A DNA stretch of 64,000 bases. Source: an uncultured Acidimicrobiaceae bacterium (GTDB lineage: Bacteria > Actinomycetota > Acidimicrobiia > Acidimicrobiales > Aldehydirespiratoraceae). The stretch covers positions 3,844 through 67,843 of the forward strand of contig CAJWHS010000001.1 of assembly GCA_913041415.1 (NCBI GenBank). The letters run 5' to 3'. Shown one piece after another: positions 1 through 64,000 of the stretch; within the stretch, counting starts at the first letter, position 1; each line of letters opens with the position of its first letter. A program made the translations under genes and the position numbers. The notes below the pieces were generated by a model that saw only the letters and a program-made list of their open reading frames with translations, ran no database searches and had not been told where the DNA came from.

Positions 1-127
1 GTCGAGCCGGAGTTCGACCTCGACGCCGCGCGCGTCGGCGACAGCAGCGACGACGGCAGCGACCGTGCCGGCGGGATCGGTTCGGCCCGACTCGGCCCAG
101 TGGGCGACAAGGTCGGCGACGACGGGA

Positions 128-1294
128 TCAGGCGTCGGCAGGATCCCACTCGGTCAGATCGGCCAGGCGGGCGTCGTTCGAGAACATCTCGACGATCGGC
201 ATCACACAATCGATGCGCTTCTGGAGTCGCTTGATCTCCAACTCCTCGTCCCACAGCGACAAGGTCACAACCAGGCCGGACTCGCCGGCACGCGCCGTGC
301 GGCCCGCTCGGTGCAGGTAGGTCTTGTGATCGTTGGGCGGGTCGTACTGGATCACCACGTCGACATCATCGACGTGGATGCCGCGAGCAGCGACGTCGGT
401 GGCCACGAGCGTGTGAAGCTTGCCGTCACTGAAGTCCTTCAGTGACTTCTCGCGGCTCGACTGACGCAGGTCACCGTGGATCGGTGCAGCCTTCACGTCG
501 AGCTCCTCGAGCTCTCGGGCGAGCCGATCAGCCATTGCCTTGGTACGGGTGAACATGATCGTGCGCTCGGCCGACTTGGCGATACTCGCTGCGACCTTCG
601 CCTTGTCCATCTTGTGCACGGCGACGAACCGGTGGGTCATCTGCTCAACGGTGACCTCTTCGGACACGACCTCGTGCATGGACGGATCGGTCTGGTACCG
701 CTTGATCAACGTGTTGACCACACCGTCGAGCGTGGCCGAGAACAACAGCGTCTGGTGATCGAACTCGACATTCCGCAGGATCCATTCGACCTGCGGAAGA
801 AAGCCCATATCGGCCATACGGTCGGCTTCGTCGACCACCACATGGTTGACGGCGGCCACCGAGATGGCGCCGCGCTCGATCAGATCGATCATGCGGCCCG
901 GGGTGGCCACGACGAGGTCGACGCCCCGCTCGAGTTTCTCGATCTGTTTCTCGATCGGCGCGCCGCCGTAAATGGCAAGGGCGGTGCGGTCGACCGCCTC
1001 GGCGGCGGGCGCCAGTTCGTCGCACACCTGATTGGCGAGCTCACGGGTGGGCACGAGTACGAGCCCGGTTGGCTTCTTCGGCTCGGCCTTCGCCATCAAC
1101 TGCAGAACGGGCAGGCCAAAGGCAAGGGTCTTGCCCGAACCGGTCTTGGCCTTGCCGCAGACATCTCGGCCGGCGAGTGCGTCGGGGATGGTGAGGGCTT
1201 GGACAGGGAAGGGGGCGGTGATCCCCCGCTCGGACAGGGCGCCGGTGATGGCATCGGCCAGCCCCAAGTCCGCGAACGTTTGTGTTTCGGTCAT
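128..1294 (-). CDS. DEAD-box ATP-dependent RNA helicase
   Basis: 388-aa ORF with Walker A AKTGSGKTLAFGLP, DEAD box VVVDEADRM, SAT motif (LFSATL) and motif VI HRAGRTARAG. Confidence 0.9.
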   Translation of the reverse strand: MTETQTFADLGLADAITGALSERGITAPFPVQALTIPDALAGRDVCGKAKTGSGKTLAFGLPVLQLMAKAEPKKPTGLVLVPTRELANQVCDELAPAAEAVDRTALAIYGGAPIEKQIEKLERGVDLVVATPGRMIDLIERGAISVAAVNHVVVDEADRMADMGFLPQVEWILRNVEFDHQTLLFSATLDGVVNTLIKRYQTDPSMHEVVSEEVTVEQMTHRFVAVHKMDKAKVAASIAKSAERTIMFTRTKAMADRLARELEELDVKAAPIHGDLRQSSREKSLKDFSDGKLHTLVATDVAARGIHVDDVDVVIQYDPPNDHKTYLHRAGRTARAGESGLVVTLSLWDEELEIKRLQKRIDCVMPIVEMFSNDARLADLTEWDPADA

Positions 1295-1394
1295 CTCTTC
1301 TCAGGGGAGCCGGGGTCCGGGAAGCGGGGTCCCCCAGCGGGTCGGGTCGTCGTGGGGTGACGACGACATCGCAAGGGTACAAGCGACCGGGCCG

Positions 1395-1685
1395 CTACGG
1401 GACGATCCGGCCGTCACGCACCTCGACCCCTTCCCTCCGCAGCCGCGCCGTCTGCTCCACCTCGTGGCTCGCCAGCAGGCGACCACTTGCTGCGATTACC
1501 CGCCACCACGCAAACGTGCCGGTGGGAGCACGTCGCAGCAACAAGCCCACGGCACGACCTGCGCCGGGGTACCCGGCCTCGGCTGCGACTTCGCCGTAGG
1601 TCACGAGGTCTCCGGGTTGCAGGGCGTCGAGTACGGCGCCCGCCGCTCGTTCGAAATTGGTCCAGGTCGAGCGGTCGGGGTCCAC
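1395..1685 (-). CDS. MGMT-fold alkyltransferase-like (ATL) protein lacking the catalytic Cys
   Basis: C-terminal 96 codons of the 156-aa ORF. The helix-turn-helix region reads YGEVAAEAGYPGAGRAVG, and AWWRV occupies the position of the PCHRV active site. The GTG start at 1685 lies 1 nt after the upstream cyclase stop. Confidence 0.65.
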   Translation of the reverse strand: MDPDRSTWTNFERAAGAVLDALQPGDLVTYGEVAAEAGYPGAGRAVGLLLRRAPTGTFAWWRVIAASGRLLASHEVEQTARLRREGVEVRDGRIVP

Positions 1686-1686
1686 G

Positions 1687-2214
1687 TCAGCGTCGGATCG
1701 CGACGACGTCGACGGGGTCCTCGACACCGGGAATCTCGCGTCGACCGGCCGGCACCGACACGATGTCGGTGTAGAGGTGGACGATGTCGTCGGCGATGGC
1801 AAGTACCTGCCGAGGTTCGGCCGCAGCGCACAACCGGGCCGCAAGGTTGACCGCATGGCCGACATAGTCGTCGCCGTCGATCAAGATCACGGGCCCCGTC
1901 GTGAAGCCAGCACGCAACGGCAGTGGCGAGCCGGAATCGGTGATCAGCCCTTCGATCTCGACCAGTGCTTCCAAGAGCGGTTCGGGCTCGACGCCGACGA
2001 GCATCGCACCGTCGCCCAACCACTTCGCGATGCGAACCCCGTGGGTCGACGCAACACCTCGAACGACCGCACGGAACGCCGACAGGATGTCGACCGCCTC
2101 ATCGTCCCCCTGCACGTCGGTGAACCGGGTGAAACCGGAGAGGTCGACGAACGCGAACGATCGCTCAACCCGGGTTGCCCGGGGATGCGAGGCATCGTGC
2201 GGCACATCGGTCAT
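1687..2214 (-). CDS. Stand-alone class III adenylate/guanylate cyclase catalytic domain protein
   Basis: Internal ATG at 2214 (MTDVPHD...). Class III cyclase motifs are FAFVDLSGFT, WLGDGAM and GHAVNLAARL. The upstream ORF extension is Arg-rich and looks non-coding. Confidence 0.75.
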   Translation of the reverse strand: MTDVPHDASHPRATRVERSFAFVDLSGFTRFTDVQGDDEAVDILSAFRAVVRGVASTHGVRIAKWLGDGAMLVGVEPEPLLEALVEIEGLITDSGSPLPLRAGFTTGPVILIDGDDYVGHAVNLAARLCAAAEPRQVLAIADDIVHLYTDIVSVPAGRREIPGVEDPVDVVAIRR

Positions 2215-2273
2215 GGCGCCACCGTAGCGATCCGATCCAGCTGGCTCCGCAATCATCGCCGTACCATCGCCCT

Positions 2274-3080
2274 GTGGACCCCTTCGCCACCCTCTCCGAC
2301 TGGCCCGGTCGTGCCGCCGCTGCCGTCGTGCAACCCGACGGCAGCGTCGATCGATGGGGTGACACCACCGAGCCGTTTGCGCTGGCATCGGTCACCAAAC
2401 TGCTCACCGCCTTGACCGTGCTGATCGCCCACGAGGAGGGCACCCTCGATCTCGACGAGCCGATCGGACCCGGCGGCTCGACCACCACCGACCTGCTCGC
2501 TCACACCGCCGGAGTCGCCCCTGACACGCTCGACCAACTCGCACCACCCCGCACCCGCCGCATCTACTCAACCTCGGCCTACGACCTCGCTGCCAACGCC
2601 GTGACCGAACGCTCCGGGATCGCCTTTCAGGACTATCTCGACGAGGCGCTGACCATCCCGCTCGGCCTGTGCGCCACCCGCCTCAGCGGATCCGCCGGTG
2701 CCGGGGCACGGGCCTCCGTCGAAGATCTCGTCCGGGTGATCGACGCCTGGCGCCGGCCCGTCCTCATCGGTGAGCCCACCTTGCAGCGGGCCGTCACTTC
2801 CCATCTCCCCGATCTCGACGGCGTGCTTCCCGGATTCGGTACCCAACGCCCGAACCCATGGGGTATCGGCCCGGAGATTCGGGGCCACAAGAATCCCCAC
2901 TGGACGGCCGCCGGCAACAGCCCTCGCACCTACGGCCACTTCGGGCAGGCGGGCACGATGCTGTGGATCGACCCGGATGCCCGCACCGCAGCCGTGGCGT
3001 TGTGCACCGAACCGTTCGGCCCCTGGGCAGCTGCGGCGTGGCCCCGTTTCAGCGCCGACGCGCTGGCATCGGCGACCTGA
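2274..3080 (+). CDS. Serine hydrolase, beta-lactamase/transpeptidase-like family
   Basis: S-x-x-K motif (ASVTKLLTA) near the N-terminus. A GTG start at 2274 is assumed; the track ORF begins at 2175. Confidence 0.65.
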   Translation: MDPFATLSDWPGRAAAAVVQPDGSVDRWGDTTEPFALASVTKLLTALTVLIAHEEGTLDLDEPIGPGGSTTTDLLAHTAGVAPDTLDQLAPPRTRRIYSTSAYDLAANAVTERSGIAFQDYLDEALTIPLGLCATRLSGSAGAGARASVEDLVRVIDAWRRPVLIGEPTLQRAVTSHLPDLDGVLPGFGTQRPNPWGIGPEIRGHKNPHWTAAGNSPRTYGHFGQAGTMLWIDPDARTAAVALCTEPFGPWAAAAWPRFSADALASAT

Positions 3081-3132
3081 GCGCCCTCCGCAACACGACA
3101 ACCACTCCCGGATCGACGAAGGCGGTCGACCG

Positions 3133-4119
3133 TCAGGTCTGGTGGTGGCGATCAGCGATGAGGCTGATGATCTCGAACATGATCGCCATCGAGCGATAGC
3201 TGGTGATCTGGTTCGGCGAATCGACGGTCGGCATGAGACATACGACATCACCGCCGATGACGTTCTTGCCGCGAACGCAACGAAGGAGTTCCATCACCTG
3301 ATCGATGCCGAACCCTTCGATGCCGGCCTCGATGTTGGCCACCCCGGGGGCGACCATCGGATCGAGGCAGTCGAGGTCGAAGGTGATGTAGACGGGGCGA
3401 TCACCGATCGTTTCGTCGATGACCTCCATCACCTGCTCGGCACCCATGGAGTCGTAGTCGGTCTTCTTGATGACCGTGTAGCCGAGGTCGTAGGACGGGT
3501 CGAGCCATTCCAGACTTCGGGTGTTGCCGCGGATGCCCACCTGCACCGAGTGTTGAGGGTCGACATGACCCTCGGTCACCAGATAACTCGCCCAATGGGC
3601 TGCCGACTTCACCGCCCCCATGAAATGGGGGATGTTGTGAAAGGCGTCGGTATGAGCGTCGAAGTGCAGGAGGCACGCCTTCTCACCACCGGTCAGGTTG
3701 CCGCCACCGAGCGCTTGGAGAATGCCTCCGGTGATCGAATGGTCACCGCCGATGGACACCGGCCGACAGCCGGCGGCGTCGAGTCGGGCGTAGTACTCGG
3801 TGATCATCTCGATCGAGCGCTCGTTGTTGTTGCCTTCGCTCAGCGGCACGTCACCCAGGTCACGGACCCGGGCCATCTCCCACGGGTCGATGCCGAAGTG
3901 GTTGTGGACCCGGCGGCCGATCGCCGACACATTGCGGACGGCGCGGGGTCCGAGATGCTGGTCACGTTGTGTCGTCCCGTTGCCGGTCGAGTGCGGGACA
4001 CCGACCAGACCGATGTCGGCGTTGGCGGGATCCTCGTCGTGCTCGCATCGGAACAGGGTCGGGATCCCGTACCAAAAGATCCCGTTCATCAAGCGCTGCT
4101 GGTCGTCGAGCTCGGTCAT
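3133..4119 (-). CDS. Agmatinase/ureohydrolase (arginase family)
   Basis: Mn-binding motifs HFDAHTDAF, GGDHSITGG and TFDLDCLDP. Confidence 0.85.
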   Translation of the reverse strand: MTELDDQQRLMNGIFWYGIPTLFRCEHDEDPANADIGLVGVPHSTGNGTTQRDQHLGPRAVRNVSAIGRRVHNHFGIDPWEMARVRDLGDVPLSEGNNNERSIEMITEYYARLDAAGCRPVSIGGDHSITGGILQALGGGNLTGGEKACLLHFDAHTDAFHNIPHFMGAVKSAAHWASYLVTEGHVDPQHSVQVGIRGNTRSLEWLDPSYDLGYTVIKKTDYDSMGAEQVMEVIDETIGDRPVYITFDLDCLDPMVAPGVANIEAGIEGFGIDQVMELLRCVRGKNVIGGDVVCLMPTVDSPNQITSYRSMAIMFEIISLIADRHHQT

Positions 4120-4164
4120 GACCGCACGCTAGATCAGCCGACCCCGACCGATCAGCTCGACGGG

Positions 4165-5001
4165 CTACGCGCCGTCGATGGAGTCCGCAGCGCCGACGAT
4201 GTCGTCGGCCGAGTCATCCTCGGGACGGCGACCCCGCAACAGGAGCCAGGCGCCCGCGATCGCAATGCCGATGATGCTCATCCAGATATTGATGCGCACC
4301 CCACCGACCTCGGTGGCCGGATCGATACGAATCGTCTCAAGCCACAGTCGGGCGACCAAGTAACCGACGACGTAGACCGCGAGCAGTGCACCGCGGCGTA
4401 GCTTGCCCGTGCGATCGACCCACACCAGGAACAGCGTGAGCCCGAGGTTCCACAGCGATTCGTAGAGGAAGGTCGGGTGGAACGTCTCGACCCCGCGATG
4501 GCCGGCTGAGGCCGCCACATCAGGGTCGATCTCGACCGCCCACGGAAGCTCGCTCGGGCCGCCGAAGAGTTCCTGGTTGAAGTAGTTGCCCCAGCGTCCG
4601 ATCGCCTGCGCCAGAGGAAGCCCGGGGACGATCGCATCGAGCAACGTCGGTTGGTCCCAGCCATTGCGGCGGATCATCCAGAGACCGACGAGCACACCGG
4701 CAGCGATACCGCCCGGAATACCGAGGCCGCCCTCCCAGATCTTGAACGGCTGCGCCCAACCCTCGTCGAAGCGCCAGTCGGTGAGGACGTGGTAGGCGCG
4801 GGCGCCGATCAGCCCGGCGGGCACCGCCCACAGCGCAATGGTCGAGATGTCGTCGGGATTGCCGCCGCGGGCCGTCCACCGCCGCTGCGAGAGCAGGACG
4901 GCGGCCACCACACCCAAGGCGATCATCACGCCGTAGGCCCGAAGGGTGAGCGGCCCGAGTTCGATAACGCTCTCGGACGGGCTGGGGATCGAAGCGAGCA
5001 T
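4165..5001 (-). CDS. lgt: Prolipoprotein diacylglyceryl transferase
   Basis: Polytopic membrane protein with the Lgt signatures WEGGLGIPGG and GRWGNYFNQELFG. Confidence 0.9.
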   Translation of the reverse strand: MLASIPSPSESVIELGPLTLRAYGVMIALGVVAAVLLSQRRWTARGGNPDDISTIALWAVPAGLIGARAYHVLTDWRFDEGWAQPFKIWEGGLGIPGGIAAGVLVGLWMIRRNGWDQPTLLDAIVPGLPLAQAIGRWGNYFNQELFGGPSELPWAVEIDPDVAASAGHRGVETFHPTFLYESLWNLGLTLFLVWVDRTGKLRRGALLAVYVVGYLVARLWLETIRIDPATEVGGVRINIWMSIIGIAIAGAWLLLRGRRPEDDSADDIVGAADSIDGA

Positions 5002-5069
5002 GCGGAGACAACCCTACGCGTCGCCGACGGATTCCAACGGCGCGCCCGACCCCAGGCGGGGTCATCGGT

Positions 5070-6881
5070 TCAGGTCGACAACAAACGACCGCGAGCGGCG
5101 CTGAGATCGCCGGCGCCGGCGATGACGGCCGGCAACAAACCAGGAACACCGGCGAGCCGGTTGGCGGCAAAGAAGCGGGCCATCACGGCGCGGTCCTCGG
5201 CTTCCTCGGCGCCAAGCGAACGAGCTGAAAGTGCCGCGTCGGCCAGGATCTGACCACCTGTGGTGATGGCCATCATGTTCAGGTACGCCATCGCACCGGC
5301 GAGCATGTCGGACGGGTTCGAGCCCGACACCTCGAGGAGATACTCGGTCGCCGCACGGAGCGCATCGAGCGCGAGCAACAATTGCTCCCGCACCGACTCA
5401 AGCTCCTCGACACCCTCGAGGGAGGCGATGGTGGCGCCAATCTCGGCGAGGTGGTCACGAACGACCCCGCCCTGACGCATTCCGAGCTTGCGACCAGCGA
5501 GATCGATCGCCTGGATGCCGTTGGTGCCCTCGTAGATCGGGGCGATGCGGGCGTCGCGGAAGTGCTGAGCAGCGCCGGTCTCCTCGACGAAGCCCATGCC
5601 GCCGTGGATCTGCACACCGATGGACGCGAGCTCGACACCCATGTCGGTGCACCAGCTCTTCGACAGCGGGGTGAGCAATGCGGCTCGTTCGTCGCCCTTG
5701 GTGCGCGCGTTGTCGTCGGCACCGTGGTGGGCATGATCGAGCGCCTCGGCGTTGCGATACGTGAGGCCTCGCATCGCGGCGATCGTCGACTTCATGTCGA
5801 GCAGCATGCGCTGAACGTCGGGATGATCGATGATCGGCGACTCGGTGCCGGGCGCCGCGCCGATCGCGCGGCCCTGGGTGCGCTCATGGGCGTAGCCGAG
5901 CGCCTGCTGGTAGGCCCGCTCGGCGATGCCGACGCCCTCGACGCCCACGCCGAGACGGGCGTTGTTCATCATCGTGAACATGCAGCGCATGCCTTGATGC
6001 TCCTCACCGAGGAGGTAGCCCACCGCACCACCGTTGTCGCCGTACTGCATGACGCACGTCGGGCTGCCATGAATGCCGAGCTTGTGTTCGATGCTCACGC
6101 AGGTGAGGTCGTTGCGCTCGCCGAGCGTGCCATCGTCGTTGACGAGGAACTTCGGGACGATGAAGAGGCTGATGCCCTTCGTGCCGGGAGGGGAACCAGG
6201 GGTTCGGGCGAGCACCAGGTGCACGATGTTGTCGGCAACATCATGCTCACCCCAGGTGATGAAGATCTTCTGGCCGAAGATGCGCCAGGTGCCATCGTCG
6301 GCTGGTTCGGCCTTGGAGGTGAGCGCGCCCACGTCGGAGCCGGCGTGTGGCTCGGTGAGGTTCATCGTGCCGGTCCATTCACCGCTGACGAGCTTCTGGA
6401 GGTAGATCTCCTTCTGGCTCTCGTCGCCGTGATGCATGATCGCTTCGATGGCACCCCGGCTGAGCAGCGGGCCCAGCGCAAGCGCCATGTTGGCTGTCGT
6501 GGTCATCTCCTCCACGGCCGTGGAGAGCAGCTGCGGGAACCCACCGCCGCCGTAGGCCTCAGGGAACCCGATGCCGTTCCAGCCAGACTCGACGAGCTTT
6601 CCGTAGGCCGCAGCGAAACCGGGGGCAGTGGTGATGCTGCCGTCCTCATTGAGCTTGGTGCCGACCGTGTCGCCGTCGCGGTTGGTCGGGGCCACCACCT
6701 CATCGAAGAAACGACCCGCCTCAGCAACGAGACCGTCGATGAGATCAGGGTCGGCGTGCTCGTACCCCTCGAGCTTGGCGAGGGCGTCGAGATCGGCCAC
6801 GTGCCGAAGGGTGAACGTGATGTCCTCGATGGGGCTCCGGAAGTCGCTCATGGTGGCAAAGGGTAGTGGCTCACCTGGCAC
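5070..6881 (-). CDS. Long-form acyl-CoA dehydrogenase
   Basis: 603 aa with [14 protein letters not shown] and [12 protein letters not shown]...YEGTNGIQ motifs plus an extended C-terminal domain. Confidence 0.9.
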
Positions 6882-6887
6882 CCCGGG

Positions 6888-7898
6888 CTATCGGCGCAGT
6901 GCCCGTTTCACCCAACGATCGAGCCGTTCCCGCGGCACCGCTTCGAGGATCACGCCGCGGCGGGTCGCGATGATGGAGTTGACCTCTGCACCGAGCAGCA
7001 GGCCCATGGCCATCAGGTAGAGCCAAAAGAGCAGGCTCAGCGCGCCGCCGAGAAAACCGAAGATGGCGTTTGCACCACGTGACGCAAGCCCGAGGTAGGT
7101 GCCGAAGCCGAGCGACACGACGGTCCACCACACCGATGCCAACAGGGCACCCGGAAGCTCGTACTTCCACGGCGACCGATGGTTCGGCGCGATGTTGTAC
7201 AGCGAGGCGGCCCAGCCGATCAGTGCAAGGAAGACAACCGGCCAGCGGAACCATGTCCACAGCACGGTGAACCACCCATCGACACCGAGCCGCTCGGCGA
7301 GCTCGGCACCCTCGCCGAAGAGCGGGCCCACGACGATCAGCATGAGCACGATGGCGGCGACCACGATCGTCATCGCGGTCAGTCCGATCCCGACGATCCG
7401 AGTCGACAGCCAGTTCCGCTGTTGTTCGTGGTCGTAGGCGACATCGAGTGCCCGGACGACGGCCGTGAAGCCACGCGACGCGGCATACGCCGCAAGCGCC
7501 ACACCGACCGTGAAGGCACTGCCGTTGTCGGAGGCGAACAGATCACGCACGACACCCTCGACGTTGCTGTCACCGCCGAGCACGGTCGTGACCTGATCGA
7601 CCAGCCAGGTCTCGATGTCGGTGGCTGCGGCTGTGCCGAGAATCCCGTCAGCCGAGCCCAGTGCGGCGGCCAGCACGATCAACGCCGGGAAGAAACCGAG
7701 CAGGGCGAAGAACGCGATCTCGGCGGCGAGGCCACCGACGCGGTCCTTGGACCACTCGTCGATGATGTCACGCACAAACCGGTACGACCATCGCCCTCCC
7801 CGCCCGGCGACGTCGCCGATCCAACGCTGCGCACTCGCTCGGCCCACGGCCCAAAGGGTACGGTGCCCGCCGATGGACAACGTCGCGGCATGCATCAA
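6888..7898 (-). CDS. YihY/BrkB family inner-membrane protein
   Basis: Motif GGLAAEIAFFALLGFFPALI and a multi-TM profile. The start is uncertain because it overlaps the next gene's start by 26 nt. Confidence 0.75.
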   Translation of the reverse strand: MMHAATLSIGGHRTLWAVGRASAQRWIGDVAGRGGRWSYRFVRDIIDEWSKDRVGGLAAEIAFFALLGFFPALIVLAAALGSADGILGTAAATDIETWLVDQVTTVLGGDSNVEGVVRDLFASDNGSAFTVGVALAAYAASRGFTAVVRALDVAYDHEQQRNWLSTRIVGIGLTAMTIVVAAIVLMLIVVGPLFGEGAELAERLGVDGWFTVLWTWFRWPVVFLALIGWAASLYNIAPNHRSPWKYELPGALLASVWWTVVSLGFGTYLGLASRGANAIFGFLGGALSLLFWLYLMAMGLLLGAEVNSIIATRRGVILEAVPRERLDRWVKRALRR

Positions 7899-8307
7899 CG
7901 TGCTTTTCGAGATCGCTGAAGCGATGGACGCCGCGGCCTACGACACCCTCGAGTCGCTGCTCGAACACGCAGCGCTCATCGACGGCGCGAGCGGCTCGGT
8001 GCTCGCCGAGGGCGGCGCAGCAGCAGTCGCCCATTTCCGTTCGGTCGTCAAGGTCCACCCCGATGGCACCTGGCGAACCAAACACGTCACCACCAACCCG
8101 ATCGTCGCCGTGAACGACGACGAGGCGACAATTCGCTCGATGTACACCGTCTTCCAGCAGACCGAGGCGCTGCCGATGCAGGCGATCATTGCGGGTCGCT
8201 ACCACGACACCCTGCGCCGAATCGACGGCACGTGGCGCCTCGTCGAGCGTCGCTACTTCGCCGACCTGATCGGAGATCTCTCCGACCACCTCACCTTCGA
8301 GCTCTGA
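7873..8307 (+). CDS. NTF2/SnoaL-like small protein
   Basis: Last 144 codons of the 230-aa ORF, starting at ATG 7873. The SnoaL_4-like C-terminus reads GRYHDTLRRIDGTWRLVERRY. Confidence 0.5.
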   Translation: MDNVAACINVLFEIAEAMDAAAYDTLESLLEHAALIDGASGSVLAEGGAAAVAHFRSVVKVHPDGTWRTKHVTTNPIVAVNDDEATIRSMYTVFQQTEALPMQAIIAGRYHDTLRRIDGTWRLVERRYFADLIGDLSDHLTFEL

Positions 8308-8406
8308 ACCTCGAATGTCGCCGACAGGCAGCAAGCGACAGGTATCGGGCGGCGGGAACATCTCGGGATCCGCATCGGTTGAACCAGTCCCGGCCGTAAG
8401 CGCATC

Positions 8407-9336
8407 GTGACCGATCACACCGTCTCACCCATCGACGCCGTCGATCGTGTCGCCCTCGATCAGCCCCGACGCTTCGAAGCCAGCGACTTCGACCTCACGC
8501 GTCTGTGCGAACTCAAGGGCGCCACCACCGTTTCGGTGTGCGTGCCTGCTCGCGACGAGGCCGAGACCGTGGGGCCGATCGTGCAGACGATCTCGACCCT
8601 TCAGCACCGTGGTCTCGTCGACGAGATCGTGGTGATGGACGATCGCAGCACGGACGCAACAGCCGAGGTCGCCGCCGCCGCCGGAGCACGAGTGGTCTCG
8701 GTCCCCGACGTGCTCCCCGAGGCCGGCACCGCCACCGGCAAGGGCAATGTGTTGTGGGCCAGCGTCGCTGCCAGCGCGGGCGATGTGATCGTCTGGATCG
8801 ACGCCGACCTGCGCAGCTTCACACCCGACTACGTGATCGGCTTGCTCGGCCCACTGCTCACCGACCCCGAGGTCACCCTCGTCAAGGGCTCCTTCGACCG
8901 CCCCACGGCCGGTGGCGCCGGCGGCGGGCGCACGACCGAACTGATGGCTCGCCCCGTGCTCGCCACCTTTTTCCCCGAACTCGGCGTGATCGAGCAGCCG
9001 CTGGGCGGCGAGTACGCGAGTCGCCGCTCGATCCTCGAACAACTCCCCTTCCCGCAGGGCTACGGCGTCGAGACCGGACTCTTGATCGACATCGCTCACC
9101 GCTGGGGTGTCGGTCGCATCGCCCAGGTTGACCTCGGCGTTCGCGAGCACCGCCATCAGTCATTGAGCGCGCTGTCCTCGCAGGCGATGGAAGTTCTCCA
9201 CGCCGCCCTCCTTCGAACCGGGGCCGACAGGGCCACGCTCAGCCGAGTGCTGATGCGCCCCGACGCGGCGCCGGTCGAGGTGCGGGTCGACGAACGGCCC
9301 CCGCTGATCGAGATACCGGGCTATCGCGACCGCTGA
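8407..9336 (+). CDS. gpgS: Glucosyl-3-phosphoglycerate synthase-like GT-A glycosyltransferase
   Basis: VSVCVPARDEAETVG, VVMDDRSTDATA, GKGNVLW and WIDADL (DxD) match the GT81 GpgS layout from memory. Confidence 0.7.
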   Translation: MTDHTVSPIDAVDRVALDQPRRFEASDFDLTRLCELKGATTVSVCVPARDEAETVGPIVQTISTLQHRGLVDEIVVMDDRSTDATAEVAAAAGARVVSVPDVLPEAGTATGKGNVLWASVAASAGDVIVWIDADLRSFTPDYVIGLLGPLLTDPEVTLVKGSFDRPTAGGAGGGRTTELMARPVLATFFPELGVIEQPLGGEYASRRSILEQLPFPQGYGVETGLLIDIAHRWGVGRIAQVDLGVREHRHQSLSALSSQAMEVLHAALLRTGADRATLSRVLMRPDAAPVEVRVDERPPLIEIPGYRDR

Positions 9337-9376
9337 CCGTCGAGTGGCCAGCGGGCGGGACCTACACTCGCCTCTC

Positions 9377-10609
9377 ATGTTCGAGACCCTGCGCTCCACG
9401 GTTCGGTTCCGCCGCTTCCGGTTCGGTCGCGCGACTCGACAACTCGATCGAGCAGCGAACGTCACGGACCTGCGGGCGATAGCGAAGCGTCGCCTGCCGG
9501 GTGGGGTGTTCGACTACATCGACGGCGCGGCCGAGGACGAGCGCAGCCTCGCTCGTTCGATGACCGCGTTCGCCGACATCGAGTTCAAGCCCCGGGTGCT
9601 GCGCGACGTCTCCGAGATCGACCCGACCACCACGCTGCTCGGTGAGCCGATGGCCTTCCCGTTCATCGCCGCCCCCACCGGCTTCACCCGCATCGCTCAC
9701 AGCGAGGGTGAACTCGCCGTCGCTCGAGCCGCCGGGCGCGCCGGCATTCCCTTCACCCTCTCGACCCTCTCGACCCGCTCGACCGAAGAGATCGCGGCGG
9801 TGAACCCAGGCCGCAACTGGTTCCAGGTCTATGTCTGGAAGGACCGCGGACTCGTCGAGGAGATGGTGCGGCGGGCAGGAGCCGCCGGCTTCGACACGAT
9901 CGTGCCGACCGTCGACCTCGCCACATTCGGGCGCCGCGAGCGCGACGTACGGCGCGGGTTCGAGTTGCCACCAAAAATCGGGCTCGACACGATCATCGAC
10001 GGGATCCGCCACCCGGGCTGGACCTGGGACTTCCTGACGGGTGGTCCCATTCGCTTCGCCAACGTCGCCGCCTCCGACGGCTCCGGCAAACGCGACGGCA
10101 CCGACGCGATCAACCTCGCCGCCTATGCCAACGAGCAGCTCGACCCATCACTCAGTTGGGACGACATCGAATGGTTCCGATCGATCTGGAACGGCCCGAT
10201 CGTGGTCAAGGGCGTGCAGTCCGTCGCCGACGCCCGCATCGCCGCCGATCTCGGCATCGAAGCGATCGCCATCTCGAACCACGGTGGCCGCCAACTCGAG
10301 GGTTCCCCACCGCCGATCGAACTCATCGCCCCCGTTCGCGATGCGATCGGTGACGCCTGCGAACTCATCTGCGACGGCGGCATCCGACGGGGCGCCGACA
10401 TCGTGAAGGCACTTGCACTCGGCGCCGACGCCACCATGGGCGGACGGGCGCACTTCTTCGGCCTTGGAGCCGCAGGCGAACGAGGTGTCGAACTCGCCTT
10501 CGGATTCCTGAGCGACGAGTTCCGTCGCGCGATGGCGCTCAACGGGCTGCGCTCGGTGAGCGAGATCACCCCAGACGTGGTGTCGCCACCCCGAAATCGG
10601 ACAGACTGA
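9377..10609 (+). CDS. FMN-dependent alpha-hydroxy-acid oxidase/dehydrogenase (LldD/glycolate oxidase family)
   Basis: Motifs ISNHGGRQLEG and DGGIRRGADIVKALALGA. Start taken at the second Met (MFETLRS). Confidence 0.85.
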   Translation: MFETLRSTVRFRRFRFGRATRQLDRAANVTDLRAIAKRRLPGGVFDYIDGAAEDERSLARSMTAFADIEFKPRVLRDVSEIDPTTTLLGEPMAFPFIAAPTGFTRIAHSEGELAVARAAGRAGIPFTLSTLSTRSTEEIAAVNPGRNWFQVYVWKDRGLVEEMVRRAGAAGFDTIVPTVDLATFGRRERDVRRGFELPPKIGLDTIIDGIRHPGWTWDFLTGGPIRFANVAASDGSGKRDGTDAINLAAYANEQLDPSLSWDDIEWFRSIWNGPIVVKGVQSVADARIAADLGIEAIAISNHGGRQLEGSPPPIELIAPVRDAIGDACELICDGGIRRGADIVKALALGADATMGGRAHFFGLGAAGERGVELAFGFLSDEFRRAMALNGLRSVSEITPDVVSPPRNRTD

Positions 10610-10614
10610 CCCCG

Positions 10615-12075
10615 ATGCCGCTGTTCCGCTCGACGCGCGAACCAACCGATCCGCTCGTCGCTGACCTCACCGCAGTGCTTGATGCCGATCGAGTCCGTGC
10701 CGACGGCGCTCAGCGGTCACTTGCAGCGCACGACGCCTCCGTGTTCGACGGCGGCATCGCCGGCCCGGTGTGCTTCCCGGAGACCACCGAAGAGGTCCAG
10801 GCGATCATGCGCATCGCCGAACAGCACGGTTCGGCCGTGGTCCCCCGTGGCGCAGGCACCGGCCTCGCCGGTGGCGCAATCCCGCTGGGGCGGCCCGTCG
10901 TCGTGTCGACCGGCCGGATGAACAAGGTGCTGTCGGTCGATACCAACAACCGCATCGCCTGGGTGCAACCCGGCGTCATCAATCTCGACCTCTCGAAGAA
11001 GCTGCGACCCAAGGGGTTCCACTTCGCCCCCGATCCGTCAAGCCAACAGGTCTGCACGCTCGGCGGCAATGTCGCCAACAATTCCGGAGGCCCCCACTGC
11101 CTCGCCTACGGCGTCACCGATGCCCACGTCGTGTCGCTGGAAGTCGTACTGCCCGACGGGCAGGTCGCCGTGCTCGGCGGCGCCGAGGACGAGACCCCCG
11201 GCCTTGACCTTCGCGGCGCGTTCGTTGGCAGCGAGGGCACGCTCGGCATCGCCACCAAGATCGGGGTCCGCATCACACCCAACGCCCCGGCCGTGCGCAC
11301 CCTGCTGCTGTCGTTCGCAACGGTCCGCGACGCCGCTCAGACCGTCAGCGACATCATCGCCGCCGGCGTCGTACCCGCCGCGCTCGAGGTGATGGATCAA
11401 CGCATGACCGTTGCGGTCGAGAACTATGTCGCCGCCGGTTACCCCACCGATGCCGCCGCCGTGCTGCTCGCCGAGGTCGAAGGACTCGAAGGTGGGGTCG
11501 AGATCGATGCCGCCCGCATCGAGGAACTTGGGCGGGCCAATTCCGCCACCGACGTACGTCTCGCCGGCTCCGAGGAGGAGCGAGCTGCGCTCTGGAAGGG
11601 CCGCAAGACCGCATTCGGTGCCGTCGCCCAGATCGCACCCGACTACTACCTGCACGACACCGTCGTTCCCCGGGCCCAGCTTGCCGACATCCTCGAGCAG
11701 ATCTACGAGATCACCGACCGCCATGAGGTCACGGTGATGAATGTCTTTCACGCAGGCGACGGGAACCTGCATCCACTCCTCGTCTTCGACGCCCGCGAGG
11801 AAGGCACCCTCGAACGGGTCCACGCCGCCGGTGCCGAGATCCTTCGAGCCTCGCTTGCGGCGGGCGGCGTGCTGTCCGGCGAACACGGCATCGGAGTCGA
11901 GAAGCAGGCCTATATGGACGAACTCTTCTCCCCGGCCGACCTCGACCACCAGAACCGTCTTCGCCAGGCCTTCGACCCCGCCTGTCGGGCGAACCCCGGC
12001 AAGGTCTTGCCGATAGGTCACAGTTGCGCCGACATCCAGGCACTCCGCGAAATGCCCACCGGGGTGTGGGGATGA
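10615..12075 (+). CDS. glcD: FAD-linked oxidase, glycolate oxidase subunit GlcD-like
   Basis: PCMH FAD-binding motif VVPRGAGTGLAGGA. Typical length of 486 aa, followed by glcE- and glcF-like genes. Confidence 0.85.
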   Translation: MPLFRSTREPTDPLVADLTAVLDADRVRADGAQRSLAAHDASVFDGGIAGPVCFPETTEEVQAIMRIAEQHGSAVVPRGAGTGLAGGAIPLGRPVVVSTGRMNKVLSVDTNNRIAWVQPGVINLDLSKKLRPKGFHFAPDPSSQQVCTLGGNVANNSGGPHCLAYGVTDAHVVSLEVVLPDGQVAVLGGAEDETPGLDLRGAFVGSEGTLGIATKIGVRITPNAPAVRTLLLSFATVRDAAQTVSDIIAAGVVPAALEVMDQRMTVAVENYVAAGYPTDAAAVLLAEVEGLEGGVEIDAARIEELGRANSATDVRLAGSEEERAALWKGRKTAFGAVAQIAPDYYLHDTVVPRAQLADILEQIYEITDRHEVTVMNVFHAGDGNLHPLLVFDAREEGTLERVHAAGAEILRASLAAGGVLSGEHGIGVEKQAYMDELFSPADLDHQNRLRQAFDPACRANPGKVLPIGHSCADIQALREMPTGVWG

Positions 12076-12995
12076 GCACGCTCACCTCCGCCGACCGGGC
12101 TCTGCACGAGTTCGGGGCGCTGGTCGGCGCCGACGACCCCATCGCCGTGGAGGGCAACCGCACTCGTTGGCATCTCGGCGGCCCACTTGACGAGTCCGCC
12201 CGACTCGTCAAGGCCCCCACTGGCATCGTCGACTACCAGCCCTCAGAGATGGTGGTCACCGTCCGCGCCGGCACGACCGTCGCCGAACTCCACGAAACGC
12301 TCGCCGCTGCCGGCCAGACCTCGGCACTGCCCGACCGGGGCGGCACCGTCGGCGGGGCAGTCGCTGTCGGAGAGAACCGGCTCGACCGACTCGGCCGCGG
12401 GTCGGTACGCGACGCGGTTTTGCAGGTCCGGTACGTGTCGGCCGAAGGCGAGATCGTCACCGGCGGTGGCCCGGTCGTGAAGAACGTCAGCGGCTTCAAC
12501 CTCCCCAAGCTCATCGTCGGCTCGCTCGGCACGCTCGGGCTCATCGGCGAGGTCGTGTTGCGCACCAACCCGATTCCGCCCGTCCAACGCTGGATCCGGG
12601 TCGAGCGGGTCGACCCTCGCGACATCCGGGATGCACTTCTGCGACCTGGAGCCATGCTGTGGGACGGCACCAGCAGCTGGGCGCTCGTTGAGGGTCACGA
12701 AGTGGATGTCGTCGCTGAGGTCGACAAGCTTGCGACGCTCGTCGACATCGCCAATGTCGACGGCCCGCCCGAGTTGCCGCCGCACCGTTGGCTTCTCTCC
12801 CCCCAGGGGGCAGCGCACGTCGACACGATGACCGACGGGGCATTCATCGCGAGCATCGGCGTCGGAACGGTCTGGGCCGAAGAACCACCCGAACCCACCG
12901 AGCCCGACCCCGTTGCCGGCCAGATCGCCGAACGGACGAAGCGACTGTTCGACCCCTCCGGGCGACTGAACCCCGGCCGCCGGGCAGGAGCCTGA
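12072..12995 (+). CDS. glcE: Glycolate oxidase FAD-binding subunit GlcE-like
   Basis: ATGA start/stop overlap with glcD at 12072-12075. FAD-binding domain protein of about 307 aa. Confidence 0.75.
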   Translation: MSTLTSADRALHEFGALVGADDPIAVEGNRTRWHLGGPLDESARLVKAPTGIVDYQPSEMVVTVRAGTTVAELHETLAAAGQTSALPDRGGTVGGAVAVGENRLDRLGRGSVRDAVLQVRYVSAEGEIVTGGGPVVKNVSGFNLPKLIVGSLGTLGLIGEVVLRTNPIPPVQRWIRVERVDPRDIRDALLRPGAMLWDGTSSWALVEGHEVDVVAEVDKLATLVDIANVDGPPELPPHRWLLSPQGAAHVDTMTDGAFIASIGVGTVWAEEPPEPTEPDPVAGQIAERTKRLFDPSGRLNPGRRAGA

Positions 12996-12996
12996 C

Positions 12997-14154
12997 ATGG
13001 ATCTCGGGATCGACGCCGACGACCTCAACGCATGCGTGCAGTGCGGGCTCTGCCTCCCCCACTGCCCCACCTACCGCGTCACGGGCGACGAGGCCCTCTC
13101 GCCACGGGGCCGTATCCACCTCATGCGCGAGGTTCAGGACAACGCTGCTCCCGTCACTCCTGAGGTCGTCGACGCGTTCGACACCTGCGTGCAGTGCCGG
13201 GGATGCGAGCCTGCGTGTCCGAGCGGCGTTCCCTACGGCCGTCTCATCGAATCGACCCGAGCCGTGCTCGCCGACACGGGTGCCGTCTCCACCCGTCGTC
13301 AGCGGCTCGCCTTCTGGGCGCTGAGCAGGCCTCGCACTCTGCGGCTCGGCAGCAGCCTGCTGGCCATCGCTGCACGACTGCGACTCGTTCCCAAACGGCT
13401 CGGCGTGCCCACCGACCTGCCCCTCACCCGAGGTCACCGCCGCATCTCCGGCGACGACGTCTACCTCTTCACCGGTTGTGTCATGGACGCCTGGCAGCGC
13501 AGTGTCCACGATGCTGGCCAACGGGTGCTCGAAGCCGCCGGCGTCGGTGTGACCCCCACGGGCGATCTCGCGCCGTGCTGCGGAGCCCTCCACACCCACG
13601 CCGGACTCGGCGATCCCGCCCGGCAGCGAGCGGAAGCGACGATCACGGCGCTCTCAAACGATGATCGACCGATCCTCGTCGACTCGGCCGGCTGTGGCGC
13701 CGCGATGAAGGAGTACGGCCATCTGCTCGGCACACCGGAAGCCGAAGCCTTCAGCGCCCGGGTGTTCGACATTCACGAGTGGCTCGCCACCCGCCTCGAC
13801 GATCTGCCGACCACCGCCAAACTCGATCTGTGTGTCGCAGTCCAGGATCCCTGCCATCAACGCCATGTGCAACGAGTCCACGACGCGACGCGCGCCGTGC
13901 TCGCCCCCTATGTTCACAAAATCATCGAACTCGACGATGACGGGCTGTGCTGCGGTGCCGGCGGCGCCTTCTCGGTGCTCCACCCGCAACTCGCCACCGA
14001 CATCCGCGGCCGCAAGATCGACGCGATCGAACGGGTGTCGCCCGACATCGTGGCGAGCGCGAACCCTGGTTGTTCACTGCACCTCGCCGCCGGCGGCGTT
14101 GAGGTCGTGCACCCGATGCAACTCATCGACCAGGCCCTCCGACAACGCACCTGA
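12997..14154 (+). CDS. glcF: Glycolate oxidase iron-sulfur subunit GlcF-like
   Basis: Two ferredoxin-type clusters (CVQCGLCLPHCP and CVQCRGCEPACP) plus C-terminal CCG domains. Confidence 0.85.
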   Translation: MDLGIDADDLNACVQCGLCLPHCPTYRVTGDEALSPRGRIHLMREVQDNAAPVTPEVVDAFDTCVQCRGCEPACPSGVPYGRLIESTRAVLADTGAVSTRRQRLAFWALSRPRTLRLGSSLLAIAARLRLVPKRLGVPTDLPLTRGHRRISGDDVYLFTGCVMDAWQRSVHDAGQRVLEAAGVGVTPTGDLAPCCGALHTHAGLGDPARQRAEATITALSNDDRPILVDSAGCGAAMKEYGHLLGTPEAEAFSARVFDIHEWLATRLDDLPTTAKLDLCVAVQDPCHQRHVQRVHDATRAVLAPYVHKIIELDDDGLCCGAGGAFSVLHPQLATDIRGRKIDAIERVSPDIVASANPGCSLHLAAGGVEVVHPMQLIDQALRQRT

Positions 14155-14170
14155 GCGCTGAGGTCACCCG

Positions 14171-14221
14171 ATCCCTGGCGAACCTACGGTTCGACAATCC
14201 CTGGCGAACCTACGGTTCGAC
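14171..14221. repeat. Exact 25-nt direct repeat x2 (period 26), each copy containing the hairpin CGAACC-TAC-GGTTCG
   Basis: ATCCCTGGCGAACCTACGGTTCGAC occurs at 14171-14195 and again at 14197-14221. The second copy contains the sulfatase stop codon (14210-14212). Confidence 0.9.
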
Positions 14222-16105
14222 GATCCCGAACTCGCTGCTGAACTGGTCGAGGTTCTCGAACAGCATCCGCGCCGGACCATCGTCACTCGCCGACACGCCC
14301 TCGATCGCAAGGAAGCCATCGACGTCGACCGCCCCCTTCACCACCTCGGCCAACGCCGCCTTCGTGCAGGTGATCGACGGCGCTCCCTCGATCGCCACCC
14401 CCGGGCGATGATGGATCGCACAGTTGTCGAGCCCAATCGCATGGTGCTCATCGACGTCGGAGAAGTACCAGTTCGACTCGAACGACTCGCCCTCCACGTT
14501 CTCCGCCTGCAAGCGGATCCCGATCAGCTCCACCAACATGTCGACGTCGAGCTGATCGGTGATCGAACGACCCACGAACATCGGGAAGCCCTTGCTGCCA
14601 GTACGCAGCTCCATCGCACCCATCAGGTACGAATCACGCCACGGACCCGACTCCGACTGGTAGCCGAGCTGCTCGAACGTATCGGCCTGCAACAACCGAC
14701 CCGGCTCATCGGTCGGATCGGCGAACACGAGATGGTTGAGCAGTTCCGCCGCCCACCGGTAATCACCCTCGTTGAAGGCCCGCTGTGCTTCGGCGTGCAC
14801 CCGGTCGGGGCCGCCCATCGCGGCGACGTAACGCTTCCCACTCTCCTCAGGCGTGTGCGGGTTGAGGTTGGCCGGGTTGCCGTCGTACCAGCCGATGTAG
14901 CGCTGATACACCGCCTTCGCGTTGTGGCTGACCGTCCCGTAGTAGCCACGCGTGTGGCTCTGGGTGGCGAAACACTCGGGCTGCTGGAGATCCTCGGCGA
15001 TCTCACGCATCGTCATACCGTGGTTTGCTCGACGCATTGTCTGATCGTGCAACCAGCGGTACATGTCGCGTTGAAGCTCGAGATAGCGCACCGCGTCATC
15101 GCGACCGAATCGCGGCCAGTTATGGGTGGAAAAGAGCACATCCATGTCGCCACCGAAGAGATCGAGCGCCTCCTGGATGTACTTGCTCCAGCTCAGCGTG
15201 TCGCGGGCCTGCGCCCCACGGAACGGCAAGGTGTTGTGCATCGTGTGGGTGCAGTTTTCGGCGATGCAGAGCGCGCCGAGATCTGGGAACATGAAGTTCA
15301 TCTCTGCCGGCGCTTCGGTGCCTGGCGTGTTCTGAAAGACGACCCGCACGCCATCGAGCACGAGTTCGGTTCCAGTGAGCGCGATCTCCTCGGTGGGTGC
15401 GACTAGGTCGGGCCGGGCACGCGGAATCCACTTGCCGAGGCCGCAATCGATATGGCCATGCGGGCCGGGCTGAAGCAGCATGCCGAACTGGTAGAAGGCT
15501 CGGCGGCCCATTGCGGGACCGGCGATCAGGTTTTCGGCGACGGCCTCACGCATGAACCCCTCGGGCGCCAGGATGCGCACATTGCCCTTGTCGACCTCGT
15601 CGGTGCTGGTCACACCGAGAATGCCGCCGTAATGATCGGTATGGCTATGGGTGTACAGCACAGTGGTGACGGGACGCTCCCCGAGCGTGGCGTTGGCGAG
15701 ATCGAGACACGCCTCGGCCGTGAACGACGTGGTGAGCGGATCGATGATGACCCACCCCTCATCACCCTTGATGAAGGTGATGTTGGAGATGTCGTAGCCG
15801 CGCGCTTGCCAGACGTTCTCGGTGACCTCGAACAGGCCGTGGATCGCGTTATGGCGACCGTGACGCCACAGGCTCGGGTTGACCGACTCGGGCGGGTCCT
15901 CCTGCTCGCGCAGGAAGTTCCAGTCGTTGGTGTTCCACGACAGGCCGAGTGGCCCCTCGATCTCGCCGGAATCGTGCTGAGCGACCAGCCCCCGTGTTGC
16001 GCGTTCCCAGTCGTCCTCCAGACGAAGTGATGCAGCCAAGGCGGCGTTGACCGACGCCGTATAGGGAGTAGCGGGCTTGGCGGCGCGGGGATCGAGGTCA
16101 CTCAT
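14210..16105 (-). CDS. Metallo-beta-lactamase-fold alkyl/aryl sulfatase (SdsA1/BDS1 type)
   Basis: 631 aa with the HxHxDH motif HSHTDHYGG, followed by a dimerisation region and an SCP2-like C-terminal region. Confidence 0.85.
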   Translation of the reverse strand: MSDLDPRAAKPATPYTASVNAALAASLRLEDDWERATRGLVAQHDSGEIEGPLGLSWNTNDWNFLREQEDPPESVNPSLWRHGRHNAIHGLFEVTENVWQARGYDISNITFIKGDEGWVIIDPLTTSFTAEACLDLANATLGERPVTTVLYTHSHTDHYGGILGVTSTDEVDKGNVRILAPEGFMREAVAENLIAGPAMGRRAFYQFGMLLQPGPHGHIDCGLGKWIPRARPDLVAPTEEIALTGTELVLDGVRVVFQNTPGTEAPAEMNFMFPDLGALCIAENCTHTMHNTLPFRGAQARDTLSWSKYIQEALDLFGGDMDVLFSTHNWPRFGRDDAVRYLELQRDMYRWLHDQTMRRANHGMTMREIAEDLQQPECFATQSHTRGYYGTVSHNAKAVYQRYIGWYDGNPANLNPHTPEESGKRYVAAMGGPDRVHAEAQRAFNEGDYRWAAELLNHLVFADPTDEPGRLLQADTFEQLGYQSESGPWRDSYLMGAMELRTGSKGFPMFVGRSITDQLDVDMLVELIGIRLQAENVEGESFESNWYFSDVDEHHAIGLDNCAIHHRPGVAIEGAPSITCTKAALAEVVKGAVDVDGFLAIEGVSASDDGPARMLFENLDQFSSEFGIVEP

Positions 16106-16174
16106 GGCGGCGAGTATGGCTCAGTCCGCGCCGGGCAGACGCATACGAGACCACCTCTCGGCCGGTGCCGTCGC

Positions 16175-16999
16175 TCAGCCGATCGGCTCGAGTGAGGTCA
16201 CCCACCACTCGTATTCTTCGGTGTAGCCGGCATCGCCGAGGGGGGTGTCGAGCACGAACTCGTAGGTACGCCGCTCCTGCACCGTCATCCCCGTCGCCAC
16301 CTCCACCCACAGTTCGATGAATTCCACATTGTCGGGGTGATCGCCTTCGACGAGTTCGGCAGTGAAAACGATCACCTCACGCTCCTCGCCAGCAATCACG
16401 CGCACCACGCGTTCGGTGGTGACGGCACGATCGGCGACGGAGGTCTCGCTCTGACAACGCCATGACGTGGCATCAACCGACACGGGACTCGCGCTGCAGG
16501 AACGAACGGCGAGGTCGTCGAGTCCGAAGAAGCTGTGGAAGATCCGCTCGGTTCCGAGTTCGATGCCGTTTTCGGTCTCGCAGAACTCGAGGCTTTGCCA
16601 ACGCTCGACGACAAAGTCGGTTCGGATTTCAACGCCACACTCGACCGGTGTGACGGTGACGAATCCCTCGTCGGGGTACGTCCGCTCGGCGCCGGTGGCG
16701 AGATCCAGCTGCTCGCCACCCCGCAACGCCACCGGGTAGACACCGGGTTTCGGCAGGGGAACTCCCGCCGTCGCGGGTTCGGTCGGCACTGTGGTGATCG
16801 TCGTGGTGGTCGTCAAGGTGGTCGCCGGCTCGCTGGAGCCGTCGGCCCCACCGTCCTCTACGGCGCGCTCGTGGCGATCGACGACCTCAGCGACGCTGAT
16901 CTCGGTTGTCGTCGTCCGCAAGGCGCGTACGCCAACGACGCCAACGGCCAGCACGAGTGCGGCCAAGAACAGGAGTGTCCGACGGGAGGGACGGGTCAT
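16175..16999 (-). CDS. Hypothetical N-terminally anchored/secreted protein
   Basis: Internal ATG at 16999 gives MTRPSRRTLLFLAALVLAVGVVGV (signal/anchor), then a Thr-rich linker. The upstream part of the track ORF looks non-coding. Confidence 0.5.
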   Translation of the reverse strand: MTRPSRRTLLFLAALVLAVGVVGVRALRTTTTEISVAEVVDRHERAVEDGGADGSSEPATTLTTTTTITTVPTEPATAGVPLPKPGVYPVALRGGEQLDLATGAERTYPDEGFVTVTPVECGVEIRTDFVVERWQSLEFCETENGIELGTERIFHSFFGLDDLAVRSCSASPVSVDATSWRCQSETSVADRAVTTERVVRVIAGEEREVIVFTAELVEGDHPDNVEFIELWVEVATGMTVQERRTYEFVLDTPLGDAGYTEEYEWWVTSLEPIG

Positions 17000-17271
17000 A
17001 AGCGAGATCCTTAAGGGGCGTTTTGGGAGTGTCGACGACTGGAGTGGACAGCTCTGAGCAGAGCCGCTTGCGCTGAGCTTGCCACCACCCAGCTGGCACG
17101 TTGTGCACAGCCACCAGCTCGGCGAGTGCGGCGTCCACCAGGGCTTAACGCCGCGCCCCGACCAGATTTCGGAGATTGAGCAGAAGGACCGGGTCAGGAG
17201 TAGCGACGTTTCGCTGCACGTTGTGGATCTTGACCGACCACGCCTTGCCAAACCGAACCCTCCGGAGGCGC

Positions 17272-17370
17272 CAAAACAACCGCACGCCGGCCCAGGGGGG
17301 AGGGCCGGCGTGGGTGCAGGGAGCCCTTCGGTGCGGTGTTGGGGGGGGGAGCAACACTGCACCGACTGTC
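17272..17370 (-). ncRNA. 6C-type small RNA candidate
   Basis: On the minus strand, hairpin A (17329-17364) has a 6+5 bp stem with one A-C mismatch and the loop GCUCCCCCCCCC. Hairpin B (17283-17312) has a perfect 11-bp GC stem and the loop UCCCCCCU, followed 2 nt later by GUUGUUUUGG, which fits an intrinsic terminator. Two C-rich loops are the defining trait of actinobacterial 6C RNA. Confidence 0.55.
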
Positions 17371-17635
17371 AGGGCAACCCGTTCGAGATCGGACAACGCT
17401 CACTGCCAGGGGGGTATGGGGACGGCGGCGGTCGTGGTTTCAGCGATCTCGACCGATGTATTCAGGTCGTGGTCTTCGTCTTGATGGCTATTTTCTCCTG
17501 AATGAGGGATGGTTGGACGGTGCCGGGGGAAGCACCATCAGCGGGAATGTTGACCAACCACAACAAGGTCAAACACAACCGACGCATTTTTCTGGCGGGA
17601 CATGGTCGGGCGCGTCCGACCAGACTGGGGGGACT

Positions 17636-19183
17636 GTGAACTCCGACCGTGGACCGCTGTTTGAGATCGACGCCATAGCCGACGGCCATGCACTCCCCCG
17701 CGTGCTCATTGCGGCACTCGAGGAGACCAGTTCACCGGTCTGCATCACCACCGCCGACCTTGATGCGCCCGGCCCCACGATCGTGTACGTCAACCCGGCC
17801 TACAGCCAGATGACCCGCCGCAACCGCGCCGATGTGATCGGCCGATCCCCGCGAATCATGCAAGGGCCGCTCACCGACCGTGCCGTCCTCGATCGTCTCC
17901 GAGATGATCTCGCCGGCGGGCGGCCCTTCAGCGGCGAGACGATCAACTACCGCGCCGACGGCGAACCGTTCCACATCGCATGGAGCATCGACCCAGTGCT
18001 CGACGATCACGGTGTTGCCACCCACTATGTGGCAACCCAGCGAGATGTCACCGCCGAGGTTGTTGCGGAGCGGGTGCGTCTCGCCGAGGAGGGTCTCGAC
18101 ACTGCGCTCGTCGATGCACTCGGCTCGCCCTCGGACACCGAGGCTGCGCTTGCGCTCCTGCTCGACGCAGTCGCCGTCGGCGCAGGACGAGTCACCGGCT
18201 ACGGAACGGCCGAAGTGACATTGCGAGATCCGGCGCTCGGGCCGCTCCGAGCGAGCGCTGACACCAGTGCCGAGCCGCCGACGAATCCCAACGTCACCGT
18301 CGAGGTTCGAGTCCCGATGACGCGGGTCGATGGCGTGACGATCGGAAGAATCACCATCGGAAACCTCCGCGTCGACGAGCGCAACATGATCGATCGACCG
18401 AGCCTCAACCGGGTCGCCGAGCGGGCGGCAGCGGTAATCACCGGTCTTGCCGAGTACCAGCGTCAGCGGCGCACTGCCCTTCGCCTGCAGGAGGCGATGC
18501 TCCCCCGGGTCGATGTAGCGCCCGACGGCTTCGAGATCGTCAGTCGCTACATCCCCGGCGACGATGGCGTCTACGTCGGCGGCGACTGGTTCGACGTGAT
18601 CGAGACGCCAACCGCCATCGTCCTTGTCGTGGGTGACGTGAGCGGCCACGGCATCGAAGCCGCCACCACCATGGCGCGGCTCCAGATACTCACTGCCGCT
18701 GAGATCCGAGCGGGGCGGCCGATCGATCAGGTTTTCGACGTTCTCGACCGTGCGTGCCGCGACGACGCCACGATGGCCACGATGACACTCGCCACGATCT
18801 CGACCGGCAGCGAGGAAGCCCTGATCTGGTCGGCCGGACACCTTCCGCCGGTTTGCTTTGGGCCCAGTGGCGCGACGCTGGTCTCGGTTTGCCCGACCCC
18901 ACCGCTCGGACATCTACGGGGCGAACAACCAACCGCCACGACCACACCGCTCTCTGATGGCGAGAGCCTGCTCTTCTTCACCGACGGACTCGTCGAGCAA
19001 CGGCGGGAGCCCCTCCCCGAGGGACTCGATCGCCTCTGTGCTGCGCTCGCACGCGCCGTTGGCCCACTCGACGACATCGTCGATTCGGTCATCGCGTCTC
19101 GCAGCACCGAGGACGATACGGCGGTCGTGGCCGTTCGGCGGCGCCCGTCATCCGAGGAGGAAGAATCGCTATCACCTCGCTAG
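17636..19183 (+). CDS. PAS(LOV-like)-GAF-like-PP2C (SpoIIE/RsbU-type) phosphatase
   Basis: A GTG start at 17636 is assumed, since codons upstream end in A/T. The LOV-like block reads IVYVNPAYSQMT...GRSPRIMQG...INYRADGEPF...ATQRDVT. PP2C motifs are GGDWFDV and VGDVSGHG. Confidence 0.8.
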   Translation: MNSDRGPLFEIDAIADGHALPRVLIAALEETSSPVCITTADLDAPGPTIVYVNPAYSQMTRRNRADVIGRSPRIMQGPLTDRAVLDRLRDDLAGGRPFSGETINYRADGEPFHIAWSIDPVLDDHGVATHYVATQRDVTAEVVAERVRLAEEGLDTALVDALGSPSDTEAALALLLDAVAVGAGRVTGYGTAEVTLRDPALGPLRASADTSAEPPTNPNVTVEVRVPMTRVDGVTIGRITIGNLRVDERNMIDRPSLNRVAERAAAVITGLAEYQRQRRTALRLQEAMLPRVDVAPDGFEIVSRYIPGDDGVYVGGDWFDVIETPTAIVLVVGDVSGHGIEAATTMARLQILTAAEIRAGRPIDQVFDVLDRACRDDATMATMTLATISTGSEEALIWSAGHLPPVCFGPSGATLVSVCPTPPLGHLRGEQPTATTTPLSDGESLLFFTDGLVEQRREPLPEGLDRLCAALARAVGPLDDIVDSVIASRSTEDDTAVVAVRRRPSSEEEESLSPR

Positions 19184-19192
19184 TCTCCGCTC

Positions 19193-19513
19193 ATGGCTGC
19201 TGAGCTGCTCGTTGACGAACCAGGCCCCGATCTTCTCCGCGTGGTCGGAGAGATCGACACCCACACCGCCCCGACGCTTGCGGAGCGGCTTGCCGACGTT
19301 CCGGCTCACATGGCACTCGGCATCGACCTCACCAACACGAGTTTCATCTCGTCCGCAGGTCTCGCCGTGCTGCTCGCTGCTGCAGAACGACTCGAAGCTG
19401 GTGGCGGCTCGCTCCGCCTCCTCGGCGCAAGCGAGACCGTGGTCCGGCTGCTCGAGCTGTCAGGCCTCGCAGGCCGGCTGCCGCTCGCCGACGAGCTCGG
19501 CGACAACCACTGA
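19193..19513 (+). CDS. STAS-domain anti-sigma-factor antagonist (RsbV/SpoIIAA-like)
   Basis: 106 aa. DLTNTSFISSAGLAVLL resembles the phosphorylatable DSSG loop, followed by RLLGASETVVRLLELSGL. Confidence 0.85.
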   Translation: MAAELLVDEPGPDLLRVVGEIDTHTAPTLAERLADVPAHMALGIDLTNTSFISSAGLAVLLAAAERLEAGGGSLRLLGASETVVRLLELSGLAGRLPLADELGDNH

Positions 19514-19873
19514 CCGACCATTCTCGGTCCGCAGCCGCAGATCGGCGCTGAGCGCCGCCACGATTCGCAAACCGCGGCCCCGCGCACCCGACTCGGCCCA
19601 CGCGCTCGCGAGCACAGGCTCCTCGGCCCCACGGTCGTTGACGACCTCTACTCGCAAGGTCGGACCCTCAGCCACCACAGTCAGATCGATCGCCGGAGCG
19701 TCGGTGTGGTCGATTGCGTTGGCAACGAGTTCGGTGACCACGATGTCGACATCGACCGACGGCGGTCGATCAAGGTCGGGTCGGGCATTGAGCCACGCTC
19801 GAACCTCGTGTCGAAGCGACGACAGATCGAGGTGCGACGGAGGAATCGACGCGTGGAATGAGGCGGCAGACAT
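19460..19873 (-). CDS. RsbW/SpoIIAB-type anti-sigma serine kinase (HATPase_c)
   Basis: 137 aa with N-box VVTELVANAIDH, G1-like NDRGAEEP and G2 GRGLRIV. Confidence 0.8.
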   Translation of the reverse strand: MSAASFHASIPPSHLDLSSLRHEVRAWLNARPDLDRPPSVDVDIVVTELVANAIDHTDAPAIDLTVVAEGPTLRVEVVNDRGAEEPVLASAWAESGARGRGLRIVAALSADLRLRTENGRSVVVAELVGERQPACEA

Positions 19874-19976
19874 GACATGAGAAGTCTTGCCGTTCCGGAC
19901 GTCGATGAAACCAATAGCTGAGAGTCAGCCCCTTCACGACAGGTACGCTGTCGCCAATGTCCCTTGGAGTTACGTG

Positions 19977-20357
19977 ATGTCGCCGCCCCCCACCCCAGCC
20001 GTTCCCGACGAAGCGGTCGTCGTCTCGGTGCCCGCCGACCCCGCCTACTTTCGTGTGCTTCGTCTCACCGCTGTGGTGGTCGCCGGCGAGCTCCTCGATG
20101 TGGAAGCGGTCGAGGACGCCCAGATCGGCGTCGAGGAGGCGGCGTCGATCCTGCTCGACGCAGGGCCGACCAGTCGGATTGAGGCCTCCTTCTGGTGCTC
20201 GAACGAGCGGCTCAGCGTCCGGCTTCGAAGCGGGACCGGCCCCGTGGCGGACACTGCTGACGATTTCCGCCGCACGATCCTCTCGGCCGTCGTCGACAGC
20301 GTAGCGATCGACCACGTCGCCGGCGCAACGACGGTCGAGTTCGATAAATCGGCGTGA
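19977..20357 (+). CDS. UsfX/RsbW-like anti-sigma factor with a degenerate ATP site
   Basis: 126 aa from ATG 19977. It has the RsbW-like layout, but the N-box position reads VEEAASILLD with no Asn. Its stop overlaps the sigma gene's GTG (GTGA at 20354-20357). Confidence 0.6.
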   Translation: MSPPPTPAVPDEAVVVSVPADPAYFRVLRLTAVVVAGELLDVEAVEDAQIGVEEAASILLDAGPTSRIEASFWCSNERLSVRLRSGTGPVADTADDFRRTILSAVVDSVAIDHVAGATTVEFDKSA

Positions 20358-21046
20358 GCGACGCGCCACTTGACGACCGTTTCGTCCGCTTTGCCGCTAA
20401 CGGCGACGAGACGTTGCGCAACGAACTGGTGCTCGAGCATCAGGGGCTTGCGATCGCGTTCGCTCGCCGTTACGCCCGCAGCGGGCGTGACAATGATCTT
20501 GAACAAATCGCCCTCGAGGCGCTGATCCTCGCCATCAACCGCTTCGACCCCGAGCGAGAAGTTCGCTTTTCGACCTACGCCGCTCGAGTCATCGATGGTC
20601 GACTCAAGCAGCACTTCCGCGACGACGGTTGGGACATCCGGGTTCCCCGCTCGATCAAACAGCTCGCGGTCGCCGTCCGCTCGACAACCGGCGAGCTGAC
20701 CAACGAACTGGGCAGAGTGCCGTTACCCGCAGAGCTCGCCGACCGTCTCGGTGTCACGGTCGACCAGATCGCACTTGCGCTCGACGCAGCCAACGCCCAC
20801 CGAGCCGGCGAACTCGATACCGATCCATCCCACGACGAAACATGGGATGTCGTCGACACCGGCCTCGTTGTTCCCGAACTGCTCGACGGGCTGCCCGAGC
20901 AGGAACGTGCGGTCGTCTCCCTCCGGTTCTTCGGCGAGCTCTCCCAGAGTCAGATTGCGGAGCGGATCGGCGTCAGCCAAATGCAGGTGTCGCGCCTGCT
21001 TCGTCGTGCCCTGGTGAGACTCCGCACCGAGATCGGCGACGCCTGA
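20354..21046 (+). CDS. SigF/SigB-family group 3 sigma-70 factor
   Basis: Region 2 reads DLEQIALEALILAINRFDPEREVRFSTYA. Region 4 HTH reads SQSQIAERIGVSQMQVSRLLRRAL. Confidence 0.9.
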   Translation: MSDAPLDDRFVRFAANGDETLRNELVLEHQGLAIAFARRYARSGRDNDLEQIALEALILAINRFDPEREVRFSTYAARVIDGRLKQHFRDDGWDIRVPRSIKQLAVAVRSTTGELTNELGRVPLPAELADRLGVTVDQIALALDAANAHRAGELDTDPSHDETWDVVDTGLVVPELLDGLPEQERAVVSLRFFGELSQSQIAERIGVSQMQVSRLLRRALVRLRTEIGDA

Positions 21047-21351
21047 CAGAGTGGCGAGTCGGCGTTCGTGCCGGCATGATGGCCGTGGCGGGCGGATCAA
21101 CCTGGGTCAGAGGGCAGCATTGACATGCAGCTTCCCCACACCCCCCTCGGCGTAGGGCCCCCAAGGAGCAGAGTTCGACTCACACCGAGACGTCTCGCCA
21201 CCACCATCCTGATGGACCCGACCGCCACAGCGACCCTCACCCTAGGGAAGGTCGCATGTGAACGAAAAGGGAACTTCATGTGGATTGCGCGGGGATTTCG
21301 CGGCGCTTGTCCACAAGCGTTCACAACCCCGTCGCGGTACGGTCAATCTTC

Positions 21352-22101
21352 GTGCGCCAACTGCTTCCCACCCCACTCGACGCGGTCGACCCGCTCACCC
21401 TCTATCCCTTCGATCATCGCCCCCGCCCGAGCAGCCGACCGTGGCTCATGGCGAACATGGTGGCGAGTGTCGATGGCGCGATCGCGATCGACGGTGTGAG
21501 CGGTGGGCTCGGCGGTGATGGTGACTCGATGGCCTTCCGGGCGATCCGAGCGAGCTGCGACTGGATCGTGGCGGCGGCGGGCACCATTCGGGCCGAGCGC
21601 TATCGGATCCCCCGAGCCACGGAGGAAACCGCAGCAGTGCGCGTCGTCACGGGCCGCAGTGAAGCACCGCGACTTGCGGTGGTGAGCGCTTCGGTCGATC
21701 TCGACCCCGAACTCCCGCTCTTCGCAGACCAGCGCGACGGCGAGGCCTGGCCGCTCGTGATCACCGGCGCAAACCCGCCGGCGGATCGCGTCGAGGCCCT
21801 CGAGGGACGAGCCGAGTGGCATCACACCGATACGGAACGCCCGACCGCTGAGGGTGTGCTTGCTGCGCTCGGCGAACGGGGTGCGGACGTGGTGCTCGCC
21901 GAAGGTGGCCCGATGTTCAATGGTCAGCTGGTCGACAGCGGCTTCATCGACGAACTCTGCCTTTCGATCTCGCCACACCTGGTGGGCGGAGGCTCCAGCC
22001 GTATCGTCAACGGAAGCGCAGCCACGATCCCTGCCGACCTGCGGCTGGATCGCTTGCTCGAACACGACGATGCACTATTCGCCCGATACGTCCGGGCGTG
22101 A
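21352..22101 (+). CDS. RibD C-terminal domain / dihydrofolate reductase-like pyrimidine reductase family protein
   Basis: Motifs NMVASVDGAIA and VLAEGGPMFNGQLVDSGFIDELCLSISPHLVGGG. GTG start assumed at 21352. Confidence 0.7.
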   Translation: MRQLLPTPLDAVDPLTLYPFDHRPRPSSRPWLMANMVASVDGAIAIDGVSGGLGGDGDSMAFRAIRASCDWIVAAAGTIRAERYRIPRATEETAAVRVVTGRSEAPRLAVVSASVDLDPELPLFADQRDGEAWPLVITGANPPADRVEALEGRAEWHHTDTERPTAEGVLAALGERGADVVLAEGGPMFNGQLVDSGFIDELCLSISPHLVGGGSSRIVNGSAATIPADLRLDRLLEHDDALFARYVRA

Positions 22102-22110
22102 CCGGCAGGC

Positions 22111-22575
22111 TCAGTCGAGCCAGTGGACCGGCACCACAAGCTGCTGGCCAGGCTGAATCTGGGATCCACCAGCAAGATCGCTGAGCTGGTCGACGAGTGC
22201 CCGGGGATCGCTCTCTGGCGCGAGGGCGCTTGCAATACCCCACAGGGTGTCACCGGGCTGCACGACAACGCTGACCGACTCGGTGAGCTGACCCTCGGGG
22301 GTCGGCGTGGCGTCGGCCTGCTGCATGAAGGACGCCACCCCGAGCACGAGGCCGACCACTATGGCCAGCACTGCAAGCCGGCGACGCCGATAGACGTTCG
22401 CTTGATCGGTGACCGGCAGGCGGTAAACGACGGCCAAGGGCGCAACCTCGGCGGGCGTCTCATCGAGTGCCGGCACGATCTGCAACGCCGGACGCTGGGC
22501 CGGGGCAAGCGCGGGATCGTCAACGGTGCGGGGCCGGAAGGTGGTCTGCAGGGCGGGAGCGAAAGCAGCGGTCAT
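22111..22575 (-). CDS. LysM-domain protein divergent from lexA (ChiZ/Rv2719c-like position)
   Basis: C-terminal LysM domain (VVVQPGDTLWGIASAL...IQPGQQLVVP) and one TM segment. The ATG at 22575 lies 7 nt after a -10-like hexamer. Divergent pairing with lexA matches the mycobacterial arrangement. Confidence 0.7.
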   Translation of the reverse strand: MTAAFAPALQTTFRPRTVDDPALAPAQRPALQIVPALDETPAEVAPLAVVYRLPVTDQANVYRRRRLAVLAIVVGLVLGVASFMQQADATPTPEGQLTESVSVVVQPGDTLWGIASALAPESDPRALVDQLSDLAGGSQIQPGQQLVVPVHWLD

Positions 22576-22582
22576 GGCAGTC

Positions 22583-22604
22583 AGTCTCTTCAGGGGGTGT
22601 GACA
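22583..22604 (-). promoter_or_regulatory. RecA-NDp-like promoter element upstream of the LysM gene
   Basis: Gene strand reads TGTCACAC-CCCCTGAA-GAGACT, then 7 nt, then ATG, which fits a leaderless transcript. Confidence 0.5.
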
Positions 22605-22685
22605 CACCCATGGGCGATGGAAGGTTGTCACCGCCCTGGACCCCTCCAAAAGGAATTCGGAGCGGAGTTCCCGGGTACTTGACAC

Positions 22686-22754
22686 CGAACGAATGTTTGG
22701 CGAACATGTGTGCGGCGAACAACCGTTCGATCATTTAACCCGAACACCTGTTCG
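22686..22754. promoter_or_regulatory. LexA operator cluster (SOS boxes)
   Basis: Perfect GAAC-N4-GTTC palindromes CGAACAACCGTTCG (22716-22729) and CGAACACCTGTTCG (22741-22754). Degenerate copies are CGAACGAATGTTTG (22686-22699) and CGAACATGTGTGCG (22701-22714). A TTGACA hexamer lies at 22679-22684. Confidence 0.85.
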
Positions 22755-22839
22755 TTTGTCAACCATCGATCACAAGAAATCCCCACCTTGTCCACAGGCC
22801 GCCCGCCAGGGGTGGGAAAACGGCCCAACGGAGGTCCCT

Positions 22840-23469
22840 ATGCCCGACTCACTCACCACTCGACAGCGAGAAATCCTCGACTGCATCGTCGAGCATCAGA
22901 ACGACCGGGGCTACCCCCCGTCGGTGCGTGAGATCGGCGAGGCGGTCGGCCTGAAGTCCCCGGCAACCGTCAAGGCCCACCTCGACAACCTCAAAGACGC
23001 TGGCTATCTCGTGCGCGACCCTGCCAAGCCCCGCGCCATCCAGGTGCGCTACGAAGGCCTTTCCGGTGCGAGCGCCGAGCGCCGCCCCGTCCGCCATGTC
23101 CCACTCGTCGGCGACGTCGCCGCCGGCACCGATGTGCTCGCCTCCGAGAACATCGAAGAGGTCGTCCCGATGCCGGCCGACCTCACCGGCGACGGCGAGC
23201 TGTTCATGCTGCGAGTACGAGGCGAATCGATGATCGACATCGGGATCTTCGACGGTGACTTCGTGGTCTGCCAGAGCCAGACCACCGCCACGAAGGGTGA
23301 CATCGTCATCGCTGGTATCCCTGGCGAGGAAGCCACGGTGAAGACCTACCAGGAGCGCGACGGCAAGATCGTGCTCGTGCCCCACAACGCATCGCTCAGC
23401 GATATGGTGTTTGATCCGGCCGAGGTGCAGATCTTCGGTAAGGTCGTCACTATGATGCGCAAGCTCTGA
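22840..23469 (+). CDS. lexA: LexA repressor
   Basis: ATG at 22840 follows a GGAGG RBS. It has an N-terminal wHTH (LTTRQREILDCI...SVREIG) and the S24 peptidase motifs RVRGESM and GKVV. Confidence 0.95.
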   Translation: MPDSLTTRQREILDCIVEHQNDRGYPPSVREIGEAVGLKSPATVKAHLDNLKDAGYLVRDPAKPRAIQVRYEGLSGASAERRPVRHVPLVGDVAAGTDVLASENIEEVVPMPADLTGDGELFMLRVRGESMIDIGIFDGDFVVCQSQTTATKGDIVIAGIPGEEATVKTYQERDGKIVLVPHNASLSDMVFDPAEVQIFGKVVTMMRKL

Positions 23470-23535
23470 TCCGAGCAGAGCGAGCGGCCTACTCGCCCCG
23501 TCCACCGAACCGCTGTACGGCCGGGCGGCTGAAGA

Positions 23536-24630
23536 TCAGACGCCGTTGGTGATCACGTCGAGCAGCGCAGCGTGGGTGTCGACCACCCACGCTCGCTCGA
23601 CATATTCGCTCTGGGTGTGCGCGATGGTGGCGTCGCCAGGGCCAAAATTCGAAGCGGGCACACCCCGCTCGGCAAAGAACGCAACGTCGGTCCAGCCCAG
23701 CTTGGCGCGCACCTCGAGGCCGTTCCGTTCGACGAGCGCCTCGATGAGCGGATCACCGAGTCCGGGTCGGGCGGCGGGCGAGAGATCGGTGACCTCGACG
23801 GTGTCGCCGTCCTCCAGCGCCGGTGCGAGCACGGAATGCACGTGGGCCACGGCCTCCTCGCTGGATCGATCGGGGGCAAAACGATGGTTGATCCGCACCA
23901 TGGCCGAGTCGGGCACGACATTGCCGGCAACGCCACCTTCGACATGCACCGCTTGCAGTGCCTCGCTGTACTCGCACCCTTCGACGACGGGATGGCGGGC
24001 CTCGTAGGCCCCGACGATCGCAAGAAGCTCACCAAGGCGATGAATCGCATTGCGTCCCATCCACGGGCGAGCGGTGTGGGCTCGGGCTCCCTGAAGGGTG
24101 ACTTCGACCCGCAGGGTTCCCTGGCAACCGGCTTCGAGCGCCCCGAGGGTCGGCTCGCCGAGCAAGGCGATATCGCCATGGAGCAGATCGGGTCGCTCGG
24201 CTTCGATCTCGCGCAGCCCGTTGTGGATCACCGCCACTTCCTCGCGCGCGTAGAACACGTAGGTGAGGTCGACGGCTGGTTCGGTGACGGTGCGGGCGAG
24301 CTCGAGCATCGTCGCCAGTCCGCCCTTCATGTCGCTGGTGCCAACGCCGTACATTCGGTCGCCCTCGATGCGGGCCACGGCGTTGCCACTGGCCGGCACG
24401 GTGTCGGTGTGGCCACCGAGAACGAGTCGCCGATCACGGCCGAGCATGGTGCGGGCGACCAGGTTATCGCCGATGCGATCGACGGTGAGGTGTGGGCACG
24501 CCCGAAGCTCCGCCTCGATGACCGCCACGATTTCCTGCTCGTTGAAGCTTTCGGACGCGATGTCGACGAGCGCGGCCGTGAGGGCGAACACGTCGCCGGT
24601 GGGCAGCCTCGGGGCGAGCACGTCGGTCAC
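23536..24630 (-). CDS. dapE: Succinyl-diaminopimelate desuccinylase (M20)
   Basis: GTG at 24630 lies 4 nt after the dapD stop. Motifs are LGGHTDTVP and EEV, with an M20 dimerisation domain. Confidence 0.85.
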   Translation of the reverse strand: MTDVLAPRLPTGDVFALTAALVDIASESFNEQEIVAVIEAELRACPHLTVDRIGDNLVARTMLGRDRRLVLGGHTDTVPASGNAVARIEGDRMYGVGTSDMKGGLATMLELARTVTEPAVDLTYVFYAREEVAVIHNGLREIEAERPDLLHGDIALLGEPTLGALEAGCQGTLRVEVTLQGARAHTARPWMGRNAIHRLGELLAIVGAYEARHPVVEGCEYSEALQAVHVEGGVAGNVVPDSAMVRINHRFAPDRSSEEAVAHVHSVLAPALEDGDTVEVTDLSPAARPGLGDPLIEALVERNGLEVRAKLGWTDVAFFAERGVPASNFGPGDATIAHTQSEYVERAWVVDTHAALLDVITNGV

Positions 24631-24634
24631 GAGA

Positions 24635-25459
24635 TCAGACCGCTTGCCCGTGATCGCGGAGGATGTCGTTGAGGGTGGACTTGTCGTGTCGCTGCCCCTC
24701 TTCGAGACGCTTGAGGACGAGCACCGCAGGAAGTCCGAACTCACCGCCCGGGAAGCGCTTCGGGCGGGTGCCGGCGACGGCGACGCACCAGGACGGCACC
24801 TCGCCTCGACCGAGTTCCTCACCCGTCTCGACATCGATCACGGGCATGGAGCCGGTGAGGATCGCGCCGGCGCCGAGCACCGTGCCCTCACCCACCCGGG
24901 CACCCTCGGCCACGATGGCCCGACTGCCGATCATGCACTCATTACCGATCATCACGGGAGCGGCCTGAGCGGGCTCGAGCACGCCACCGATCCCGACGCC
25001 ACCGGACAGATGGACGTTCTTGCCGATCTGGGCGCACGAACCGACGGTGGCCCACGTGTCGACCATGGTGCCTTCGCCGACGTAGGCGCCAATGTTGGTG
25101 TAGCTCGGCATCATCACCACGCCGGGGGCCTGATAGCTACCCCACCGGGCCTGGGCTCCGGGCACCACGCGGACACCGCGCTCCATGTAGTCGCTCTTGA
25201 GGGGGATCTTGTCGGCGTACTCGAACGGTGCGTGTTCGATGGTCTCCATCTTGGAGATTTTGAACAGCAACAGGACGGCGTATTTGCACCACTGGTTCAC
25301 GGTGACCGAGCCGTCGAGGTTCCACTCCGCAACACGGGCCGCGCCGGTGTCGAGGGCGTCGATCGCCTCGTGCACGGTGGCGACGACCTCCAGGTCGTGG
25401 GCGCCCAGGCTGTCGCGGTCCTCCCACAGGACTTCGATCCGAGATTGCAGATCACTCAT
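24635..25459 (-). CDS. dapD: Tetrahydrodipicolinate N-succinyltransferase
   Basis: 274 aa with left-handed beta-helix hexapeptide repeats. The N-terminus MSDLQSRIEVLWE is typical of DapD. Confidence 0.9.
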   Translation of the reverse strand: MSDLQSRIEVLWEDRDSLGAHDLEVVATVHEAIDALDTGAARVAEWNLDGSVTVNQWCKYAVLLLFKISKMETIEHAPFEYADKIPLKSDYMERGVRVVPGAQARWGSYQAPGVVMMPSYTNIGAYVGEGTMVDTWATVGSCAQIGKNVHLSGGVGIGGVLEPAQAAPVMIGNECMIGSRAIVAEGARVGEGTVLGAGAILTGSMPVIDVETGEELGRGEVPSWCVAVAGTRPKRFPGGEFGLPAVLVLKRLEEGQRHDKSTLNDILRDHGQAV

Positions 25460-25510
25460 AGGGCAGCAGGCTAGCTGGGCGATTCCGACAGGCCGTGGTC
25501 GGCGAGTCGC

Positions 25511-26644
25511 TTACGCCGTGAGTCGATCCGTTGCGGTGCGGAGATCGTCGGAGGGCTGGACGGCGGCGAACCGGACGTGGTCAGTGCGGCTGCCGTAGAA
25601 CTCGCTCGGGCTGACGATCACGCCGGCTCGCTCGGCGAGAGTTCGGGCGAGCGCCCAGGAATCACCGTCGGGGGCTGCGGCCCACAGGTAGAAGCCCCCA
25701 CCAGGAAGCTCGACATCAGCGCCGGTCGCCCGCAACAGGGCGAGGCCGAGTTCGAGACGTTCTCGATAGATCTCCCGCTGCGCGTCGACGTGCTGCTGAT
25801 CGTTGAAGGCGGCAACGGCTGCCGCCTGGACCGGGCCGGGCACCATCAAGCCTGCGTGCTTTCGGACTTCGCGCAGATACTGCACAAGGTCGGTGTCGCC
25901 GGCGTAGAAGCCGGCTCGGCCGCCGGCGAGGTTCGAGCGTTTGGAGAGCGAGTGCAACGCGAGCACGCTGTCGGTGCCGTGTTGCAGGATCGACTGTGGC
26001 GCTCCGTCCCAGGTGAATTCGACGTAGCACTCGTCGGAGAGCACGGTGACGTCGTGTTCTCGACCGAACGCTGCGGCAGCAGCGAGATCGTCGATGCCGC
26101 CCGCTGGATTTCCGGGCGTGTTGACCCACAGGCACAGTGCTCGGGCGGCGTCATCAGGATCGATGGCGGTGAGGTCGATGCGCCACTGCCCGTCAACAGG
26201 CACCGCGACGGCTCGACAGCCCGAGAAGATGGCACCCTGCTCGTAGCTCGGGTACGACACCTCGGGGTAGAGGACGGTGTCGCGATCGGGCCGACGCATC
26301 CGCAGATAGTGCGGGGTACCAGCGACGAACTCCTTGGTGCCGACGGTGGCCCCGATCTGTGTCGTAGGGTCGACATGGGCATCGACGATACGAGCCATCC
26401 ATCGGGCGGCAGCCTCGCGAAAGGCGAGTGATCCGATCGAAGGCGGATAACCCCGTTCGGCGTTCGACGACGACAGCGCCTTGATCACCGACGCTGGTGG
26501 CGGATCGATCGGTGCGCCGATCGAGCAGTCGATAACCGCACCGAAACGACCCCGGGCGACCGCTCGCAGTTCGTCGAGCAGGTCGTAGGGATACGGCGGT
26601 GGGTCGTACGGCGTCTGGTACGGGTGCGTCGTATCACTCACCAT
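25511..26644 (-). CDS. dapC: Succinyldiaminopimelate aminotransferase (class I aminotransferase)
   Basis: 377 aa with the DapC-like N-terminus PPYPYDLLDEL...IDCSIGAPIDPPP and the SLSKRSNLAGGR PLP-Lys region. It lies adjacent to dapD/dapE. Confidence 0.8.
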   Translation of the reverse strand: MVSDTTHPYQTPYDPPPYPYDLLDELRAVARGRFGAVIDCSIGAPIDPPPASVIKALSSSNAERGYPPSIGSLAFREAAARWMARIVDAHVDPTTQIGATVGTKEFVAGTPHYLRMRRPDRDTVLYPEVSYPSYEQGAIFSGCRAVAVPVDGQWRIDLTAIDPDDAARALCLWVNTPGNPAGGIDDLAAAAAFGREHDVTVLSDECYVEFTWDGAPQSILQHGTDSVLALHSLSKRSNLAGGRAGFYAGDTDLVQYLREVRKHAGLMVPGPVQAAAVAAFNDQQHVDAQREIYRERLELGLALLRATGADVELPGGGFYLWAAAPDGDSWALARTLAERAGVIVSPSEFYGSRTDHVRFAAVQPSDDLRTATDRLTA

Positions 26645-28143
26645 TCGTCCTCTTCGTGGAGCTGCTGTGACGGTACGTCGCCGTCGACAGTCAGCACGTA
26701 CTCGTGCAAGTGTCCGAGCGACGCCGGCTCAAGCCGGGCCTTGAGCCGCATCCCGTGTTCCTCCGCGCGCTCCGATAAGACCTGACCCTCGCGGTGTACC
26801 GAGGCGAGCACGTCGCCGCGATCCCAGGGGATCATCAGCTCGGCGAGAGCGGTCATCGACCGAACCCGATCCCCGATTACCGCCGTTAGGTGTTCGAGGT
26901 TGAAGCCGGAGTGGGCCGAAACAGCGACGCTGCCCTCATACTTTTCGGCCAAGCGCTCGGAACCATCGCCTTGGTCGGCCTTGTTGAAGACGAGGAGCTC
27001 AGGCACATCACCTGCCCCGATCTCCTCGAGCACCTCACGTACGGCGTCCATCCACCCGACCGGGTCGTGTCCATTCCCGTCGACAACGTGAACGAGCAGG
27101 TCGGCATCGCGAACAACGTCGAGGGTGGTCTTGAACGCGGTGACGAGCTGGTGAGGCAGCTTGCGGACGAACCCGACCGTGTCGGTGGCGAAGACCGTCT
27201 CACCGCCTGGCAGGGCGAGGCGTCGAGTGGTGGCGTCGAGCGTGGCGAAGAGTCGATCCTCGACATGAACATCGGCACCGGCAAGGCGGTTCAGTAGCGA
27301 CGATTTGCCGGCGTTGGTGTACCCGACGAGGGCGATCGCCCGGTTGCGGTTGCGAGAGCGCTGTTTCGACTGTGTCTCGCGATGCGCCTGGACCTTGCGC
27401 AGGTCGGCTTCGAGCTTGTGTACCCGACGCACGAGACGGCGACGGTCGACCTCGAGCTGGGTCTCGCCCGGGCCTCTGGTGCCGATACCGCCGCCCTGCT
27501 GGGAGAAGGTGCGGCCGCTTGAGCGAAGACGCGGGAGGCGGTATCGCAGTTGGGCGAGTTCCACCTGGGCCTTGCCTTCCTGGCTGCTGGCGTTCTGGGC
27601 GAAAATGTCGAGTATGACGGCGGTGCGGTCGAGCGCCGACCGGCCGAGAATCTTCTCGAGGTTGTATTGCTGGGCCGGGGTGAGCTCGTCGTCGAAGACG
27701 ACCGTGTCGGCATCGATCGCGTTGGCGGCTGCCTTGATCTCCTTGGCCTTACCTGAACCGACGTAGGTGGCCGCATCGGGTGACACGCGGCGCTGCACGA
27801 CGCGGTCGAGCGCGTCGGCACCGGCGGTGTCGACCAGCAGCGCCAGCTCGTCGAGCGAGGCATCGGTCTCCTCTGGATCGTCGCCGCCAAGGGTGACGCC
27901 GACGAGCACGATGCGCTCCCGGAAGGTCCGCTCGATGAGGCCACCGGACTCGCCGCCATAGTCGCCGAACGCGCCGCGGTGGCTATCTTCGGCCTCGACG
28001 ATGAGATCGGACACGTCGTCGTCCCGGTCGAACTCGTCGATCAGGCCGTCGGTGTCGAAGATGTTCGGGGGCTCGCGCTCGCCGCTGCTGCCCTGGTCAG
28101 GCACCCGGCCCCCCAAGGTCAGGGACGAGGAGATCGGCGACAT
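26638..28143 (-). CDS. hflX: GTPase HflX
   Basis: G1 GYTNAGKSSLLN, G3 DTVGF, G4 NKAD and an HflX N-domain. The start is uncertain, with candidates at 28194, 28143 and 28104. Confidence 0.9.
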   Translation of the reverse strand: MSPISSSLTLGGRVPDQGSSGEREPPNIFDTDGLIDEFDRDDDVSDLIVEAEDSHRGAFGDYGGESGGLIERTFRERIVLVGVTLGGDDPEETDASLDELALLVDTAGADALDRVVQRRVSPDAATYVGSGKAKEIKAAANAIDADTVVFDDELTPAQQYNLEKILGRSALDRTAVILDIFAQNASSQEGKAQVELAQLRYRLPRLRSSGRTFSQQGGGIGTRGPGETQLEVDRRRLVRRVHKLEADLRKVQAHRETQSKQRSRNRNRAIALVGYTNAGKSSLLNRLAGADVHVEDRLFATLDATTRRLALPGGETVFATDTVGFVRKLPHQLVTAFKTTLDVVRDADLLVHVVDGNGHDPVGWMDAVREVLEEIGAGDVPELLVFNKADQGDGSERLAEKYEGSVAVSAHSGFNLEHLTAVIGDRVRSMTALAELMIPWDRGDVLASVHREGQVLSERAEEHGMRLKARLEPASLGHLHEYVLTVDGDVPSQQLHEEDEW

Positions 28144-28954
28144 AGGTCGCCGGGCCGGTGAGGGTGGTGGGATCGCCCACGTCGACCAGTGCATCGCCGC
28201 CGGGCATGCGCACGATCACCTTGCGATCGACGAGGCCCCAGCGATGGAAGATGTCGGCCGAGACGGTGGCGCCAGTGCCGCATGCGTTGGTGATGCCGGC
28301 GCCTCGCTCCCAGATGCGGTGGTAGAGCTCGTCGGTGCCGCTCACGGTCACGAAGTGCACATTGGCGCCGTCTTCGAAGTGGCCTTCGATCGCGGGTCCG
28401 GCGAGGGCCAGGTCGATCTCGTCAGGGTCGTCGACCTCGCAGACGACATGCGGATTGCCGATGTCGCCCATTTCCCAGCGCTTCACCGACGCAACTGGCG
28501 CACCGACGGCCTCCATGAGTTCGGCGACGTCGGGAGCAGGCCCGGGGCGCACCACGCCCATGTCGACCGTGGCGGTCACGACGTGAGGCTCATCGGTGTC
28601 CTGCACCGTACACTCCCGCACGCCGGCCGGGGTGGAGACCGAGAGGTGGAGATCGGCGACATCATGCGCCCGGGCGACCGCCTGAGCGAAGCAGCGCAAG
28701 CCGTTGCCGCTCAGCGCGGCGGGGCTGCCATCACTGTTGAACAGCCGCATGACGATCTCGCCCTCATCGTCATGGTTGGGTCCGGGTGGCAGGCCGAAGA
28801 TCAGCCCGTCGGCCCCGATGCCGGTGCGGCGATCACACCAGGTGCGGGCGCGCGTGACGGCGTCGAGAGGAAGGTGTTCGGCGAGACAAACGAGAAAATC
28901 GTTGCCAAGACCGTGGTGTTTGGAGAGACGGATTGGTGTCGGCGCAAGGGCCAT
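28097..28954 (-). CDS. dapF: Diaminopimelate epimerase
   Basis: ATG at 28954 gives MALAPTPIRLSKHHGLGNDFLV. The two catalytic Cys regions are SGNGLRC and NACGTGA. Confidence 0.9.
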   Translation of the reverse strand: MALAPTPIRLSKHHGLGNDFLVCLAEHLPLDAVTRARTWCDRRTGIGADGLIFGLPPGPNHDDEGEIVMRLFNSDGSPAALSGNGLRCFAQAVARAHDVADLHLSVSTPAGVRECTVQDTDEPHVVTATVDMGVVRPGPAPDVAELMEAVGAPVASVKRWEMGDIGNPHVVCEVDDPDEIDLALAGPAIEGHFEDGANVHFVTVSGTDELYHRIWERGAGITNACGTGATVSADIFHRWGLVDRKVIVRMPGGDALVDVGDPTTLTGPATYVADLLVPDLGGPGA

Positions 28955-29010
28955 GTCCCCATCATCGCAGGGAACGGGCGAACTTCGACACGTTGCCCGG
29001 CCGATTGCGA

Positions 29011-29946
29011 TCAGCGACCGGCAGCCGCCGACCAGTGTTCGATGACTGCGTCGACATCCGGCGGAGCGTCGACCCAGTGGATGCGGGGATCGCGTCGGAA
29101 CCAGCGCTCCTGCCGGCGGGCGAACTGACGGGTTCGGGTGATCGCGAGATCGAGCGCTTCCTCGAGGCTGCATTCGCCGGCGACATGCATGAGGAGCTCT
29201 CGGTACCCCAGTGCCTGCCTGGCCGTTCGGCTCGGGGCCCGCTGGGCGAGCCATCGGACCTCGTCCAGGAACCCCTCGGCCATCTGCTGCTCGTGCCGCG
29301 CGGCGATTCGCACGTCGAGGTCGGCTCGATCCCATCGCAGGGCGACCTGCACGAACTCGGACTCGCCGTAAGTGTCGAGCCCGGGCCCGAACGACGAGAA
29401 CGGCCGCCCTGAACCCAGTGTGACCTCGAGCGCCCGCACGACACGGCGCCGGTTCGTGGGCTCCATCCGTGACGCAGCAGTGGGGTCGAGCTCGGCAAGG
29501 CGGGCGTGAAGCCCCGCCGTATTGAGGTCGGTCTCCAACTCGACCGCCACGTCGGGAAACTGTCCCGGGATCTCCAAGTCGTCGATGACCGCTCGGAGGT
29601 AAAGGCCAGTCCCGCCGACGAGGATCGGCACCGCTCCTCGCCGGCGGGCGCTGTCGATCGCGCTGCGGGCGAGCGACTGGAACTCGCTAACGGTGAAGGC
29701 GTGGGACGGGTCGACCAGATCGATCAGGTGATGTCGGACGTGGGCCTGCTCTGCTGCCGCGGGTGTGGCGGTGCCGACGTTCATCCCGCAGTAGACCTGC
29801 ATCGAGTCGATCGAGATCAGTTCTGCCTCGCCGCCCCCTGCGCGAATGCGATCGACGAGCGCAAGCGCGAGCGCCGACTTGCCAGACGCAGTGGAACCGA
29901 GGATCGCCAGCGGGTGGTTCCGGTGGGGAGCCCAAATGTCGGTCAT
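29011..29946 (-). CDS. miaA: tRNA dimethylallyltransferase
   Basis: P-loop GSTASGKSALA and the DSMQVY motif. Confidence 0.9.
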   Translation of the reverse strand: MTDIWAPHRNHPLAILGSTASGKSALALALVDRIRAGGGEAELISIDSMQVYCGMNVGTATPAAAEQAHVRHHLIDLVDPSHAFTVSEFQSLARSAIDSARRRGAVPILVGGTGLYLRAVIDDLEIPGQFPDVAVELETDLNTAGLHARLAELDPTAASRMEPTNRRRVVRALEVTLGSGRPFSSFGPGLDTYGESEFVQVALRWDRADLDVRIAARHEQQMAEGFLDEVRWLAQRAPSRTARQALGYRELLMHVAGECSLEEALDLAITRTRQFARRQERWFRRDPRIHWVDAPPDVDAVIEHWSAAAGR

Positions 29947-30509
29947 GACGCGTCTACTGGTTCGGCGACGCCGACCTCCTCGGCGATCGAGCCGAGGAGC
30001 TGGCAGGTGTCGAGACGGCGAACATCGATGTCATCAAGCCCGTACGTATCGAGGAACGGGGCAACGACGGCGGGCCCGAACCGAAGCGCCAACGCAACGG
30101 CCGCTCGCGCAAGATCGAGGTGACGATCGCCTGCCACGGTGTCTCCCAGCACGATCATCGAACCGTCCCGCTGCAGCTCGACCATGCCGAGGTCGAGACC
30201 CGGCGTGATCGCCACCTCGGCGGTGTCGGTCTCGGGGAGGGCGGTAACGGTCTCGACGGCGAGGCGCGCCATCTCGTGGCGGGAACGGTCGAGGTACGGA
30301 CCGGAGTCGAAGATGGCGTCGTCCTCGGCCTCGGCGGCAGCCCGCACGACAGACGCGAAGACCGCCAGATCGACCCGGCCATCGGTGCTCGGCGTTGCAG
30401 TGTGCTTGGCAGCGAGGGTGCGTCCGAGGGCGCGGGCGGCCTGTTCGGGATCGATCGGAACGGTCGGATCCGAGAGGGAAATGCCCTCGGTGTCGGCGGG
30501 GCCAGCCAT
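29943..30509 (-). CDS. Hypothetical protein with a degenerate phosphotransferase (APH-like) C-lobe
   Basis: ATG at 30509. ITPGLDLGMVELQRDGSMIVLGDTVAGDRHLDLA resembles the HGDxxxxN...D...GD..DLA region of APH kinases but lacks the His-x-Asp. It has an ATGA overlap with miaA. Confidence 0.45.
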   Translation of the reverse strand: MAGPADTEGISLSDPTVPIDPEQAARALGRTLAAKHTATPSTDGRVDLAVFASVVRAAAEAEDDAIFDSGPYLDRSRHEMARLAVETVTALPETDTAEVAITPGLDLGMVELQRDGSMIVLGDTVAGDRHLDLARAAVALALRFGPAVVAPFLDTYGLDDIDVRRLDTCQLLGSIAEEVGVAEPVDAS

Positions 30510-30513
30510 CGGC

Positions 30514-32034
30514 TCAGCCCGAGACGACCGGGATCCGGGTGCGGTGACGGGCCGGAATCGTGATCTCGACGAGCTCGCCCAGCAGATGATTCGTTTTCGC
30601 GTCGAGCACACGAACGGTGGCGTAGGTGCCGGGCTTGATCGGTGACGGACTCGGGAAATGGATGAGGGTGTTGCGGCGGGTCCGGCCGGTGAGCACCGAC
30701 AGATCCTTCTTGCTGGGCCCTTCGACTGTCACTTCCTCCACCACGCCGACCCGGCTGTGGTTGGCCTTCAGACTGGAGCGCTCGATCACCGTGCGCAGGC
30801 GTTCATAGCGTTCGACGGCGACCTTGTGAGGTACCGCGAGCTCGGGCTGTTGGTCGAGCAGTTCAGCTGCTTCGGTGCCCGGGCGGGGAGAGAACACGAA
30901 GGTGAAGGCGCTCGCGAACTCGGCTGCGGCCGCCACCTCAAGGGTGCGCTCGAAGTCCTCGTCGGTCTCGCCGGGGAACCCGACGATGATGTCGGTGGAG
31001 ACGGCCAGGCTGGGAATGGTCGCCCGGGCCTCTGCGAGCTTTTCGAGGAAGCGCTCGCTCGTGTAACCCCGATGCATCAGCTTCAGGACCCGGTCGGATC
31101 CGGCCTGCAGCGGGAAGTGCAGGTGTTCACAGACCTCGGGCGTCTCGGCCATGGCCTCAAAGGTCTCGGTGCGCATGTCCTTGGGGTGCGGTGAGGTGTA
31201 GCGGATCCGGTGCACACCCTCGATCGCTCCGATGTCGCGGAGCAGGTCACCAAACAACGGACGGGCACGACGGTCAGTTGCCCAACGGTCGCCACACCAG
31301 AACGATTCGTCCTCATCGGCGGCGCCGTCGCTGATGTCTAGGGCCCGGCGGGCAAGAGCGAGGTCGCGGCCATAGCTGTTGACGTTTTGACCGAGGAGCG
31401 TGATCTCGCTGACCCCGTCGGCGGCGAGATCGCGTGCTTCATCGACAAGTTCGCCGAATGGACGAGAGATTTCGGGGCCGCGAACGGCGGGCACGATGCA
31501 GAACGCGCAGGTGTTGTCGCAGCCGATCTGGATCGTGAGCCAACCGGCGTGGTCCACCTCTCGCCGGGCAGGCAATGCCGACGGGAAGGCCTCCTGGTTG
31601 TCGCGGGCGGTCGCCTCGAGGATCTCGACGGTCGGGCCGTGCTCTTGGGCGTGGTCGAGGAGTTCGAGCGCGCGGTGCACATTGTGTGTGCCGAAGACGA
31701 CGTCGACATGGCCCGCACGATCCATGATCGTGTCGCGGTCTTTTTGGGCCAGACAGCCACCGACGGCGATCTGAACGTCGGGGTTCTGTTCTTTCAGCAC
31801 CTTGAGGTGGCCGAGGGCGCCGTAGAGCTTGTTGTCGGCGTTTTCTCGAATGCAGCAGGTGTTGAGGACGATCACGTCGGCGTCGGCGACGTCGTCGACG
31901 CGGTTCATCCCGTCGGCCTCGAGCAGGCCGGAGATCCGCTCAGAGTCGTGCTCGTTCATCTGACAGCCGTACGTCTTGACGACGTAGGACTTGCCTTGAC
32001 GGCTCACAGCGGTGTCGTTCACCTGATCGGTCAC
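30514..32034 (-). CDS. miaB: tRNA-i6A37 methylthiotransferase
   Basis: N-terminal KTYGCQMNEHDSE, radical-SAM CDNTCAFCIVP and a TRAM C-terminus. GTG start. Confidence 0.95.
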   Translation of the reverse strand: MTDQVNDTAVSRQGKSYVVKTYGCQMNEHDSERISGLLEADGMNRVDDVADADVIVLNTCCIRENADNKLYGALGHLKVLKEQNPDVQIAVGGCLAQKDRDTIMDRAGHVDVVFGTHNVHRALELLDHAQEHGPTVEILEATARDNQEAFPSALPARREVDHAGWLTIQIGCDNTCAFCIVPAVRGPEISRPFGELVDEARDLAADGVSEITLLGQNVNSYGRDLALARRALDISDGAADEDESFWCGDRWATDRRARPLFGDLLRDIGAIEGVHRIRYTSPHPKDMRTETFEAMAETPEVCEHLHFPLQAGSDRVLKLMHRGYTSERFLEKLAEARATIPSLAVSTDIIVGFPGETDEDFERTLEVAAAAEFASAFTFVFSPRPGTEAAELLDQQPELAVPHKVAVERYERLRTVIERSSLKANHSRVGVVEEVTVEGPSKKDLSVLTGRTRRNTLIHFPSPSPIKPGTYATVRVLDAKTNHLLGELVEITIPARHRTRIPVVSG

Positions 32035-32116
32035 GCCTCAGAGGTTACCGACAGCAGCACGCAGGCCGTGGTGCGGGCGGTAACCGACTCCAGCGCCACC
32101 GGCTGACCTACTGCCG

Positions 32117-32155
32117 GAAAACCTGAAGCGGACCACCCCGAGAGGAGTGGCCCGC
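32117..32155 (-). terminator. Intrinsic terminator candidate downstream of recA
   Basis: The minus strand reads GCGGGCCAC-(10 nt)-GUGGUCCGC, a 9-bp stem with one G-U pair, followed by UUCAGGUUUUCC. A second perfect 9-bp hairpin lies at 32241-32268. Confidence 0.5.
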
Positions 32156-32313
32156 TCTCACGCCCGTGCGCTCGCCGATTGGCGCCGCCGGAATCGGGGA
32201 AGAATCCAGACAGCACCGTGCGTCACGCACAGGCGGGGAAACGAAGGTGGGTCGTTGTTCACCTTCGTGTGATCGGTCGGCCAGATCGTGTCGGCAGTGG
32301 GGTCGCTGCTCGG

Positions 32314-33384
32314 CTAGTCGTCGAGGGCGATCGGCATGTCGTCGGCGTCGGAGAACTCTTCGTCCTCATCGACGTCAGTGACATCGGTCGCCTCTTCCTC
32401 GTCGGGCATGACAGTCTTCCAGACACGGTCGGAGATCTCGACCATGACCTCGGGGTTCTCCGTGAGGTACTTCTTGGCGTTCTCTCGGCCCTGGCCGAGT
32501 TGCTCGCCGTCGTAGGTGTACCAGGCACCCGACTTTTTCACGATCGCCTCTTCGACGGCAAGGTCGAGGACGGAACCCTCACGGGAGATACCGGTGCCGT
32601 ACATGATGTCGAACTCGGCCTGCTTGAACGGCGGGCTGACCTTGTTCTTCACGACCTTCACCCGAGTGCGGTTGCCCACGACCTCGACGCCGTCCTTGAT
32701 CGACTCGATACGGCGGATGTCGAGACGTACCGACGAGTAGAACTTCAGCGCACGGCCGCCCGGAGTGGTTTCGGGCGAGCCGAACATGACACCGATCTTC
32801 TCGCGCAGTTGGTTGATGAAGATGCAGATTGTCTTGGACTTGTTGAGGTTGCCGGTGAGCTTGCGCAACGCCTGCGACATGAGTCGGGCCTGGAGACCGA
32901 CGTGGGTGTCGCCCATCTCGCCTTCGATCTCAGCGCGGGGCGTGAGCGCCGCCACCGAGTCGATCACGACGACGTCGAGCGCACCGGAGCGGATGAGCAT
33001 GTCGGTGATCTCGAGCGCCTGTTCGCCGGTGTCGGGCTGCGAGATCAGCAGCTCATCGATGTCGACACCGATGGCCTTGGCGTAGACCGGATCCATGGCG
33101 TGCTCGGCATCGATGTAGGCACAGGTGCCGCCATTGCGCTGCGCCTCGGCCACGACATGGGTGGCGAGGGTGGACTTGCCCGAGGACTCCGGGCCGTAGA
33201 TCTCGGTGATACGGCCTCGCGGCAAGCCGCCGATACCGAGCGCGAGGTCGAGGGCCAGGGCGCCGGTCGGCACCGACTCGATGGCCATTGTTGTCTTGTC
33301 CCCCATCTTCATGACGGAGCCCTTGCCGAACTGCTTCTCGATCTGGCCGAGTGCCATGTCCAGCGCCTTGTCTCGTTCCACCAT
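32314..33384 (-). CDS. recA: Recombinase RecA
   Basis: ATG at 33384 gives [25 protein letters not shown]. Walker A is [11 protein letters not shown]. The C-terminal tail is acidic. No intein. Confidence 0.97.
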
Positions 33385-33451
33385 CGTTTGTCCTCTGCTG
33401 TGTGCTGCCCGGCTGAACCGGGCGTTGGTTGCCTTGGGGGGTGTGGGGTCG

Positions 33452-33473
33452 AACCTACGGAGGGGGTGTGACA
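33452..33473 (-). promoter_or_regulatory. RecA-NDp-like promoter element upstream of recA
   Basis: Gene strand reads TGTCACAC-CCCCTCCG-TAGGTT. Compare the mycobacterial motif TGTCRGTG-N8-TAnnnT. Confidence 0.55.
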
Positions 33474-33502
33474 CGCCCGGACCTGTGGGAACGAATGACA
33501 TC

Positions 33503-33531
33503 AACGTAATTGCGAACAGCTGTTCGGTCAA
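33503..33531 (-). promoter_or_regulatory. LexA-repressible recA promoter with an embedded SOS box
   Basis: Gene strand reads TTGACC-N17-TACGTT. The 17-nt spacer contains the perfect box CGAACAGCTGTTCG (33513-33526). Confidence 0.8.
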
Positions 33532-33682
33532 GGACCAAACGCAAGGAAATCACGAGAACGCGTCACCCAGCGGGGTTTTCCGCGAAAACGAGATCAGAAC
33601 CAGCCCCTCCCGCGTTTCCGCTTACGGGTCCGTTGATGCGAAACTTGCAGGACGCCACGCACTGAAGACGCCAGGAGGCCCC

Positions 33683-34090
33683 ATGGCTGAGACCAGCAGC
33701 TACAACGACGCCGAACTCCGTGAGCGTCTGACCCCCGAGCAGTACACCGTCACCCAGCAAGCGGGTACCGAACGAGCCTTCACCGGCGAGTACTGGGACT
33801 GCCACGACGACGGCACCTACCGCTGCGTCGTCTGCGACATCCCACTCTTCTCCAGCGACACCAAGTACGAGTCCGGCTCAGGCTGGCCGTCGTTCTTCGA
33901 AGCCGTCGGCCCTGACGTCATCGAGGTCCGCAGCGACACCAGCCATGGCATGATCCGCGAGGAAGCCGTATGCGCCAACTGCGGTGCGCACCTCGGTCAC
34001 CGGTTCCCCGACGGCCCGGCTCCGACCGGTGAGCGCTACTGCATGAACAGTGCAGCCATGCGTCTCGACCGAGACACCGCCGAGGAGTGA
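33683..34090 (+). CDS. msrB: Peptide-methionine (R)-S-oxide reductase
   Basis: ATG at 33683 follows an AGGAGG RBS. Zn-binding pairs are CVVC and CANC, and the catalytic region is RYCMNS. Confidence 0.95.
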   Translation: MAETSSYNDAELRERLTPEQYTVTQQAGTERAFTGEYWDCHDDGTYRCVVCDIPLFSSDTKYESGSGWPSFFEAVGPDVIEVRSDTSHGMIREEAVCANCGAHLGHRFPDGPAPTGERYCMNSAAMRLDRDTAEE

Positions 34091-34109
34091 CCCGACGTCC
34101 TCTATCGCA

Positions 34110-34130
34110 GTGGGTGTCAGCGACACCCAC
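34110..34130. terminator. Perfect 9-bp inverted repeat (GTGGGTGTC-AGC-GACACCCAC) after msrB
   Basis: Read directly from the sequence, 20 nt after the msrB stop and 25 nt before the helicase ATG. Confidence 0.4.
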
Positions 34131-34154
34131 CGGGCCAGCCGGTACGGTGAGTGG

Positions 34155-35735
34155 ATGCCCCGCCCGACGTCGTTCGCCGAGCTCGGTGTCCCGGTGGCCA
34201 TCGTCGAGGCACTGAGCACCTCTGGAATCACGCAGCCGTTCGCCATCCAGGCCGAGACCATCCCCGATCTGGTCGACGGACGCGACGTCATCGGTCGGGC
34301 CCCGACCGGATCGGGAAAGACGCTGGCGTTCGGCATCCCTGCCGTCGCGATGGCGCTCGAACGCGGCCCGGCCCGCAAGAAACGCCCACGGGTCCTGATC
34401 CTTGCGCCGACCCGCGAACTCGCCGGCCAGATTCACGACGACCTCGCGCCGATGCTCGCCGCTGTCGGGCGCCACGGACTCGCCGTCTATGGCGGTGTCG
34501 GCCTTCAACCCCAGATCAACCGACTCTCCAGCGGCGTCGACGTGCTCGTCGCAACGCCCGGCCGACTCGAGGATCTGATCCAGCAACGGGTCGTGTCGCT
34601 CGCCGAGGTCGAGTACGTGGTCATCGACGAGGCCGACCGCATGGCCGACATGGGCTTCATGCCGGCGGTGAAGCGACTGCTCGACCAGGCCGGCGACGAC
34701 CCACAAACTGTGCTCTATTCGGCGACACTCGACGGCGAGGTCGCCAAGCTCACGAAGGCCTACCAGTCCAATCCAGTTCGGCACGAGGTCGGTGAAGCCT
34801 CCCCCGATCTCGACAAGATGACCCACTACTTTTGGAAGCTTCCCCGCCCGGAACGCATTTCGCTATGCGCATCGGTTATCGCCACATTCGGCCGCACGAT
34901 CGTGTTCACCCGCACCCGCCATGGCGCCGACCGTGCTGCGCGCCAACTCACCCGGGCCGGCGTGACAGCGGTGCCGATCCATGGCAACCGCTCACAAAGC
35001 CAGCGACAACGAGCCCTCGACGACTTCGGCCGGGGCAAGGCAGCGGCCCTGGTCGCCACCGATGTCGCTGCCCGGGGCATCCATGTCGACGCAGTCGAGT
35101 GTGTCGTGCACTTCGACCCGGTCGACGAGGACTCCGCCTACGTCCACCGTTCCGGGCGCACGGCCCGAGCGGGCGCTCGCGGCACGGTCGTGTCGTTCGT
35201 GGATCCCGGCCAGATCAAGGACGTCCAGAAGATGAAGCGGCGGCTCGAACTGCCGCAGGAGATCACTCCGCCGCCCGACATTGACGGCACACCACTCCCT
35301 CATGAGGAGACGGCCACCGACATGGCGCCAATCCAGGGACGCACGGCACCACATGATCGCGAACGAGCGCGCGACGACCGTCCCCGCAGGTCCAGCGGCC
35401 AGGCTCAGAAGCGGGGCGCCAAGCCCGGCGCCAAAGCCAAGAAGGGCAAGCCAAATCGGGGGAACCAGGGCGGCCAGCGTCGTGATCAACCCAGCGAGGG
35501 CGGCCGCAAGCCCCATCGCAAGGGCGGCAACGGCCAGGGGCCGAAACCGGGCGCAAGGGCCACCAAGAAGCGTGCTGACTCGAATCGAGGCCCCAAGCAG
35601 GGTGGACCGAAGGCGGGTGGTGGGCGGCCGCCCCAGAAGCGTTCAGGTGGTCGATCCGGTCAAGGCAAGGAGGGCCAGGGTGGCCGGGGAAGCCAGAGCG
35701 GCGAGCGCCGCCGTGGTCAGGGCCGCACCTCGTAG
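34155..35735 (+). CDS. DEAD-box RNA helicase with a long basic Gly/Lys/Arg-rich C-terminal tail
   Basis: ATG at 34155 lies 6 nt after TACGGT. Motifs are APTGSGKTLAFGIP, VIDEADRM, SAT (YSATL) and HRSGRTARAG. The last ~140 aa are low-complexity (G/K/R/Q/P). Confidence 0.9.
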   Translation: MPRPTSFAELGVPVAIVEALSTSGITQPFAIQAETIPDLVDGRDVIGRAPTGSGKTLAFGIPAVAMALERGPARKKRPRVLILAPTRELAGQIHDDLAPMLAAVGRHGLAVYGGVGLQPQINRLSSGVDVLVATPGRLEDLIQQRVVSLAEVEYVVIDEADRMADMGFMPAVKRLLDQAGDDPQTVLYSATLDGEVAKLTKAYQSNPVRHEVGEASPDLDKMTHYFWKLPRPERISLCASVIATFGRTIVFTRTRHGADRAARQLTRAGVTAVPIHGNRSQSQRQRALDDFGRGKAAALVATDVAARGIHVDAVECVVHFDPVDEDSAYVHRSGRTARAGARGTVVSFVDPGQIKDVQKMKRRLELPQEITPPPDIDGTPLPHEETATDMAPIQGRTAPHDRERARDDRPRRSSGQAQKRGAKPGAKAKKGKPNRGNQGGQRRDQPSEGGRKPHRKGGNGQGPKPGARATKKRADSNRGPKQGGPKAGGGRPPQKRSGGRSGQGKEGQGGRGSQSGERRRGQGRTS

Positions 35736-36784
35736 TACCGGTTCATCACGTCGACATCGAACTCTCGACTGACGAACCCGGTAAAGCCGGCGGCCTGCGT
35801 CATCTCCTCGAACACGCCGGTGGTCAGACCGAGTGTGCCGAGTCCTGCGCCACCGGGCTCCGACATTGCCGACGACATGCAGTACAGGATCGACATGCCG
35901 TACATCAGCGGCAGGACAGGGATGGCCCGGTTGTCCTCGAGGCCGCCGCGTGCGCGAATGTCGGCGACCATCCAGACGCCGTGGTCGGCGAGGCATTCGC
36001 GCGCCGACCGCACCGCTGCACCGGGACGGGGAAGGTCATGGATGACGTCGAGCGTGAGGAGCAGGTCGACATCGGCGAACTCCCCGAGGTCGTCGAAGGT
36101 GCCCTGCCGGAACGACAGATTGTCGAGGCCCGCTTCGGCGGCACGAGCGGATGCGGCAGCGATCGCGTGGCTCGAGGGATCCACCCCGATCACGGTGGTG
36201 TTTGGAAACGCCTGCGCGACCGTCGTGGCGGCGACGCCGGCGCCACACCCGATGTCGACAACGGTCGCCCCAGCCCGGAGGCGTTCGGTCATGGCCTCGA
36301 TCGAGTCCAAGATGACCGGGACGAGATAGGCCTTCTGCCCGCCTGCGCCCATCGCAGCCTGGAAGTGACATGTCTCGGCCCCGTGTTCGTCCCAGGTCAT
36401 GCCGATGCCGCTGGAGAACGCCCCGATCGTGCGGTCGATCTCGTGCTGGGTGATGGGTGGCCCGAAAACACCCGCCTGGTATTGGGGATGATCGGATTGG
36501 GCCAGCACCACGGAGGCCTCGGGCGTCAGCATGAACTCGCCGTCGTCATGTTGGGCGAGGTCGAGAGAGCTCAGAAGGAACAGAAACTCTCGAAGCCAGC
36601 GCTCGTGGAGGCCGGTCGTCTCGGCGAAGGCGGCCGAGGTCGTCGGCCCGGCCTCTTCGAGCGCAGTGAAGAGGTCGAGTTTGTGACCGACGTGCAGCAC
36701 TGCACTGGCGACCTCGCCCTCCTTGAGCTTGAAGAGGCTGAGGACCGTGAGCCCCAACTGACCGGGATCGAGTTCCGTACGCAT
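35717..36784 (-). CDS. Class I SAM-dependent methyltransferase with an N-terminal wHTH-like dimerisation domain
   Basis: SAM motif I VVDIGCGAG. 355 aa. Confidence 0.8.
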   Translation of the reverse strand: MRTELDPGQLGLTVLSLFKLKEGEVASAVLHVGHKLDLFTALEEAGPTTSAAFAETTGLHERWLREFLFLLSSLDLAQHDDGEFMLTPEASVVLAQSDHPQYQAGVFGPPITQHEIDRTIGAFSSGIGMTWDEHGAETCHFQAAMGAGGQKAYLVPVILDSIEAMTERLRAGATVVDIGCGAGVAATTVAQAFPNTTVIGVDPSSHAIAAASARAAEAGLDNLSFRQGTFDDLGEFADVDLLLTLDVIHDLPRPGAAVRSARECLADHGVWMVADIRARGGLEDNRAIPVLPLMYGMSILYCMSSAMSEPGGAGLGTLGLTTGVFEEMTQAAGFTGFVSREFDVDVMNRYYEVRP

Positions 36785-36873
36785 GTCCGGGAGTATCCCT
36801 CGTGCCTGCGCCGGGCACCACCCGCGGAGCCCGGCGAGATCAAACCCGCTGGATGTCGAACGGCTTCACGGTG

Positions 36874-39309
36874 TCACCAGCGACTGGGGGCGAGGACCAT
36901 GACCTGACGCTCGGTCTTGGTGGGCACAAGATCTCGCTTCGAGGCCTCGATATCGAATGGCACCGGGTTGGGGTCGAGCTTCTTGGGGTCCTCGTCGTCG
37001 GCCATCTGGACAAGAAGATCACCCAGCCCGCCGATCGAACCGAGCGAACCAAACCACGCGAGCGTGACAGTTTCGGCGGTTCCCAGTTTGGCGACCCGCA
37101 CCCCTTGCCCGCCTCGGCCCTTGGACTCGAATTCCTCATACGGCGTGGCCTTCGCAGCCGAGTCGGACGTGATTGCAAGCACGACGCCGTCGCCGATCAC
37201 CGGACCGGCGCCAACGACCTCGGCCCCTGTCTTGAGCTTTATGCCTGCGACACCTCCAGCACCTCGACCCTGCACGGAAATGGAGTCGAGTGGCATGCGC
37301 AGAACCTGGCCATCGGAGGCGACGGCGATCACATCGACCCCAGCAGGTGCCCGGAACGCAGCGACCACCCGATCGCCGTCCTTGAGTCCGATCACCGGCT
37401 TGCCAGACTTCGTTGCGAGCACCTCGTCGGCGGTGACCTGCTTCGCGACGCCCCGGGCAGTGACGAGGACGAGATTCTCCTCGCCCACCCCGACGAGTGC
37501 GAGTGCATCCTCGCCCTTGTTCAGGCCGAGCTGCTGCGCGGCGGCGTTGCCGCGAGTGCGGCCACCGGCGTCGGCGGCTTCGCCGGCGTGGAAGATGAAC
37601 GCCCGACCCTCGGAGGTTACTGCAGCGATCGCGATGCCGGTCGACGTGACCAGCGCGGACGCTACGAGGTCGTGGCGGCCGGCCACGCCCTTCCTGGCGC
37701 CTTCGGTCGGGACTCGGCCGAGGTTGCCCGAGGACGACAGGGTGACGACACACGGTTCGTTGCTGTCGGTGTCGAACGAGGTGTCGTTCTCCTTGGGGCG
37801 CTCGAAGACCGGTATGTCGTCGGCGTTGATGATCTCGGCCCGGCGATCCTGGCCATGCTTGTTGACGAGTTCGCCGAGCTCTTTCAGCACGAGCTTGCGA
37901 CGGCGATCCTCGCTGTCGAGCAACCATTCGTACTCGGCGATGTCGGTGCGCAGGCCGGCGGCTTCGTCTTCGAGCTCGAGCTTGGCGAGCGCAGTGAGGC
38001 GACGCAGCGCCATGTCGAGGATGTGTGTGGCCTGGATGACCGACAGCTCGAAGCGTTCAATGAGGCGGTCACGGGCTTCGCCGGCGTTTTCCGACGAGCG
38101 AATGATGGCAACCACATCGTCGATCGCATCGAGGGCGATCAGGAGACCTTCGAGGATGTGGAGGCGATCCTGCGCCTTCTCCAGTCGGAACTGGGTTCGG
38201 CGGACGATGACCTCGAGGCGGTGCTCGATGTAGGCGCGGCACAGGTCGGAGAGCCCGAGCGTGGTGGGTACGCCTTCGACGAGCACCACATTGTTGATGC
38301 CGAACGACTCCTCGAGCGGGGTGAGGCGATACAGCTCCTGGAGCACGGCCTGCGGATTGACGGCTGGCTTCACATCGATCTGGATCATGAGGCCGTTCAT
38401 GTCCGACAGGTCGGCAATGCCCTCGATGCCAATGAGCTTGCCGTTGTTGGCGAGTTCCTGAACCTTGCCGATCACCCGCTCCGGACCCACGAGGTAGGGC
38501 AACTCAGTGACGATGATCGACTGGCGATTGCGTGAGGTCTGTTCGACGTGGGCTTTCGCCCGGATGCGGAACGTGCCGCGGCCCGTCTCATAGGCCTCGC
38601 GGAGGCCGTCGTCGACGACGATGCCGCCCGACGGGAAGTCGGGGCCGGGCAGCACGGCCATGAGTTCGTCGATTGTCGGCTTGGGCCGACGTTTGGTCAT
38701 GACGATCTCGATCGCATCGGCGACCTCGCGAAGGTTGTGTGGGGCCATGTTCGTGGCCATGCCCACGGCAATGCCGCTGGTGCCGTTGACGAGAATGTTG
38801 GGCAGCGCCGCCGGCAACACAATTGGCTCATCGCCCTCGCCGTCGTAGGTGGTGCGGAAGTCGACCGTGTCCTCGTCAAGTTCGCGGACCATGTCCATCG
38901 CCGGCTCGGCCAGACGGCACTCGGTGTAACGCGCAGCGGCGGGCGGATCGTCGAGCGAACCGAAATTGCCCTGCGGATCGATGAGCGGGACCATCCGCGA
39001 AAAGTCCTGGCCCATGCGGGTCAAGGTGTCGTAGATGGCCGCGTCGCCGTGCGGGTGGTAGCGACCCATCGTGTCGCCCACGATGCGGGCCGACTTGCGA
39101 TACGGCGTGCCGGGGCGGATGCCCATCTGCAGCATCGACCAGAGGATGCGGCGCTGCACCGGCTTGAGGCCGTCGCGAGCATCGGGAATGGCACGAGATG
39201 TGATGACCGAGAGGGAATAGGCGAGGAAACTCTCGCTCATCTCCTCGGCAACGGAGACCTCAACGACTTCGCGAGCGAACCCGCCGTCGAATTCGAGCTG
39301 TCGAGACAT
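36874..39309 (-). CDS. Type IIA topoisomerase subunit A, ParC-like (no GyrA box seen)
   Basis: 811 aa with RAIPDARDGLKPVQRRILW, GRYHPHGD, catalytic Tyr region AAARYTE and a beta-pinwheel CTD lacking a QRRGGKG-type GyrA box. No B-subunit gene lies adjacent. Confidence 0.85.
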   Translation of the reverse strand: MSRQLEFDGGFAREVVEVSVAEEMSESFLAYSLSVITSRAIPDARDGLKPVQRRILWSMLQMGIRPGTPYRKSARIVGDTMGRYHPHGDAAIYDTLTRMGQDFSRMVPLIDPQGNFGSLDDPPAAARYTECRLAEPAMDMVRELDEDTVDFRTTYDGEGDEPIVLPAALPNILVNGTSGIAVGMATNMAPHNLREVADAIEIVMTKRRPKPTIDELMAVLPGPDFPSGGIVVDDGLREAYETGRGTFRIRAKAHVEQTSRNRQSIIVTELPYLVGPERVIGKVQELANNGKLIGIEGIADLSDMNGLMIQIDVKPAVNPQAVLQELYRLTPLEESFGINNVVLVEGVPTTLGLSDLCRAYIEHRLEVIVRRTQFRLEKAQDRLHILEGLLIALDAIDDVVAIIRSSENAGEARDRLIERFELSVIQATHILDMALRRLTALAKLELEDEAAGLRTDIAEYEWLLDSEDRRRKLVLKELGELVNKHGQDRRAEIINADDIPVFERPKENDTSFDTDSNEPCVVTLSSSGNLGRVPTEGARKGVAGRHDLVASALVTSTGIAIAAVTSEGRAFIFHAGEAADAGGRTRGNAAAQQLGLNKGEDALALVGVGEENLVLVTARGVAKQVTADEVLATKSGKPVIGLKDGDRVVAAFRAPAGVDVIAVASDGQVLRMPLDSISVQGRGAGGVAGIKLKTGAEVVGAGPVIGDGVVLAITSDSAAKATPYEEFESKGRGGQGVRVAKLGTAETVTLAWFGSLGSIGGLGDLLVQMADDEDPKKLDPNPVPFDIEASKRDLVPTKTERQVMVLAPSRW

Positions 39310-39316
39310 GGCGCCG

Positions 39317-39338
39317 ACCGTAGTCAGGGGCTGTGACC
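39317..39338 (-). promoter_or_regulatory. RecA-NDp-like promoter element upstream of the ParC-like gene
   Basis: Gene strand reads GGTCACAG-CCCCTGAC-TACGGT, then 7 nt, then ATG (39309). Confidence 0.5.
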
Positions 39339-39376
39339 CTCAGGTGGAGGGGCGGACGTCTCGGCTCGTCGTGTGC

Positions 39377-40501
39377 TCAGCTCAGCGTGTCGAGGTACTC
39401 GGTGACAAGCGGCAAGCCGGCGTCGAAGACCTCCGAGTTGTTCCCGAAACCGACCCGAACGAAGCCCTCCATGCCCAAGGCGCTGCCGGGCGTGAACATC
39501 ACACTGCCGGCGCCCTCGACGAGGCCGACACAGAACTCGCGAGAGGTCAGGTCGGCGTCGTAGCGCAGCAAGGTGACCGTGCCGCCCTGCGGACGGGTCC
39601 ACAAGACACGCGACTCTGTGTCGACCCAGGCAGCGAGGGTGTCGAGGTTGGCTCGCACGAGCGCGCGGTTGCGACCGAGGATCGCCTCGGCGTTCTCCAG
39701 CGCGAGCGACGCAAGATGATCGTCGATCATGCCGACGCTGATCGTGTTGTAATCTCGGTGGATCGTGACGTCGTGAAGGAGCCCGGCTGGTCCCGCGATC
39801 CAGCCGAGGCGAAGCCCGGCGAGCGAGAACGCTTTCGACATCGACCCGACGGCGATCGCCCGATCGGAGAGATCGACCACCGACACCGTCGTGCCGCTCC
39901 CCTGCTGATCGATACCCCGGTAGACCTCATCGCAGAGCAGCCAGGCACCGGCTCGCTCACACGCATCGGCGATGGTCTGCAGCGTCGGGCGCTCGAGCAG
40001 TGCTCCGGTCGGGTTGTTCGGGTTGGTGAGCGAGACGACCTTCGTGCCTGGCGTGATCGCAGCCACGAGCTTATCGATATCGAGCTGCCAACCGTGCTCC
40101 TCGCGCAAGGGCACCCGGGTGACGTTCGCCCCGAGCGACTCGGGGATCGACGTGTGCTGCTGATAGCTCGGGACGACCGACACGACATGGTCGCCCGGCT
40201 CGACCAGCGCCAGGTACACAAGCTGATTCGCCCCGATGGCGCCGTGGGTAACCAGGGTGTTCTTCCCGGTCTGGTGCTCGTATAGGGCGGCAATGGCCAA
40301 GCGCAGACGATCGGATCCCTCGATCGCGCCGTACGTCAGCCTCATGCCGAGGAGTTCGTGGAGATGCTCGGGGCTCTGGTCTGACAGCTGCAGGAGCTCC
40401 TCGACCGTGATCGAGTCACAGCAGGTCTCGGCCAGGTTGTGTCGGCAGCGGGTCTCGTATTCGTTCATCCACTGCTCGACACCGAACGGGGCGATCTGCA
40501 T
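39377..40501 (-). CDS. PLP-dependent aminotransferase, class I/II
   Basis: 374 aa with the PLP-lysine region GSMSKAFSLAGLRLGW. Confidence 0.85.
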   Translation of the reverse strand: MQIAPFGVEQWMNEYETRCRHNLAETCCDSITVEELLQLSDQSPEHLHELLGMRLTYGAIEGSDRLRLAIAALYEHQTGKNTLVTHGAIGANQLVYLALVEPGDHVVSVVPSYQQHTSIPESLGANVTRVPLREEHGWQLDIDKLVAAITPGTKVVSLTNPNNPTGALLERPTLQTIADACERAGAWLLCDEVYRGIDQQGSGTTVSVVDLSDRAIAVGSMSKAFSLAGLRLGWIAGPAGLLHDVTIHRDYNTISVGMIDDHLASLALENAEAILGRNRALVRANLDTLAAWVDTESRVLWTRPQGGTVTLLRYDADLTSREFCVGLVEGAGSVMFTPGSALGMEGFVRVGFGNNSEVFDAGLPLVTEYLDTLS

Positions 40502-40534
40502 GGCGGTGAGGCTAGACCAGCGATGGCGCCCGGC

Positions 40535-41788
40535 TCAGATCGGTTGCCAGGCTCGCACTAGCGCAGCCGGCAGCACTGCGGCGCCAAAGTCGGTGAGGCA
40601 GTGGTCGAGATCGACGACGCCGAGCGGGCCCCAGGCCTCGACCGCCACGGCAAACGCCCGGGCGACCCGGGCCCGATCGGCCTTTGGGATCGTCGAGGTG
40701 ACCTCCGGACAACGGTTCACGTGGTCGACTAGGACGTCGGGGTCGACATGGGTCCCAGCGCCGGCCCGCACGACACCGAGGACAGCACCGAGCCAGTCGG
40801 CGAACTCGAGTTCCAGCACGGCCTGCCGGGCATCGCTGTTCAATGGCACGAGCGATGCCGGCGCGAGAGCGGCAGCAAGCACCGCGAGTACGACATCGGC
40901 GTCGGGTTCGTCGAGATCAATCGGCCCGACCGAGGCGGCCAGCCACTGGGCAAGTTCGTCATCGGTGTCAGCCGCAGCGCGCAGTGTCGCAGCAGCAGCA
41001 GAGACGGCAGCCGGATCGAGTGCGTCGGGCGCCAGAGGCTCCCCGAGGGCCCGACGCACCACGTCCGCAGCCCAGGCAGCGTCGTCGGGATCCCGCTCGG
41101 GAAGATCGGGCACATCGGGTTCGATCCAGGCAGGCGGTTCGAGGTCGTCGATGCCGAAGGACGAGAGTCGGGCCAACACCACCCGACCGACAGCAACGAA
41201 CGACGCCGAGGGTTCGGACGTCGCCCGCATCGCCCGAGCGACACGTTCTGCTAGTTCGGGCGCCGGAACCGAACGGCTCTTCAGGCCCGCCGACTCGTCC
41301 GCAGTGGCGTCGAGGAGTTCGGCGGGGCCGACGGTGGCCTCGCCGATTGTCTCACCGGTGTCGCCTGCGCCGGGCACCAGGTCAAGGACGAGCACGTGGC
41401 GTTCGTCGGCGGCATCAACGAAGCGGAACGCTGCCGAATCGCCCCGCCAGTCGCCGACGATCCACGCCGCCTCGCAGATCGACGTCAGCAACTGATCGGC
41501 CCAGGTCGGTGCCGGTTCGAGCGCGGGGTCGTCGAGGTCGACGAGATCCGACACGGCGCCGATCGCCCAGAGTCCGGCGGCAGGGCCCGGGCCACCGGCG
41601 ACGGCGAGTGCCTCGGCCACCGCTGGAGGCCCGTCGGGGTCGAGCTCGGCCGCAAGCGCAACAAGGTCGGCGGCCCAGACCTCGGCACGAACGGCGTCGA
41701 GGTCGAGGAGCTCGTCAGCCTGCTCGATCGCATCTGCAATCAGGGCGGCGAGGGCGGGGGCTAGGGGGTCGGGGCGGTGGTCAGGCAC
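40535..41788 (-). CDS. Hypothetical acidic Ala/Asp/Leu-rich protein
   Basis: 417-aa ORF with strong GC3 codon bias. I recognise no motif. Confidence 0.5.
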   Translation of the reverse strand: MPDHRPDPLAPALAALIADAIEQADELLDLDAVRAEVWAADLVALAAELDPDGPPAVAEALAVAGGPGPAAGLWAIGAVSDLVDLDDPALEPAPTWADQLLTSICEAAWIVGDWRGDSAAFRFVDAADERHVLVLDLVPGAGDTGETIGEATVGPAELLDATADESAGLKSRSVPAPELAERVARAMRATSEPSASFVAVGRVVLARLSSFGIDDLEPPAWIEPDVPDLPERDPDDAAWAADVVRRALGEPLAPDALDPAAVSAAAATLRAAADTDDELAQWLAASVGPIDLDEPDADVVLAVLAAALAPASLVPLNSDARQAVLELEFADWLGAVLGVVRAGAGTHVDPDVLVDHVNRCPEVTSTIPKADRARVARAFAVAVEAWGPLGVVDLDHCLTDFGAAVLPAALVRAWQPI

Positions 41789-41879
41789 GGGCGGCTGAGC
41801 CTACCGGCGTGTCTCGGGCCGGACCGGTGAGGCAGGCTGCGACGTCTCGGGGAGAAAGCGGCGGGCGTAGGGTGCAGCC

Positions 41880-42722
41880 GTGCCTGAACTGCCCGAGGTC
41901 GAGACGATCCGCCGTCAACTCGAACCAAAGCTGATCGACACAGCGATCGTCGACGCGGGCTCACACTGGTCGGCGAAGTTCACGCCAGCTCTCGATGCCG
42001 TCGGCACCGAGGTCGTCGGCGCCCGTCGACGCGGCAAGTATCTGCTGTTCGATCTCGACCCGGGCGTCGATGGTGGACCACTGCGTGAACTCGTCGTCCA
42101 TCTCGGGATGACGGGTCGTCTCGCCGTCCACCAACCCGGCAATGCGCTTGCGCTCGACAACCCGGCCGCCGAGCCGCACCTTCGGGCCTGGTGGCGGCTC
42201 GATGACGACCGGGTGTTGACATTCCACGACATCCGCCGGTTCGGGCGCATCCACGTCGTCGACGCAGGCGACTACTGCACCATTCCGACACTTCACGCCT
42301 TGGGGCCCGAGCCGTGGGATCCCAACTTCAGCGGGAAGTACCTTGCTGCGTTCGTGAAACGCAGCGACCGGTGCCTCAAGACCATTCTGCTGGCGCAGCG
42401 GGCCGTGGCCGGTGTCGGCAACATCTACGCCGATGAGGCGCTGTGGGATGCTCGCATCAACCCGGCAACCCGGCGGCTCTCACGCCAACGGGCTGATGAG
42501 CTCGTCGTTGCGATCCGGCGAACACTCGAATCCGGACTTGCGCATGGCGGCACGACCCTTCGAGACTACGTCGATTCCAACGGAGAGCAGGGCGGCAATC
42601 AGCACGAACTCGCCTGCTATGGGCGAGGAGGCGAACCGTGCCTGCGCTGTGGTGAGGAGCTCCGCACCCGGGTCATCGACGCTCGCACGACCACCTGGTG
42701 CCTGGCCTGCCAAGCCCGGTAA
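41880..42722 (+). CDS. mutM: Formamidopyrimidine-DNA glycosylase (Fpg/Nei family)
   Basis: N-terminal (M)PELPEVE, an H2TH region and the C-terminal zinc finger CLRCG...CLACQ. The GTG start lies 6 nt after TAGGGT. Confidence 0.9.
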   Translation: MPELPEVETIRRQLEPKLIDTAIVDAGSHWSAKFTPALDAVGTEVVGARRRGKYLLFDLDPGVDGGPLRELVVHLGMTGRLAVHQPGNALALDNPAAEPHLRAWWRLDDDRVLTFHDIRRFGRIHVVDAGDYCTIPTLHALGPEPWDPNFSGKYLAAFVKRSDRCLKTILLAQRAVAGVGNIYADEALWDARINPATRRLSRQRADELVVAIRRTLESGLAHGGTTLRDYVDSNGEQGGNQHELACYGRGGEPCLRCGEELRTRVIDARTTTWCLACQAR

Positions 42723-42783
42723 TCGGTATCAGCCGGTGTGAGCTCGGGGTGCCATCCGTTGAGGTCGGCACCGATGGCAACGC

Positions 42784-43356
42784 TCAGGAGCCGGTCACCC
42801 GAGCGGACTTGCGGGCATCGAGGGCTTCGGGCAGGGCTGTGAACACGACGAGTTCAAGCCCGGCGAGCACACCAATCGCAGCGACGAAGCCGACACCAGC
42901 GGCGGGCTGGTCCTCCATGACCTCGAGCGGGGAACGGCCGGCGACCGCACCGAACGAGCACATGGAAAGGGCGAGGTTGCCGAAGACGTGCAGCCACGTG
43001 GGCGGCGCGTCGACACGACCGAAACAGCCGCACGACTCGGCACCGACGGATATCGCCCGCCACACCGCAGCGGCAAACACGACATAGAGCACGCCGACGA
43101 CAACACGAAGCGCCGCCATATCGCTCAACAGGGCGGCGATTCCGAGCGTGATCTCGGCGAGGCCGAGCGCTCGCGCAAGAGGGGTTCCGGCGACCGGCCT
43201 GCGCGGGAATGCGCCCAGAATCTCAATCAACGCAGCTGTGGCCGTTGGCCGGATCACCTTCACTGCCCCGGCGATCACCATCAAAACCGCAGCCGACGCA
43301 TACAAGACCGTGACGGCGTCCATGACGAGCACCACCCTAACCAGGGCTGGCGGCAC
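42784..43356 (-). CDS. MauE/DoxX-family membrane protein
   Basis: Four to five TM segments and a CGCFG motif. An alternative start lies at 43323. Confidence 0.6.
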   Translation of the reverse strand: MPPALVRVVLVMDAVTVLYASAAVLMVIAGAVKVIRPTATAALIEILGAFPRRPVAGTPLARALGLAEITLGIAALLSDMAALRVVVGVLYVVFAAAVWRAISVGAESCGCFGRVDAPPTWLHVFGNLALSMCSFGAVAGRSPLEVMEDQPAAGVGFVAAIGVLAGLELVVFTALPEALDARKSARVTGS

Positions 43357-43388
43357 CGCAACGAACCCGGCACCGGTACGGTGGCCTC

Positions 43389-44690
43389 ATGGCTGAGCGG
43401 CCCGACTTCTTCGATCTGATCGCCCAGAACCGGCGTCGAACCTGGGTGCTGATGTTCTCGTTCTTCGTCCTGCTCGTGCTGGTCGGTATCGCCGTCAGCA
43501 TCATCGTGGGCGGTGGACTCATCGGCGTGATGTTCGCCGTCGCGATCTCGTTCGGCATCACGTTCAGTTCGTACTTTTCCTCGGCGTCGATCGCGCTCAC
43601 CGCCACCCGGGCGCAGCCAGCCGCTCGAGAGGAATTCGGGCGCCTGCACAATCTGGTCGAGGAGGTCTCGATCGCTGCTGGCGTCCCTAAGCCGGGTGTC
43701 TATGTCGTCCACGACCCCTCCCCCAACGCCTTCGCCACCGGCCGCAACGCCGATAACGCAGCGGTTGCCGTCACCACGGGCTTGATGGACAAGATGAACC
43801 GGGCGGAACTCGAAGGGGTGATTGCCCACGAAGTTGCACACATACGCAATGGCGACATCTTGGTGATGACCGTCGCCGTCGCCACCGTCGGCGCCATCGC
43901 AATGATCTCCGACATCTTCTTTCGGATGCTCTACTGGGGTGGCTTTACCGGCGGCGGCGCCTCACACCGAAGGCGCAGCAGCAGTGACAACAACAACGGC
44001 GCCATGCTACTGATCGTCCTGGCAGCGATTGTCTTCGTTGCGGTACTCGCTCCACTCGCAGCAACCCTGCTCAAGGCCGCTGTATCGCGAAGCCGGGAGT
44101 CGCTCGCTGATGCCACGGCTGTCGAGATCACCCGCTACCCGGGCGGCCTCCGCAGCGCGCTCGAAAAACTCGACGCCGACATCACCGTCATGAAGCGCAC
44201 CTCCCACGCCACTTCACATCTGTGGATCGAGTCGCCCGACGACCACGAGACCGACGACCGAGGCCGCAAGTTCAACGATCGGTTCTCGACCCATCCACCC
44301 CTCGCCGAGCGGATCAACATCCTTCGCAAGATGGAGGGCATACCGCCGTATGAGGGCCCCGACCCGGCCGTGTCTGAGGCGCTGCGCACCATGCAAGACG
44401 ACCGCAACCACCCCGAGTCGGTGGCCGCCATGGTCGGGACCCCAGGCCGGGCGGCGCTCTTCGAGGGCGCGGCTGCCCGCTCAGTCGATCTCGACTCGGT
44501 CTTCGCCGGTGCCGGCGAGGTCGCCGACGAGGACGGCGATCCCGATCACGCCCGGGCCGGTTGGTACGCCGATCCGTCGGGTGAACCCGCGACCCTGCGC
44601 TACTGGAACGGCTCGGACTGGACCGACCACGTCCACAAGATCCCTGGCGGCAACGATCTCTGCGACTCCGGCGCACGCCAGACCCAGTGA
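43389..44690 (+). CDS. htpX: HtpX-like M48 zinc metalloprotease with a C-terminal DUF2510-like extension
   Basis: HEVAHIRNGD (HExxH), TM segments, and the C-terminal block GWYADPSGEPATLRYWNGSDWTDHV. Confidence 0.85.
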   Translation: MAERPDFFDLIAQNRRRTWVLMFSFFVLLVLVGIAVSIIVGGGLIGVMFAVAISFGITFSSYFSSASIALTATRAQPAAREEFGRLHNLVEEVSIAAGVPKPGVYVVHDPSPNAFATGRNADNAAVAVTTGLMDKMNRAELEGVIAHEVAHIRNGDILVMTVAVATVGAIAMISDIFFRMLYWGGFTGGGASHRRRSSSDNNNGAMLLIVLAAIVFVAVLAPLAATLLKAAVSRSRESLADATAVEITRYPGGLRSALEKLDADITVMKRTSHATSHLWIESPDDHETDDRGRKFNDRFSTHPPLAERINILRKMEGIPPYEGPDPAVSEALRTMQDDRNHPESVAAMVGTPGRAALFEGAAARSVDLDSVFAGAGEVADEDGDPDHARAGWYADPSGEPATLRYWNGSDWTDHVHKIPGGNDLCDSGARQTQ

Positions 44691-45331
44691 CGGGCCCCGA
44701 AGCAACTGCCGACGTCGAGCCAGAGCCGACCGTCGGCGTCGGGCCTCATCCCGAACCGTGGCCCGACGACCCGCGCCTCGATGCGTTGCTGTTGGCCGAT
44801 GGCGATCGCCGCAATGTGCTCGACGTCTACCGGTACTGGTCGGTCGAGGCGATTGTCGCCGACCTCGACACCCGTCGGCATCCGTTTCACGTTGCGATCG
44901 AGAACTGGGAACACGATCGCAACATCGGCACGGTTGTGCGGACGGCGAACGCGTTCCTAGCCGCCGAGGTGCACATCGTCGGGAAACGGAAGTGGAACCG
45001 GCGCGGCGCAATGATGACCGACATCTACCAGCACGTCCGGCAACACGAATCGATCGAGGCGTTGCTCGACTGGGCTGCCGCTCATGACGACGGCCCGCTT
45101 CCGGTGATCGGGGTTGACAACCTGCCGGGATCCGTGCCGATCGAGTCGACCGAACTGCCCAAGCGATGCCTCCTGCTCTTCGGTCAGGAGGGTCCGGGCC
45201 TGTCGGACGCCGCTCATGCCGCCGCCGAGCAGGTGTGTTCCATCGCCCAGTTCGGCTCGACCCGCAGCATCAACGCCGGCGTCGCCGCCGGCATCGCGAT
45301 GCACGCCTGGGTGCGCCGCTGGGCTGACTGA
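44687..45331 (+). CDS. TrmH/SpoU-family RNA 2-prime-O-methyltransferase
   Basis: Motifs NIGTVVRTANAF, LLFGQEGPGLS and STRSINAGVAAGIAMH. It has a GTGA overlap with htpX. Confidence 0.8.
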   Translation: MTGPEATADVEPEPTVGVGPHPEPWPDDPRLDALLLADGDRRNVLDVYRYWSVEAIVADLDTRRHPFHVAIENWEHDRNIGTVVRTANAFLAAEVHIVGKRKWNRRGAMMTDIYQHVRQHESIEALLDWAAAHDDGPLPVIGVDNLPGSVPIESTELPKRCLLLFGQEGPGLSDAAHAAAEQVCSIAQFGSTRSINAGVAAGIAMHAWVRRWAD

Positions 45332-45396
45332 AGCGTCTGCCGGAGGCGGATTCTGGGCGGAGATGGAGATCGAGGACGGAGGCGAGACGCCGCCTA

Positions 45397-45726
45397 CTAC
45401 TCGACCATGGCGATGAGTTCCTCGTCGGACGGGATCTCCACGCCCGGGAGGTAGTACGTGTACAGCCCACCGATGACGGTCTCGAGATCGCCGAAGTCCG
45501 ACGAGGCGAGCGTGACCGTGACCATGGAGCCGTAGACGTGCACTGCCGAGACGCCACCGGCATCGAAGAGTCGCTTGGCCAGCTCGGAGGCCGGGTCATC
45601 GGCTTGGATCTCGTCGTCCATCTCGTAGCGGACGTGGCCCATCCCGGTGAGGCTGCGATTCAGCTCGAAGCGCAGGATGCCCGGACGGGGCGACGATGTC
45701 GTGATGAGGGTGACCGGCTGTCCCAT
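45397..45726 (-). CDS. Small Nfu/NifU-N-terminal-like protein
   Basis: 109 aa. SSPRPGILRFELNRSL resembles the Nfu_N start. This is a weak by-eye call. Confidence 0.4.
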   Translation of the reverse strand: MGQPVTLITTSSPRPGILRFELNRSLTGMGHVRYEMDDEIQADDPASELAKRLFDAGGVSAVHVYGSMVTVTLASSDFGDLETVIGGLYTYYLPGVEIPSDEELIAMVE

Positions 45727-45739
45727 AGCGCCTCGAAGA

Positions 45740-46099
45740 CTAGCGACTCCGCGTCCGCCAGACCCACATCGCAGCGCCGATCGAGATGACCATCAGCACC
45801 GAGTGGACCACCTTGAACGAGGCATCGTGGTTGGCATCGAGCACGATGCCGCCACCGCGGACGAGCCAGTAGCCGATCGTCCACCAGATCAGTACCGGCA
45901 GGACCCGATTCCGAGCGGATCGACGAAGGGCGACCACGGCCATCGCGACGAACACGACGACCACCCCGAGGCGCCAGGCAGTCCCCCAGGCCGACAGCTC
46001 ATCGTTCGACACGACGTTTCGGGTTCGCGACGCCCAGAGGAAGAGGGTCCAGCCGATCAAGACGGTGAACGCCGGCCAGGCGCGGAGACGGTCGAGCAC
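45740..46099 (-). CDS. Small hypothetical membrane protein
   Basis: GTG at 46099 lies just after the rnhB stop. Three to four hydrophobic segments are visible. The upstream part of the track ORF overlaps rnhB. Confidence 0.4.
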   Translation of the reverse strand: MLDRLRAWPAFTVLIGWTLFLWASRTRNVVSNDELSAWGTAWRLGVVVVFVAMAVVALRRSARNRVLPVLIWWTIGYWLVRGGGIVLDANHDASFKVVHSVLMVISIGAAMWVWRTRSR

Positions 46100-46101
46100 G
46101 A

Positions 46102-46797
46102 TCAAAACAGTCCGAGCTGGGTGTCGTCGACGGTGCGGACTTGGCCGGTCCAGCGGAGTTCGTCCATGAAAGCCCATCGTCGACGATGGATTGCCGAGGG
46201 GCCGAACCCGGCGAGCGCCGCCTTGTGGCGGGGGCACGGGTACCCCTTGTTTCCGGCAAAGGCGTACGCCGGATAGGTGCGGTGCCAGCGCTCCATCATG
46301 CGGTCGCGGGTGACCTTGGCGACGATCGATGCCGCTGCAATCGACAACGAGACGGTGTCGCCCTTCACCAGCATCGTGGTCGGATGGGTCTCAACGAAGT
46401 CCCAGTTGCCGTCGACGAGGACATGATCCACTGCGATACCGATCCCGCTGATGGCCCGCTGCGCCGCAAGCTTCTGGGCTGCCGACATGCCGAGTTCGTC
46501 GCACTCGGCCTGGCTCGCATGGGCGACGCTGACATGGTCGGCCCATTCGTTCACCCGGTCGAACATGACCTCGCGCTCTGCGGCAGTGAGCATCTTGGAG
46601 TCGCGCACCTTGTAGAGCCGTTTGCCACGCGGCACGACGACAGCTGCCAGCGTGAGTGGCCCAGCCCATGCCCCGCGACCGACCTCGTCGATACCGACGA
46701 CGATCTCATCGCCGACATCCCAACGTGCGCGTTCGACTCGAAGGCCGGGCGCCTTCGCTTTCAGCGCTCCGCGCAGCTGCGGCGCTCTCGAGCTCAC
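46102..46797 (-). CDS. rnhB: Ribonuclease HII
   Basis: Motifs GIDEVGRGAWAGPL and DSKML. Confidence 0.9.
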   Translation of the reverse strand: MSSRAPQLRGALKAKAPGLRVERARWDVGDEIVVGIDEVGRGAWAGPLTLAAVVVPRGKRLYKVRDSKMLTAAEREVMFDRVNEWADHVSVAHASQAECDELGMSAAQKLAAQRAISGIGIAVDHVLVDGNWDFVETHPTTMLVKGDTVSLSIAAASIVAKVTRDRMMERWHRTYPAYAFAGNKGYPCPRHKAALAGFGPSAIHRRRWAFMDELRWTGQVRTVDDTQLGLF

Positions 46798-48305
46798 AAC
46801 AGCGACGGTGGCGGATCGTTCGGGTCGAGCCGGACACCTTCCCGCCGCGCCTCGGGGGCCGACGTTGCGACGGGTTCCTCGTCCACATCAGCGACGAACA
46901 TCATCTCGGCCCCGGCCGGCGCCGCAAGCAGTGCCTCGCCGGACCGTTCGGAGCTCGACCAGTCCGGATCGAGGCCAGGGCAGCGGAGCACAGCGCCATC
47001 GGGGCCACCGTCTCGCTGCCACAAGACCGCGGGGCGTTCGCGATGCCATCGGACACTGAACGAGAGAGCACCGAGGCCGGTCACCATGCCGCGAACGTCG
47101 ACCGGCTGACCGAACCAGGTCGTGGGCACCTCGGGCAACATGTCGATCCGTTCGACGAGATCGATGTCGCGGAAGAGATGGCCGAGCACTCGCTCGGCAC
47201 CACGGGCGACGGCAGAACTCATGGCCCGATCTGCGAGGGTCAGCGTGTCGAGCAGGGCACGGGCGTCGGCGGCGGCTCCGGGATGGGAGCCATCGAGCGC
47301 CCGGGCAACGAGCGACACGGTCCGGCGGTCGAGCCGATTGCGGGCGAGTTTGGCGAGCGGGCCGGCGACCTCGGCGAGCTCCGACGGTACGCCCTGACGC
47401 AACTCCTTCGACGCAAACGCCCGCAGGGCCACGACGGCGGCATCGGAGCCGAGTCGGTTGCGGTCAGCGGCGGCGAGGACCGCCTTGCGGCCCCGGTCGG
47501 CTTCGTCGTGCATGCCGGCCAGGTCGAGCCACCAGGCTGCTTCGCCGGCAGCGATCGGGTCGTCGTCGCCGACGGCGAGCACGAGGTCGCCCAGCACGCG
47601 GCGCCAGGCGGCGGACAGATCGACGTCGGGAACATCGACAGTCATGGCGTCGGCGGTGATGGCCTTCCACCCTGCGGCGACGTCCTCGGGCGCAGTGGGG
47701 CGGGCCGGCAGGTCGCCGGTGATCGACACGAGCACCGTGATGGTCTGACGGTGTGGGAGCGGGACGAGCACGGCAGCTTCGTTCTCTCCATCGGCCGACG
47801 CTGCAGAGGGATCGGCCTCCACCAGGGTCCAGACCTCGGGTCCGGCGACGACCGCACCAGCATCGACACACGGCCGGATCCAGGGCACGCCATCAAGTTT
47901 GGTACACGATAGTTCAGCGCGAATGCGCCCGTTCGTGAGGCCGACAACGGCGACCACGACAGCGTCGGGTGAGGCGTTCTCGAACTGCCACTCCAGGGTG
48001 CGGCCGTTGCCATCGGTGGTGATAGCGGACCTCTGGATGACATCGCCGCCCGGGACCCGCATCCACGTCTCGTAGACGGGCGCGTCGTCCAGACGGTTCT
48101 GGCGCACGGCGGCCGACGTCGACGAGCGCTTCCACTCACGAGCGGTGCGGACACCCCATTCGAGACGCCACGATCCGTCGAGGGTGGCGACGGCACCGTC
48201 GGGGGCAATCCGGGCGATCGGTCCGGCGAGGTCGCCGATCAGGGCGCCAAACGATGGGTCGAGTGGCGTGAGGTTCCGGCGCCGGAGGCGATCGAGGAGT
48301 CCCAT
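46794..48305 (-). CDS. Hypothetical 503-aa protein
   Basis: Long ORF with coding-type GC3 bias and a 4-nt overlap with rnhB. I recognise no motif. Confidence 0.55.
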   Translation of the reverse strand: MGLLDRLRRRNLTPLDPSFGALIGDLAGPIARIAPDGAVATLDGSWRLEWGVRTAREWKRSSTSAAVRQNRLDDAPVYETWMRVPGGDVIQRSAITTDGNGRTLEWQFENASPDAVVVAVVGLTNGRIRAELSCTKLDGVPWIRPCVDAGAVVAGPEVWTLVEADPSAASADGENEAAVLVPLPHRQTITVLVSITGDLPARPTAPEDVAAGWKAITADAMTVDVPDVDLSAAWRRVLGDLVLAVGDDDPIAAGEAAWWLDLAGMHDEADRGRKAVLAAADRNRLGSDAAVVALRAFASKELRQGVPSELAEVAGPLAKLARNRLDRRTVSLVARALDGSHPGAAADARALLDTLTLADRAMSSAVARGAERVLGHLFRDIDLVERIDMLPEVPTTWFGQPVDVRGMVTGLGALSFSVRWHRERPAVLWQRDGGPDGAVLRCPGLDPDWSSSERSGEALLAAPAGAEMMFVADVDEEPVATSAPEARREGVRLDPNDPPPSLL

Positions 48306-48333
48306 GGGTTCGTTCGTCGTCCTTTCGAGCGCC

Positions 48334-48510
48334 CTAGTCGGGATCGATCTCTCTGGCAGCGGGAGTGTTCACGAGGCCGGCATAGGCCTCGAGGGCAGTG
48401 CGGCCGTCCTGGGCGCAAGCCCGCATCTGGCCGGCGATCAGCGTACGGGTGGGGTGGGCGACCATGGTGCCCCAGGATCCGGCGCCGACGACGGCCACAC
48501 GCATGGACAT
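48334..48510 (-). pseudogene. 58-codon ORF whose first ~17 codons look like the gpsA N-terminus
   Basis: MSMRVAVVGAGSWGT is a GxGxxG Rossmann start typical of glycerol-3-phosphate dehydrogenase, and the remainder is unrelated. It lies divergent from cofC, as gpsA does from fbiD in mycobacteria. It falls below the ORF-track cutoff and I translated it by hand. Confidence 0.35.
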
Positions 48511-48532
48511 GGCCCCACCCTAGACTCGCGCC

Positions 48533-49111
48533 GTGGTCGCCACCGACGCCGCCGTGCTGATCCCACTCCGGTCGTTCGACGACGCCAAGACCCGCCTCGC
48601 CGACGTGTTGTCCCCTGACGACCGTCGGCGCCTTGCGATGGCGATGGCGGAACGCGTCGTCAGGGCGGCACGAGATCTTCCGGTGTACGTGGTGAGCGAC
48701 GACGCCGACGTGCTGCGCTGGGCCGAGCGCCTGGGCGCCGACGGGCTTGCACCTGCCGTCAACGGACTCAACGAAAGCATCGACGCGGCCATCGCTCTCG
48801 TCATCGCCGACGACGATCCACCGACCCGGGTAATCATCGCCCACGCCGACCTGCCGCTCGCCGACGACCTTCGAGTGGTCGACGGACCCGGCCTCGCCAT
48901 TGCGCCCGACCAGGCGCGCGACGGCAGCAATGTGTTGTCGATCCCGCTCGGGTCGGGCTTCGAATTCCACTACGGGCCCGGTTCATTTGCCGCCCACTGT
49001 GCTGAGGCTGAGCGCCTCGGGCTCGAGATCACCGTCGTTGACGAGCCCTCGCTTGCACTCGACGTCGACGATCCCGGCGACCTTGCCCACCTCCAGGTGG
49101 AAGGATCCTGA
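48533..49111 (+). CDS. cofC: 2-phospho-L-lactate / phosphoenolpyruvate guanylyltransferase (F420 biosynthesis)
   Basis: 192 aa. AVLIPLRSFDDAKTRL...HADLPL matches the CofC/FbiD layout. Confidence 0.75.
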   Translation: MVATDAAVLIPLRSFDDAKTRLADVLSPDDRRRLAMAMAERVVRAARDLPVYVVSDDADVLRWAERLGADGLAPAVNGLNESIDAAIALVIADDDPPTRVIIAHADLPLADDLRVVDGPGLAIAPDQARDGSNVLSIPLGSGFEFHYGPGSFAAHCAEAERLGLEITVVDEPSLALDVDDPGDLAHLQVEGS

Positions 49112-49113
49112 CG

Positions 49114-49854
49114 ATGCGTGTCGATCTGCCCGGGCCGACCAGCGCGCTCGCAGTCGGCGCCCATCCCGACGACATCGAGTTCGAGTGTGGCGGCACGCTT
49201 GCGAAGTGGGGCGCCGCCGGCGCTGCGATCCATCTTCTGATCTGCACCGACGGGTCCAAAGGGACGTGGGACGTCGATGCCGACACCGCCGTCCTCATCG
49301 CACGCCGGCAGACTGAACAACGAGAGGCCGCCCGCCGTATCCACCCCGACGCCCAGGTCCACTTCCTCGGCGAAGTCGACGGCGAACTCGCCAACACGGT
49401 CGAGCTTCGAGGCCGCGTTGCCCGCGTGATCCGCGAGACCGCTCCCAGCATCGTGCTCGGCCACGACCCCTGGCGCCGGTGGCGCATGCACCCCGACCAC
49501 CGCAACGCCGGTTTCCTCACTGTCGACGCCGTCGTTGCCGCCCGTGATCCGCACTACCACCGTGAGCACATGGCCGACGGCCTCACCCACCACCGCCCAC
49601 GAGCGCTTCTCCTGTTCGAGTGCGAGGAGCCCGATCATGTCGAGCGCATCGAGCAGCGACATGTCGACGCCAAGGTGGATGCGCTGCTCGCCCACGAAAG
49701 CCAGTTCGAGACGACGATGCTGATCGCCGACAACGACGATGGCACCCAGGCAGCTTCGTTCCGTGAGCGAACCGTGCGCGAGGCCCGCAATCATGGGCGA
49801 ATCGGTGGTGTCGGGCTTGGCGAGGCATTCCGCCACATGGACCCGGCGTCCTGA
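49114..49854 (+). CDS. PIG-L/LmbE-family deacetylase
   Basis: VGAHPDDIEF motif and the HPDH region. Confidence 0.8.
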   Translation: MRVDLPGPTSALAVGAHPDDIEFECGGTLAKWGAAGAAIHLLICTDGSKGTWDVDADTAVLIARRQTEQREAARRIHPDAQVHFLGEVDGELANTVELRGRVARVIRETAPSIVLGHDPWRRWRMHPDHRNAGFLTVDAVVAARDPHYHREHMADGLTHHRPRALLLFECEEPDHVERIEQRHVDAKVDALLAHESQFETTMLIADNDDGTQAASFRERTVREARNHGRIGGVGLGEAFRHMDPAS

Positions 49855-49949
49855 GCCGGTCGGTCGTGCGCGGAACGCAGTGAAACGCTCCGCCGGTCCG
49901 GCACGCGTCCGGCAGCGTTCTGCGACACGCGGGTGCACGTCGAGGTTGT

Positions 49950-50411
49950 TTGACGCTCGGCGATCCGGTCGACCATGAAGAGGTGACCGTCACACTTGTC
50001 CACGCTGCGGCGACCTGGTTTCTCGTCGGATTGATCTGGATCATCCAGGTCGTCCACTATCCGCTATTCAGCCGGGTCGGCGAGGACGGCTTCGTTGCGT
50101 ACGAGGCAGCCCACACCCGTCTCATCTCCCTCGTCGTCGGTCCGGCGATGCTCACCGAAGGCGTCGCCACCTTGTGGCTCTTCTTCGCCCCGCCCGACGG
50201 GCTGACGCGCACCCTGCCCCTGATCGCCGGACTGGTGCTCGCGGCCGTACACCTGTCGACCATCACCCTCCAAGTGCCCGCCCACGGACGGCTCGAGCTC
50301 GGATGGGATCCCATCGTCGCCGCCCGGCTCGTGCGGACGAACTGGATCCGCACCATTGGCTGGACCATCCGGGGGGTACTCGCTCTGTTCATGATCGAGG
50401 CCATCGCATGA
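49950..50411 (+). CDS. Hypothetical 4-TM membrane protein (DUF1772-like?)
   Basis: Hydrophobic profile, and an ATGA overlap with the photolyase-family gene. The start is uncertain. Confidence 0.5.
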   Translation: MTLGDPVDHEEVTVTLVHAAATWFLVGLIWIIQVVHYPLFSRVGEDGFVAYEAAHTRLISLVVGPAMLTEGVATLWLFFAPPDGLTRTLPLIAGLVLAAVHLSTITLQVPAHGRLELGWDPIVAARLVRTNWIRTIGWTIRGVLALFMIEAIA

Positions 50412-51919
50412 CCGACGCTCGCCCTACGGTCTGGGTCCTCGGTGACCAGCTACGTCGTGCGGCGGGTGTGCTCGCCGACCACACTCCCGACACCTGTCGG
50501 GTCCTGCTCGTCGAGAGTGAATCGATTCTCGCCCGCCACCGGTGGCACCGTCAGCGGGCCCACATGGTGATCTCCGCGATGCGGCACTTCGCCGCCGAAC
50601 TCGAAGCGGAGGGCTTCGACGTCGACCACCGACGGGTACCGACGCTCGCTGCGGGGTTGCGAGCCCACAGCGACGAGTTCGGGGTCGAACGGGTACTCGC
50701 CACCTCGCCGTCGAGTCACAACGCAGTCGCCCGGCTCGAAGCGCTCGGTGTCGAACTCTCAGCCAACACGTTCTTCATCACCGATTACCGCGAGTTCGGC
50801 GAGTGGGCCGACGGCCGAAAACGCCTCCGGATGGAGGATTTCTACCGTCGGCAGCGCATCGATCTCGACGTCTTGATGGACGGCGACAAACCCGCCGGCG
50901 GGACATGGAACTTTGACCACGAGAATCGCGAACCGCCACCCAGGGACGGGCGGGCGTGGCCGACGCTCGATCCGTTCCCGCTTGATGACATCGACCGTGA
51001 CGTGATGGCCGAGCTGGAAGCGAGCGACGACATCGCACTTTGGGGGGCCACTCCCGACGGCCGTTGGCCGGTCACCCGGGTACAGGCGCTCGATCGGCTG
51101 CAGCGCTTTGTCGACGAAGGACTGCCGGGCTTCGGCGCCCACGAGGACGCCATGCTTGCGGCCGAATGGAAGCTCGCCCACAGTGTGCTCAGCAGCGCCA
51201 TGAACATCGGTCTGCTCGACCCGATGGAGGTGGTCCGGGCGGCCGAGCTCGCGTATCGAGAGGGCCGAGCCCCGATCAACAGTGTCGAGGGCTTCATTCG
51301 CCAGGTGATGGGCTGGCGGGAGTACGTCTGGGGTCTCTACTGGTTCTTCGGGCCCGAGTACCGCACCGAAAACCAGCTGGAAGCCCACCGCCCGGTGCCA
51401 TCATCGTTCACGGGTGATGCCCCCACCGAGATGGCGTGCGTGTCGTCGGTCGTGCAGGGCATCCACGACCGGGCCTATGCCCATCACATCGAACGGCTAA
51501 TGGTGATCGGTAACTTCTCACTGCTCACCGGTGTCGACCCCTGGGCGCTCACGGAGTGGATGTGGGCGAACTTCATCGACGGCGCCGAATGGGTAATGCT
51601 GCCCAATGTGATCGGCATGGCGTTGCATGCCGACGGCGGACGCATGGCCACCAAGCCCTATGCGGCCGGCGGGGCGTACATCAACAAGATGAGCGACCAC
51701 TGCAAGGGCTGCCGGTTCAACCCGAAGAAGCGCACGGGGGACGACGCCTGCCCGTTCACCTCGCTCTATTGGGACTTCCTCGCCCGCAATGAGCACCGGC
51801 TGAAGGGCAACGCCCGGCTAGGCCAGCAGCTCGCCGGCATGCGACGACTCGCCGATCTTGAGGCGACTCGCGAGCGGGCGGCCGAGGTGCTGGTCGGCCT
51901 GGATCGCGGCGAGATCTGA
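50408..51919 (+). CDS. Cryptochrome/photolyase-family protein of the FeS-BCP / (6-4) photolyase-related type
   Basis: ATG at 50408. COG3046-like N-terminus VWVLGDQL, with a C-terminal Cys set including CKGCRFNP...DACPF. Confidence 0.8.
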   Translation: MTDARPTVWVLGDQLRRAAGVLADHTPDTCRVLLVESESILARHRWHRQRAHMVISAMRHFAAELEAEGFDVDHRRVPTLAAGLRAHSDEFGVERVLATSPSSHNAVARLEALGVELSANTFFITDYREFGEWADGRKRLRMEDFYRRQRIDLDVLMDGDKPAGGTWNFDHENREPPPRDGRAWPTLDPFPLDDIDRDVMAELEASDDIALWGATPDGRWPVTRVQALDRLQRFVDEGLPGFGAHEDAMLAAEWKLAHSVLSSAMNIGLLDPMEVVRAAELAYREGRAPINSVEGFIRQVMGWREYVWGLYWFFGPEYRTENQLEAHRPVPSSFTGDAPTEMACVSSVVQGIHDRAYAHHIERLMVIGNFSLLTGVDPWALTEWMWANFIDGAEWVMLPNVIGMALHADGGRMATKPYAAGGAYINKMSDHCKGCRFNPKKRTGDDACPFTSLYWDFLARNEHRLKGNARLGQQLAGMRRLADLEATRERAAEVLVGLDRGEI

Positions 51920-51965
51920 TTCGCCTGCCAACACTCGGCTGTGGCCGAGGGCGCTCGGTATCTGA

Positions 51966-53063
51966 TCAGTCTGATCGGGTCGGGAAATCGATGTAGCCCT
52001 GCGGTCCGGGGTCGTAGATGTGGTGGGCGCGGGTGGACGCCAACTCGTGCCCGCCGGCGATGCGATCGACGAGATCCGGGTTGGTGATGAAACGCCGTCC
52101 GAACGCAACGGCGTCACCGCGTCCCTCGGCAAGGGCCTGGTTCGCCTCAGCTGGCTCGTAACTGTCATTGATGATCAGCGGGCCCGAGAACCCCTGTCGG
52201 CACAGTGCCTCGTTGTCGACCGGTCCCGTCGGCAGACGGATTGTGTGGCAGTACGCGAGCCCGAGCGGATCAAGCGCAGCCAGCAAGGCGCGAAATGTCT
52301 CCTCGGGATCGTCGTCGTGGAGATCGTTGTAGGGATTGCCGGGACAGATCCGAAAGCCGATGCGGTCTGCGCCGTCGACGTCGGCCATTGCGCTTGCCAC
52401 CTCGACGACGAAGCGGATCCGGCCGGCGACCGATCCACCCCAGTCGTCGTCGCGATGGTTCGCGCCGGTCGACAGGAACTGGGCCGGCAGGTAGCCGCTG
52501 GTGCCGTGAAGTTCGACGCCATCGAAGCCGGCCTCGAACGCGAGTTCCGTGCTGCGCTCGTAGTCGGCGATCACGCTGGCGATCTCGTCGGCGTCGAGCG
52601 CTCGAGGGGGATCGCAGGGCTGCATGGTGCCACCGTCGACGCCGGTGTACATTCGCTGACGAGCAGCGACAGCCGAGGGCGCAATCGTCTCGGCATCGGC
52701 CGCCTTGTTGGCAGCCGCCGCAACACGGCCAACGTGCATCATCTGCATCACGATCGTGCCGCCCTCGGCATGAACCGCCTCGGTGACCCGTCGCCACCCC
52801 GCCGCGTGGTCGCTGCTCACCAGCCCCGGCGTTCGGCAATAGCCCTTGCCGTCCTCGGACGGATAGACACCCTCGGTTATGATCAGGCCGGCGCCGGCTC
52901 GCTGACGGTAGTACTCGACCATGATGTCGGTGACCGCTCCGTCGGGGGTCGCTTGTGAGCGGGTCATCGGCGCCATCACGACGCGATTTCGGAGTCCGAT
53001 CCGACCGAACCGGGCCGGAGTCATGAGGTTAACGAATCGGGCGTCGCCGTCGGTGGAGCTCAT
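51966..53063 (-). CDS. Old Yellow Enzyme family NADH:flavin oxidoreductase / alkene reductase
   Basis: Motifs VMAPMTR and ELHGTSGYLPAQFLS. Confidence 0.9.
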   Translation of the reverse strand: MSSTDGDARFVNLMTPARFGRIGLRNRVVMAPMTRSQATPDGAVTDIMVEYYRQRAGAGLIITEGVYPSEDGKGYCRTPGLVSSDHAAGWRRVTEAVHAEGGTIVMQMMHVGRVAAAANKAADAETIAPSAVAARQRMYTGVDGGTMQPCDPPRALDADEIASVIADYERSTELAFEAGFDGVELHGTSGYLPAQFLSTGANHRDDDWGGSVAGRIRFVVEVASAMADVDGADRIGFRICPGNPYNDLHDDDPEETFRALLAALDPLGLAYCHTIRLPTGPVDNEALCRQGFSGPLIINDSYEPAEANQALAEGRGDAVAFGRRFITNPDLVDRIAGGHELASTRAHHIYDPGPQGYIDFPTRSD

Positions 53064-53953
53064 CGAGCCATCAGCGCCTCAATCAGAACCGCCAGCTCGA
53101 GTGGTTTGTCTCCTTGGATCGAGTGCCCGGCGCCGTCGACCACGACGTGAACCGTGTCGGGTCGGCGACCCATCCACTCGGCGACGTCTTCGTCGTCGAT
53201 CACACTCCACTTCCCGCCCTGCCACAGGGTGATCGGCACCTGGACCAGGTTGACTTTTCCCCACAGGTCGTCGAAGGACGGCGCTGCCTCGCCGCCGACC
53301 TTCCAGTCGCGCATGCGGTCGTACCGCCAGGTCCAACTGCCGTCGGGAAGCGGCTTGGCGTTGTGGAGGATCCCCCGACGCAGGCTCGACTCGCTCCGCC
53401 CTGGGTTGAACTCGATCGTGCGATTGAGCATCGCCTGGAACGACTCGAACGCTTCGGGGCCATCGACGAACGTGATGATCGGCTCGGCCTTGGCGTGGTC
53501 GGTTCCCGGGGTGACATCGACGACACCGAGGCGGCGAACGAGGTGGGGATGATCCGCAGCCAGACAGATCGAGGTCATCCCGCCGAGCGACATGCCTACG
53601 ACCGCCTCGGCGGCCGGTGCCAGTCCCTCGACCGCGACGGCGAGGTCGGCCGCCATCGAGGTCGGTGTGTAGTCGTGGGCTGGTCGATGGTCGCTGTGGC
53701 CGTGTCCGGGCAGGTCGATCGCCGCAAGTGGGCGTCCAAGCGCCATCGCCACCGTGTCCCAGGTATGGGCGTTCTGGGCGCCACCGTGGACCAGCACCAG
53801 TTCGGGGTCGCCCTCGCCCCATACCAGCGCCGAGATGCCGAGGCCGGACGGCAACTCGATGCGCTCCCGTCGCACGGTCGGTGGCGCAGCGAACGGCAGA
53901 TCGTATTCGGCGGCGTTCTCGTGGAACAGCCCGAACTCGTCGTAGTCGTGCAC
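53060..53953 (-). CDS. Alpha/beta hydrolase
   Basis: HGGAQNAHTWD and the nucleophile elbow GMSLGG. It has a 4-nt overlap with the OYE gene. Confidence 0.85.
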   Translation of the reverse strand: MHDYDEFGLFHENAAEYDLPFAAPPTVRRERIELPSGLGISALVWGEGDPELVLVHGGAQNAHTWDTVAMALGRPLAAIDLPGHGHSDHRPAHDYTPTSMAADLAVAVEGLAPAAEAVVGMSLGGMTSICLAADHPHLVRRLGVVDVTPGTDHAKAEPIITFVDGPEAFESFQAMLNRTIEFNPGRSESSLRRGILHNAKPLPDGSWTWRYDRMRDWKVGGEAAPSFDDLWGKVNLVQVPITLWQGGKWSVIDDEDVAEWMGRRPDTVHVVVDGAGHSIQGDKPLELAVLIEALMAR

Positions 53954-54056
53954 GTCGGGACCCTAGAGCAGTCCCTGGCTCACGCTCACGTCGGTGGTCG
54001 AACGTAAGCCACGGGAACCGTCGGCGAGTTCGTGATCCGGCACCACCGGATACTTC

Positions 54057-55208
54057 TCAGTCGTAGGTCGGGGCGGCGAAGAATCCCTCGAGTCCGTAGG
54101 GCGCATACGGGCCGAGAATGTTCTGTTCGAGCACACCAATACCGGTTCGCTCGACCCCGGCACCGTCGGTGTAGATGGCTCGCACGAGGTGCTGACAGTG
54201 CTGGTTCTCATATGCCGTGTCGTCGACATAGTCGAGCGCCCACGACTCGCTCGCCATCGCAAGTTCGTCGTGCCACTTGCCGTGAACCCAGATGGGGTGG
54301 GTGTAGCCGATGCCCTTCATCCGGAACGTGAAGATCGGTTCGAGGCGGACCTCGTGGCGAGCGCCGTCGACCACCGAGGTCATCGCGATCGTGGCGCCGG
54401 TGATCATGCGATTACCGGAAGCGAACGTCACCTCGTGTTCGAGATTGCGCATATGCTCGACCGCCGGGTCCTCGACACCGGGAAGCTCATCGGGTGAGCC
54501 GTACACCGGTAACCGGGCACCGACCTGGAACAGCGGACGGCCGACATTGTCGTCGAACAATTGGTAGTGCAGGCAGAGGTCGTCGAAGTTCAACGGCGCC
54601 CAGAGGAAGAAAATGCCACCCATCTGCGAGGCCGCCGGCGCGCCGCGGGTGTCGCCACCGATGAGCGGCCGGACCCCCCACGAACGATCCTTGGTGCCGA
54701 CAACCTCCGACGGGTCGAGTGCGATCCGGACATCGCCGAACTGGACCCATCCCGTCCACCGGCCGAGCTGGGTGAACCGGGTCGTGTCCATGATCTTGCG
54801 AAGACCTCGACCGAGATGATGACGGGGTTCCTCCACATTGCCGGTGCGCCCCTCCCACAGCAGGTCACAGGTGAAGTCGGTGTCGTTTTCGGCCACGGTG
54901 ATCCGGCACGAACGCATTGGTTCGATGATCTCGAGGGAGTACGGACCGATGGTGAGATCGCTCGGTTCGTCGCTTCGCCGCCCCGACACGTGGAAGGCGT
55001 ACTGCCGTCCCTCATGGATGAACGACACATGGGCATCCTTCAAGCCCAGGTGCTGGTAGAGCGCTGCACCGGCGCCGAGGTAGAAGTCGCCCAAGGTCGA
55101 GTAGCCGTTGAACCAATACCGCTCGTAGACGTCCTTGTCGCTCGTCGCCGGGTGGGCAACGGGGTCGGGGGTTTGGTGGATCGGATAGTCGTCGAACCTC
55201 GAGAGCAT
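54057..55208 (-). CDS. Conserved hypothetical protein
   Basis: ATG at 55208 (MLSRFDDYPIHQTPDP...). The upstream ORF extension overlaps the permease gene and looks non-coding. Confidence 0.55.
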   Translation of the reverse strand: MLSRFDDYPIHQTPDPVAHPATSDKDVYERYWFNGYSTLGDFYLGAGAALYQHLGLKDAHVSFIHEGRQYAFHVSGRRSDEPSDLTIGPYSLEIIEPMRSCRITVAENDTDFTCDLLWEGRTGNVEEPRHHLGRGLRKIMDTTRFTQLGRWTGWVQFGDVRIALDPSEVVGTKDRSWGVRPLIGGDTRGAPAASQMGGIFFLWAPLNFDDLCLHYQLFDDNVGRPLFQVGARLPVYGSPDELPGVEDPAVEHMRNLEHEVTFASGNRMITGATIAMTSVVDGARHEVRLEPIFTFRMKGIGYTHPIWVHGKWHDELAMASESWALDYVDDTAYENQHCQHLVRAIYTDGAGVERTGIGVLEQNILGPYAPYGLEGFFAAPTYD

Positions 55209-55225
55209 GACCCGCAGTGTGACGG

Positions 55226-56107
55226 CTAGGCGGCGCCGCGTCGATTCAGTCGGCCTCGTCCCCGCCGAGATGCACCGGGCACAGGCTCCCATCGGAAGCG
55301 TTTCGTAGCGACGAACGCACCAACGAGTGTCCAGGCGATCAGGACGACGAGGCGGTCCCACTCGAAGGCGGGGGCATCGCTGATCGGCGACATCGCCTCG
55401 GTGAAGGCAACCGCGAACGGCTTCAGCGGGAAGAGGTCGCCGATCAGGTTCAGCCACGATGGTGGATCATCGAGGGGGACAAAGACGTTCGAGAGGAACG
55501 CCAAGGGGAGGATCGTCGCGTTTGCGATTGCGGGGGCCGCTGACGCGGTCTTCGAGACAGCAGCGAGGGCGACGCCAAGGGTTGAGAAGCAGACCGTACC
55601 GGCGAGGAATGCAACGATCATCGCCGGCAGCTGAGCAAGCTGGACGTCGACGCCGTAGACGATGATGCCGATCCCCACCATCAGGGCCGTGGCGAACGCT
55701 GCGATCCACATACCGGACAAGATCGCGCCGGCGAGGAACAGCCACGGCGGGATCGGCGTGCCCCGGACCCGCTTCAGCACACCGTCGTCTCGGCGCATGG
55801 TCAGGTTGATCGCCAGGTTCGTGTACGTAGCCGACGCCGCCGCGAACACCCCGAGGCTCGCCGCATAGAACTGGGAGGTGGCGAACTCGCCGTAGCTCGT
55901 GCCGATCGGATCGTTGCCGAAGATGGCGACGAAGATCACCAACATGACGAGCGGTAGCCCGATCGTGAAGAACGCACCGATCGGGGTTCGCCAGAACAGG
56001 CGATTCTCGGCCCGGACCGAACGCACGATCAACTGCAGATCACGCCGGAACGGGGATCGCCGGTCGGGTGCGAGAGTGGCTCTGGCGTCGCTCATGGACC
56101 CCATCAT
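55226..56107 (-). CDS. ABC-2 type transporter permease
   Basis: Six TM segments and an ABC-2 (DrrB-like) profile. Possible starts lie at 56107, 56104 and 56095. Confidence 0.8.
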   Translation of the reverse strand: MMGSMSDARATLAPDRRSPFRRDLQLIVRSVRAENRLFWRTPIGAFFTIGLPLVMLVIFVAIFGNDPIGTSYGEFATSQFYAASLGVFAAASATYTNLAINLTMRRDDGVLKRVRGTPIPPWLFLAGAILSGMWIAAFATALMVGIGIIVYGVDVQLAQLPAMIVAFLAGTVCFSTLGVALAAVSKTASAAPAIANATILPLAFLSNVFVPLDDPPSWLNLIGDLFPLKPFAVAFTEAMSPISDAPAFEWDRLVVLIAWTLVGAFVATKRFRWEPVPGASRRGRGRLNRRGAA

Positions 56108-57605
56108 GGCGCCCCGGCAGGCTCATGACGACCGGGGCATCTACGCTCTGGACGTGGCCGACCTACCCGACCCCCTCGGACCTCCCGGCGAGCGACACGA
56201 CGTCGTCATCGCCGCCAACCGACTCCCCGTTCGCTTCGACGGCGACGGCGGCTGGGCGCTGAGCCCCGGCGGGCTCGTCACGGCGGTGACCGCCGTGATG
56301 GAGGGCCGCGATGCGGTCTGGGTCGGCTGGGACGGCGGTCTGGGCGATGCTGCCGCCAGCGCACCGCCGGCCCGTTTCGGTGACATGGCCCTACGGTCGG
56401 TGTCGCTCAGCAAGACCGACTATGCCGACTACTACGAAGGGTTCTCCAACGGCACCCTGTGGCCGCTCTATCACAACGGCCTTTTGTCGACCCGCTTTCG
56501 TCGATCCTGGTGGGCTGCCTATCGACGGGTCAACGAGCAGTTCGCCAAGATCGCAATCGAGACCACCGAACAGGACGGCACGCTCTGGATCCACGACTAC
56601 CACCTGCAGTTGATGCCGGCGTTCGTGCGTGAGGCCCGGCCCGACATCCGTATCGGCCTCTTCCTCCACACGCCCTTCCCGCCCTCACAGCTACTGATGC
56701 GTCTGCCGTGGCGCGAAGCGATCACCGACGGCCTGCTCGCCACCGACGTAATCGGCTTCCAAACCCCGACCGACGCCCGCAACTTCCTCTCTCTCGCCCA
56801 TCGCATGGGCCGCACTGAGGAGGTCATGCCGGTCGATCCTGTCACCGAGATCATCGTCGAGGGTCGCCGCGTCGCCGTCGGATCGTTCCCGATCTCGGTC
56901 GACGTCAACCGCATCGACGAGATGGTCCGCGACCCGGCCGCCAGGGAGGCAGCCAACGCGTTCCGAGCATCGCTCGGCTCGCCCAAACACCTGCTGCTAG
57001 GCGTCGACCGCCTCGACTACACCAAGGGCATCGACGCCCGGCTCAAGGCCTTTGAGGAACTGCTCCGCGACGGCACGCTCGACCCTGCCGAGGTTGCGTT
57101 CGTCCAGGTCGCCACGCCCAGCCGTGACGATGTGCGGGGCTACTCCAACACCCGCACCGAGATCGAACAGCTGGTCGGTTCGATCAATGGCAACTACGCC
57201 CAGCTCGGCAAGCCAGTGCTGCACTATCTGCACCAGAGCCTGCCCTTCGAGGATCTCGTATATCTGTTCCTCGCCGCCGACGTCATGCTGGTGACCCCGT
57301 TCGAGGACGGCATGAACCTCGTCGCCAAGGAATACATCGCCTGTCGCCCCGACGGCACCGGCGTGTTGGTGCTGTCGGAATTCGCCGGCACGGCGGTCGA
57401 GCTTCATCAGGCGTTGCTCTGCAACCCGTTCGATACCGCCGGGATGAAGCGAGTGATCGAGACGGCGCTCACGCTACCGGTTGAGGAACAGCGACACCGT
57501 GTGCGGGCGATGCGCACCCACCTGTGGGCGAACACCGTGCACGACTGGGCCGAGGGGTTCTTCCGCCACCTCGACGAGGTCCACCCCCGCGGCCAGCGAG
57601 GCTGA
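56094..57605 (+). CDS. otsA: Alpha,alpha-trehalose-phosphate synthase (GT20)
   Basis: Motifs [16 protein letters not shown] and [16 protein letters not shown]. An alternative ATG lies at 56106. Confidence 0.85.
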
Positions 57606-57617
57606 GCACCCCGACGG

Positions 57618-58529
57618 TCAGGAGTCGGCGCCGACGAGACGCAGGTAGACGCCCTCGAGGGTGACGCTCTCGATCGACAGCCCGTCGAGTTCGATGCCCT
57701 GCTTCAGCGCCCACCCGGTGATGTGGGCGAGGTCGGCGGTCGGTTTCGTGGTGGAGATCTCGAGACGCCGATCACGCCCCGAGGCATCACCGTGGAGCGG
57801 GTCGAGAAGGCCGGCGAGCGAAGCGTCGATGCTGGGGAGTGCGAACCGGATGATGGTTGCCTCGCCGGCCTGGTCGCGTAATGACTCGGGCGTGCCCGCT
57901 GCGACGATTGTGCCCCCTGCCATCACGATGAGGTGATCGGCGAGTTCCTCGGCCTCCTCGAGGTAGTGGGTGGTGAGCACGATGGTGGTGCCGTTGCCAG
58001 CGAGATCGCGCACCAGTTCCCAGCTCCGCCGGCGGGCAGCGGGGTCGAAGCCGGTGGTCGGCTCGTCGAGGAAGAGGACATCGGGTGTGCCGATGACGCC
58101 AAGCGCGAGATCGACTCGTCGTTGCTGTCCTCCAGAGAGACGGGAGATGCGTTCGTCGAGCTTGTCGGCGAGTTCGACCATCTCGATGACCTCGTCGATG
58201 CTCCGGCGACGGGTGTATGCGGTGCTGTAGAGATCGAGGGTCTCGCGAACGGTGAGCTCCTTGTCGACACCCGCCTCCTGCAACACGATGCCGATGCGGT
58301 TGCGGAACGCTTGACCTCCGTCGGTGGGGTCGACCCCGAGGACGGAAACCCGTCCGCTGTCGCGACGGCGATGTCCCTCGAGGATTTCGACCGTGGTGGA
58401 CTTTCCGGCACCGTTGGGACCGAGGATGGCGAACACCTCCCCGGGCTCGACGGAAAAGGACACGCCATCGACGGCCCGAAGGTCGCCGTAGGACTTGGAG
58501 AGATCCTCAACCTCGATCGCCGTGGTCAC
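57618..58529 (-). CDS. ABC transporter ATP-binding protein (DrrA-like)
   Basis: GTG at 58529. Walker A GPNGAGKSTT, signature LSGGQQRR and Walker B LFLDEPTTGFD. Confidence 0.9.
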   Translation of the reverse strand: MTTAIEVEDLSKSYGDLRAVDGVSFSVEPGEVFAILGPNGAGKSTTVEILEGHRRRDSGRVSVLGVDPTDGGQAFRNRIGIVLQEAGVDKELTVRETLDLYSTAYTRRRSIDEVIEMVELADKLDERISRLSGGQQRRVDLALGVIGTPDVLFLDEPTTGFDPAARRRSWELVRDLAGNGTTIVLTTHYLEEAEELADHLIVMAGGTIVAAGTPESLRDQAGEATIIRFALPSIDASLAGLLDPLHGDASGRDRRLEISTTKPTADLAHITGWALKQGIELDGLSIESVTLEGVYLRLVGADS

Positions 58530-58622
58530 GGTCCCGACGCTACCCGAGCAGCCGAAGACCGGTGCTGCGTGGAGCGCATCGATGCGTCCACATGCGCGGC
58601 ATGTCCGACTACGGTCCCGGCG

Positions 58623-59213
58623 ATGCGTCACCCCGTCGCCTCGTTCCTGGCCGAATGCAGCCACCTCCTCGGAGCTGTCGATGAGGCGATGGCCCAGCGC
58701 TTTGCCTCGCTGCTTGCCGTCGCGGCGGATACCGAAGGTGATCCCTCGGAACTCGCGTCGCCGTTCCCGCTGGGACCACATCCCGACATGGGCGCCATCA
58801 CCACAGCACGGACCGCTGCTGCGCTCGCCGGTCTGGTCGCCGCCGATCCTCATATCGGGTGGCGCCATCCGCCCGAGGAGCACGTGCCGCCGGGATGGGC
58901 ACATTCGGCGGCTGCCGCCGAGCTGTTGGGGCCCGATGGCTCGATCACGGGGCCGGACCCGGAGCGATTTGGGCTCTTCTTCCTCAATCCCGGGGTCACC
59001 TATCCCGACCACTGGCACGACGCCGACGAGTTCTATTACGTGCTCGCCGGTTCCGCGGTGTGGACCGTCGGCGATGAGACCACCCGTTCCCCGGCGGGCT
59101 CGTACATCCGAACCCCGTCGCAGGCGGTTCACCGCATCATCACCGACGACGAGCCCGTGCCCACGGTGTGGGGCTGGTCGGGCGACACCAGCTTCGATTC
59201 CTACGGCTACTGA
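58623..59213 (+). CDS. Cupin-domain protein (DMSP-lyase-like family)
   Basis: Cupin motif YPDHWHDADEFYYVLAG...H. An alternative GTG start lies at 58569. The N-terminal 230 codons of the track ORF are antisense to the ABC ATPase gene. Confidence 0.5.
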   Translation: MRHPVASFLAECSHLLGAVDEAMAQRFASLLAVAADTEGDPSELASPFPLGPHPDMGAITTARTAAALAGLVAADPHIGWRHPPEEHVPPGWAHSAAAAELLGPDGSITGPDPERFGLFFLNPGVTYPDHWHDADEFYYVLAGSAVWTVGDETTRSPAGSYIRTPSQAVHRIITDDEPVPTVWGWSGDTSFDSYGY

Positions 59214-60103
59214 TCGACCTCGTCGGGAAGCAACGACCAGAACGCATCCACGAGCGGGTTGTGCAGGTGACGCTTCAGGGTGAACAACCCGAGTTCGTAG
59301 GGCTCCAGCACAGGGTCGACCTCGAGCACGCGAACACGTTCGGCATGAGGGCTGTTGTCGAGCACGATCTTCGGCACCACACCGAGGCCGAGCCCGAGAC
59401 TGACCATGCTGACGATCGCCTCGTTACCGGCCACCTGGGCGTAGATCTTCGGCGTGACGTCGAGCCGGCGAAACCAGGCATCGATTCGGCGACGGGCGAT
59501 ACCGCCGGCCGCAAGAATCATCGGGACCTCCGCCCAGGCCTCGCGATCATCCGGCGGCAGGCGCGACGGCATCGGGTCGGCGGTCTCGACCGGCTCGATG
59601 AAGACGAGCGGTGAAACCCGGATCGGCTTGAACCGCACACCAGCGGGCAAGTTGGCGGGCCGGGCCGCGATCGCAAGATCTTCCTCCAACGCCTGCACCC
59701 GCGCGATCGCATATTCGGGATCGCCGGTCTGGAGCCGGATCTCGACTCCCGGATGGGCGGGACGGAAGCGGTTCAACAGATCGAACAAGATGCTGTGGCT
59801 GGCCGTGACCGAGCAGTAGAGGCTGATCTCGCCCCGCAGTTGGTCAGCAGAGTCGGTGAGCTCGAAGCGGATCTGGTCCCACTGCTGCACGGCATCACGG
59901 GCGTAACGCTGAAACCGGTAGCCGGCCGGCGTCAGCTCAACGGTTCGGTTGTCACGATTGAACAACGCCACGTTGAGTTCGGCTTCAAGCTGTCGGATGT
60001 GGCGTGATAACGCCGACGTGCTGATGTTCGCCCGGGCGCTCGCCCGCCCGAAGTGCAGCGTCTCGCTCAGCTCGACGAAGTGGCGCAACACCGTGATGTT
60101 CAC
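59207..60103 (-). CDS. ilvY: LysR-family activator IlvY
   Basis: Colinear by eye with my recollection of E. coli IlvY (HFGRA..., [40 protein letters not shown]). It is divergent from ilvC. GTG start at 60103. Confidence 0.85.
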
Positions 60104-60210
60104 ACATCCATCGTTGCAGGTATCGGGACACAGCGTTGCACATATGTCCATTTACGAAACATGCACCGATCGGTAGCATTCGTGCGTTCGATCTCTCGTG
60201 GAGACCTGCC
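60104..60210. promoter_or_regulatory. ilvY-ilvC divergent control region
   Basis: 107-bp segment, visibly less GC-rich than its surroundings. It contains the 10-bp perfect palindrome ACCGATCGGT (60165-60174) inside ATGC-N10-AGCAT, and the repeated CGTTGCA at 60108 and 60130. Confidence 0.5.
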
Positions 60211-61683
60211 ATGGCCAACTACTTCAACACCCTTCCGCTTCGAGCACAACTCGCCGAACTCGGCAAGTGCCGCTTCATGCACCTCGACGAGTTCTCCGAC
60301 GGCGTGGAGGCACTCCGCGGCAAGAAGATGGTCGTGATCGGTTGTGGCGCCCAGGGCCTCAACCAGGGTCTCAACCTCCGCGACAGCGGCCTCGACGTGT
60401 CGTACGCCCTTCGCGACGAGGCCATCGCCCAACAACGCCAGTCGTGGAAGAACGCCACCGAGAACGGCTTCACCGTCGGCACCTACGAGGAACTGCTGAC
60501 CACCGCCGACGTGGTGCTCAACCTCACCCCGGACAAGCAGCACACCAACGTCGTCGAGACGATCATGCCGATGATGAAGCACGGTGCCTGCCTCTCGTAC
60601 TCGCACGGCTTCAACATCGTCGAGGAAGGCATGCAGATCCGTGACGACATCACCGTCATCATGGTTGCGCCCAAGTGCCCCGGCTCCGAAGTCCGGGCCG
60701 AATACGTCCGTGGCTTCGGCGTGCCGACCCTGATCGCCGTTCACGAGGACAACGACCCCAACGGAGAAGGCCTCGCCCTCGCCAAGGCCTACGCCGTCGG
60801 CACCGGCGGTCACAAGGCCGGCGTGTTGATGTCGTCGTTCATCGCCGAGGTCAAGTCCGACCTCATGGGCGAGCAGACCATCCTCTGCGGGATGCTGCAG
60901 ACCGGCTCGTTGCTGTGCTTCGACAAGATGGTCGACGAGGGCATCGACCCGGCCTACGCCTCGAAGCTCATCCAGTACGGCTGGGAGACCACCACCGAGG
61001 CACTCAAGTACGGCGGGGTCACCAACATGATGGACCGCCTGTCGAACCCGGCGAAGATCCGCGCCTTCGAGCTCTCCGAGGAGCTCAAGGACATCCTGCG
61101 GGACCTCTACAACAAGCACCAGGACGACATCATGACCGGCGCCTTCTCGTCCGGCATGATGGCCGACTGGGTCGACGACGACGCCAAGCTGCTCGGCTGG
61201 CGCGCCGATACCGCCGAGACCGCCTTCGAGAAGACGGCGGCCGGCGACATGGAGATCGCCGAACAGGAATACTTCGACAACGGCATCCTCGTGGTCGCCA
61301 TGGTGAAGGCCGGTGTCGAACTCGCCTTCGAGACGATGACCGCCGCCGGCATCATCGCCGAGTCGGCCTACTACGAGTCGCTGCACGAGACCCCGCTGAT
61401 CGCCAACACGATCGCTCGCAAGAAGCTCTACGAGATGAACGCCACGATCTCCGACACGGCCGAGTACGGGTGCTACCTGTACACCCACGCATGCGTTCCG
61501 TTGCTCGCCGACTTCATGACCAGCATCACGAGCGACGTGATCGGCAAGGGCCTCGACGTGACCGACAACGGCGTCGACAACGCCCGCTTGATCGAGGTCA
61601 ACGAAGCCATCCGAAGCCACCCGGTCGAGGCGATCGGCTCCGTGCTCCGGGGCCACATGGCCAACATGAAGCGCATCGTCTGA
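60211..61683 (+). CDS. ilvC: Ketol-acid reductoisomerase, class II (long, enterobacterial type)
   Basis: 490 aa, colinear from MANYFNTL... to ...MKRI with my recollection of E. coli IlvC. Motifs include [21 protein letters not shown] and [15 protein letters not shown]. Confidence 0.95.
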
Positions 61684-61693
61684 TCGTTCTCGC

Positions 61694-63118
61694 ATGATCC
61701 GTCTGGACGCGCTGTCGGTCGACTTCGACGAGCGCTTTCAGCTCCTCGACATCGACTGGACAATCCGTCCGGGCGAGCACTGGCTGATTACGGGCGCCAA
61801 CGGCTCCGGCAAGTCGGCGCTCGCCGCGGTGCTGGCCGGCGACGGAGACGTCCTGTCGGGGAGCATCGAGGGAGTTCCCGAGCGGGTCGCGCTCGTGTCC
61901 TATGAGCGGCAGGCCGAGCTGATCGCCGCCGAACGCCGAAAAGACGACGCCGACATCCTCGACGTGATCTCCGAAGGCACACCGGTCGCCGAGATCATCG
62001 AGGGCGGCTGCGAGGACCTCGATCTGGCTCGGAGCCTGATCGATACGCTGGGCCTACGGCCCCTGATGAGCCGGGCGTTCCGCAAGCTCTCGACCGGCGA
62101 GACCCGCAAGGTCATGTTGATCCGAGCGCTCACGAGCCGGCCTGATCTGCTCGTCCTCGACGAGCCGTTCGACGGCCTCGACCACGACTCACTCGTCTGG
62201 CTCCAGGGCCATCTGCGCAAGCTGGCCGAGACGACACCGATGGTGATCGTGCTCAACCGCTTCGACGAGTGCCCCGACTTCGTCACCCATGTCGCCTTCG
62301 TCGACGACGGCCGACTTCCGCTCTGTGTCGAGCGAGCCGACGAGCAGGCCTACGCCGAGCTTTACCAATTCCTCCATCTCAAGACGAGCGATCTCGAGAT
62401 CCCAGCGGCCGACCCCGCGGCGCAACTGCCGGCGCTCGATCCCGACGCGCCGCTCGTGCAACTCACCGGCGCCACCGTCCGCTACACCGACAACACGGTG
62501 TTCGAGGGCCTCGACTGGACGATCGAGCCGAACCAGAGCTGGCAACTGAGCGGCCCCAACGGCAGCGGCAAGACCTGCCTGCTGCAGCTGATCACCGGCG
62601 ATCACCCGCAGTGCTATGTCAACGGCATCAACGTCTTCGGCTACCAGCGTGGCACCGGCGAGAGCATCTGGGAGATCAAGCAGTTCATTGGGTACGTCTC
62701 CACCGCCCTCCAGTGGGAGTACACGGTGAGCACCGGCCTCCGGAACGTCATCATCTCCGGCTTCCACGACAGCATCGGGCTCTACACGAAAAGCACCGAC
62801 ACCGAGAAGGCCATCGCCGACGAGTGGCTCGCCCTGCTCGGCATGTCCGACCGAGCCGACGAGCCGTTCAACCGGCTCTCGTTCGGCGACCAACGCCTCG
62901 TGTTGATCGCTCGCGCCATGGTGAAGCACCCACCACTCCTGATCCTCGACGAGCCGTGCCTCGGCCTCGATGACATGAATCGGCAGCTGGTGCTCGCCCT
63001 CGTCGAGCGGATCTGTCTCGGCAGCGAGACGAGCGTGCTCTATGTCAACCATCGCGAGCAGGATCGCGTCACCGGGATCGACAACCACCTGACCTTGCGT
63101 GACAACATCGTCGCGTGA
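61694..63118 (+). CDS. Twin-ATPase ABC protein, ModF-like
   Basis: Two Walker A sites (GANGSGKSAL and GPNGSGKTCL), LSTGETRK, ITGDHPQ and LSFGDQRL. There is no permease partner. Confidence 0.8.
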   Translation: MIRLDALSVDFDERFQLLDIDWTIRPGEHWLITGANGSGKSALAAVLAGDGDVLSGSIEGVPERVALVSYERQAELIAAERRKDDADILDVISEGTPVAEIIEGGCEDLDLARSLIDTLGLRPLMSRAFRKLSTGETRKVMLIRALTSRPDLLVLDEPFDGLDHDSLVWLQGHLRKLAETTPMVIVLNRFDECPDFVTHVAFVDDGRLPLCVERADEQAYAELYQFLHLKTSDLEIPAADPAAQLPALDPDAPLVQLTGATVRYTDNTVFEGLDWTIEPNQSWQLSGPNGSGKTCLLQLITGDHPQCYVNGINVFGYQRGTGESIWEIKQFIGYVSTALQWEYTVSTGLRNVIISGFHDSIGLYTKSTDTEKAIADEWLALLGMSDRADEPFNRLSFGDQRLVLIARAMVKHPPLLILDEPCLGLDDMNRQLVLALVERICLGSETSVLYVNHREQDRVTGIDNHLTLRDNIVA

Positions 63119-63170
63119 CCGCGTTGGTGGGTCGAGCTGCCCGGCGGTACCGGGCGCCACGGAGGCTGGA

Positions 63171-63671
63171 TCAGGTGCCGAGCGACGGGAGGGCCACGCG
63201 GCCGGTGCGCTGCATGTCGATGATGCCGAAGGGACGCAGCCGCGCCTCGAACTCATCGAGACGTGCCGGGCGAGCCGACCACGACATCAGGACCTTGCCG
63301 TCGCCCTCGTTGAGGACGTAGGCGCAGTAGTAGTCGACGATCTCCATCAGTTCCTTGCGCTGCTCCCCCACCTCGACGATGACAAGCATGAGTTCACGCT
63401 CGACCGACGCATCGGGATCAAGCTGGGAGATGTCGACGACATTGATCAGCTTGTCGAGCTGCTTCACCACCTGATCGAGCGGCGTGCCTTCGATGTCGAC
63501 GGTGAAAGTGATGCGACTGAACTTCTCGTTCTCGGTGGGCGCGACGGCCAACGAGTGGATGTTGAAGCCACGACGGGAGAACAACCCGGCGACGCGAGCG
63601 AGCACACCCGGCTTGTTTTCGACGGTGACGGCGATCGTGTGCCAGCGCGGGCTACTGGGCGAGGCGTTCAT
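63171..63671 (-). CDS. ilvN: Acetolactate synthase small (regulatory) subunit
   Basis: ACT domain HTIAVTVENKPGVLARVAGLFSRRGFNI. It has an ATGA overlap with ilvB. Confidence 0.9.
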   Translation of the reverse strand: MNASPSSPRWHTIAVTVENKPGVLARVAGLFSRRGFNIHSLAVAPTENEKFSRITFTVDIEGTPLDQVVKQLDKLINVVDISQLDPDASVERELMLVIVEVGEQRKELMEIVDYYCAYVLNEGDGKVLMSWSARPARLDEFEARLRPFGIIDMQRTGRVALPSLGT

Positions 63672-64000
63672 GACGCTGCTCCCTTCCCGGCGTTGCCGTC
63701 GGAGGCGTCCCCGTCGATCAGGTGCTGCTGGCTCGGGTCGACGACCAGCTCGGAGTTGGTCTTGCCGGCCGGGACCATCGGGAACACGTTCTCCCGGGCG
63801 TCGGTGACGAACTCGACGACGACCGAACGGTCGTCGATCTCGTTGGCCTTGGCGATCGCCGGGGCGACCTCCTCCGGCGACTCGACCCGGATGCCGACAG
63901 CGCCCATCGCCTCGGCCCACTTCACATAGTCCGGGACGTTGTCGCTGAGGTGCACCTCGGAGAAGCGCTCGTCGTAGAACATCTCCTGCCACTGGCGAAC
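63668..64000 (-). CDS. ilvB: Acetolactate synthase large subunit, C-terminal part (partial at window edge)
   Basis: The ThDP-enzyme C-terminus (...EVAPAIAKANEIDDRSVVVEFV...) runs off the window end. Confidence 0.85.
   Translation of the reverse strand, partial: VRQWQEMFYDERFSEVHLSDNVPDYVKWAEAMGAVGIRVESPEEVAPAIAKANEIDDRSVVVEFVTDARENVFPMVPAGKTNSELVVDPSQQHLIDGDASDGNAGKGAAS

What the first reader, a model, noticed from the sequence alone, without database searches (positions are those of the whole stretch)
17636..21046. Partner-switching sigma-factor locus in which kinase and sigma-binding roles appear split between two RsbW paralogues
Five genes make up the module. They are a PAS/GAF-like/PP2C phosphatase (17636-19183, +), a STAS antagonist (19193-19513, +), and a canonical RsbW-type kinase on the opposite strand (19460-19873, -) with an intact N-box (ELVANAIDH) and G-boxes. 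The remaining two are a second RsbW-like protein (19977-20357, +) whose N-box position reads EEAASILLD with no Asn, and a SigF/SigB-type sigma (20354-21046). The second RsbW-like gene is translationally coupled to the sigma gene by a GTGA overlap. In textbook systems (RsbW, SpoIIAB) one protein both binds sigma and phosphorylates the antagonist. Here the gene coupled to sigma looks ATP-site-degenerate, as reported for mycobacterial UsfX, while the apparently competent kinase is encoded separately and convergent to its presumed STAS substrate. This suggests a three-protein switch of pseudokinase anti-sigma, stand-alone kinase and antagonist, gated by a sensor phosphatase.
Basis: partly seen in the sequence, partly recalled or inferred. 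Interest (0 to 1): 0.7.

Follow-up and report, generated by a model that had tools for sequence, protein, structure and literature searches.

The report
Split anti-sigma and kinase stress switch
A marine Acidimicrobiia genome carries a five-gene switch for a stress-type sigma factor in which one small protein probably holds the sigma factor and a separate kinase switches off the release factor. This division of labour has already been shown experimentally in Mycobacterium smegmatis, so the locus is a tidy new example, not a new mechanism.

Summary
- a PAS-PP2C phosphatase
- a STAS antagonist
- a minus-strand HATPase_c_2 kinase
- a 126-aa RsbW-like protein whose stop overlaps (GTGA) the start of the next gene
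- a SigB/F-like sigma factor

The 126-aa protein belongs to a large family of compact (~120-145 aa) actinobacterial RsbW-like proteins. None of 78 aligned members has the N-box Asn, and the G2 box and ATP lid are deleted. The family profile hits M. tuberculosis UsfX at E 1e-20. A confident AlphaFold model (pLDDT 92) matches the UsfX-SigF and UsfX-RsfB crystal structures best.

The minus-strand protein keeps an invariant N-box and G2 box. Its best solved relative is the kinase domain of Rv1364c.

All five genes are syntenic and under purifying selection in every relative recovered, down to 57-60% identity for the two RsbW-like proteins.

The same split was demonstrated in M. smegmatis: RsbW1 is the anti-SigF factor, RsbW2 is the only kinase for RsfB, and a PP2C phosphatase provides the input (Oh et al. 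2020, 2024).

Verdict: new member of a known kind, modest interest. The side observations are more unusual: a Cys-less LOV-type PAS input, a neighbouring rhodopsin gene in sister lineages, and a conserved convergent overlap of the kinase and STAS genes.

The parts
17636..19183 (+). Input phosphatase of 515 aa: an N-terminal LOV-type PAS domain lacking the adduct Cys (GRSPRIMQG), an unassigned linker of ~180 aa, and a C-terminal SpoIIE/PP2C domain.
   Evidence: Pfam PAS_9 9e-15 and SpoIIE 1.3e-33. The PAS domain hits LOV structures at E ~1e-20. The PP2C domain's best PDB hit is the RsbU domain of Rv1364c, 3ke6, at 5.9e-23. The motifs GGDWFD, VGDVSGHG, FFTDGL and DDTAV are conserved in relatives. 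No GAF signal in the linker.
19193..19513 (+). STAS anti-sigma-factor antagonist of 106 aa. The candidate phospho-acceptor is Ser54 (codon 19352-19354) in FISSAGL.
   Evidence: STAS 1e-15 and TIGR00377 at 67 bits, above the cut-off. It aligns to RsbV (6m36_B, 2.4e-10), SpoIIAA (1th8_B) and RsfB (8ih8_A), with Ser54 on the D-S-x-G-L serine. That this column is the phospho-acceptor (RsbV Ser56, SpoIIAA Ser58) is from my own knowledge. Ser54 is conserved in all relatives. dN/dS 0.06-0.16.
19460..19873 (-). Stand-alone RsbW-type Ser kinase of 137 aa. N-box VVTELVANAIDHT (about 19706-19732), G1-like N-D-x-G, G2 GxRGRGL (about 19568-19588). Its 3' end overlaps the STAS gene convergently by 54 bp (19460-19513).
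   Evidence: HATPase_c_2 at 39.6 bits, above the 27.4 cut-off. E48, N52, H56, G82 and G96-R-G-R-G-L are invariant in 10 homologues down to 55% identity. The family profile's best PDB hit is the kinase domain of Rv1364c, 3ke6, at 1.3e-4. dN/dS 0.12-0.26.
19874..19976 (.). Divergent 103-bp intergenic region between the kinase gene and the anti-sigma/sigma operon. It holds blocks that are invariant across relatives: TTGCC 19887-19891, GAAACC 19907-19912 and GGTAC 19942-19946, plus the Shine-Dalgarno sequence GGAG 19966-19969.
   Evidence: Alignment of 7 loci and the sequence itself. Read on the minus strand, the blocks give GGTTTC-N15-GGCAAG, ending 12 nt before the kinase ATG. This resembles a SigB/F-type -35 with an imperfect -10. 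That reading is inference only. A strict GTTT-N13-18-GGGTA search found no site in the window.
19977..20357 (+). UsfX-type compact RsbW-like anti-sigma factor of 126 aa. The N-box position reads EEAASILLDA (20133-20162), with Ile58 in place of Asn. The ATP lid and G2 box are deleted. R29, D47 and E54 are invariant across the family.
   Evidence: 571 family representatives at E<=1e-3. 0/50 and 0/78 aligned members have Asn at the N-box column. The family profile hits UsfX (8jzt_B, 8ih8_C) at 1.2e-20, RsbW at 4e-18 and SpoIIAB at 4e-5. The AF2 model has pLDDT 92.2. Foldseek top hits are 8jzt_D and 8ih8_D, with TM-score normalised to the query 0.76-0.79. The start codon is supported by the Shine-Dalgarno sequence and by conservation.
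20354..21046 (+). Group-3 SigB/SigF-like sigma factor of 230 aa, translationally coupled to the preceding gene by a GTGA overlap.
   Evidence: Sigma70 regions 2, 3 and 4. TIGR02980 SigBFG 8e-56, at 189 bits below the 234 cut-off. PDB hits: sigmaF 1l0o_C at 6e-31 and Mtb SigF region 4 (8jzt_A) at 3e-15. The adjacency and 4-nt start/stop overlap recur at the homologous coordinates in the relatives (gene; tblastn 49).

Best explanation
The locus is a self-contained partner-switching module of the mycobacterial SigF type, in which two RsbW-like proteins divide the work.

1. The 126-aa UsfX-type protein is made in a fixed ratio with the sigma factor through translational coupling. It sequesters the sigma factor and cannot phosphorylate anything, because it has no N-box Asn, no G1 Asp, no G2 box and no ATP lid.
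2. The unphosphorylated STAS protein binds this anti-sigma factor and frees the sigma factor.
3. The separately encoded minus-strand kinase phosphorylates STAS on Ser54 and so inactivates it.
4. The PAS-PP2C phosphatase removes that phosphate when its flavin-type PAS sensor is triggered.

Shown here: the domain identities, the motif states, the fold, and the conservation of synteny and sequence. Inferred by homology to M. smegmatis RsbW1/RsbW2/RsfB/RsfR and to M. tuberculosis UsfX: who binds whom, and who phosphorylates whom.
For: Sigma-coupled protein:
- It belongs to a compact RsbW family with R29, D47 and E54 invariant. R29 aligns with SpoIIAB Arg20; that Arg20 is the antagonist-docking residue is from my own knowledge.
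- No member has the N-box Asn, and the G2/lid region is deleted relative to the kinase.
- The family profile hits Mtb UsfX at 1.2e-20.
- The AF2 model (pLDDT 92.2) best matches UsfX in complex with SigF (8jzt) and with RsfB (8ih8).
- The GTGA coupling to sigma is seen in the sequence, and the same 4-nt start/stop overlap follows from the gene coordinates in relatives.

Kinase:
- HATPase_c_2 scores above the cut-off.
- The N-box and G2 box are invariant across homologues down to 55% identity.
- Its closest solved relative is the kinase domain of Rv1364c. Rv1364c autophosphorylates its own STAS domain, as stated in PMC7693655.

STAS: the Ser aligned to the D-S-x-G-L serine of RsbV, SpoIIAA and RsfB is conserved.

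PP2C: the catalytic motifs are conserved, and the best PDB hit is the phosphatase domain of Rv1364c.

All five genes are syntenic in L003/L008, L004, L005, L006 and L012, and as far as the contig reaches in L001/L007. dN/dS is 0.06-0.30.

Experimental precedent for exactly this split comes from PMC7693655 and PMC10950880.

A distant locus, L010, repeats the pattern: compact RsbW, then sigma, then a kinase with N, G1 and G2 boxes, then STAS.
Against: - No binding or phosphorylation was tested, and AlphaFold-multimer was not available.
- The window protein alone is not significantly similar to UsfX (25% identity, E 3.8). The A1 profile of close relatives is only weakly similar (hhalign E 0.002, probability 14%). 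The link rests on the broad family profile and on the fold.
- Missing motifs do not prove inactivity. UsfX was reported to phosphorylate myelin basic protein in vitro (PMC1847690). [quoted passage not shown]
- The kinase G1 box has one Gly (N-D/E-x-G), not DxGxG.
- In loci L009, L015 and L016 the compact family member is not next to a sigma gene. There a different HATPase_c_2 protein precedes the sigma gene. Family membership alone therefore does not fix the anti-sigma role. M. smegmatis RsbW3 shows that an RsbW1-like protein can act as an antagonist.
Confidence: 0.7

Rival explanations
1. Canonical arrangement with an accessory. The minus-strand HATPase_c_2 protein is the true bifunctional anti-sigma factor and kinase, as in B. 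subtilis RsbW. The 126-aa protein is a modulator: for example an RsbW3-like decoy that heterodimerises with the anti-sigma factor, or that titrates STAS.
For: In L009, L015 and L016 the compact family member is not sigma-coupled, and an N-box-bearing HATPase_c_2 gene precedes the sigma gene. [quoted passage not shown]
Against: In the window clade the compact gene is the one coupled to sigma by GTGA, across all relatives. The kinase is on the opposite strand, next to STAS. The model's best structural matches are UsfX in its complexes with SigF and RsfB. M. smegmatis RsbW2, the motif-bearing paralogue, does not bind SigF.
Confidence: 0.12
2. The 126-aa protein keeps an unconventional nucleotide-dependent activity and itself phosphorylates STAS. 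The minus-strand kinase would then be redundant or serve another target.
For: UsfX was reported to phosphorylate myelin basic protein (PMC1847690). A cited 2008 title describes nucleotide binding and hydrolysis by UsfX. The N-box Glu (E54) is invariant in the family.
Against: The N-box Asn is absent in 0/78 members. The G1 Asp position is not conserved, and the G2 box and lid are deleted. In M. smegmatis RsfB is unphosphorylated in a rsbW2 deletion mutant, so RsbW1 does not phosphorylate it.
Confidence: 0.05
3. The PAS-PP2C, STAS and kinase genes form a separate partner-switching unit with a non-sigma output, or cross-talk to other targets. On this view they merely sit beside an independent usfX-sigF-like operon.
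For: The two units are on different transcripts. Rv1364c shows that PAS-PP2C-kinase-STAS can exist as one self-contained unit. Distant loci carry compact RsbW plus sigma without a nearby kinase (L011, L013, L014).
Against: Adjacency of the five genes is strictly conserved from ~92% down to ~57% identity of the two RsbW-like proteins. No other STAS, RsbW or PP2C paralogue lies in the 64-kb window. The anti-sigma family keeps the invariant Arg that aligns with SpoIIAB Arg20; its role in antagonist docking is from my own knowledge.
Confidence: 0.1

Closest known systems
Mycobacterium smegmatis SigF partner-switching system (RsbW1, RsbW2, RsfB, RsfR; Oh et al. 2020 PMC7693655; Oh & Oh 2024 PMC10950880)
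   Same: An anti-sigma factor without kinase function is encoded directly upstream of a SigF-type sigma gene. A separate RsbW paralogue with N, G1 and G2 motifs is encoded next to the STAS antagonist and phosphorylates it. A PP2C phosphatase with an N-terminal sensor or receiver domain reactivates the antagonist.
   Different: In M. smegmatis the genes are spread over three loci, and rsfB-rsbW2 is a co-oriented operon. Here all five genes are contiguous, and the kinase gene converges on the STAS gene and overlaps it. The input domain is a LOV-type PAS, not a receiver domain fed by a CHASE3 histidine kinase. No RsfA or RsbW3 counterparts are present in the window. Orthology of the kinase to RsbW2 was not tested, because no RsbW2 sequence was available.
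Mycobacterium tuberculosis UsfX (Rv3287c)-SigF, PDB 8JZT and 8IH8
   Same: A compact GHKL-like fold without an ATP lid. The family profile matches at E 1e-20 and these are the top Foldseek hits. The gene sits immediately upstream of the sigma gene.
   Different: Direct pairwise similarity is not significant (25% identity, E 3.8). The window clade is a divergent Acidimicrobiia branch of 126 aa, whereas the two UsfX PDB chains are 141 and 145 residues. According to PMC10950880, no RsbW2 counterpart has been identified in M. tuberculosis; here the kinase is adjacent.
Mycobacterium tuberculosis Rv1364c (PAS-PP2C-RsbW kinase-STAS in one polypeptide; PDB 3KE6)
   Same: The PP2C domain (5.9e-23) and the kinase domain (1.3e-4, family profile) of the window proteins each find the corresponding Rv1364c domain as their best solved relative. 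The set of modules is the same: PAS, PP2C, kinase, STAS.
   Different: Here the modules are three separate genes on two strands, not one fused protein.
Bacillus subtilis RsbU/RsbV/RsbW-sigmaB and SpoIIE/SpoIIAA/SpoIIAB-sigmaF
   Same: The logic is the same: sigma, anti-sigma factor, phosphorylatable STAS antagonist and PP2C input phosphatase. The STAS and sigma proteins align well to the Bacillus proteins.
   Different: In Bacillus a single RsbW or SpoIIAB protein both binds sigma and phosphorylates the antagonist. Here the two functions appear to lie on two proteins.

Membership tests
UsfX/RsbW1-type compact anti-sigma factor (126-aa protein, 19977-20357) | RsbW/SpoIIAB-like GHKL alpha/beta fold | tested here: met
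   AF2 model pLDDT 92.2, pTM 0.86. Foldseek hits 8jzt_D at E 5e-8 with TM 0.76, 8ih8_D with TM 0.79, then RsbW 6m36 and SpoIIAB 1th8.
UsfX/RsbW1-type compact anti-sigma factor (126-aa protein, 19977-20357) | Sequence homology to UsfX | tested here: inconclusive
   The broad family profile A3 hits UsfX at 1.2e-20. The window protein alone gives E 3.8, and the close-relative profile A1 gives hhalign E 0.002 with probability 14%. Homology is transitive through intermediate sequences found at 1e-14 to 1e-6 in 1.8 billion proteins.
UsfX/RsbW1-type compact anti-sigma factor (126-aa protein, 19977-20357) | Kinase motifs absent (N-box Asn, G1, G2, ATP lid) | tested here: met
   Ile58 sits at the Asn column, and 0/78 family members have Asn there. 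The G1 Asp column is variable. An 8-residue deletion lies where the kinase has GARGRGL.
UsfX/RsbW1-type compact anti-sigma factor (126-aa protein, 19977-20357) | Gene directly upstream of, and co-expressed with, a SigF/SigB-type sigma gene | tested here: met
   GTGA overlap. The same arrangement occurs in L001, L003-L006 and L012, and in the distant loci L010, L011, L013 and L014. It does not occur in L009, L015 or L016.
UsfX/RsbW1-type compact anti-sigma factor (126-aa protein, 19977-20357) | Binds the cognate sigma factor, and is displaced by unphosphorylated STAS | not testable with these tools
   Needs pull-down, native PAGE or ITC, or at least AlphaFold-multimer.
RsbW2-type stand-alone STAS kinase (137-aa protein, 19460-19873) | HATPase_c_2 domain with N, G1 and G2 boxes | tested here: met
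   39.6 bits against a cut-off of 27.4. N-box E48/N52/H56 and G2 G96-x-R-G-R-G-L are invariant. G1 is reduced to N79-D/E-x-G82.
RsbW2-type stand-alone STAS kinase (137-aa protein, 19460-19873) | Encoded beside its STAS substrate | tested here: met
   Adjacent to the STAS gene, with a convergent overlap of 36-54 bp conserved in relatives. In M. smegmatis the pair is a co-oriented operon.
RsbW2-type stand-alone STAS kinase (137-aa protein, 19460-19873) | Phosphorylates the STAS Ser and does not bind sigma | not testable with these tools
   Requires an in vitro kinase assay and interaction assays.
RsbW2-type stand-alone STAS kinase (137-aa protein, 19460-19873) | Orthology to MSMEG_6129 | not tested
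   No RsbW2 sequence could be obtained; the paper's supplement held none.
STAS anti-sigma-factor antagonist (RsbV/SpoIIAA/RsfB) | STAS fold and family score, plus a conserved phospho-acceptor Ser in the D/S-S-x-G-L motif | tested here: met
   TIGR00377 scores 67.3 against a cut-off of 53.45. Ser54 aligns to the D-S-x-G-L serine of RsbV and SpoIIAA. Ser54 is invariant in relatives.
PP2C/SpoIIE partner-switching phosphatase (RsbU/RsbP/RsfR/Rv1364c-N) | SpoIIE domain with metal-binding Asp motifs and an N-terminal sensor domain | tested here: met
   SpoIIE scores 117 bits against a cut-off of 25. GGDWFD, GDVSGHG, TDGL and DDTAV are conserved. 3ke6 hit at 5.9e-23. PAS domain present.
SigB/SigF/SigG sigma subfamily (TIGR02980) | Score above the curated subfamily cut-off | tested here: not met
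   189.2 bits against a cut-off of 234.35. Regions 2, 3 and 4 are present, and the best PDB hits are SigF-type sigmas. It is therefore SigB/F-like by best match but outside the curated threshold.
LOV photoreceptor domain (PAS of the phosphatase) | Adduct-forming Cys in GxNCRFLQG | tested here: not met
   The motif reads GRSPRIMQG, with Cys replaced by Pro, in the window and in all relatives. The LOV-HK and YtvA NCBIfam scores are far below their cut-offs.

The most novel reading that the evidence does not exclude
The cassette is a light- or redox-gated general-stress switch of marine Acidimicrobiia. A Cys-less, LOV-type flavin PAS domain on the PP2C phosphatase senses light or redox state. Consistent with this, a rhodopsin gene sits immediately and divergently upstream of the phosphatase gene in sister lineages. 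A second, RNA-level control layer may come from the conserved convergent overlap of the kinase (off) and phosphatase-STAS (on) transcripts. Mutual antisense interference between them could sharpen the switch or make it bistable.
Probability: 0.15. Interest if true: 0.55.

Novelty: new member of a known kind. Interest (0 to 1): 0.3.

Why it matters
The locus shows that the mycobacterial split of RsbW functions, into a kinase-dead anti-sigma factor and a dedicated antagonist kinase, is not peculiar to mycobacteria. It also occurs in deep-branching marine Actinomycetota, where it is packaged as one compact five-gene cassette.

The underlying family of compact, lid-less RsbW proteins is large (571 representatives at 50% identity clustering). 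Many members are annotated as 'serine/threonine-protein kinase RsbW', which is probably wrong for them.

The cassette would be a convenient minimal system for reconstituting the split switch in vitro. Its flavin-type PAS input also suggests which signal to test.

Tried and rejected
- A first AlphaFold run on the shallow 9-sequence alignment gave pLDDT 54.6 and was discarded. The 78-sequence alignment fixed this.
Alignment A1 found only five genome loci, all in the same clade.
- Single-sequence PDB searches of both RsbW-like proteins were uninformative. Profiles were needed.
- A strict SigF/SigB promoter pattern (GTTT-N13-18-GGGTA) has no match in the window. The sigma-70 and terminator scans gave nothing above chance in the module.
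- No GAF signal was found in the phosphatase linker.
- Rhodopsin is not encoded in the window or in the closest relatives.
- Literature searches for 'pseudokinase' with partner switching and anti-sigma, and for LOV domain with SpoIIE and anti-sigma, found nothing relevant.
- The supplement of PMC7693655 holds no RsbW2 sequence, so orthology of the kinase to RsbW2 stays untested.
- Considered and rejected: that the 126-aa ORF is a decayed pseudogene. It has dN/dS of 0.22-0.23, a conserved start, and a large family with invariant residues.

Full report
**Observation.** The window is high-GC (about 66%). It comes from a marine Acidimicrobiaceae metagenome-assembled genome: the 126-aa protein is 100% identical to an NCBI 'MAG: Acidimicrobiaceae bacterium' hypothetical protein. 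All five ORFs are present as described.

Pfam and NCBIfam give the following:
- 17636-19183 (+): PAS plus SpoIIE/PP2C.
- 19193-19513 (+): STAS. The anti-sigma-antagonist model TIGR00377 scores above its cut-off.
- 19460-19873 (-): HATPase_c_2, above its cut-off.
- 19977-20357 (+): only a sub-threshold match to the N-terminus of RsbW.
- 20354-21046 (+): a group-3 sigma factor. Its best matches are SigB/F/G models, but it scores below their curated cut-off.

The GTGA stop/start overlap is in the sequence. The phosphatase GTG start at 17636 has a G-rich ribosome-binding stretch upstream, and it matches the gene length in relatives. The 'GAF-like' middle region has no detectable family. The kinase and STAS genes also overlap convergently by 54 bp.

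**The sigma-coupled protein.** A word-indexed search found only close relatives with no annotation. An exhaustive HMMER profile search of 1.84 billion representatives found 571 proteins at E<=1e-3, almost all 120-145 aa long.

Alignments of 50 and 78 members show three invariant residues, R29, D47 and E54. No member has Asn at the N-box Asn column, where the residue is usually Leu, Val, Gln or Ile. Only a 11-15 residue loop lies where canonical RsbW and SpoIIAB carry G1, the ATP lid and G2.

A profile-profile alignment against the family of the neighbouring kinase makes this explicit (E 3.8e-5):
- E54 aligns with kinase E48.
- Ile58 aligns with Asn52.
- Gly86 aligns with the G1 Asp80.
- The G2 segment is an 8-residue gap.

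The 78-sequence family profile hits the M. tuberculosis 'Anti-sigma-F factor RsbW' (UsfX) chains of 8JZT and 8IH8 at E 1.2e-20, collinearly and without a lid insertion. B. subtilis RsbW follows at 4e-18 and SpoIIAB at 4e-5. In that alignment the invariant R29 falls on SpoIIAB Arg20. From my own knowledge, Arg20 is the residue needed for SpoIIAA docking.

With the deep alignment AlphaFold gives pLDDT 92.2. The best Foldseek matches are UsfX in the SigF-UsfX complex and in the UsfX-RsfB complex.

Directly, the window protein is only 25% identical to UsfX, which is not significant. It is therefore a divergent branch of the UsfX-like family, not a close orthologue.

**The minus-strand protein.** Ten homologues down to 55% identity keep VVTELVANAIDHT (N-box), N-D/E-x-G (a reduced G1) and G-x-R-G-R-G-L (G2) invariant. 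The family profile's best solved relative is the RsbW-like kinase domain of Rv1364c. The literature describes that domain as autophosphorylating its own STAS domain.

The phosphatase domain likewise finds the Rv1364c PP2C domain as its best solved relative, at 5.9e-23. The left half of the locus therefore looks like an unfused Rv1364c (PAS-PP2C, kinase, STAS). The right half looks like a usfX-sigF operon.

The STAS protein aligns to RsbV, SpoIIAA and RsfB, with Ser54 on the D-S-x-G-L serine. From my own knowledge, that serine is the phospho-acceptor (RsbV Ser56, SpoIIAA Ser58). Ser54 is conserved in all relatives.

**Conservation.** The five-gene order and orientation recur in three Acidimicrobiaceae/Acidimicrobiales MAGs in which the two RsbW-like proteins are about 90% identical to the window's. 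They also recur in two deeper lineages at about 57-60%, and in a 68-73% relative as far as its contig reaches. Pairwise dN/dS is 0.06-0.30 for all five genes, including both RsbW-like genes. No further STAS, RsbW or PP2C paralogues lie in the 64-kb window.

Eight other loci carrying distant members of the compact family were inspected.
- The compact gene directly precedes a group-3 sigma gene in L010, L011, L013 and L014.
- L010 also has a second, motif-complete kinase followed by STAS.
- In L009, L015 and L016 the compact gene is not sigma-coupled, and another HATPase_c_2 gene precedes the sigma gene.

The family's role is therefore not uniform, and this is the main reason for caution.

**Mechanism.** The compact protein is a kinase-dead anti-sigma factor made stoichiometrically with sigma. 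The convergent gene encodes the dedicated kinase that inactivates the STAS antagonist. The PAS-PP2C protein reactivates the antagonist in response to its sensor.

What is shown here is domain identity, motif state, fold, synteny and selection. What is inferred is the interaction map.

That inference rests on direct experiments in M. smegmatis:
- RsbW1, the UsfX orthologue next to sigF, binds SigF.
- RsbW2, with N, G1 and G2 conserved and encoded next to rsfB, does not bind SigF and is the only kinase of RsfB Ser63.
- Phospho-mimetic RsfB no longer binds RsbW1 (PMC7693655).
- The receiver-PP2C protein RsfR dephosphorylates RsfB (PMC10950880).

Points against certainty: UsfX has been reported to phosphorylate a model substrate and to bind or hydrolyse nucleotides, and RsbW3 shows that an RsbW1-like protein can act as an antagonist.

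**Comparison and novelty.** The design is a known kind. Three things differ here:
- All parts are packaged in one locus in a marine Acidimicrobiia lineage.
- The input domain is a PAS domain. By sequence it is LOV-type (E about 1e-20 to LOV structures), but it has Pro in place of the adduct-forming Cys in every relative.
- The kinase gene is convergent with the STAS gene and overlaps it, whereas in M. smegmatis the two form a co-oriented operon.

In the two deeper lineages a bacteriorhodopsin-family gene sits divergently next to the phosphatase gene. That hints at a light-related context, but the gene is absent from the window.

I rate the finding a new member of a known kind with modest interest.

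Noticed in passing
window 17636-18100 (PAS domain of the phosphatase); same region in L003-L006 and L012: By sequence the PAS domain is LOV-type. PDB LOV proteins hit at E ~1e-20, and NCBIfam LOV-HK and YtvA models hit at 1e-21 and 4e-20 but far below their cut-offs. The flavin-adduct motif GRNCRFLQG reads GRSPRIMQG, with Cys replaced by Pro, and this is conserved in all relatives. The top PDB hit is 3ewk ('Sensor protein'), which I believe is the FAD-binding PAS pair of MmoS. This suggests a Cys-less flavin sensor of redox or light.
   Followed up: partly
L003:2717-3514 (-), L012:2744-3535 (-), L008:2738-3532 (-): In the deeper-branching relatives a Bac_rhodopsin gene lies divergently, immediately upstream of the PAS-PP2C gene. 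tblastn finds no rhodopsin in the window or in the close relatives L004-L006.
   Followed up: yes
window 19460-19513: The kinase (-) and STAS (+) coding regions overlap convergently by 54 bp. A 36-54 bp overlap, and the kinase's C-terminal tail (ELVGERQPxxEA), are conserved in relatives. The two transcripts must therefore run into each other, which allows antisense or transcriptional interference between the 'off' and 'on' arms of the switch.
   Followed up: partly
window 19874-19976: The divergent intergenic region has blocks that are invariant across relatives in which the two RsbW-like proteins are only 57-60% identical. On the minus strand they read GGTTTC (19912-19907), 15 nt, then GGCAAG (19891-19886), ending 12 nt before the kinase ATG. 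This is a SigB/F-like -35 with an imperfect -10, and it implies a near-leaderless mRNA. If real, the locus sigma factor might drive the kinase as negative feedback. A conserved GGTAC lies at 19942-19946 upstream of the anti-sigma Shine-Dalgarno sequence.
   Followed up: partly
L009:3816-4247 (-), L015:3067-3495 (+), L016:2913-3347 (+): In these distant loci the sigma-adjacent RsbW-like protein has an N-box (SELATNA) and a GRGL G2 box but no G1 D-x-G. A compact lid-less family member sits separately, next to STAS genes. This is a third arrangement of two RsbW paralogues, and its division of labour is unclear.
   Followed up: no
L001:2008-4899 (-), L012:7081-9996 (-), L003:7064-9467 (-): In the deeper relatives a ribonucleotide reductase gene (Ribonuc_red_lgC/TSCPD domains) is inserted between the sigma gene and the RibD_C gene. 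In the window and in L004-L006 the RibD_C gene (21280-22101) follows the sigma gene directly.
   Followed up: no
window 18068-18625: The ~180-aa segment between the PAS and PP2C domains matches no Pfam family, although it is conserved among relatives.
   Followed up: partly
family-wide (proteins P0190, P0196, P0201-P0216 and others): Many members of the compact, lid-less family are annotated by JGI as 'serine/threonine-protein kinase RsbW', although they lack the N-box Asn and the G2 box and lid. This is probably a systematic over-annotation.
   Followed up: no

Follow-up and report, generated by a model that had tools for sequence, protein, structure and literature searches.

[quoted passage not shown] The question is raised by a gene within the window analysed here, a single stretch of 64,000 nucleotides of DNA from an uncultured member of the Acidimicrobiia. 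Few sensor modules are as well understood or as widely engineered as LOV domains, and because surveys of them usually require either the Cys or all of the other conserved residues, the family to which this domain belongs has been passed over.

The phosphatase is encoded on the forward strand by an open reading frame spanning positions 17336 to 19183, with PAS and SpoIIE/PP2C domains recognized by Pfam (PAS_9, 9e-15; SpoIIE, 1.3e-33). The frame is open from 17336 and a GTG at 17636 is the likely start of the gene (17636..19183; 515 residues); a G-rich, Shine-Dalgarno-like run lies just 5' of this codon, which is also the annotated start of a homologue (P0001). A 100% identical protein is listed as hypothetical in an Acidimicrobiaceae MAG (P0185), and orthologues in loci L001-L004 share 90% and 63% identity with the phosphatase. 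The LOV-like PAS domain occupies residues 21-139 (17696..18052, forward strand, as for all features of this gene), with its core strands within residues 35-137, and AlphaFold2 models show a long, J-alpha-like C-terminal helix leading out of the PAS core (residues 139-163; 18050..18124). The small α/β module that follows in the predicted fold (residues 168-252; 18137..18391) finds no GAF match in Pfam even at E values up to 10; it is probably a reduced GAF domain, as suggested by its predicted fold and by a 35% identical relative (P0260) that has a true GAF_2 domain at this place. A long linker helix, also predicted (residues 254-288; 18395..18499) and mechanistically analogous to the linkers of RsbU and RsbP (PMC12143880), leads into the PP2C/SpoIIE domain (residues 299-502; 18530..19141). 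This domain bears the motifs GGDW, VGDVSGHG, TDG and DD and scores 117 bits with Pfam SpoIIE against a cut-off of 25, and the closest solved structure to its predicted fold is the RsbU domain of Rv1364c (3ke6; 31% identity), with a further match to RssB. Residues D317, D334, D450, D493 and D494 are invariant among 52 orthologues, and the metal-binding Asp residues and catalytic motifs of the phosphatase are intact.

The earlier note on this DNA had likened residues 21-139 to LOV domains by eye, and the best matches by sequence, profile and predicted fold are indeed all to LOV. The resemblance is far above chance, with the best LOV matches at E values of about 1e-21 and 40-43% identity. Among NCBIfam families, a blue-light histidine kinase (1.6e-21) and the YtvA family (4e-20) rank above NifL (7e-15), and phmmer against the PDB returns LOV chains with E values of 1e-20 to 5e-21, the alignments being gapless from the Cys position through the C-terminal Gln. 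An AlphaFold2 model of the domain (pLDDT 92.5) superposes on CagFbFP with an rmsd of 1.3 Å over 107 columns, and its top 50 Foldseek matches in the PDB are all LOV domains. Canonical members (MrLOVe, 9vf7; CagFbFP/Cagg_3753, 6rhg; Brucella LOV-HK; YtvA; phototropin LOV2) thus share with it the fold (rmsd 1.3-2.5 Å), 40-43% identity, the QGPxTD, NYRxDG and QxDVT motifs, and the N-terminal and J-alpha flanking helices. Unlike them, the domain lacks both the adduct-forming Cys and the second flavin-binding Asn, and it falls outside the Cys-type clade by profile scores and neighbour-joining (NJ) trees.

The flavin site itself is a mixture of the retained and the replaced. [quoted passage not shown] The retention of the conserved Arg, both Gln and the first Asn is likewise confirmed by alignment, which gives R73, Q76, N104 and Q135 (equivalent to R451, Q454, N482 and Q513 of AsLOV2), together with R89 (R467). 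The second flavin Asn (N492) had been thought replaced by Ala; gapless alignments, in which pfHIAWsidp stands opposite pfWNDLriap and pfWNQLsisp, show instead that its place is taken by Ile114 (ATC, 17975-17977). Ile114 opens the Ile114-Ala115-Trp116 stretch (17975..17983), where Trp116 occupies the pocket position of F494, a residue that surrounds the isoalloxazine ring (PMC3867380). Asn stands at the N492 position in 77 of 84 LOV domains sampled, and Pro-type domains, as the subfamily delimited in the present analysis is called here, have V, I or L at the corresponding position 105 and mostly W at position 107. Further departures from LOV include Ala133 for G511, Ser71 for N449, and a hairpin (DLDAPGPT) that is longer by two residues. 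Four positions around the reactive edge of the ring are unlike LOV (C450P, N492I, F494W and G511A), changes that could shrink or re-shape the pocket. The sole Cys of the PAS core, Cys36 (17741..17743), aligns with V416 of AsLOV2 and adjoins the vacated adduct site.

The earlier note had described the adduct-forming Cys as replaced by Pro. The domain is not a LOV that lost its Cys: Pro at this site is a near-invariant character of the family, being present in 34 of 34 homologues, in all 52 orthologues and in 97 of 114 PAS domains from the PAS-PP2C homologue set. Among 400 related PAS domains, taken from the 150 highest-ranking representatives retrieved by an exhaustive search, 226 have Pro, and so does every one of the roughly 120 with the best scores (above about 92 bits). 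The 400-domain sample holds 226 Pro-type domains compared to 84 true LOV domains. Since the closest relatives, drawn from several phyla, nearly all have Pro and a signature of their own, Pro72 does not represent a one-off loss. The signature reads LDxPGPxIVYVN ... G[KRQ][TS]PR[IL][LM]QGPxTD ... [VI]NYRxDG ... [FY]x[VIL]xW ... [AS]xQxD[VI]T, and a Pro-type domain was defined by Pro at the Cys site preceded by T or S and followed by R; V, I or L at N492; W (or L) at F494; A or S at G511; and an LDxPGP hairpin two residues longer than that of LOV. The domain has every one of these features (S71-P72-R73, I114, W116, A133 and the DLDAPGPT hairpin).

Profile comparison, proposed at the outset as the check on the LOV assignment, gave a divided outcome. 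Masking of the Cys column leaves the domain with 136 bits on a Pro-type profile built solely from members less than 50% identical to it, against 96 bits on Cys-type LOV and 70 bits on the His-type NifL/Aer profile, such that its best placement is non-LOV and its nearest characterized neighbour is nonetheless Cys-type LOV. A Pro-type domain is the nearest neighbour of 213 of 222 Pro-type domains. NJ trees split off Cys-type LOV cleanly (best F 0.95; bootstrap mean 0.94) and contain no split between Pro-type and the Cys- and His-types together (best F 0.85), and so do not distinguish a clade from a grade for the Pro-type. The domain is accordingly a member of a large and distinct Pro-type subfamily that adjoins the canonical LOV clade and lies outside it, an old and widespread sister of LOV whose outputs (histidine kinases, cyclases, HTH regulators and PP2C phosphatases) span the same range as those of LOV.

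The polar residues of the flavin site are kept as well in the Pro-type as in true LOV: R64 in 74% of domains, Q67 in 84%, R80 in 70% (compared to 43% in the LOV sample), N95 in 93% and Q126 in 68%. All five occur together in 128 of 224 Pro-type domains where 68 would be expected under independence, a figure pushed upwards by common descent and by the ranking of the domains according to their resemblance to a query having all five; about 16% of Pro-type domains lack most of them. No Pro-type member was found among solved structures, the best PDB matches to the Pro-type profile being Cys-type LOV at 121 bits, nor did the literature yield a biochemical study of one, and a full-text search for PRILQG- and PRIMQG-like motifs returned a single unrelated match.

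Natural Cys-less LOV-like domains (LOV*), Pro variants included, were catalogued by Yee et al. (2015; PMC4682037), together with three PAS_9-SpoIIE architectures and one PAS_9-PAS_4-PAS_9-SpoIIE architecture, and the idea of a Cys-less, Pro-bearing LOV-like domain in a PAS_9-SpoIIE setting is therefore already published. The closest precedent, and the only one with Pro, is BAT-LOV* of the haloarchaeal bacterio-opsin activator, a natural Pro-for-Cys domain that binds FAD, FMN or riboflavin and shifts in conformation upon reduction (PMC4682037). Of the LOV* domains it alone has been shown to do so, and its flavin binding upon expression in Escherichia coli was modest even with N492 kept, which tells against the flavin in the present domain. 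It shares with the present domain the Pro itself (GRNPRFLQG compared to GRSPRIMQG), the Arg pair, the equivalents of Gln454, Asn482 and Gln513, and a proposed signalling by flavin reduction. BAT-LOV* seems to be a LOV domain with a single apparent change, since by the search criterion of that study its other LOV-conserved residues are kept, taken to include the second Asn. The LOV* criterion of Yee et al. (2015; PMC4682037) is the presence of all strictly conserved LOV residues except the Cys, and here Ile at N492 and Ala at G511 depart from it; a search demanding all of these residues would miss the domain, which differs from BAT-LOV* also in its Trp (F494), Ser (N449), longer hairpin and membership of a separate, larger subfamily.

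A second comparison is offered by PAS1 of NifL, PAS-A of MmoS and Aer, which are FAD-binding redox sensors rather than light sensors. In these too the Cys is absent, the N492 site is hydrophobic (Val) and the G511 site is Ala, Ser or Gly (Ala here). What sets them apart is a His in place of the Cys and a Trp in place of the second Arg (44 of 44 and 42 of 44 His-type domains, respectively, compared to Pro and Arg in the query), together with the absence of LQGPxTD and, in most cases, of the Gln. Flavin binding is compatible with the loss of N492, Val being the residue at this site in FAD-binding MmoS PAS-A and in 38 of 44 His-type domains.

From the retention and co-conservation of the polar site residues we infer a bound flavin that is free of adduct and reports on redox state. 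The domain would bind the flavin, probably FMN, non-covalently through an inherited site composed of two phosphate-binding Arg, a ribityl Gln, one ring-binding Asn and an N5-facing Gln. A LOV thio-adduct is impossible as Pro occupies the Cys site, and the signal would therefore have to arise from reduction of the flavin, either by cellular reductants or slowly by light. Protonation at N5 would re-orient Gln135, and the change could then pass through the β-sheet to the J-alpha-like helix, on through the reduced GAF-like module, and by way of the long linker helix set the activity of a dimeric PP2C domain; control of PAS-PP2C phosphatases by a linker helix is documented (PMC12143880). The case for the flavin is one of conservation: the analysis establishes the subfamily, the fold, the kept site and catalytic residues and the gene order, from which the flavin, the stimulus, the sign of regulation and the protein partners are inferred. 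Taken as a whole, from a non-covalent flavin to redox signalling through the phosphatase to a sigma-factor switch, this reading is given a probability of roughly 0.5.

The same reactive edge may be read as the mark of a changed ligand, with the Pro-type pocket holding some other small molecule, for example an analogue of flavin, a different anionic or phosphorylated metabolite or a ligand of hydrophobic character, and the phosphatase reporting on that metabolite. The replacements cluster at the N5/C4a/O4 edge of the isoalloxazine and are bulkier and more hydrophobic (Pro, Ile, Trp, and Ala for Gly), and the near-invariance of Pro, rather than of just any residue other than Cys, suggests a specific requirement of shape. 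In some proteins a true LOV coexists with a Pro-type PAS, which implies that the two receive different inputs. Ligands other than flavin are bound by PAS domains in further PP2C regulators, that of Rv1364c being listed as a fatty-acid binder. However, the residues for the phosphate, the ribityl chain, N3/O2 of the ring and N5 are retained and co-conserved, all of the characterized neighbouring clades (LOV, NifL/MmoS-A and Aer) bind flavin, and a single origin has been reported for flavin-binding PAS domains (PMC10468136). PAS domains that gave up flavin, as in KCNH, have exchanged the polar site residues for hydrophobic ones (PMC10468136). The co-conserved polar residues, as read from sequence, would thus favour a flavin sensor, and a switch of ligand seems unlikely, though it retains some weight.

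Nor need the pocket hold anything, as a cofactor-free PAS could serve as a dimerization or partner-binding module, and the phosphatase would then take its switching signal from the GAF-like module or from a protein partner, in the manner of RsbP and its partner RsbQ. PAS-B of MmoS, which has Pro at the same position, a collapsed pocket of 88 cubic ångströms (LOV pockets are listed at about 550-750; PMC8694187) and no cofactor, provides a precedent, as do RsbU and RsbP, which partner proteins activate via the linker (PMC12143880), and the minority of Pro-type domains depleted of polar site residues would fit as well. Against this, MmoS PAS-B has lost several polar site residues, with R64, Q67 and the NY motif among the losses, and these are invariant or nearly so both here and among the 52 orthologues. 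Arg, Gln and Asn in buried positions are hard to account for other than by a polar ligand, and the cluster contains no RsbQ-like hydrolase or other conserved partner gene. A cofactor-free domain is consequently rather doubtful.

The flavin might still answer to blue light, with Cys36 or Trp116 donating an electron to it, or with Cys36 forming a non-canonical adduct, and the semiquinone or adduct acting as the signal. Engineered Cys-less VVD and YF1 signal by way of the neutral semiquinone, and photoreduction is greatly accelerated when a Cys lies close to the flavin, as in BAT P188C (PMC4682037). V416, the equivalent of Cys36, lies within 4 Å of C450 (PMC3867380), Gln135 is retained, and within the PAS-PP2C homologue set Cys fills the V416 position in 81 of 97 Pro-type domains; outside that set the position is mostly L, V, I or M. 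The close relatives are Acidimicrobiaceae and Acidimicrobiales MAGs, presumed marine, for which light is possibly a relevant cue. Yet Cys at the V416 site is common in ordinary LOV domains (24 of 72 sampled) and is not photoactive there, and in BAT-LOV* a Trp close to the flavin brought about quenching of the excited state and less photoreduction (PMC4682037). Moreover, true LOV(Cys)-GAF-SpoIIE proteins form a separate set in the Actinobacteria, so that the canonical solution was available. As to a Cys moved to this position (V416C, I74C), the literature search turned up one multi-site screening variant and nothing else. On balance, a blue-light receptor is very unlikely.

That a former photoreceptor has recently and individually exchanged Cys for Pro, and is now non-functional or drifting, is barely credible: the overall similarity to LOV is high and recent converts do exist (e.g., P0269, P0270, P0274 and P0277; GRNPRLLAG...FWN...GVQ), but this candidate is ruled out by a Pro and signature common to several phyla and to 52 of 52 orthologues, by a Pro-type profile score 40 bits above that of LOV with the Cys column masked, and by the FWN and Gly that the converts keep and that are absent here.

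Should the domain bind flavin, the Pro-type would constitute a widespread adduct-free sensor of redox state or of light on a slow time scale, and an input to the SigB/F-type stress response of uncultured Acidimicrobiia would be identified. It has been proposed that LOV photoreceptors evolved from redox-sensing flavoproteins, and flavin-binding Pro-type domains would provide a natural test of that origin. A more speculative extension, which we regard as distinctly unlikely, places the Pro-type as a large and unexplored class of flavin sensors between NifL/Aer and LOV, possibly the surviving 'pre-LOV' redox grade that gave rise to Cys-based photochemistry; in the actinobacterial PAS-PP2C lineage, Cys36 may restore a light response, through photoreduction or a non-canonical adduct, and couple both light and redox to the general-stress sigma factor of these apparently marine Acidimicrobiia. 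With a flavin bound, the near-invariant Pro and the pocket Trp would be of interest for fluorescent, radical-pair and optogenetic tools, and if no flavin is bound, the domain would illustrate the extent to which a sequence may resemble LOV and yet not be one.

The output side of the phosphatase is that of a partner switch, and the earlier note's view of a PAS-PP2C fusion in a sigma-factor setting holds good in the genes that follow, the five-gene order being kept in L001-L004 down to 63% identity. An STAS anti-sigma-factor antagonist (19193..19513, forward strand; Pfam STAS, 1e-15; TIGR00377, 9e-19, both exceeding their cut-offs) aligns with RsbV and SpoIIAA, its Ser54 (19352-19354) falling opposite Ser58 of SpoIIAA, and is the likely substrate of the phosphatase. 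Convergent with the STAS gene, and overlapping it by 54 nt, is a gene on the reverse strand (19460..19873) for a 137-residue HATPase_c_2 protein with the N box and G boxes of an RsbW/SpoIIAB-like Ser kinase (Pfam HATPase_c_2, 6e-10, 39.6 bits against a cut-off of 27.4; RsbA_anti_sig, 3e-10); this putative kinase has no match in the PDB. A 156-residue protein (19887..20357, forward strand) has weak RsbW matches, including a single one in the PDB (E 0.16), lacks the N-box Asn, and is a candidate non-kinase anti-sigma factor. Its stop codon overlaps the start of the gene for an alternative sigma factor of the SigB/SigF/SigG type (20354..21046, forward strand; TIGR02980, 8e-56; Pfam regions 2, 3 and 4), for which SigBFG is the best family at 189 bits, under the 234-bit cut-off. 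The sigma factor is 73-97% identical across L001-L004, where the synteny of the STAS, 137-residue kinase and 156-residue protein genes is also kept.

Gene order suggests that the kinase, the anti-sigma protein and the STAS protein are partners. In the flavin-redox reading, the PP2C domain would remove from Ser54 of the adjacent STAS protein the phosphate that the 137-residue kinase adds, and unphosphorylated STAS protein would capture the RsbW-like anti-sigma protein and so free the SigB/F-type sigma factor. RsbP of Bacillus subtilis, Rv1364c of Mycobacterium tuberculosis and OsaC of Streptomyces coelicolor have the same layout of an N-terminal PAS domain with or without GAF, a helical linker and a SpoIIE/PPM domain, and the target of their phosphatase is the STAS antagonist of a SigB/F-type sigma factor, as predicted here. 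Their PAS domains, unlike the present one, are not LOV-like; further, RsbP requires the hydrolase RsbQ, and in Rv1364c the phosphatase is fused to anti-sigma and anti-anti-sigma domains (PMC12143880), whereas the kinase, anti-sigma and STAS proteins are separate genes here.

A search of the whole 64,000-nt window for the SigB/F-type promoter GTTT-N13-18-GGGTA gave no match, and autoregulation therefore cannot be argued; an Rfam scan of the same window returned nothing. A promoter and terminator scan of 16900-21400 located a single hairpin bearing a T-run, which lies in the divergent intergenic region, and was uninformative as to the operon. The GC3 of the cluster is 0.74-0.79 compared to about 0.82 in the neighbouring genes, a gap judged too small to carry meaning.

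The 515-residue phosphatase gene at 17636-19183 (+) likely begins at GTG 17636, which directly follows a G-rich Shine-Dalgarno-like run and is also the start annotated in the near-identical protein P0001; with this start, 17696-18052 (+) encodes residues 21-139. An identical protein (P0185) is annotated 'hypothetical protein' in an Acidimicrobiaceae metagenome-assembled genome (MAG), and the related loci L001-L004, 90% and 63% identical at the phosphatase gene, belong to Acidimicrobiaceae, Acidimicrobiales and Actinomycetota MAGs. The LOV-like PAS domain that the earlier note had recognized by eye is borne out by three kinds of match. The best NCBIfam models for the region are a blue-light histidine kinase (1.6e-21) and the YtvA family (4e-20), with NifL lower (7e-15). 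The best single-domain PDB sequence matches are LOV domains (~78 bits, E 1e-20 to 5e-21), and the alignments to MrLOVe (9vf7) and CagFbFP are gapless between the Cys position and the C-terminal Gln. An AlphaFold2 model of the PAS domain, built on an alignment of 34 homologues (mean pLDDT 92.5), retrieved only LOV domains among its top 50 Foldseek matches in the PDB (50/50) and superposes on CagFbFP with an rmsd of 1.3 Å over 107 columns, LOV identity being 40-43%.

Residues were mapped on the sequence and numbering of AsLOV2 (protein number plus 378 for positions 450-513). The adduct-forming C450 is Pro72 (CCG, 17849-17851) within GRSPRIMQG, in agreement with the earlier note, and the two Arg, two Gln and first Asn that it listed as retained are present as Arg73 (R451), Arg89 (R467), Gln76 (Q454), Gln135 (Q513) and Asn104 (N482). 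Its reading of the second flavin Asn as Ala was mistaken, as N492 corresponds to Ile114 (ATC, 17975-17977); F494 is Trp116 and G511 is Ala133.

Judged by its distribution, the Pro is a family character and not a lesion. It is present in 34/34 homologues retrieved with the PAS segment, which span Actinomycetota, Acidobacteriota and Alphaproteobacteria (e.g. Neorhizobium, Sphingomonas, Salinarimonas). An exhaustive HMMER search over 1.84 billion representatives returned 59,465 matches, and among 400 PAS domains re-aligned from the best 150 of these proteins the residue at the Cys position is Pro in 226 (Pro-type), Cys in 84 (Cys-type, the true LOV domains) and His in 44 (His-type); every domain above ~92 bits is Pro-type, and the top true LOV reaches 79 bits. 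The Pro-type consensus, LDxPGPxIVYVN ... G[KRQ][TS]PR[ILF]LQGPxTD ... R ... [VI]NYRKDG ... [FY]x[VIL]EW.I.P ... [AS]xQRD[VI]T, differs from that of Cys-type LOV (GRNCRFLQG ... FWN.L ... GxQ) by Thr or Ser instead of the Asn preceding the Cys, Val, Ile or Leu at N492, Trp (or Leu) at F494, Ala or Ser at G511, and an Aβ/Bβ hairpin longer by 2 residues. The His-type motifs (GxxH..., Trp for the second Arg, YWV) are those known from NifL, MmoS PAS-A and Aer, and FAD-binding MmoS PAS-A is itself among the His-type set.

When one HMM was built per type, the Pro-type model drawing only on members that share under 50% identity with the query, the query scored 136 bits with the Pro-type, 96 with the Cys-type and 70 with the His-type model, the Cys column being masked. 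With that column left out of the distances, the nearest neighbour is of the same type for 213/222 Pro-type and 78/81 Cys-type domains. In neighbour-joining trees, Cys-type LOV separates cleanly (best F 0.95, with a mean of 0.94 over 40 bootstraps) and the His-type domains likewise split off (0.88); no split in these trees parts the Pro-type domains from both, and they form the remaining backbone. The LOV assignment of the earlier note therefore holds in part: by sequence, LOV is the nearest characterized neighbour of the domain, but its best score falls on the Pro-type model, and profiles and trees together place it outside canonical LOV. On the same comparisons, the Pro-type family lies between LOV and the FAD sensors, as a clade or a grade.

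Does the domain bind flavin? On comparative evidence, we consider that it probably does, with a probability of roughly 0.6. The polar residues that in LOV hold the phosphate, ribityl chain and ring are retained to a similar degree in Pro-type domains and in true LOV: numbered on a 156-aa segment, R64 is found in 74% of Pro-type domains and 90% of the true LOV sample, Q67 in 84% and 98%, R80 in 70% and 43%, N95 in 93% and 100%, and Q126 in 68% and 62%. By their co-occurrence, these residues are lost jointly and not singly; all five are kept in 128/224 Pro-type domains against 68 expected if independent, and two or fewer in 36/224 against 13, both statistics being inflated by shared ancestry. 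They are invariant or nearly so in the query and its 52 orthologues. In KCNH, a PAS domain of flavin-binding ancestry that has lost the flavin, such residues are replaced (PMC10468136). MmoS PAS-B (PDB 3ewk) also carries Pro at the equivalent of the LOV Cys (GQSPSILDSP), with R64, Q67 and the NY motif gone; it is cofactor-free with a collapsed pocket, and is a useful negative control for the notion that Pro implies flavin. Loss of N492 is tolerated in proven FAD binders, which carry Val there, and BAT-LOV*, the Cys-less LOV-like domain of the haloarchaeal bacterio-opsin activator, shows that neither flavin binding nor a conformational response to reduction is precluded by Pro at the Cys site (PMC4682037). 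Seven AsLOV2 residues surround the isoalloxazine ring (V416, T418, N425, I427, I466, F494 and L496; PMC3867380), of which T418, I427, I466 and L496 are here either kept or conservatively substituted, V416 is Cys, F494 is Trp and N425 lies within the altered hairpin.

Against flavin stands the location of the four changes, since Pro, Ile, Trp and Ala all map to the reactive edge of the ring. No Pro-type structure was found among the PDB chains searched. According to a 2026 preprint, only three naturally Cys-less LOV domains have been characterized optically, BAT-LOV, Amb2291 and HsuLOV; BAT-LOV falls outside the Pro-type subfamily.

The sole Cys of the PAS core, Cys36 (17741-17743), had been missed previously and aligns with AsLOV2 V416, a side chain less than 4 Å from the adduct Cys (PMC3867380). 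Cys occupies this position in 81/97 Pro-type domains of the PAS-PP2C homologue set and mostly Leu, Val, Ile or Met does so in other Pro-type domains; it also occurs there in ordinary LOV (24/72). Because photoreduction of BAT-LOV* became much faster when a Cys was introduced close to its flavin (PMC4682037), Cys36 or Trp116 could by analogy confer a light response, a lead only.

The full-length AlphaFold2 model (pLDDT 89.8) comprises the PAS core (residues 35-137), a Jα-like helix (139-163), a small α/β module (168-252), a long helix (254-288) and the PP2C domain (299-502). A Pfam search of the small module gave no match; in the relative P0260 its place is taken by a GAF_2 domain. For the PP2C fold, the nearest matches are the RsbU domain of M. 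tuberculosis Rv1364c (31% identity) and RssB, and the GGDW, GDVSGHG, TDG and DD motifs of the domain are invariant across the 52 orthologues. Crossing linker helices dimerize the catalytic domains of RsbU, where this control has been shown, and the same is proposed for RsbP, OsaC and Rv1364c (PMC12143880), in a scheme that covers PAS-, GAF- and receiver-linked PP2C phosphatases. By extension from these proteins, the signal would here pass through crossing linker helices that dimerize the PP2C domain.

That the domain feeds a sigma-factor switch, as had been claimed, is well supported by a five-gene order common to four genomes (L001-L004), with phosphatase identity down to 63%. The phosphatase gene is followed by a STAS antagonist (19193-19513; Ser54 aligns with SpoIIAA Ser58) and a convergent 137-aa HATPase_c_2 kinase (19460-19873, -) that overlaps it by 54 nt (19460-19513), the matching genes of L001-L003 overlapping convergently by 48 nt. 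Then come a 156-aa RsbW-like protein (19887-20357) and a SigB/F/G-type sigma factor (20354-21046), whose start overlaps the stop of the preceding ORF, the two being translationally coupled. The 156-aa protein matches only the N-terminal part of RsbW, and weakly; the N-box Asn is missing and no G boxes are recognizable. It may act as an anti-sigma factor that is not itself a kinase, in which case the separate 137-aa protein would provide that activity. The specific partner pairings within the cluster are inferred, and the full model, a redox sensor acting on the sigma factor, is given an even chance.

The concept and the architecture are already known. Yee et al. (2015, PMC4682037) found ~70 cases in which the Cys site carries Ala, His or Pro, with architectures including PAS_9-SpoIIE (n=3) and PAS_9-PAS_4-PAS_9-SpoIIE (n=1), and characterized one, the Pro-bearing BAT-LOV*; Xing et al. 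(2023) report the Cys in only 57% of their LOV-containing PAS cluster. What appears to be undescribed is that the domain is part of a very large and coherent Pro-type subfamily in which N492 is missing too, so that it escapes searches of the former kind, and that the PAS-PP2C lineage has a conserved Cys adjoining the vacated adduct site. A literature search on the subfamily found no structure or biochemistry.

The PAS-PP2C homologue search also retrieved true LOV(Cys)-GAF-SpoIIE proteins (Cellulomonas, Frankia and others). Five actinobacterial PAS-SpoIIE-HATPase_c_2 proteins (P0269, P0270, P0274, P0277 and P0273) keep FWN and GVQ with GRNPRLLAG or GRGPDLLQG at the Cys site, and appear from their motifs to be true LOV domains in which Cys was recently and independently converted to Pro; those with GRNPRLLAG...FWN...GVQ resemble BAT-LOV* (GRNPRFLQG). 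Five histidine kinases (P0265, P0268, P0275, P0278 and P0279) carry a Cys-type LOV (~135-280) and a Pro-type PAS (~400-590) in one chain, which argues for distinct inputs or roles.

The cluster (17636-21046) is flanked by ordinary chromosomal genes: glycolate oxidase GlcDEF, an alkyl sulfatase, a RibD_C reductase, LexA and HflX. The RibD_C family includes riboflavin-pathway reductases; its member here (21280-22101) lies directly 3' of the sigma gene and is kept in L001-L003, with no match in L004. GC3 of the cluster (0.74-0.79) is slightly below that of its neighbours (~0.82), which misled a GC3-based gene picker into out-of-frame ORFs. An unusually long divergent intergenic region (~640 bp) separates the phosphatase gene from a hypothetical gene and contains an 11-bp GC-rich hairpin followed by a T-run (17283-17312, -), for which Rfam gave no match. 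The hypothetical gene was called as a 395-aa ORF (16175-17362, -) with no Pfam match; its true start is probably an internal Met preceding a hydrophobic segment (MTRPSRRTLLFLAALVLAVGVVGV), because the L004 match starts near residue 116. This ORF evolves faster than its neighbours, at 56-75% identity against 83-97%.

Follow-up and report, generated by a model that had tools for sequence, protein, structure and literature searches.

Probable activator-dependent promoters of the PafBC/RecA-NDp class upstream of recA, a lexA-adjacent LysM gene and parC in Acidimicrobiia

Three 22-nt elements that precede recA, a LysM-domain gene and a parC-like gene in one stretch of bacterial DNA are best read as activator-dependent promoters of the PafBC class (RecA-NDp; 'P1' at recA), a reading to which we assign a probability of about 0.8. 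The DNA analysed, hereafter the window, is the whole 64-kb stretch and has a G+C content of 66%. The match of the three 22-mers goes beyond chance. Judging from sequence, it marks a real, functional promoter class, probably the PafBC/RecA-NDp system already known, in a lineage-specific form, rather than an element of a new kind. The RecA encoded in the window is at most 87% identical to that of any species-representative genome, with Acidimicrobiales MAGs and Aquihabitans as the best matches, and one window protein was also found on a Tara Oceans contig. The RecA relatives and the Tara Oceans match together place the window in a marine member of the Acidimicrobiia. An open reading frame at 57933-59213 encodes a DMSP-lyase-like cupin domain, consistent with a marine origin.

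The earlier note had described three 22-mers on the gene strand just upstream of the recA, LysM and ParC-like genes, and both their letters and their positions held exactly (Table 1). The recA site consists of a -26 element TGTCAC, a pyrimidine tract ACCCCCTCCG and a -10 hexamer TAGGTT. The LysM site is made up of TGTCACACCCCCT, then GAA, then the hexamer GAGACT, and the parC site of GGTCAC, AGCCCCTGAC and the hexamer TACGGT. All three carry the GTC triplet (positions 2-4 of the 22-mer) in the -26 element, and in all three GTC stands 12 nt from the hexamer, a SigA-type -10 of the form tA(N3)T. In the LysM hexamer a G replaces the usual T at the first position (-12), a lower-case position in the published consensus. 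The geometry had been likened to that of RecA-NDp/PafBC promoters; it fits exactly the published in vivo PafBC consensus tGTCgg(N10)tA(N3)T, which has its 5' part at -23 to -28, uses the SigA -10 as its 3' part and lacks a -35, and orientation and position agree as well (PMC8635444). The flank after GTC in the window sites is A-C. We call the sites variant because this A-C replaces the published 'gg', which is absent; in M. smegmatis PafBC promoters the 'gg' is itself conserved at no more than 50%.

Table 1. Positions of the genes, predicted promoters and SOS boxes in the window.
Feature	Position	Strand	Details
LysM-domain membrane protein gene (154 aa), divergent from lexA	22111..22575	-	Pfam LysM
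LysM-gene promoter, PafBC/RecA-NDp type (predicted)	22583..22604	-	TGTCACAC-CCCCTGAA-GAGACT (22604-22583); 7 nt to ATG at 22575; from sequence and recurrence in metagenome contigs
Four SOS boxes (two perfect, two one-mismatch) in the LysM gene-lexA interval	22686..22754 (69 bp)	.	
lexA	22840..23469	+	Pfam LexA_DNA_bind and Peptidase_S24; likely start MPDSL, open frame back to 22693
recA	32314..33384	-	Pfam RecA 8e-143
recA proximal promoter, PafBC/RecA-NDp type (predicted)	33452..33473	-	TGTCACAC-CCCCTCCG-TAGGTT (33473-33452); ATG at 33384, 67 nt past the hexamer; read from sequence
recA distal, LexA-controlled promoter (predicted)	33503..33531	-	TTGACC (33531-33526), N17, TACGTT (33508-33503)
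Perfect SOS (LexA) box	33513..33526	.	CGAACAGCTGTTCG; in the spacer of the distal recA promoter
Topoisomerase IV subunit A (ParC-like) gene, 811 aa	36874..39309	-	Pfam DNA_topoisoIV 7e-145 and DNA_gyraseA_C
parC-like gene promoter, PafBC/RecA-NDp type (predicted)	39317..39338	-	GGTCACAG-CCCCTGAC-TACGGT (39338-39317); 7 nt to ATG at 39309; from sequence, matrix score and orthologues

In the mechanism that we propose, each 22-mer would act as a housekeeping -10 of the form (T/G)AnnnT joined to a '-26 element' with GTC exactly 12 nt upstream and no -35. By analogy with mycobacteria, a ssDNA-bound WYL-domain heterodimer, PafBC or an orthologue, would take its place between the -26 element and sigma region 4, allowing the RNA polymerase holoenzyme to start 6-8 nt past the hexamer. 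For the LysM gene and parC the start point would be the A of the ATG, and leaderless mRNAs are predicted for both. Transcription of recA from the proximal promoter is predicted to begin near 33445 and to yield a leader of about 61 nt, while a second recA promoter, about 30 nt further upstream, would be blocked by LexA through the SOS box in its spacer. Read from one LexA-blocked and one activator-driven promoter, recA would respond to DNA damage through derepression as well as activation.

The upstream recA promoter had been described as a 'textbook' LexA promoter. Its two hexamers, their N17 spacing and the SOS box in the spacer are all present as described, 29 nt from the 22-mer, but 'textbook' overstates the case, for an E. 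coli-type sigma-70 scan misses this promoter. The same scan called nothing in either the recA or the lexA intergenic region, a silence to be expected because these promoters are actinobacterial. Carrying both the 22-mer and the LexA-box promoter, the window recA bears out the proposed parallel with mycobacterial recA, which has a PafBC-dependent P1 and a LexA-dependent P2 (PMC5656591). On the other side of the intergenic region msrB (SelR, 33683-34090, plus strand) is divergent from recA, and the 298-bp recA/msrB region would therefore carry promoters for both genes. No recX follows recA; a 280-bp gap (32035-32313) separates it from a MiaB-like gene (30514-32034), and likewise in two related loci (L203 and L208).

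Conservation of the recA element was examined in the closest recA loci with upstream sequence, 16 of 19 of which carry TGTCACACCC(C/T)(C/T)T...TA(G/C/T)GGT at 45-145 nt before the start. Two further related loci have the same element with a one-base variant, GTT or GTG for GTC. The related loci also have a LexA box, placed 40-130 nt further upstream than the 22-mer. Counted over related recA sites, the GTC triplet is present in 18 of 20, the exceptions being L013 (GTT) and L017 (GTG); the other gene-anchored sites, beyond recA, all have it (10/10). In L013 the element reads TGTTACACCCC... about 67 nt upstream of recA and in L017 TGTGACACCC... about 129 nt upstream. Both have the C of GTC replaced and ACAC retained, and the resulting TGT(C/G)ACA is near-palindromic. 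The closest recA loci contain no lexA-LysM pair or parC within 10 kb, and the LysM and parC promoters of relatives were reached by searches other than recA synteny.

Aligned in an identical register, 35 recA loci of the class Actinomycetes read TGTC(G/A)G(T/A)(G/C)...TA(G/A/C)CGT. The count matrices of the two groups have T1, G2, T3, C4, T17, A18 and T22 in common. TGTC, TAnnnT and the 12-nt spacing hardly vary over the 35 Actinomycetes and 20 Acidimicrobiia-like recA loci, which also have a LexA box further upstream; the spacing of the window sites recurs unchanged in each of the 65 gene-anchored sites that were compared. The groups differ at positions 5-7, which are A-C-A in the window lineage versus G-G-T/A in class Actinomycetes. 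Position 6 is C in 17/20 recA and 9/10 other sites here, whereas 33 of the 35 Actinomycetes recA sites have G, and position 7 is A in 20/20 sites here versus T or A in Actinomycetes. The lineage-specific core that the earlier note had claimed is thus real.

In mycobacteria, residues R46 and R50 of PafB recognise GTC and PafC touches sigma region 4, a mode termed 'sigma adaptation' (PMC8635444). No WYL or PafBC gene is present in the 64-kb window. With PafB of M. smegmatis as the query (sequence from PDB 7p5x), tblastn found nothing in the window or in the 2.3 Mb of loci fetched, nor did a 130-sequence HMM, and a homologous-protein search with PafB returned mycobacteria only. A representative-protein search listed 150 diverse PafB-like proteins without taxonomy, none assignable to Acidimicrobiia. 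The named members in two PafB-like cluster look-ups were only Egibacter and an 'Actinomycetales' MAG, and a profile of 50 divergent PafB-like representatives gave class-Actinomycetes names only. Because no pafBC gene was located for the lineage, the link of the 22-mers to PafBC itself is one that we infer, by analogy with the mycobacterial system.

These searches, which tied no PafBC to the class, lend some weight to a reading in which architecture and damage regulon are the same and the -26 element is read by something other than a PafBC orthologue, be it a different WYL regulator or an activator of unrelated origin that has taken over the promoter position. Positions 5-7 of the core are changed, the core runs on into the C-tract, and TGTCACA is near-palindromic, unlike the mycobacterial motif. 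PafB reads GTC in mycobacteria, and two recA promoters here have GTT or GTG in its place with ACAC kept; the changed flank and these two GTC-less promoters are why a replacement factor keeps a share of the probability. That share is small. The sister class Actinomycetes has TGTC, a TAnnnT at 12-nt spacing and the same target genes, which makes a homologous regulator the simplest and most parsimonious reading. The pupylation locus, normally linked with pafBC, occurs in Acidimicrobiales (PMC3511204), and among the proteins listed for an Acidimicrobiia MAG is one class-A HTH-WYL-WCX protein similar in size to PafB/C. We consider a non-PafBC reader improbable.

The placement of the element relative to genes was examined in metagenomes with the pattern GTCACACCCCCT-N3-(G/T)A-N3-T. 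It occurs in at least 120 contigs, 100 of high and 20 of low GC among the matches listed. Since they were picked by the exact 12-mer, the contigs inform on position, orientation and gene content and not on conservation of the 12 bases; most are of unplaced taxonomy, the recA-bearing ones alone being placeable. A start codon (ORF of at least 60 aa) lies 5-9 nt past the hexamer in 48/100 high-GC contigs versus 8.9% of random positions in the same contigs (binomial p = 2.5e-24, among the matches listed), and in 1/20 of the low-GC contigs, which serve as an internal control. This placement points to leaderless transcripts. The modal hexamer-to-start gaps are 6 and 7 nt among the matches listed, and the window LysM gene and parC both have 7 nt. 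The base before GTC, which the pattern left unconstrained, is T in 79/100 high-GC versus 6/20 low-GC matches listed.

Among the matches listed, the genes behind the element are led by DUF222-HNH genes of the 13E12 type (15), recA (12, with products 76-91% identical to the window RecA), a small Cys-rich protein (9) and a LysM gene next to lexA (8), with radA, SbcD-like, RmuC, LigA and ComF-like genes twice each. Single cases are a PD-(D/E)XK nuclease, a DnaQ-like exonuclease fused to GIY-YIG, and DNA methylases. The set overlaps the mycobacterial RecA-NDp/PafBC regulon. Damage-response genes accordingly stand behind the element in the window (recA, the lexA-adjacent LysM gene, parC) and elsewhere (repair genes, parE, ftsK).

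The same contigs speak to the -35 region. Positions -48 to -29 hold at most 0.27 bits each in 99 aligned high-GC sites, and since nothing is conserved there we conclude that there is no -35 element. TGTCAC sits 10 nt from the hexamer, versus 16-18 nt for a -35, and was rejected as a -35 because that spacing is too close. This bears on a reading of the 22-mer as an ECF-type sigma promoter, or as a repressor operator over a constitutive promoter, in place of an activator-dependent SigA promoter. The searches identified no regulator, and the conserved sequence from -28 to -16 could in principle be an operator. Nevertheless, a promoter with neither a -35 nor an extended -10 TGn needs help to fire, and the identical layout has been proven activator-dependent in mycobacteria (PMC8635444), which, with a hexamer of the housekeeping TAnnnT type and nothing conserved at -35, leaves this reading very unlikely; its ECF form was rejected.

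Conservation at parC was followed in orthologues, found by protein search before their contigs were fetched; Acidimicrobiales MAGs contain full-length homologues of the window protein under the name topoisomerase 4 subunit A. Three of them (76-88% protein identity) carry CGTCACAC-CTGCTGAC-TACGGT, CGTCGCAT-GAGCTGAC-TACGGT and TGTCACTC-GGCGCCGC-TACGGT, each with 7 nt to the ATG. A fourth has TGTCACTG-N8-TAAGGT with a leader of 77 nt, and a fifth TGTCGGTA-N8-TATGCT followed by an SOS-like box; no element was found at the most distant orthologue. GTC, the hexamer and the gap to the ATG are kept in the orthologues and the bases between drift, which is the conservation pattern published for PafBC promoters. 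The CCCCT spacer emphasised by the earlier note is indeed common in the sites, but it is dispensable: the parC orthologues lose the tract, so CCCCT is a preference and not a requirement.

The element also precedes parE in two relatives (CGTCACAC-N8-TACGTT, then 6 nt, then GTG) and ftsK in L002 (CGTCACACCCCGGTGGTACCTT, then 8 nt, then ATG). Despite the presence of parC, no parE lies within the 64-kb window; in relatives a GyrB-family parE follows 1-4 kb downstream of parC (L204 16191-18242; L207 15153-17228; L209 13753-15816), and then a PD-(D/E)XK nuclease gene. Upstream of parC in L209 (9926-9960) the element is TGTCGGTACCCGGAACTATGCT, with an Actinomycetes-like GG flank, and an SOS-like box CGAACGTTCGTTCG lies 2 nt past the hexamer, an arrangement that suggests dual control of parC in this locus.

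The LysM gene stands in a module with lexA. The SOS palindrome CGAAC-N4-GTTCG has 19 matches at no more than one mismatch in the window, three of them perfect, versus 4.8 expected. At least ten metagenome contigs carry the LysM module with the core, a hexamer GAG(A/C)(C/A)T (GAGACT or GAGCAT), 6-7 nt to the ATG and a divergent lexA, with 2-4 SOS boxes 25-160 nt upstream. In more distant relatives (L015, 16470-16830; L017, 17300-17650) LysM lies beside lexA with SOS boxes only and no 22-mer, so the LysM element is not found throughout the class. As far as the sequences indicate, the LysM gene seems to be under LexA in some members of the class and under an activator promoter in others.

Within the window itself, GTCACASCCCCT at no more than one mismatch has three matches in 64 kb, which are the three 22-mers; 0.61 were expected, and 2/100 shuffles reached three. 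All three matches are intergenic, in sense orientation and less than 70 nt from a start codon. About 3% of positions combine these features, which by a rough estimate gives about 2e-5 for all three. A weight matrix built solely from the recA sites of other genomes ranks the window's own sites first to third: recA at 34.1 bits, parC at 19.0 and LysM at 10.7. The best of 20 simulated windows reached 18.4 bits, so that recA and parC lie above and LysM below. By matrix score the LysM site is at noise level and not significant; because its score falls within the simulated range, its support comes from position and from recurrence elsewhere. The literal mycobacterial pattern TGTCR-N11-TANNNT matches only recA in the window and is not enriched there, nor are the loose patterns GTC-N12-TANNNT and GTCAC-N11-A-N3-T. 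A further match, inside miaB (31515-31536; also in L006, L009 and L203), was rejected as a promoter, being conserved coding sequence. The caution voiced earlier, that a shared 14-mer could by itself be chance, was well placed, given the 0.61 expected matches and the LysM score; the case against chance from the window alone is modest, and the decisive evidence comes from other genomes. The idea that the recA element alone is functional and the LysM and parC matches are accidents of GC-rich intergenic DNA can draw on the 10.7 bits of the LysM site, on the roughly 0.6 matches expected per window for a shared 12-14-mer at one mismatch and on the lack of enrichment of the loose patterns, but it is largely refuted and barely credible, since the LysM site and its odd hexamer recur in at least ten independent lexA-LysM modules, parC keeps GTC, hexamer and 7-nt gap though the intervening bases have diverged, parE has the element too, and both window sites put the ATG 7 nt past the hexamer, the modal arrangement of the class.

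Several genes behind the element lie outside classical repair. The small Cys-rich protein (66-94 aa) has the motif ISCDxCxxxxxxACxDCVVTF, no Pfam match and often a leaderless start; it is among the commonest genes behind the element (L087, L090, L110, L134, L151, L153, L170, L182 and L190) and is a candidate damage-response protein. DNA methylases (N6_N4_Mtase and Eco57I-type), a ThsB-like TIR protein, a serine recombinase and an integrase-like gene also follow it (L144, L175, L167, L157 and L138), so defence and mobile-element genes probably lie behind this promoter type as well. In IMG/VR the 12-mer plus hexamer was found in 95 viral contigs (L210-L303; e.g. L215, L224, L274; L214, L228, L273; L210, L247, L249), many of them interrelated. 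A start codon lies 5-9 nt past the hexamer in 24/51 high-GC versus 3/46 low-GC viral matches. Among the genes that follow are those for a recurrent protein of about 155 aa that matches no PHROG (in about 17 related contigs), for ImmA-type metalloproteases (phrog_87), for a single-strand annealing protein and for exonucleases, one of them RecE-like. Phages or prophages of these hosts may thus have placed early, recombination or induction genes under the host damage promoter.

Taken jointly, the observations can be given a bolder form, which we offer tentatively and regard as possible but doubtful: that a re-specified, extended -26 element (TGTCACACCCCCT) is read by a diverged PafB or a replacement factor, that it governs a largely leaderless damage regulon including topoisomerase IV (parC and parE) and ftsK, and that phages and prophages of these hosts have taken it over so that their protease, recombination and early genes are expressed in step with DNA damage in the host.

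The published cross-species alignment of PafBC promoters covers class Actinomycetes only (PMC8635444). A review extends RecA-NDp to other Actinobacteria. No mention of PafBC together with Acidimicrobiia was found in the literature searched, and on these two grounds, the Actinomycetes-only alignment and the literature, the Acidimicrobiia variant appears to be undescribed. PafBC-type promoters in Acidimicrobiia would not surprise a specialist. The present reading would carry a LexA-independent, activator-driven damage response beyond class Actinomycetes, in which it has been studied, into a deep-branching class that abounds in oceans and soils and is for the most part uncultured. In that class, topoisomerase IV and a LysM division protein may, on this reading, take part in the damage response. 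C versus G at position 6, beside the invariant GTC, is a natural specificity variant with which DNA reading by the PafB helix could be tested. The 12-mer plus hexamer also provides a compact, highly specific marker for damage regulons and leaderless starts in metagenomes.

Known systems resemble the 22-mers to different degrees. The DriD promoters of Caulobacter crescentus are similar in the WYL-type, LexA-independent activation of damage genes, including a cell-division inhibitor, and DriD senses ssDNA independently of SOS; it differs in being a homodimer with another DNA site and promoter position, and its site has no sequence relation to the 22-mer. Mycobacterial RecA-NDp/PafBC promoters share the 22-nt bipartite layout, the GTC 12 nt before TAnnnT, the lack of a -35, the location upstream of recA and repair genes, and the LexA promoter further upstream at recA. 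Unlike them, the sites here have A-C-A at positions 5-7, usually with the CCCCT tract next, and about half have a start codon at the predicted start (leaderless). [quoted passage not shown] The window repeats this arrangement, with a LysM gene divergent from lexA, four SOS boxes between and a RecA-NDp-type promoter of its own for the LysM gene, whereas its SOS boxes lie 80-150 nt upstream of the LysM promoter. The window gene is a positional counterpart of Rv2719c, a LysM cell-wall hydrolase and cell-division suppressor, the proteins being too diverged to show orthology. TopoN, a type II topoisomerase subunit, is listed in the PafBC regulon (PMC8223512), and the accessory topoisomerase TopoNM of M. 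smegmatis, under PafBC, likewise places such a subunit behind a damage-activator promoter; the window gene differs in encoding a canonical-looking ParC (with ParE in relatives) and not TopoN, and is likened to it by promoter sequence alone. Each of the three window genes, recA, the LysM gene and parC, has a mycobacterial precedent, in recA P1/P2, Rv2719c and TopoN respectively.
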